Of a stretch of DNA of 16,244 bases, positions 1 to 16,244 are shown one piece after another. A program made the translations under genes and the position numbers. The stretch is from positions 1 through 16,244 of the forward strand of contig JBBSVW010000100.1 in NCBI GenBank assembly GCA_038046605.1, read 5' to 3'. The first letter of the stretch is position 1, and every line of letters starts with the position of its first letter. The notes beneath the pieces were generated by a model. That model was not told the DNA's origin and did no database searches. It saw only the letters and a program-made list of their open reading frames with translations. This DNA comes from Candidatus Micrarchaeota archaeon (GTDB taxonomy: Archaea > Micrarchaeota > Micrarchaeia > Norongarragalinales > SBBD01).

Positions 1-196
1 CCAAAGGAATGGCGGCATGCAGCTTGGCAACGCCCATAGCCAGGCCTTTCTGATGGATAAGGTAGATATTTTTCTTGGTAAGGACAAGAAACCCTAACTG
101 AAGCTTCTCCTTCCCATCAACGAACTCAAAGAAATTACCGTTTGATGCGAGTATGACTTGTTCCGATGGGGGAATTAGGTCTTTCCATTTGGTCAT
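1..196 (-). CDS. Partial CDS running off the window edge, probable PH-like (bPH/GRAM) domain protein
   Basis: Not in the ORF track. Manual translation from ATG at 196 gives MTKWKDLIPPSEQVILASNGNFFEFVDGKEKLQLGFLVLTKKNIYLIHQKGLAMGVAKLHAAIPL with no stop. The G-x-LVLT-xx-IYL...IPL pattern is typical of PH-like folds. Confidence 0.6.
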   Translation of the reverse strand, partial: MTKWKDLIPPSEQVILASNGNFFEFVDGKEKLQLGFLVLTKKNIYLIHQKGLAMGVAKLHAAIPL

Positions 197-277
197 GAAA
201 CCGCCGTTAATTACTTCTCTCGCCGGATTTTTACAGGTATGCTTCACCGTTGTTGCTCAGCCAAGGCCAATACTTGG

Positions 278-317
278 ATGCCTCACGTGCCGCATCCCCC
301 TTTCAGCGATAGCCGAC
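278..317. repeat. 40-bp direct repeat, copy 1 (contains the ATGCnnCACGTGnnGCAT palindrome)
   Basis: ATGCCTCACGTGCCGCATCCCCCTTTCAGCGATAGCCGAC is identical to 899-938. Confidence 0.95.
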
Positions 318-410
318 GCAGCATATAGACTAATTCCAAATATGGCGTCGCGCTGGGAAAAAAATTAGTCCGTTCCTTCGTTTTTCTTGAATAATGCATT
401 ACCTAATGCA

Positions 411-749
411 TCATTGTTTTTCAGTTTTGACAAAGCCCGCCTGCAAAGCTGCATTATAAATTGAGAGCAATTCTTCCTTTCCCCTCGCCGATACTGCTTT
501 GAAGGCAACCAAAGCACCGGGAGTGCTAAAATTCGCCGTATCCAGATGTTTGATGTGGCTCTCCAACCCATTCCTGCGAAAGTAATCGTCCATTTTCATA
601 AATAACCGGGCATGCCTCTGAATCGTTTCAGAATGGTCTTCAACCGTGGTATTAAAGATTAATTTTCCATCGGCATAATGAGTCTTAACCGGCCCTCCGT
701 GCTCGGTTACGAAATCTCTCATTTCCCTGATCAATTTCTCCATATGCAA
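411..749 (-). CDS. Hypothetical protein (about 110 aa; likely start ATG 743)
   Basis: Clean ORF with protein-like composition, AT-rich TATA-like sequence just upstream, no recognised family. Confidence 0.6.
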   Translation of the reverse strand: MHMEKLIREMRDFVTEHGGPVKTHYADGKLIFNTTVEDHSETIQRHARLFMKMDDYFRRNGLESHIKHLDTANFSTPGALVAFKAVSARGKEELLSIYNAALQAGFVKTEKQ

Positions 750-898
750 AATTAGAGTTCAGGCATTTATTAAATCTACCCAAAATCGAATTCTTTAGGC
801 GCTAGGATCTAATCAGTTTGTGCATTACCCTCTGCGTTGCATAGAGTTAGAGCACGATTTTTTAATTTTTTTCTTTCCTATACAAATCCGATTTATCT

Positions 899-938
899 AT
901 GCCTCACGTGCCGCATCCCCCTTTCAGCGATAGCCGAC
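899..938. repeat. 40-bp direct repeat, copy 2
   Basis: Identical to 278-317. Confidence 0.95.
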
Positions 939-1104
939 ACAAAATATTAAAAAAACACCAATTTCAAGACTTTGGATGTTGGGGGTAACCCGGAAGGAAA
1001 AAATCAGGTTTCAATCATTATCCGTTGCATAATTCCCATTCGCAAAATATGCGCCATACGGGGCATGGTGGCCATGGCTTCAAACCAGCCCATTCGCATT
1101 TCCA

Positions 1105-1686
1105 TTAAAGTTTTTTATAATAAAAATGCCTTCGCATCCCATTTTGGAATTTGCCCTCGTAATCAAGCTTTACCCAGCCATCCCTCGTGAATTGCCTAAC
1201 CATTTTCGAATTCCTCGCATCAGGGGAAGTTTGGGCTATCACAATCTTGGCACCCATGGATTTCCTGGCAAAATCCAGGCATCTTGCAGTTAGTGCTGTC
1301 GATATGCCGCCCCTTTGGAACCTATGGTGAACGCCTAGGGATCCGAAATACGCCAAATCATGAAGGTCGATCCCTTTTTTTTGAAGTTCCAAGGCAGCTT
1401 TTGCCACAGGTTCGCTCCCCCATTCTACCTCATTTTCAGCCGGTATCACTGCGGCAGCGCCAAGCATCTGCCCCCTTTTTGTCACTGCGCCAAAGGCAGC
1501 CATTTTTCTGCCTTCCCTCGTGAATTTTTTCCTTTCCCGGATAAGCTCAAGGAAAAACGCCCTGTCGCTTTTTTGCGCCGGCCTTTTGCCCTCGCCCCAA
1601 TCCATTGCCCTGGCAAGGGAAACAACATCCGCCGCACTTTTTGCCTCCCTTTCGTTTTTAAGCATCCTGATTGTTGTTGTTGCCAT
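1105..1686 (-). CDS. GNAT family N-acetyltransferase
   Basis: Acetyl-CoA binding motif A, LGVHHRFQRGGISTAL, followed by the 'N...F.R.GW' C-terminal motif. TATA-like TATATAT at about 1712-1720 suggests a leaderless transcript. Confidence 0.85.
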   Translation of the reverse strand: MATTTIRMLKNEREAKSAADVVSLARAMDWGEGKRPAQKSDRAFFLELIRERKKFTREGRKMAAFGAVTKRGQMLGAAAVIPAENEVEWGSEPVAKAALELQKKGIDLHDLAYFGSLGVHHRFQRGGISTALTARCLDFARKSMGAKIVIAQTSPDARNSKMVRQFTRDGWVKLDYEGKFQNGMRRHFYYKKL

Positions 1687-1785
1687 ACGCCAGAAATGAC
1701 CCCTGCTTTCAAATATATATCCATAACTTCTTTTTCATGCTGTCGGTCTGGTCGAATTCCAGGGTTCCCTGGACGGTGTATTCCA

Positions 1786-1965
1786 TTAGTATTTCATTCC
1801 CCGCTTGATTGCGTTGTCAAGTTTTTCATTGGTGAAAATCCAGACGATTTTTCCGTCCACGTACGTGATTTTGTCGGATTTTTCAAGGTAGCCCAGGATT
1901 ACCTTTAGGGTTTGGTACATGACGCGCCCCTCTAGCGCCCGATGCAGCGCTTTCCTTGCGAGAGC
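1786..1965 (-). pseudogene. 5'-truncated paralogue of the wHTH/antitoxin-like gene at 15199-15468
   Basis: LHRALEGRVMYQTLKVILGYLEKSDKI...IVWIF aligns with LKRRLPKKVMHSTLLQILDYLQESGKI...LLWIY. The N-terminal HSPTLNTVLMVE segment is absent and replaced by unrelated repeat-containing sequence. Confidence 0.7.
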
Positions 1966-1985
1966 TTGCTGCTTCCCCTTCCCAC

Positions 1986-2018
1986 GCTCTTGGGCGTTCC
2001 ATCCCAAGCCTTTTCCCT
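1986..2018. repeat. 33-bp imperfect direct repeat, copy 1
   Basis: GCTCTTGGGCGTTCCATCCCAAGCCTTTTCCCT matches 2407-2439 at 30 of 33 positions. Confidence 0.9.
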
Positions 2019-2097
2019 GCAGGGTCATGCCTTGAGGTTCTTTCGAATTTCGATGGATTAATAAGTTTGAGTCTGGTAATTTTCATGGGGTTTTAAT

Positions 2098-2307
2098 ATG
2101 CGTTTTAAGGTCTTGTTAGAAAAAGATGAAGACGGTTTCGTAGTAGCTACAGTGCCATCCCTGCCGGGGTGCGTGTCCCAAGGCAAGTCAGAAGCGGATG
2201 CCCTTCGCAACATCCGGGAAGCCATTTCGCTGCACGTTTCCCAACCATGCGGTCATTGCGCGGGGGACGTTGAAGGCCATAATGAAATCGGCAAGCCTGG
2301 CCCGTGA
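2098..2307 (+). pseudogene. hicB: HicB-family antitoxin with an aberrant C-terminus (hicB-hicA deletion fusion)
   Basis: MRFKVLLEKDEDGFVVATVPSLPGCVSQGKSEADALRNIREAISLH is a classic HicB N-domain. The tail after about 2236 is out-of-frame hicA sequence. Confidence 0.85.
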
Positions 2308-2323
2308 AGACCTTTTGCGCTAG
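2237..2323 (+). pseudogene. hicA: HicA toxin C-terminal remnant
   Basis: An alternate frame reads FPNHAVIARGTLKAIMKSASLAREDLLR*, matching the HicA consensus VP.H....GTL..I.K.AGL..E.F. It has no start codon or N-terminal half. Confidence 0.75.
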
Positions 2324-2406
2324 CACCCTGCCTCTTCGGTATTTACCCTGCTCTCCCAGTGGGTTTTCCCCTTCCCTAGCATGAGCTCACTGATTCTCCT
2401 TTTCAA

Positions 2407-2439
2407 GCTCTTGGGCGTTCCATCTTAAGCCCTTTCCCT
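2407..2439. repeat. 33-bp imperfect direct repeat, copy 2
   Basis: GCTCTTGGGCGTTCCATCTTAAGCCCTTTCCCT matches 1986-2018 at 30 of 33 positions. Confidence 0.9.
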
Positions 2440-2630
2440 CGCATGCGCTCGGGCCGCTGCGTCGTTCGCCCTCGCAGAATATCCAAATGCAGCGATTCAC
2501 ATTACTCCCAGTCGCAAGATCCATTAGTTCACCCGAACCCACCAACCCCTATAGGGAAAGTATCCCCTACTCGGGTTGCCTCTACCCCTCTTTTTACTTC
2601 TGCGAATCAATCCACCGGAAGCCACCCCTC

Positions 2631-2644
2631 AAAGTATATATAAA
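2631..2644 (+). promoter_or_regulatory. Putative BRE/TATA promoter for radA
   Basis: AAAG-TATATATAAA has the same form as AAAG-TATATAAA upstream of the pilin. It could also fire on the minus strand. Confidence 0.5.
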
Positions 2645-2799
2645 CCTGCCTCGACCACTGTATTCCATCTGAAAAAAAAGGTTTGGCGTTTTGATTTGGG
2701 GCGAAAGTCCCAAGCATGGATGGGGGCAATTTGCTTCCAACCATTCCTAAAAACGCATTTTGCCGAAAATGTTTCCGTAGGGAAGCTTGTGGCGCATAG

Positions 2800-3822
2800 G
2801 TGATGGAAATGAGGGAAGAACTGGAAGTAACAGCGCAGCTGCAGCAGGATCCGGAGCCGAAAGGAAAAAGGAAGGAAAAGAAAATCACCTCAATTGAGGA
2901 TATTCCGGGTGTTGGGGGTACAATTGCCGCAAAACTTCGGGATGCGGGATACGATTCACTAATGGCACTAGCCGTTTCCATGCCCGTTGAGCTTGCGGAA
3001 GTCGCCGGGATCGGAGAAGGCACCGCAATCAAGGCAATCAATGCGGCGCGCGATGCCATGGACATGGGCTTTGAAACCGGCGACAAGGTTCTTGAGAGGC
3101 GAAAATTCATTGGCCGAATCACCACAGGTTCCAAGGAACTTGACAGCCTGATAGGCGGGGGCGTTGAAACGCAGGCAATTACTGAGGCGTTTGGAAAATT
3201 CGGCAGCGGCAAATCGCAATTGGCATTCCAGCTTTCCGTAAACGCGCAGCTTCCAGTTGATCAGGGCGGATTAGGCGGCGCAGTCCTATTCATAGATTCG
3301 GAAAACACCTTCCGGCCCGAGAGGATCGCCCAAATTGCGGTCTCAAGAGGGCTTGATCCGGATGTAATCCTAAAAAACATCCACGTGGCGCGCTCGCAAA
3401 ATTCCGACCACCAGATGCTCCTCGTGGATAAGGCAGGAGACCTCATCAAGGAGAAGAATATCAAGATCGTGATCGTGGATTCCCTCACCTCATCTTTCAG
3501 GAGCGATTACATCGGCAGGGGCATGCTTGCGGATAGGCAGCAAAAGCTCAATAAGCATCTGCACACGCTCCAAAAGCTTGCGGACATCTACAACCTCGCC
3601 ATCTATGTGACAAACCAGGTGATGGATAGGCCCGACGTATTATTCGGCGACCCCACTGTGCCAATTGGCGGAAATGTCCTTGCCCACCAGAGCACCTACC
3701 GGCTGTATTTCAGGAGGAGCAAGGAGGACAGAAGGGTTGCAAAAATCGTCGATTCCCCCAACATGCCGGATGGTGAATGTGTTTTTCGCGTGTCTGAGAT
3801 CGGTATATCGGATTGCGAATAG
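2800..3822 (+). CDS. radA: DNA repair and recombination protein RadA (real start probably ATG 2803 or 2809)
   Basis: N-terminal HhH (IEDIPGVG), polymerisation motif GFETG, Walker A GKFGSGKS, Walker B IVIVDS, and [28 protein letters not shown] motifs. AGGTGA RBS at 2798-2803. Confidence 0.98.
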
Positions 3823-3845
3823 GCGCAAATTGTGTCTTTAGCTAC

Positions 3846-3870
3846 TTTATTTTTTTTATTTTTTCCTTTT
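3846..3870 (+). terminator. T-rich putative archaeal terminator after radA
   Basis: TTTATTTTTTTTATTTTTTCCTTTT lies 24 nt after the stop codon. Confidence 0.55.
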
Positions 3871-3911
3871 GAATTTTCTAATTATGGCCGTGGGGGGAGC
3901 AGGTGGTTTGA

Positions 3912-4295
3912 ATGGAAAACGAAGAGGAACTGGAATTTGGAAGCCCCAAGGGGGAAAATGAGGGGAAGGCGGATACCGCAATTGAAACTGCCTCTCCAAA
4001 AAGACGGCCCAAACGCAGTTTGCGGCTAAGTTTTGCCTACTCCCAAAGCGCCGTGGATGTAGGCTTATGGGAGAGCATCGTCAGCAAGAACGGCAAGCTC
4101 ATGCCCTCCAGCATCTCTCTGCGCTTGCAGGACTCAAATCCGCAGGTCACGCGCAACGCCGTCTATTTCAAGGCTGCGGATGCGCTTAAGATCGCAAGCA
4201 TACTCCAGAATTTCGCCTTTTCCGCGATGGAGGAGGATTCCGGAAAGCGCATGGAGTTTGCAAGGGAAAAGAAGGCTGTGGCGGCGGAGGCATAG
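3912..4295 (+). CDS. Hypothetical protein, possibly PC4/Whirly-like ssDNA-binding fold
   Basis: AGGTGG RBS. Pattern RPKRSLRL-VDVGLW-SISLRL-VYFKAADALKIASIL suggests four strands plus a helix. The fold call is an inference. Confidence 0.65.
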   Translation: MENEEELEFGSPKGENEGKADTAIETASPKRRPKRSLRLSFAYSQSAVDVGLWESIVSKNGKLMPSSISLRLQDSNPQVTRNAVYFKAADALKIASILQNFAFSAMEEDSGKRMEFAREKKAVAAEA

Positions 4296-4308
4296 ATTGG
4301 TGGCGCAT

Positions 4309-4590
4309 ATGACGATTGAGGACGACGACGCGCTACTTGCGGAAGTCAAAAAAATAATTCAGGAAAAAATAGGGGAAAAAGAATATTGCATATTCCTGGC
4401 AGTTGAGGTGGGTGAGAAAGGCTCTGGTGACTGTTTTCTTAGTACTTTCACTTCCCTTTCGAAAGTTTCTCCTATGGGAAGCTGGAAAGGGATACTATAC
4501 TCCGTTAACCGCATGTATGCCGGGCTTTCTGACAATTACTTGAATTTTTCTTCTCTCCAAACGCGGCCTCCTTTCGAACCAAAACAATAA
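4309..4590 (+). CDS. Hypothetical protein (93 aa)
   Basis: ATG at 4309 with a GGTGG RBS, 13 nt after the previous stop. The longer ORF-track start overlaps the upstream gene. Confidence 0.6.
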   Translation: MTIEDDDALLAEVKKIIQEKIGEKEYCIFLAVEVGEKGSGDCFLSTFTSLSKVSPMGSWKGILYSVNRMYAGLSDNYLNFSSLQTRPPFEPKQ

Positions 4591-4607
4591 TAAATTCAGA
4601 TGGGGTA

Positions 4608-4763
4608 ATGTTCACGATAGATATGAAAAAAGGCAAAGGCTTGTCATGGGATGACCTCTTCAGGGTGGCAAGATCAAAGGATAATCTGAATTATTTTGGC
4701 ATTACGGGCCCAAAAGGCACTTCGCTGCATCTCCTAAAGCCCGCGAGACCTCGGCAGCTGTAG
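4608..4763 (+). CDS. Possible small hypothetical protein (51 aa)
   Basis: MFTIDMKKGKGLSWDDLFRVARSKDNLNYFGITGPKGTSLHLLKPARPRQL* fills the intergenic gap co-directionally. It is below the ORF-track cutoff. Confidence 0.35.
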   Translation: MFTIDMKKGKGLSWDDLFRVARSKDNLNYFGITGPKGTSLHLLKPARPRQL

Positions 4764-4839
4764 CTTCATTAGGCAAATTTCAGAGTGCCGCCTAAAATGT
4801 GATGGAAAGCCATTTTAAGCGCAAGCAAATTATATTTCA

Positions 4840-6885
4840 ATGCGTGGAAGTGCATCCCTCATCGCCGTTTTTTTCCTTTTATTGGTAGCTTTACCTTCGC
4901 TTGTGCGCGCTGCAAATGACGCCTTAGGCCTCCAGCAAACCGCCGTCATAGTCTTGAATTTTGCAGACAGCAATTATTCTTTCAACCTAACCAGCATGCC
5001 CGCCGGCGCCGCAAGCATGGACCGCTGGTACCGGGAAAATTCATTCAATAAGGCATATTTCAATTTCACATATTATGGGCCATATAAGTTGAATATTTCT
5101 GCAACCTGCACGGGCTCCTCGATCCGGCTGCCCGGCATTGCCGCTGCGGATAAGGATGTTTATTTCCCCCATTTTTCAAGAGTAATCATGATCGTACCGC
5201 CCGTCATAGGATGCCCCTGGGTCGGGCTATCTACTGGCGGTAAGGCGACCTATGCTACCGCAGATGGATCCGCCAGCTTTTCAATTAGCATTCTCCGCTC
5301 GTATGGCTTTTCTTATTCCATCGCGCTTCACGAGATGGGGCATGGTTTTGGGCTTGAGCACGCGAATAGCCTTTATTGCGGCGCACAAATAAATCCCGGA
5401 TCGGTGAACCTGAAAACATGCGATTTTACCGATGGCGGGGATAATTTTGATGGAATGGCATCAAACCTGGTGACTTACCATTTCAGTGCCTTCAACAAGA
5501 TCCAGCTGGGGTGGCTTGAGCCAAAAAATTATAGGATTGCTTCTGAAGGTACCTTCGATCTCGAGCCGCTTGAATTAGCCTCTGATAATTTGCAGGCGTT
5601 GATTGTGCCTTACGGCAATGTATCCTGCACAACTGGTGGCAATAAGGCATGCTACTATGTGGAATACCGCCGGCGCATCGGATATGACAATAAGGTCGGC
5701 GGGCCAGAGGGCCTTCTGATAAGGTTTGCGCCCCAGGATTTCCAGCAAACATATGGGAAGACTTACTTGATTGATGTGAATTATTCGACGGCTCACAATC
5801 GTGATGCGATGCTAAAGCCGAATGATAAATATGTCGATACAGTAAATGGGATAGAAATAATTGCTGGTGTGCAGACCGTCTCAAAGGCTAGCGTTACGGT
5901 GAGAAAAATAGGCGCTCCCACTCCTTCCCCATCGCCCAGCCCTTATCCCTCCCCCTCGCCTGTTGCCTCGCCATCGCCCTCCCCAATACCGTCCGCTTCT
6001 CCCTCCCCAACCGCATCACCCACCCCTCTTCCTGCAACCGGATCCATATATGCAAGGAGCAATCCCTCAACAGCATCTGTATTCCTTGATTTCATTAGCC
6101 GGGGCTTAACCCCGATTATTCTATCCAATCTATCTATTGGTTCGCATCCACTTGAATTCCGCAAAACAGGATACCAGAATTATCAAATCATTGTTGATGT
6201 GCAGGGCGGGAAGACAATTAATGTGACCGCGAATTTGACGGCAATTCCTTCCCCATCGCCAAGCGTTTCCGCCTCACCAAGCGCATCAATAGTGCCATCC
6301 CCATCCATTTCAGCCTCACCATCCGTCAATCCAAATGCCACTATTTCCCCCTCGCCGTCGATAAATCCAAACGCAACAATAAGCCCATCCCCTTCAATCA
6401 ATCCAAATGCGACTTTCACGCCTACACCGGTTCCAACAAGCCCCCCAAGTGGCGGAGGGGGATCCGGTTCTGGCGCTGGTCCAGGCCCAAGGGGGAGCCC
6501 AACGCCATCGAAGGCAGCAAGCGCATCACCAACCATTTCGCCCTCGAAAAATTCGGGAAACCTAGGCGAATATATTCAAATAAAAAAAGAAGTCGATGAC
6601 CTGATATTGCAGCTTCCGGAGAGTGGGGGGGAAGTTAGGGATGCACTCAAGCTAACCGAAGTCGCAAGGGATTTGGAAAAAGCCGGAAGAAGGCAGGAGG
6701 CAATTATACTGATGGGCAAGGCGAGGGAAATAATGCTTAATGCGCTTGCGGAATCGCGCACAACAAAAACAGCTTTCTCATGGGCATTTGCAATCATCCT
6801 GATTTTGGCGATAATTTCTATTGCAATCTACCACATATTGCAGATGCGAAAGCATGAGAAGAAATTGGATTACGGGCTAAAATAG
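4840..6885 (+). CDS. Secreted, membrane-anchored zinc metalloprotease (M11 gametolysin/M6-like) with PEGA domain and Ser/Pro-rich linkers
   Basis: N-terminal signal peptide, HEMGHGFGLEH metzincin motif, DGM Met-turn, and WL...YYVEYR region. PEGA domain at about 6034-6237 (GSIYARSNPSTASVFLD...G.TP...GSHPLEFRKTGY). C-terminal TM helix with a basic tail. Confidence 0.88.
   Translation: MRGSASLIAVFFLLLVALPSLVRAANDALGLQQTAVIVLNFADSNYSFNLTSMPAGAASMDRWYRENSFNKAYFNFTYYGPYKLNISATCTGSSIRLPGIAAADKDVYFPHFSRVIMIVPPVIGCPWVGLSTGGKATYATADGSASFSISILRSYGFSYSIALHEMGHGFGLEHANSLYCGAQINPGSVNLKTCDFTDGGDNFDGMASNLVTYHFSAFNKIQLGWLEPKNYRIASEGTFDLEPLELASDNLQALIVPYGNVSCTTGGNKACYYVEYRRRIGYDNKVGGPEGLLIRFAPQDFQQTYGKTYLIDVNYSTAHNRDAMLKPNDKYVDTVNGIEIIAGVQTVSKASVTVRKIGAPTPSPSPSPYPSPSPVASPSPSPIPSASPSPTASPTPLPATGSIYARSNPSTASVFLDFISRGLTPIILSNLSIGSHPLEFRKTGYQNYQIIVDVQGGKTINVTANLTAIPSPSPSVSASPSASIVPSPSISASPSVNPNATISPSPSINPNATISPSPSINPNATFTPTPVPTSPPSGGGGSGSGAGPGPRGSPTPSKAASASPTISPSKNSGNLGEYIQIKKEVDDLILQLPESGGEVRDALKLTEVARDLEKAGRRQEAIILMGKAREIMLNALAESRTTKTAFSWAFAIILILAIISIAIYHILQMRKHEKKLDYGLK
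6310..6420 (+). repeat. Three 36-nt coding tandem repeats (SPSPSINPNATI-like)
   Basis: The translation repeats SPS(V/I)NPNAT three times with synonymous divergence. Confidence 0.85.
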
Positions 6886-6941
6886 TTCCTAATTGGTTTT
6901 AATTGCATGAATTTTCCGCTCCCAAATTCCTAACTCTTTTT

Positions 6942-7418
6942 TTACCATTTGTAAATTTTCCTAATCGCTTCCTCTAGCATCAGTTCCAGCAGCAGCGCCT
7001 CGTCCTCCGAAAGGCTGATTTGCATCGCGTTCACTTTCCCATCCTTTGTTTGCTGCGACAATTTGAAGAAATAGCCAAAATCGCCCTTTTGAACAACCAG
7101 CGCATTGTTCTTCGTATCCTCGGAGGAAGCATAATTGCCCTTTCCGGGGTCGTGGAAGAGATTCGCAAGCTTTGATCTGCCCTTTAGCACCAATAGGATT
7201 TTGCAAATGTCAACATCTGCCATTTTGAATGCGAGTTTGTTTGCCCAATCGAACTTTCTTTCCTCAAGCTGCTTTCCAATTTCGAAAAACACTGCCTGTT
7301 TTTCCGGCGCAAAATCAAACTGGCATGCACTTCCCTGCATTTGCTTGTTTGGCTTGTAGAATTTGAGGATGCTTTCGTAGTTTTTGCCCTCAATTTTTCC
7401 CGCCGTTTTTGTATCCAT
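6942..7418 (-). CDS. Whirly-like ssDNA-binding protein (158 aa)
   Basis: ATG at 7418 with a GGGTGG RBS. Motifs RKFDWANK, LFHDPGKG, GYFFKLS and terminal W are colinear with plant Whirly motifs as I recall them (RQYDWSRK, FFHDPNKG, GHFFNLS, LLGW). Confidence 0.75.
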   Translation of the reverse strand: MDTKTAGKIEGKNYESILKFYKPNKQMQGSACQFDFAPEKQAVFFEIGKQLEERKFDWANKLAFKMADVDICKILLVLKGRSKLANLFHDPGKGNYASSEDTKNNALVVQKGDFGYFFKLSQQTKDGKVNAMQISLSEDEALLLELMLEEAIRKIYKW

Positions 7419-7478
7419 GTCGCCCACCCTAAAAAAACAACGCATTCCGGATTATTATTTGCGACGTTTTTATTCATA

Positions 7479-8156
7479 TCATGCGAATTTCACAACCCCA
7501 ACTCTTTCGCATTCTGCATAAAGGACGCACGTGTTGCACAATGGCATTCTTGCCCTGCAAACTTTCCTTCCATGGGTGATAATTTCAGTATGCAGGGGAA
7601 TCTTCAATTCATCCGGAACCATTTCTTCCATCAAAATATGGGCGTTGGTGTAAGCGATCTTTTCCGACAAGAGGGGTAATCTCTTAAGCACCCTGAAAAT
7701 ATGCGTATCTATTGGAAATGCCGGCTTCTCAAAGGCGAATGCCACAATCACGGCTGCGCTTTTGGGGCCAATCCCCTTGAATTGCATCAAATAGTTGCGC
7801 GCGGCTTGGGGTTCCATGCTTCTCAAGCGGTTCAGGCTCAATTTCCCTTCCTTCCCCTTGATTTCCGAGAGCACCGTTTTGATTCTCTTCGCCTTAATGT
7901 TTGCAAGCCCCCCCGCCTTAATGAGTTTGGCAATTTGGGGTATTGGTGCATCCAGTAATTCATCCCATTTCCCAAACCTCCGTTTCAATATTTTGAATGC
8001 AGCAAATGAATTCTTATCATTGGTATTCTGCGACAAAATCACCGCAACCAGAGTATCGAGAGGCGATTTCTTCCACGGCTTGATTTTCCCATATTCCTTC
8101 AGGAGCAGCTTGTGGATGCGCCGGAGAATGTTTATTTTATTTGCAGAAGTCCCCAC
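7479..8156 (-). CDS. nth: Endonuclease III (HhH-GPD DNA glycosylase/AP lyase)
   Basis: ILSQNT, HhH motif FKGIGPKSA, catalytic IDTH, and 4Fe-4S motif CRARMPLCNTCVLYAEC. Confidence 0.95.
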   Translation of the reverse strand: MGTSANKINILRRIHKLLLKEYGKIKPWKKSPLDTLVAVILSQNTNDKNSFAAFKILKRRFGKWDELLDAPIPQIAKLIKAGGLANIKAKRIKTVLSEIKGKEGKLSLNRLRSMEPQAARNYLMQFKGIGPKSAAVIVAFAFEKPAFPIDTHIFRVLKRLPLLSEKIAYTNAHILMEEMVPDELKIPLHTEIITHGRKVCRARMPLCNTCVLYAECERVGVVKFA

Positions 8157-8162
8157 TTATAA

Positions 8163-9131
8163 TCAACCTATCTCCTCCCTCACCTTTGCCATGATTTTGT
8201 CCGCAGCAATCAATGCATCAAGCCCGTGCGTGTAATTCGATCCGCCGACCATCTCGTGCCCTCCTCCGCTTCCGTGCAGCTCCCGAGCAACCTCATCCAT
8301 CAGTTTCCCAACATTTATTTTCTTAAGTTCGGGAATCCGGCTTTTCACTGCGGATGCCTTCCCATCCTTCTGGTTGGCAACAACCGCGAAATCGCAGCCT
8401 AATTGGACCAATGCGGCGGCGCAACGGAGTTCGTATGCACCAACCTGGGATTCGGCAATCACAATATCCTTAATCCGTTCGATTTTAGCCCTTTTTACCG
8501 CCTCAATAAGTGCAATTTTCTCGCTCGCATCCACCCTCACATCCAGCAAATCATACATCTCCTGCAATTCCCTTCCTGAAATTTTAAGGCACTCGCCCAG
8601 GGCAATAATTGAGGAAGTGGTTGCGCTTTTCATGTTGGCGGTATCTGAAATGATTCCGGCAGCAATCAAGGTTGCAGTTTCCTTTGAGGGCTTTTTTTTC
8701 ATTGATTTGATGATGCGGTAAACCACTTCGGAACAGCTGGTCTTATCCGCCTCAACATATATTTTTCCATGAAAAGGTGAGTTGTGGGTGTGGTGGTCGA
8801 TTGCGAATAATTTGCCCTTGTAGTTTTCAACCTCCTTTCTCATGTTTCCTAGCAATGAGGGCGTGCTCACGTCCACGAAAATTATATTATCGAAAAGGTC
8901 AAGTGCATCCGGTACAAATGGCTCGAGCTTTAAGTCAAGCCTTCCCCACAATTTGCGCGCCTGCGAATTGACCGTATCTATTCTACGTACCTCCGAATCC
9001 TTTATAGCGGTTTGCAATGCGAATGCGCTGGCAATGGCGTCCACATCCCCCATGGAATGGAATGAGATTGCGGTTTTGCCTTCCAACGACTTAAGCTCGC
9101 TAATAAGCTCCTTTAATGTGAGATGTGCCAT
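8163..9131 (-). CDS. DHH/DHHA1 family phosphoesterase (NrnA/RecJ-like)
   Basis: HSMGDVDA, FVD, IDHH, ISDT and GGGH motifs. Confidence 0.92.
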   Translation of the reverse strand: MAHLTLKELISELKSLEGKTAISFHSMGDVDAIASAFALQTAIKDSEVRRIDTVNSQARKLWGRLDLKLEPFVPDALDLFDNIIFVDVSTPSLLGNMRKEVENYKGKLFAIDHHTHNSPFHGKIYVEADKTSCSEVVYRIIKSMKKKPSKETATLIAAGIISDTANMKSATTSSIIALGECLKISGRELQEMYDLLDVRVDASEKIALIEAVKRAKIERIKDIVIAESQVGAYELRCAAALVQLGCDFAVVANQKDGKASAVKSRIPELKKINVGKLMDEVARELHGSGGGHEMVGGSNYTHGLDALIAADKIMAKVREEIG

Positions 9132-9231
9132 GATTAACTAAATGTTATCCCTATTAAAAAATTAAACGATTTAACGGATGTGGCTATTTTTGGTACTATT
9201 TGAAATGAAGCTTTGCTTATGTGTGATTAAA

Positions 9232-9600
9232 ATGCTTAGAATTACCAGAAACGCCCTGGAAAGCGCCCTAATGGGTGCAAAGAACTGCTACCCTAATGAA
9301 TTCCTTGGGCTTTTCCGTGAAAAGGATGGCATCATTTACGAGCTACTTCTGGCGCCACTAAGCATTTCAGATGAGCATTCCGCCACTTTTCCGGTTTTTT
9401 ACATGCCAACGGATCCCACAATTGTTGCAACCTTCCATTCGCATCCTTCATATGGGGTGGCAAGGCCATCGAATGCGGATAAGGATTTGTTTTCAAGGCA
9501 TTATGGCAGGCACTTCATTGCATCCTTGCCATTTGTAGCCCAATCCACTTATGCGTTTGACAACCGGGGGGAGAGGATTGAGTTTGAAATTATTGACTGA
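9232..9600 (+). CDS. JAB/MPN+ (JAMM) metalloprotease
   Basis: PNEFLG and FHSHPS...PSNAD form the JAMM motif. Start placed at ATG 9232 after GTGA. Confidence 0.9.
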   Translation: MLRITRNALESALMGAKNCYPNEFLGLFREKDGIIYELLLAPLSISDEHSATFPVFYMPTDPTIVATFHSHPSYGVARPSNADKDLFSRHYGRHFIASLPFVAQSTYAFDNRGERIEFEIID

Positions 9601-9621
9601 AAAATTAATTCGCTGAAGGAT

Positions 9622-10518
9622 TTATGGGCGGACTCTTTCCATTGCTTCTTCCCCCTGCCTTTTTTCCCCATCAAGTTCCGGCTTCCTACTCCTTGTTTGC
9701 ACGCCAAACCTGAATAGTGCCTGTTTTGCTCCCCAAAGTAGGGACCTGATTGCGATGCTGCCATGAGAGGCAATTCCCATCTCCTTCTCATATTCACTAA
9801 CATATCTCCTAAATGTCTTTGGGGCGTATCGCTTTAGGGCAAATATTTTTTGTACGCCTTTTCTTGCCCTTAGGCTTTCCTCCTCAAAGGGCTCTTCCCT
9901 GAGAAGGCTTGTAAATAAGTTTGGCAATCCGTTTTCCTTGTCGAGCCTAACGTCCATTATGTCGTCAAAAAACTGGGCAGCCAATCCAAAATGGCGAAAC
10001 CTTCTCTCAATATCGCCCCCGTTTTGAACGCCATGGATCTTGTTCATCAACTTGGCAACTAGGGTGCAATATTCGCCAGTTGTCTTGAGCCTGTAATTGT
10101 AGGTTTCTTTAAATGTTGAAGGCTGTTTTTGTGAGATTGCATTAAGCATCCTTTGCCTACCAACTTGAAAAATCCCATGCAATTCCCTAAGCGGAGCCTG
10201 CGTCCTTGCGCCCTCTAATGACCTGTACACGTGCCTTGCTGAAAATAGCTCGGGATGAAATGGCGCTTTTGCTGGCTGCATTTTCCCTTCGTCGATGATG
10301 TCGTCAAATTTGAAAACGTAGTCCCTAACAGATCTTGCAACAGTTTGCGAGTTAGATTTTAGGATATCCTTTGGTTTTACCCCGCTCATTTCAGCCCAAA
10401 CCATTTGGAATGGCGGTATGCGGGTGCCGCGGTTGGGCACATTGAATAGAAAATAGGCGATATTGGTTCCGAGAACTTTGGCGAATTGAAAAACCATTTC
10501 GGGGTATTCACCTTTCAT
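9622..10518 (-). CDS. Class I isoprenoid synthase-fold protein (polyprenyl synthetase/terpene synthase-like)
   Basis: FDDIID (first Asp-rich motif), KTTG, and FGLAAQFFDDIMD (second Asp-rich motif). ATGA overlap with the upstream DUF424 gene. Confidence 0.75.
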   Translation of the reverse strand: MKGEYPEMVFQFAKVLGTNIAYFLFNVPNRGTRIPPFQMVWAEMSGVKPKDILKSNSQTVARSVRDYVFKFDDIIDEGKMQPAKAPFHPELFSARHVYRSLEGARTQAPLRELHGIFQVGRQRMLNAISQKQPSTFKETYNYRLKTTGEYCTLVAKLMNKIHGVQNGGDIERRFRHFGLAAQFFDDIMDVRLDKENGLPNLFTSLLREEPFEEESLRARKGVQKIFALKRYAPKTFRRYVSEYEKEMGIASHGSIAIRSLLWGAKQALFRFGVQTRSRKPELDGEKRQGEEAMERVRP

Positions 10519-10835
10519 ACGTAATAAATCTGCAGATGCGGAACGCCCTTTATCGTCTTAATGCCCTTTGGGTTAATCGCTATTGCTTTTGTAGCTGCTG
10601 CAATGCTCTTCTTTCCGACCAGATTATAGCTCATGGCGCCTTCCAAAAGGTCGGCTACTTGCCCTTCGGAAACCTTTTCACCGTCATAGAAGCTTCTGTA
10701 TTTGACCAAATCAAGGACCAAATCGCCCTCCTCGAACACTTTGCCTAGCAATTCCTCATCACAGATGGCAACAATTCGCTTGACAACTTCCCTTCCGCCT
10801 TCCATTGTGATGCGCTTGTGCACTTTGGCTTTCAT
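10515..10835 (-). CDS. DUF424 family protein
   Basis: IVAICDEELLGKVFEEG...FYDG...NLVG...IKGVPHLQ. Start placed at ATG 10835. Confidence 0.9.
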   Translation of the reverse strand: MKAKVHKRITMEGGREVVKRIVAICDEELLGKVFEEGDLVLDLVKYRSFYDGEKVSEGQVADLLEGAMSYNLVGKKSIAAATKAIAINPKGIKTIKGVPHLQIYYV

Positions 10836-10927
10836 TTGGTTCAACCTTGAAAAGATGTTATCAAGAGAATGTTGGCGGTTTGAATTAATAATGGTTGGGT
10901 ATAATCGCCGGCAATTACCTCCCAAAA

Positions 10928-10949
10928 CGATGCATCACGTGAAGCATCG
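10928..10949. repeat. 22-bp near-perfect palindrome (TGCnnCACGTGnnGCA family)
   Basis: CGATGCATCACGTGAAGCATCG has one mismatched pair. Confidence 0.85.
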
Positions 10950-10998
10950 ATTGGACCAACTATCGCTTTGGCTTGTATTCGGCAATCTAACAAATAAG

Positions 10999-11014
10999 TG
11001 CATCACGTGCGGCA
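10999..11014. repeat. TGCnnCACGTGnnGCA palindrome copy
   Basis: TGCATCACGTGCGGCA; 15 bp are identical to 14672-14686. Confidence 0.85.
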
Positions 11015-11044
11015 ACAAATCGTTAGGCTTTCGCTAAAATCTAT

Positions 11045-11082
11045 ATGGCTACATTTTACAAAGATGAGGAATTTGTGTCCAT
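11045..11082 (+). repeat. 38-bp inverted-arm element, copy 1
   Basis: ATGGCTACATTTTACAAAGATGAGGAATTTGTGTCCAT; compare 14628-14665 and 15517-15554. Confidence 0.9.
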
Positions 11083-11106
11083 GCTCTCACATAATGAAAA
11101 GGTTAA

Positions 11107-11129
11107 TAAGATTATCTTACCAGTAAGAT
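11107..11129 (+). promoter_or_regulatory. Putative autoregulatory operator of the AbrB-PIN operon
   Basis: Overlapping palindromes TAAGAT-T-ATCTTA and ATCTTAC-CA-GTAAGAT lie between a TATA-like TTAATA and the AGGTGA RBS. Confidence 0.6.
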
Positions 11130-11143
11130 TATAGGTGATAAGG

Positions 11144-11422
11144 ATGGCAGTTCATGTGGAGGTGCAAGTGACAAAAATGTCCTCGAAAGGGCAGGTTGTG
11201 ATTCCGGAGCAAATCCGCGAATCTTTGGGATTGACGGCAGGCTCAGTTTTTGCTGTATACGGGAGGAAGGATGCCGATTCAATTTTGCTCAAAAGGCTGG
11301 TCATGCCTGAACCTGCAAAGGCATTTGAAGAAATGGCAAAATGGGGAACAGCCCATGCAAAAAAGGAAGGCTTAGACGCATCGCCACAGGAAATAGTCCG
11401 GAAGGAGCATCAAGTAAAATAA
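11144..11422 (+). CDS. AbrB/MazE/SpoVT-family antitoxin
   Basis: TKMSSKGQVVIPEQIRESLGLTAG motif. AGGTGA RBS favours ATG 11144. Confidence 0.92.
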   Translation: MAVHVEVQVTKMSSKGQVVIPEQIRESLGLTAGSVFAVYGRKDADSILLKRLVMPEPAKAFEEMAKWGTAHAKKEGLDASPQEIVRKEHQVK

Positions 11423-11436
11423 AGGCATGATTTTTT

Positions 11437-11838
11437 ATGGTGAAAGTTGTTTTCGACACAAACGTCCTGGTTAGCGCTATGCTTTCTAATCGCGGCTCAT
11501 CCTACAAGCTGGTTAGCCTTTGTGCACAGGGTGAATTTACTGGTTATACTTCCGGAGCGCTAATGCTTGAATTCAAGCAAGTAATCCAGCGTGATTTTAA
11601 AGTTCCCATTGAAAGGGCGGAGCAGATGGTTGATGTTTTCCTCCTATTCCTCAAACTTGTGGAGCCTGATGTGCGCCTTAATGTCATTACTGACGAGGCC
11701 GACAACCGAGTTTTGGAATGCGCCCTTGCCGTTTCGGCGGATTACATCTCCTCCTGGGATCCCCACCTAACTGACCTTGGCGAATACCAGAAAACCCGGA
11801 TTTTGAACCCTGGAAAGCTTCTTGCAATTATTGCCTGA
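11437..11838 (+). CDS. PIN-domain (VapC-like) toxin
   Basis: VVFDTNVLVS, E, DEADNRVLECA and ADYISSWDPHL form the acidic PIN active-site pattern. It sits directly after the AbrB gene. Confidence 0.92.
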   Translation: MVKVVFDTNVLVSAMLSNRGSSYKLVSLCAQGEFTGYTSGALMLEFKQVIQRDFKVPIERAEQMVDVFLLFLKLVEPDVRLNVITDEADNRVLECALAVSADYISSWDPHLTDLGEYQKTRILNPGKLLAIIA

Positions 11839-11915
11839 AGGAAAGGAGTCTTAGGTCGGAGTTTAGTTATAATTACAAGTAATTGTAAGCATTTGATAGT
11901 ATTTTCGAATAACGG

Positions 11916-11975
11916 AAGAATCAGAAAAAACCCGCAAACCGTAAAGAAAATAAGAAAAATAAAAAAGAAAGAAAA
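11916..11975 (-). terminator. Conserved pyrimidine-rich terminator-like repeat, copy 1
   Basis: Plus-strand GAATCAGA...AAGAAAAATAAAAAAGAAA is shared with 13480, 14718 and 15601, each lying 3' of a minus-strand gene. Confidence 0.7.
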
Positions 11976-12064
11976 ACAAGTGAAAAAGGATGCCGGCAGT
12001 TGCTGGACTTGCGAAACCAATGCAGCAATCACGGGGAAGCAATCTGCAGGTGCCCTTAGGCAAT

Positions 12065-12334
12065 TCAAGCTATTAAAGTGAGCAATCCATCAACCTGAAA
12101 AATGCCTTCCTGCGTCAAAGAAACAGATTTGTTATCCTCCACCACTAAGTTGCATTTCTTAAGCTCTTCCAGGCCTTTCAGCGAATCTTTCCCTATTTTC
12201 TCCTCTATATGCCTCCTCGATACTTTAGGATTGTATTTTGCCAAATACAGGAGTATGTCTATGTTGTTATTTTCCAATAGGATTTTCTTCAGCATGGTTG
12301 CGTTGTTTTGAAACCTTGCGAGCTCTTCCCCCAT
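12065..12334 (-). CDS. Small winged-helix DNA-binding protein
   Basis: IDILLYL...SRRHIEEKIG...LEELKKCNLV...VSLTQEG wHTH pattern. GAGTGG RBS before ATG 12334. Confidence 0.75.
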   Translation of the reverse strand: MGEELARFQNNATMLKKILLENNNIDILLYLAKYNPKVSRRHIEEKIGKDSLKGLEELKKCNLVVEDNKSVSLTQEGIFQVDGLLTLIA

Positions 12335-12383
12335 ATTTACCACTCATATATTCTATGCAAGAGAGTATTTATCCCTAACTCCC

Positions 12384-13076
12384 TTACTGCGACTGCACTT
12401 TAAACCTTTTCGCATCCAGCCGTTTTTTCCATGGTTCGTAATCCGGGCCCCCAAGGCCCCTGCCCCTATTCGTTTGTTTTTGAATGATGCCTGCCAATCG
12501 GTATATTCGAAGGGCGCTATAAGCCAGTATCTTATCGATTAATTCGCCTTTCCTGCAAGTTATTATCGTTGGGAAATCCTTGAAATATTCGGAAGGGTTG
12601 CTTTTCAGGCTGTTGAATTTGTCCTCGTCAATGAAATATACTATCTTTCCATGGAAGATATAGTTGCTGCTTAAATAGTTTTGCTCGGTTAATGTGCCCT
12701 TTCCATCACCGTCAATGAACACGATCAATTGGTGGACAATGCAGCATTGTTCCAAAATTGCAACCTGGCTCAATCCGCCGGACTTTTTTGGGTCATAATA
12801 GGAGTCGATGGTTTCCGCATAAAGGCCCCGTTCCAGCAGCTTATTTTTTATGTCCAAAAGCAGCTGCTTCTTTTCCTGCGTGAACCAATCCCCAAGAACA
12901 AGGATTTTAAGGCTCCTAAGCAGGATGAATTGTTCCGATTCCTTCTTTTGGAGCTCCTTGCGGATCCTATCCCGGATTTTACCAAATTCAGCGGAATCAA
13001 AATTAGGTATGTTATTCTGCAGTTTCTCCTTGGTTTTGCGGTAGTAGTCGTCCATGCCGTTTCTTACTAAAGGCAT
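12384..13076 (-). CDS. Hypothetical protein with probable nucleoside 2-deoxyribosyltransferase/TIR-like (flavodoxin-like) domain
   Basis: KILVLG...IKNKLLERG...LIVFID...GTLTE...KIVYF resembles the NDT strand/helix order with a G-T-x-x-E motif. The CDS is solid; the fold is inferred. Confidence 0.6.
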   Translation of the reverse strand: MPLVRNGMDDYYRKTKEKLQNNIPNFDSAEFGKIRDRIRKELQKKESEQFILLRSLKILVLGDWFTQEKKQLLLDIKNKLLERGLYAETIDSYYDPKKSGGLSQVAILEQCCIVHQLIVFIDGDGKGTLTEQNYLSSNYIFHGKIVYFIDEDKFNSLKSNPSEYFKDFPTIITCRKGELIDKILAYSALRIYRLAGIIQKQTNRGRGLGGPDYEPWKKRLDAKRFKVQSQ

Positions 13077-13101
13077 TAGCCCAAAACTTAATAATTATAG
13101 C

Positions 13102-13190
13102 GAATAAGGCAATTATTGGAACTTTTCCTTGCCTTATTCTCATATAGCGGTTTTATTTGATAGTTCCGATATTTTACTTAACCGCTATAT
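13102..13190. repeat. Two adjacent perfect 11-bp inverted repeats
   Basis: GAATAAGGCAA/TTGCCTTATTC (13102-13112, 13129-13139) and ATATAGCGGTT/AACCGCTATAT (13142-13152, 13180-13190). Confidence 0.85.
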
Positions 13191-13479
13191 ACTCCTTGCA
13201 GGAACTGTCCGAAAGACAACCGATTACATTTTTGAGGCTCTTATAGATGCATGCACCGGCATTTTTTCAAAATTTCCGCGTTGCAATTCAACTTTATGGT
13301 TCCATTTCTATGATATAGCCGTAGTTTACCGGAAGGATCCCACTTGCCTTCTATTCTGTCATATTAGAGGGAGGGTGTAGTTGCCTCAAAGAAACGGTTA
13401 TGAGTTGCGAACTGTATTATGTCATCAGCTTATCGTTTCAAACCCAACCATCCGCTCTAAGCCTGCCGCTAACCAGTTG

Positions 13480-13578
13480 AAACCAAAGAATCAGAATAAC
13501 GCCGGAAACCAAAAGAAAAGAAGAAAAATAAAAAAGAAAAGGGGAGATTTGCGGAGCCTTGCCTCTAAAGAATCCGTC
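13480..13578 (-). repeat. Terminator-like repeat copy 2 with a diverged pilin C-terminal remnant
   Basis: 13480-13544 closely matches 14718-14791. Minus-strand 13578-13549 translates to DGFFRGKAPQ versus the pilin end GGFVRGKVG*. Confidence 0.75.
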
Positions 13579-13616
13579 ATTTTTCCATCCCATGGTTCCT
13601 CTTCTGGTAAACCCCC

Positions 13617-14531
13617 TTATTCAAACGCCGAAAGCCACAAATCAAGGGATTGTTCAACATCGGAAGCAATAAGCATCGCAAATGGCCAAAAATCCCCAGA
13701 ATCCGCCTTATCGAGAGCCGAATAGTATGCGCGCCTTTCCTCCTTCCTTAGTATGGTGGGCGGGAAACTGCCTTTCATAAGCCGCAGGTTCATTAGGAGC
13801 CTTGCAAGCCTTCCATTGCCGTCAACAAATGGATGGACTTTGACGGTTTGGTAGTGGATTTTTACGGCCGATTCTAGGGCTTTAATGCCAGTACTCTTAT
13901 CGTTCAGCTCCCCATAAACTGGCTGCATCAATTCGGGCACTTTCCTCCAATTCGGCAAGGTAATTTTTGACCCTTCGATGTAAACCTGCTCGTGCCGATA
14001 AAAGCCGGCGTTTAGGGGGTCGATTTTATCCAATATTGCGGCATGAAGGCTAAGCACATCCATTTCCGTTATTTGCGCGTTTTTGGCGGCGATTTTTTCC
14101 AATAGTTGCAGGGCATCCTTATGGTTCGTCGCCTCAAGGTGTTCCTTTAATGATTTTCCCCGGATCGTTAGGCCCCTTCGTAAAACAAGCCACGTTTCCC
14201 TTAAACTTAGGCGGTTTCCCTCTATTGCGTTGGAATGATAAGTCATGTCCACCTCGAATTTTTGTTTAAGCTTTTCCACTGCAGAGGGTGGCAGGGGCCG
14301 AAGCGAATTAAGCTTTTTCAGCTTCTCTTCAAGTATTCTGGCAAGCGAGCTTTCGATCCATCCGCCTTCCTTGGGAATGGCCAAACCTTCCGCCTTGGCG
14401 TAATCCTCCGCTTCCCTCTTCGTTGGGAAGTATTTCAGGGCTTTTTGCGAAACCTTGCCCTTAACCCTTGTGTTTTCCACCAATTCGTAATAGTGCGAGT
14501 TGCCTTTGCGCTTTCTCCGGATGAATGCCAT
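13617..14531 (-). CDS. fic: Fic-family protein (AMP transferase) with N-terminal beta-rich basic domain
   Basis: Canonical HPFVDGNGRLAR motif and autoinhibitory SNAIEGN motif N-terminal to the core. Confidence 0.95.
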   Translation of the reverse strand: MAFIRRKRKGNSHYYELVENTRVKGKVSQKALKYFPTKREAEDYAKAEGLAIPKEGGWIESSLARILEEKLKKLNSLRPLPPSAVEKLKQKFEVDMTYHSNAIEGNRLSLRETWLVLRRGLTIRGKSLKEHLEATNHKDALQLLEKIAAKNAQITEMDVLSLHAAILDKIDPLNAGFYRHEQVYIEGSKITLPNWRKVPELMQPVYGELNDKSTGIKALESAVKIHYQTVKVHPFVDGNGRLARLLMNLRLMKGSFPPTILRKEERRAYYSALDKADSGDFWPFAMLIASDVEQSLDLWLSAFE

Positions 14532-14627
14532 GCCATATTGTAGTGCCTACTTGTTTTTAAGTTTATCTGTTTTACTTCCCCACTACACTAAAGTGCATCT
14601 TTGGAATTAACTCTCGAAAGGCCCCCT

Positions 14628-14665
14628 ATGGCTACATTTTCAAATATTGTGGAAATTGTGTCCAT
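14628..14665 (+). repeat. 38-bp inverted-arm element, copy 2
   Basis: ATGGCTACATTTTCAAATATTGTGGAAATTGTGTCCAT. Confidence 0.9.
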
Positions 14666-14670
14666 TTGAG

Positions 14671-14686
14671 CGCATCACGTGCGGCA
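14671..14686. repeat. TGCnnCACGTGnnGCA palindrome copy
   Basis: CGCATCACGTGCGGCA. Confidence 0.8.
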
Positions 14687-14717
14687 GTGATCACATAGGG
14701 CTTTGGCAAATGGATGA

Positions 14718-14809
14718 AAACCAAAGAATCAGAAAAAAAGCCGGAAACCAAAAAGAAAAGAAGAAAAATAAAAAAGAAAGGGAAAAGGGGGAATTAACCC
14801 ACCTTTCCA
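14718..14809 (-). repeat. Terminator-like repeat copy 3 with an exact duplicate of the pilin 3' end
   Basis: TTAACCCACCTTTCCA at 14794-14809 is identical to 15646-15661 (GKVG* plus 1 nt) and abuts the purine tract. Confidence 0.9.
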
Positions 14810-14839
14810 AGGGGCAAACATCGGTATTGGCGAAAAGCT

Positions 14840-15202
14840 TCATTTCTTCCTATAGCCGAATATCTTATCATAGGAGTCGTGGTCGATAATGTTCAATATG
14901 AACGCCACAACTTCAATTTCGTTCCCATCCATCGTATATAGCATGCGCCAATAGCCTGTCAACTCAATCCTGAATAGGTTTGTTACATCCATGGCTCTCG
15001 GGATGAGCTTTTTGGGTATGTTGTCGCCATATGTGGGGTTAATTTTGAGGATTTCTATCTTCTGCCTGATTGATTTGAGCAGTTGCAGTTCCTCAGAATT
15101 GGCTATGCCTTTTGCTTGCTGCTCTCCTACGATCCGATTCAGCTTCTCGAATTCTTCCTTGGCCTGGCCCTTCAAAAGAATGTGGACGGTCCGGTTTTTC
15201 AT
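14840..15202 (-). CDS. RelE/ParE-like toxin
   Basis: LKINPTYG...NLFRIELTGYWRMLY...ILNIIDHDSYD fits a RelE-type pattern. ATGA overlap with the upstream gene. Confidence 0.7.
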   Translation of the reverse strand: MKNRTVHILLKGQAKEEFEKLNRIVGEQQAKGIANSEELQLLKSIRQKIEILKINPTYGDNIPKKLIPRAMDVTNLFRIELTGYWRMLYTMDGNEIEVVAFILNIIDHDSYDKIFGYRKK

Positions 15203-15468
15203 ATCTCCAATGCGCCTTTTTTCAGTTTCTCAAGCTCGGAAGGTGCACGGTAAATCCAGAGCAGCCCCTTGGTCGAAACGAGTATTTTGCCGCTCTCCTG
15301 AAGGTAATCCAGAATCTGCAATAATGTGGAATGCATCACTTTCTTCGGAAGCCGCCTTTTCAGTTCTGCAACCTTCACCAACTGGCCCGCTTCATTCAAA
15401 ACCTTCTCTACCATCAGCACGGTATTCAATGTTGGGGAGTGCATTATCTGCATCTGAACGCTTTTCAT
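15199..15468 (-). CDS. Small winged-helix protein, putative antitoxin/regulator
   Basis: AELKRRL...HSTLLQILDYLQESGKI HTH pattern. TTTATATA box at 15491-15498 is about 23 nt upstream of ATG 15468, implying a leaderless start. Translationally coupled to the RelE-like gene. Confidence 0.75.
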   Translation of the reverse strand: MKSVQMQIMHSPTLNTVLMVEKVLNEAGQLVKVAELKRRLPKKVMHSTLLQILDYLQESGKILVSTKGLLWIYRAPSELEKLKKGALEI

Positions 15469-15516
15469 GTATGTATTTATGCTAATTAGGTATATAAATA
15501 TATCTATTATTCCCAT

Positions 15517-15554
15517 ATGGCTACATTTTACACTAATGAGAAGTTTGTGTTCAT
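15517..15554 (+). repeat. 38-bp inverted-arm element, copy 3
   Basis: ATGGCTACATTTTACACTAATGAGAAGTTTGTGTTCAT. Confidence 0.9.
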
Positions 15555-15600
15555 CTGGACGCCAGTGCCGGAAAAAGCTCCGCTCACGGATAAAAAAATT

Positions 15601-15644
15601 GAATCAGGAAAAAAGAAGAAAAATAAAAAAGAAAGAAAAGGGGG
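15601..15644 (-). terminator. Pilin terminator (terminator-like repeat copy 4)
   Basis: Minus-strand CCCCCTTTTCTTTCTTTTTTATTTTTCTTCTTTTTT follows the pilin stop directly. Confidence 0.75.
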
Positions 15645-15645
15645 C

Positions 15646-16158
15646 TTAACCCACCTTTCCACGGACGAATCCGCCGGAGTCAGTCTTTGAAAGGCCACTT
15701 TGGCTGTCTGTATAAGTTACGGATATTGTCCAATCATATGAATCTTCCTTATTCCCAGGCAAATTCGCTGTTGAACACCTAACGTAAACTCTCCCATTAG
15801 GAGCAACATTCCTTGTTGTTGGCCCTATTAGTCCGGTTTGGGCATTGGAGGCATCGCATTCAGTTAATACGGTAGGTGCGCCATTTCCAGCAACAGCCCC
15901 TCCAACTAATGTGATGGATCTGCCAACCGCATTTCCAAGCACTATTACGACACTGTCATTTCCAGATGCAGGGGTATCTATTACTAATTGATCGACGCAC
16001 GTAAACGATCCGAATCCACCGCACTCATTCCCTCCGCGGAACTTGCTCGGGTTGAAAACTCCGGTATACCATAGTACCGCAGCGATAATTACTATAGCCA
16101 ATATGGCCCAGCCGTAGGTAACCAAATACTCCAAAGCCGATTGTCCTCTCAATTTCAT
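15646..16158 (-). CDS. Archaeal type IV pilin-like protein (class III signal peptide)
   Basis: KLRG|QSALEYLVTYGWAIL prepilin cleavage site with E+5, hydrophobic helix, Cys pairs, and AGGTGA RBS. Confidence 0.92.
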   Translation of the reverse strand: MKLRGQSALEYLVTYGWAILAIVIIAAVLWYTGVFNPSKFRGGNECGGFGSFTCVDQLVIDTPASGNDSVVIVLGNAVGRSITLVGGAVAGNGAPTVLTECDASNAQTGLIGPTTRNVAPNGRVYVRCSTANLPGNKEDSYDWTISVTYTDSQSGLSKTDSGGFVRGKVG

Positions 16159-16214
16159 CAGATATCACCTAATATTCAGATTCTAAAATGGGTGCATTCA
16201 TTATCCGAATCCCC

Positions 16215-16226
16215 TTTATATACTTT
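16215..16226 (-). promoter_or_regulatory. BRE/TATA promoter of the pilin gene
   Basis: Minus-strand AAAG-TATATAAA about 57 nt upstream of the ATG. Confidence 0.65.
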
Positions 16227-16244
16227 ACGATTCGCCTTGCCAAT

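Follow-up and report, generated by a model that had tools for sequence, protein, structure and literature searches.

The window (the whole stretch of DNA analysed, 16,244 nucleotides, which is the entire contig C100) was found to contain three 38-bp elements, judged from their sequence to be genuine copies of a palindromic control site (Table 1). They belong to a class-wide family that is at home in the core promoter of a Fic gene, around its TATA box, and the three copies are probably operators of that family, used by Fic genes throughout a class of small archaea. In the window these copies have no TATA and stand beside three toxin-type units (AbrB-PIN, Fic and wHTH/ParE-like), where they most likely serve as regulator binding sites and not as recombination sites. 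One of the two functions proposed by the sequence-only reading, a shared operator for unrelated TA modules, fits both the class-wide Fic-promoter family and the three units of the window. No description of the 38-bp element or of an archaeal Fic operator was found by full-text literature searches, judged at the title and abstract level.

Table 1. Coordinates of the 38-bp elements and of the features that adjoin them in the window.
Feature	Position	Strand	Remark
38-bp element, site 1	11045..11082	+	inverted arms of 9 bp around a 20-nt spacer; core without TATA-like sequence
AbrB/MazE-type antitoxin (11144-11422) and PIN_3 toxin (11437-11838)	11144..11838	+	operon right of site 1
Fic/DOC-family gene, 304 aa	13617..14531	-	Pfam Fic 3.5e-18
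Leaderless promoter of the Fic gene	14532..14587	-	proximal box, TATA-like, distal box
38-bp element, site 2	14628..14665	+	about -97..-134 from the leaderless Fic start
wHTH-like protein (15199-15468) and ParE-like protein (14840-15202)	14840..15468	-	left of site 3
38-bp element, site 3	15517..15554	+	one arm change, C to T

A pattern search of the whole window returned three elements fitting ATGGCTACATTTT-N15-TTGTGTYCAT at the places and in the orientation reported earlier, and the chance expectation for this pattern was 0 (200 shuffles of the window). The proposed genome-wide arm search with up to 3 mismatches (1,635,789 bases, 106 contigs) found these three as the sole matches, all inside 4.5 kb, and a reversed-pattern control over the same genome gave 0 matches. 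The arms (positions 1-13 and 29-38) were identical among the copies at 22-23 of 23 positions, followed by 7-10 of 15 positions in the core and 8-15 of 40 in the 40-nt flanks, which is background. The imperfect inverted pair ATGGCTACA and ATGGACACA agreed at 7/9 positions, as had been described, and the right-arm variant TGTGTCCAT was common to all three sites. The core had been called variable; its 15 nt do differ between copies, but sites 1 and 3 agree at 10 of these 15 positions. The common plus-strand orientation was also seen, but as an argument against a promoter element it is weak, since the element is nearly palindromic; in the minus-strand reading every window copy has a minus-strand gene downstream.

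The family was searched with a relaxed pattern, the spacer of which was left free at 15-25 nt, in a class sample of 401 genomes and an order sample of 68; such a search retrieves well-kept arms only and is biased towards apparent conservation. Matches were found in 63 of the 401 class genomes, and the controls gave 4 matches. The invariant length noted in the window was borne out and is general, as 78 of 92 places in the class sample were 38 bp long (8 were 37 bp and 6 had other lengths), followed by 16 of 16 places in the order sample, in 12 of its 68 genomes. The family is defined by the arms ATGNCTACA and TGTRNNCAT, exactly 20 (rarely 19) nt apart, as found at all three window sites, and its unit consists of two inverted 9-bp half-sites, ATGNCTACA and TGTAGNCAT, with the core GTAGNCA, exactly 29 bp from centre to centre. 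Elsewhere 1-4 copies were found per genome, mostly at one place or as one tandem pair. That the element is a leaderless mini-gene (ATG GCT ACA ...) or a small mobile palindrome of the REP/MITE kind is extremely unlikely. The element is palindromic and intergenic, and each copy begins with ATG, with 13-codon frames that close just past the element at site 2 and at the related loci L022 and L026; but the copy numbers, 3 here and 1-4 in other genomes, are not the many dispersed copies of a mobile palindrome, no clean insertion was found relative to the same-genus genome G004, and the frames in the window are of inconsistent length (13, 30 and 57 codons). The 17 exact matches to the symmetric pattern in viral contigs had coding-like surroundings, with no Fic and no AT-rich core, and were rejected as chance, being about the number expected by rough estimate.

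The tabulation of neighbouring genes that had been recommended showed a Fic gene of about 302 aa with an MxFIEKQ N-terminus beside the element in 35 of 61 related loci, with its start at no more than 60 nt from the element and, in 31 of the 35, at 3-5 nt. The element was usually found there as two tandem copies, the proximal one of which surrounds the TATA box and stops 3-5 nt short of the ATG. A TATA-like 8-mer was present in 29/35 cores of proximal copies; the counts for distal, solo and window cores were 5/21, 4/28 and 0/3. A consensus block was present in 30/33 Fic upstream regions. By its position and content the proximal copy is a predicted leaderless core promoter with a putative operator. 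The window sites, with no TATA inside and no MxFIEKQ Fic ATG at 3-5 nt, fit the TATA-less solo or distal type. A role of the palindrome as an RNA hairpin or 5′ leader, or as a DNA cruciform, such as the 5′ end of a divergent transcript, a terminator or a roadblock, is quite unlikely. The C-to-T change of site 3 leaves a G-U pair, which applies to the + strand alone, the arms agree at the variable fourth base in 21/30 distal and 18/30 proximal copies (10-15/30 between elements), and on one reading a rightward start from the Fic-type promoter in the composite loci described below would fall just before the element. However, the folds of the three sites on both strands were no better than shuffles (6 folds, z -1.8 to +0.7), an Rfam scan of the window gave 0 matches at E up to 1, in Fic promoters the predicted start comes after the element, which is untranscribed in that direction, and the conserved asymmetry of the proximal copy (CCACA vs CTACA) weakens pairing. 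A tRNA scan of the window found none.

The AbrB-PIN operon was found to match Pfam MazE_antitoxin (2.7e-06) and PIN_3 (2.8e-19). Its promoter contained the TATA-like TTAATAAG at 11103-11110 followed by a predicted start at about 11133, GGTGAT at 11134-11139 and the ATG at 11144, and site 1 stands at about -88..-51 from that start. The Fic promoter contained a proximal box GTAGGCACTACA (14539-14550), the TATA-like CTTAAAAA (14554-14561) at 22 nt ahead of the ATG, and a distal box TGTAGTGGGGAA (14576-14587), followed by site 2 at 40 nt past the distal box, which places it outside the Fic core promoter. The same design recurs at orthologous or related Fic genes of five genomes (G004, G295, G038, G031 and G336). 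The wHTH/ParE-like promoter contained the TATA TTTATATA at 15491-15498 (minus strand), followed after 22 nt by the ATG at 15468, with site 3 at about -49..-86 from the predicted leaderless start; from this geometry the start of the wHTH-like gene was moved from 15516 to 15468, and the same promoter and MK.. start were found in G001. The start sites of all three units were predicted from TATA geometry alone. The small protein 15199-15468 is read as a wHTH from its sequence, with no Pfam family found, and the ParE-like protein gave a weak Pfam match (ParE_like, 0.0084). The Fic protein matched PADLOC PDC-S04 (9e-35) and SoFic (4e-22), was found to contain a class II Fic core like FICD/HYPE (Foldseek match 6i7h, E 2e-17) and was modelled at pLDDT 92.7. 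RNA-library contigs at depth 2, which are proof neither of transcription nor of any start site and in which a gap carries no meaning, contained parts of the Fic gene (13671-13877) and the ParE-like 3′ end (14790-14960).

The AbrB-PIN operons of two related loci (L004 and L005) showed a geometry like that of site 1, with the element at -86..-49, and their AbrB and PIN homologs, only 33-37% identical, follow the same arms at an unchanged distance. Between these two loci the arms agreed at 18/18 positions, the core at 17/20 and the flanks at 19/60 and 46/60. Conservation of the arms only, both among the window copies and between L004 and L005, supports an operator, and so does the recurrence in another family of a composite of window-type Fic boxes and the 38-bp element, the composite at site 2 being alignable with four loci of that family. 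In tblastn against 65 element loci, AbrB and PIN were the only ones of the window proteins queried that matched (L004 and L005), and the two wHTH-like proteins, the ParE-like protein, the 230-aa protein and DUF424 revealed no linked regulator. In G004 the Fic and wHTH/ParE genes were kept with site 2 absent and the site 3 arms decayed, so the 38-bp sites are dispensable. It is rather unlikely that the window copies are decaying, functionless remains that MxFIEKQ-Fic promoters, or the distal copies there, left behind on loss or replacement of the Fic gene. The genome encodes three Fic paralogs only, none of the MxFIEKQ type, the TATA is gone from all window cores, a decayed copy occupies the site 3 position in G004, and the solo element L033 (G152) abuts a C-terminal remnant of an MxFIEKQ Fic (residues 268-299 matched at 59% identity, with one stop). 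Three remnants would not, however, hold nearly all arm positions with cores so divergent and flanks at background; all three sites also contain one right-arm variant, and the arms are retained in Fic-less AbrB-PIN loci across genera. An MxFIEKQ-type Fic was found in 0 of 18 solo-only genomes (best 30-41% identity), 3 of which gave no Fic match whatever; this speaks against a Fic protein as the binder.

The other function proposed earlier, site-specific recombination sites bounding excisable cassettes, is very unlikely. Such sites would suit the presence of three direct copies within an island of toxin-type modules that is specific to the lineage, the end of synteny with same-genus genomes about 180 nt before site 1, the inversion of the site 2-site 3 module in G001 and the composite loci, which suggest that repeated promoter palindromes can bracket Fic genes. 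On the other side, a Pfam search of 25 window ORFs detected RadA but neither an integrase nor a resolvase, the 20-nt spacer contains no short identical crossover, and most genomes hold one place or one tandem pair. Same-genus genomes keep or invert the module without 38-bp elements, the rearranged relatives carry other repeats there, and in G336 the Fic gene is bracketed by a promoter of about 55 nt and not by the 38-bp element. The suggested check for hybrid sites found no contig of four public runs that joins two sites, which is weak evidence as contigs drop rare variants. Integron attC sites are 57-141 bp long with a GTTRRRY core. The 38-bp element resembles attC and tyrosine-recombinase sites in its imperfect inverted arms, direct orientation and nearby TA cassettes, but it has neither an integrase nor a GTTRRRY core, its long spacer is non-identical and no recombinants were seen; an integron reading was rejected on the missing integrase, the wrong size and the missing core-site motif.

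In other Fic subfamilies, including that of the window, different repeats were found to flank the TATA of the leaderless start. Such repeats were recognised by eye in 16 of 20 fetched Fic regions as well as at the paralogs of the window and of contig C13. Fic genes of one subfamily have the same boxes even where their host families differ. Since the boxes track the Fic subfamily and not the host, they suggest self-regulation through the basic N-terminal beta-sheet domain of the Fic proteins, the likeliest candidate for the binder. In the window Fic this domain (residues 1-50, three strands and a helix) is unannotated. The Fic N-terminal domain was confidently modelled (pLDDT 85-88). The net charge of the Fic N-terminus was +6 to +9 over 40 residues in 30/30 proteins (window Fic +9, residues 1-40). 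No significant match to a DNA-binding domain was found by Foldseek on the isolated domain (best E 0.46; integrase arm-type domains 3jtz, E 0.7, and 3rmp, E 1.7), a VIA fold search (best Z 4.5, no usable match), PDB profiles (best E 0.09, a PDZ fragment) or Pfam (E up to 10; the sole match, DUF2188 at 0.038, fell short of its cut-off). The predicted complex of two window Fic copies (score 0.00, mark 0.42) speaks neither for nor against a dimer.

In the home context two tandem units precede the leaderless Fic gene, and as the proximal unit brackets the TATA box, a bound protein would block TBP/TFB or the polymerase and so repress the gene. The 29-bp half-site spacing would suit a large dimer with DNA-binding domains far apart, and a Fic protein that binds its own operator would be a self-repressing toxin like CccR. 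CccR of Yersinia pseudotuberculosis is a Fic AMPylase with its own DNA-binding domain, the dimer of which has these domains about 70 A apart, recognises palindromes spanning its own core promoter and represses its gene (PMC9755527). Palindromes likewise lie over the core promoter of Fic genes of the MxFIEKQ type in relatives and, with different boxes, of the window Fic, and at the archaeal genes they bracket the Fic TATA. CccR uses a C-terminal HTH and bacterial -35/-10 boxes, whereas the archaeal candidate domain, for which no relative was recognised, is N-terminal and consists of a three-stranded sheet and a helix; the archaeal promoter is leaderless with a TATA box and two tandem palindromes, binding to it is putative, and the window copies stand apart from any MxFIEKQ Fic gene.

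Simple occlusion is impossible at the window sites, because their cores contain no TATA and they stand farther upstream than the core promoters; the copies would act as auxiliary or upstream sites and, at 50-130 bp upstream, may tie AbrB-PIN, Fic and wHTH/ParE-like to one regulator. As none of the three Fic paralogs is of the MxFIEKQ type, the cognate binder of the window arms is not in the assembly, and the binder in this genome would have to be a resident Fic paralog with its own boxes sharing the GTAGNCA core. Operators of type II TA systems are antitoxin-bound, antitoxin-specific palindromes that overlap the core promoter of the TA operon. Short inverted repeats ahead of the AbrB-PIN and wHTH/ParE-like operons, with negative control expected, resemble these, but identical arms stand before unrelated antitoxins, and sites 1 and 3 stand farther from their genes than the TATA boxes do. 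Archaeal Lrp/TrmB-type regulators use dyad-symmetric sites flanking or adjoining BRE/TATA; in contrast to these, the half-site spacing is unusually wide and the sites follow the toxin gene subfamily, not a host regulon. It is tentatively proposed that archaeal Fic enzymes may be one-polypeptide toxin-plus-repressor modules, the N-terminal domain of which would read a subfamily-specific box code (GTAGNCA, CCCTTACA, GTGCCCCC, GTTATCAC and others) flanking the TATA of their own leaderless promoters. Detached operator copies, such as the three of the window, would form a small defence regulon and place the adjoining toxin-antitoxin units under Fic control.

DPANN-type archaea cannot be grown alone, and to our knowledge almost nothing is known of how their genes are regulated. 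A class-wide cis-element with a sharp definition and fixed geometry offers a regulatory system that can be tested directly. It occupies the core promoter of a widespread SoFic-like Fic gene, other Fic subfamilies have matching variants, and the N-terminal domain is a candidate DNA-binding domain of a new kind, the specificity code of which is readable. Should Fic repress both itself and the neighbouring toxin modules, self-regulating Fic toxins would occur in archaea as in bacteria, and self-repression would explain the silence of single-gene Fic defence candidates. For annotation, the element marks leaderless starts, and one gene start of the window was corrected. An A/T-rich module was found downstream of each minus-strand unit, and two of its four window copies were joined to sequence like the 3′ end of a pilin gene; this module was rejected as a part of the 38-bp element and is instead a local duplicated terminator-like region.

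The pattern ATGGCTACATTTT-N15-TTGTGTYCAT was found to have three matches in the window (sites 1 to 3, at 11045, 14628 and 15517), all on the plus strand, as against none expected by chance, and the three 38-bp elements described in the sequence-only reading are thus real. The genome-wide search for the arms that it had proposed was run as a pattern search, and with up to three mismatches the whole 1.64-Mb genome was still found to contain only these three copies; the window makes up contig C100 in full. The arms were found to be identical at 22-23 of 23 positions among the copies, followed by 7-10 of 15 in the 15-nt core and 8-15 of 40 in the 40-nt flanks; conservation is therefore limited to the arms, which argues for a constraint on the arms and against a recent duplication of a longer segment. 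The common plus-strand orientation had been taken as an argument against a simple promoter element; when read on the minus strand, however, each of the copies is followed by a gene on that strand, and since the element is nearly palindromic the orientation is therefore no paradox.

The three sites sit within a row of toxin-type genes (table). The genome is archaeal, as seen from RadA/Rad51 in the window and TFIIB in a locus of a relative, and the window DNA was found to be present in groundwater metagenome runs. Synteny with six genomes of the same genus (DHH, JAB and DUF424 genes) stops near 10865, which makes the whole part beginning with site 1 lineage-specific. The pilin-like gene beyond site 3 contains what we take, by eye, to be an archaeal class III signal peptide.

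Features of the window (geometry counted on the sequence; transcription starts are predictions)
Feature	Position	Strand	Remarks
49-nt direct repeats	278-326; 899-947		CACGTG motif at start of each
TGC(A/C)TCACGTGNNGCA motif	280-294; 901-915; 10932-10946; 11000-11014; 14672-14686		palindromic
RadA/Rad51 gene	2800-3822		
681-aa secreted protein	4840-6885	+	M11-like peptidase region, PEGA domain, long Pro/Ser-rich tandem repeats
Whirly-family homolog	6942-7445	-	single-strand DNA-binding family
298-aa gene	9622-10518	-	weak squalene/phytoene synthase similarity (E 0.0047)
Site 1 promoter	TATA-like TTAATAAG 11103-11110; start ~11133; GGTGAT 11134-11139; ATG 11144		element at -88..-51
AbrB/MazE antitoxin and PIN_3 toxin	11144-11838	+	
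A-rich modules (60-90 nt)	11910-12003; 13480-13572; 14718-14812; 15593-15664		T-rich on minus strand
wHTH-like gene and 230-aa gene	12065-13076	-	230-aa gene without known family
~95-nt repeat	13094-13190		upstream of 230-aa gene
Fic gene	13617-14531	-	matches SoFic and PDC-S04 defence-candidate models
Fic promoter	proximal box GTAGGCACTACA 14539-14550; TATA-like CTTAAAAA 14554-14561; distal box TGTAGTGGGGAA 14576-14587		
wHTH-like and weakly ParE-like pair	14840-15468	-	
Site 3 promoter	TTTATATA 15491-15498	-	22 nt before ATG 15468; element at -49..-86
Pilin-like gene	15646-16158		

With up to three mismatches, the element was found in 8 of 60 relatives and the reversed-pattern control gave none. 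A relaxed pattern (ATGNCTACA, a spacer of 15-25 and TGTRNNCAT) returned 16 places in the order, spread over 12 of the 68 genomes searched (control 0), and in a sample of the phylum the matches came from 63 of 401 genomes (the unpublished G094 being counted in this tally), all of one class, with four control hits. By hand count these made 92 distinct places, 78 of them 38 bp and eight 37 bp long, followed by six of other lengths (33, 33, 35, 41, 43 and 43), which are at chance level. The fixed length noticed from the window alone was borne out, since with the spacer left free all 16 places of the order and 78 of the 92 of the class were 38 bp, and it is thus a conserved property; the search detects well-kept arms only, which inflates the apparent conservation.

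Outside the window, 65 loci were examined (duplicates L008 and L017 excluded, none taken from G094), and 61 were found to contain a 37/38-bp element, the remaining four being off-length hits. A ~302-aa Fic with the start MxFIEKQRHG..YYYLVK (MxFIEKQ Fic) was found within 60 nt of the element in 35 of the 61, its start lying at 3 nt (n=16), 4 nt (n=11), 5 nt (n=4) or 28-53 nt (n=4); L036, with a GTG start, was a 36th such locus by eye, and at L030 the contig breaks off at the apparent start of a second copy. In 30 of 33 upstream regions, read on the strand that codes for Fic, a common block was found: ATGgCtACA-N20-TGTAGcCAT, one T and ATGnCCACA-AtATTTAaATA-N10-TGTAGnCAT, followed by 3-5 nt and the ATG. 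This puts the end of the TATA box 21-22 nt ahead of the start codon. Archaeal promoters have the TATA box centred near -26/-27, so transcription is predicted to start on the A of the ATG and the mRNA to be leaderless. The arms of the proximal element lie at about -41..-33 and -12..-4, on either side of the TATA box, followed by the distal element at -80..-43. TATA-like 8-mers were found in 29 of 35 proximal cores versus 5 of 21 distal, 4 of 28 solo and none of the three window cores. The tandem layout appears to be the anatomy of a core promoter under a dyad operator, with a second operator alongside.

The window Fic was found to have its own predicted leaderless promoter directly at the ATG, and site 2 lies beyond it at -97..-134. 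The promoter at site 3 and the MK.. start of its wHTH/ParE-like unit were found to be the same in the relative G001; with a consensus TATA box 22 nt before the ATG, the gene start is therefore placed at 15468 and not at 15516, the start of the minus-strand ORF 15199-15516 being probably wrong and the revised product a leaderless one of 89 aa. Judged by sequence comparison, sites 1 to 3 would belong, as members without a TATA box, to an operator family of Fic promoters that occurs throughout the class; they lie upstream of three toxin-type units. A protein would bind the inverted arms, and this is the best-supported mechanism, which we hold to be rather probable.

The 26 loci without an adjacent MxFIEKQ Fic were found beside other accessory genes, three of them, inside long ORFs, being probably chance. 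These genes included other Fic types (L014, L022, L026), AbrB-PIN (L004, L005), AbrB-MazF (L010), ParE pairs, DUF5678 with aspartyl protease, PIN, SocA, nucleotidyltransferases, ATPase_2/DUF234 and AAA_14-DUF4143 ATPases, and TrmB. In L004 and L005, the AbrB-PIN proteins were only 33-37% identical to those of the window, and yet these loci contained the same arms with the element at -86..-49 of the predicted start versus -88..-51 at site 1. A comparison of L004 with L005 gave identity at 18 of 18 positions in the arms, 17 of 20 in the core and 19 of 60 and 46 of 60 in the flanks. The main rival reading is that the window copies are non-functional relics. The solo 37-bp element L033 (contig C11 of G152, ~11978-12115) abuts what is left of the C-terminus of a Fic of the MxFIEKQ type (residues 268-299, 59% identity, one stop), where the promoter has outlasted the deletion of most of the Fic gene, so that some solos are relics; for the window copies this is considered unlikely.

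The main candidate for the protein of the binding reading is the N-terminal domain of Fic itself, a leading but unproven proposal. The window Fic was modelled with a pLDDT of 92.7; its core was matched to the class II Fic of FICD/HYPE type (6i7h, E 2e-17), and residues 1-50 were modelled as three antiparallel strands and a helix, for which no significant structural or sequence relative was found. The net charge of the N-terminal part was +6 to +9 per 40 residues in all 30 sequences. Each Fic subfamily with this domain was found to have a repeat pair of its own on either side of the TATA box of a predicted leaderless promoter, and by eye such a pair was seen in 16 of 20 fetched Fic regions (the four unclear ones comprising three miscalled starts and one without a frame). 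These boxes were TGTAGTGCCTAC...GTAGGCACTACA in the window type (window, G004, G295, G038; variants in G031 and G336), GTAGTCAC...TGTAGTCAC in the MHVExR type (contig C13 of this genome, G152, G061) and CCCTTACA...TGTAAGGG in the MAFVKKK type (two loci of G022, and G061), followed by GTGCCCCCTAA, CCCCTACA/TGTAGGGG, TTAACCCCACAAA/TTTGTGGGGTTAA, GTTATCAC/GTGATAAC, TTGTGGGTATAA and AAATGTGTGGTAA in further types. The box sets change with the Fic subfamily and stay the same from one host family to another, and three sets occur side by side in this one genome, a pattern that self-recognition would predict and a host regulator would not.

A direct precedent is CccR of Yersinia, a dimeric Fic which represses itself through promoter palindromes, with DNA-binding domains ~70 A apart (PMC9755527); the half-sites here, 29 bp (~99 A) apart, would likewise call for a large dimer. 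The element would be the operator of a self-regulated toxin; a literature search found no description of the 38-bp element. Several findings speak against Fic as the binder, beginning with the lack of relatives of its N-terminal domain. MxFIEKQ-type Fic was found in none of 18 solo-only genomes (best 30-41% identity), three of which gave zero Fic hits at a completeness of 81-93%. In this genome the N-terminal domain occurs on three Fic paralogs only, none of the MxFIEKQ type, and any Fic binding of the window sites would therefore be cross-recognition of the shared GTAGNCA core. In the relative G004, where the wHTH/ParE pair and the Fic (85% DNA identity) are still present, the sequence in place of site 2 is unrelated, and that in place of site 3 has the same length and decayed arms.

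The sequence-only reading had offered recombination sites or a shared operator for unrelated TA modules, and the operator is favoured by the class-wide family in Fic promoters. Site-specific recombination is hardly credible: among the window genes there is no site-specific recombinase, the long spacer differs between copies, and, as a weak point, none of the contigs from four runs joins two sites. Site 1 was unchanged in a public run of another study (X4). The wHTH/ParE module of G001 (contig C46, locus L090) is inverted relative to Fic, but on both sides of it stands a different direct repeat of ~40 nt rather than a 38-bp element. The repeats (L090 ~1430 and 2195) are copies of a ~45-nt motif with CGGTCAGGCAGAGCACTTCACA, which was also found upstream of both Fic paralogs on contig C13 of this genome (near 509, 2812 and 3934). 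In L022 (G336), the ~55-nt window-type Fic promoter was found before and after Fic, followed by the 38-bp element after the second copy, and in L069 (G336), L025 (G225) and L026 (G176) the promoter was followed by the element, and Fic was absent from between the two. Gain and loss of Fic genes may thus take place between repeated copies of their promoter, the repeat involved being the promoter and not the 38-bp element.

That the palindrome acts as a hairpin is very improbable, as none of the three sites, folded on the one strand or the other, did better than shuffles (z -1.8 to +0.7) and Rfam gave no match. The variable fourth base was found to agree within the arms of an element in 18-21 of 30 cases versus 10-15 of 30 between elements, which, with kinship ignored, carries little weight.

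The TGC(A/C)TCACGTGNNGCA motif adjoins the 38-bp element before site 1 and after site 2, followed ~9 nt further by TAGG(G)CTTT(C/G)GC; it was found to have 23 genome-wide matches with up to two mismatches, and a different regulator probably acts on it. An A-rich module follows each minus-strand unit, the last two copies adjoining a TTAACCCACCTTTCC sequence that resembles the pilin gene at its 3' end; the rest of the genome was found to contain just two similar copies, and the module looks like a duplicated terminator region at old rearrangement joints. The ~95-nt repeat was found in ~20 further genome copies (90-97% identity) and in G005 and G001, with two short hairpins by eye, loose ends on both sides in contigs of three runs and a depth of up to 172; a MITE-like repeat and a gene for a small RNA are both possible readings. 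The 298-aa gene, between the JAB and DUF424 genes, was absent from the corresponding spot in G001, G005 and G003. The 681-aa secreted protein has as its neighbour the Whirly-family homolog, of a family that is unusual in archaea. The two 49-nt direct repeats were 94% identical and lie 621 nt apart.
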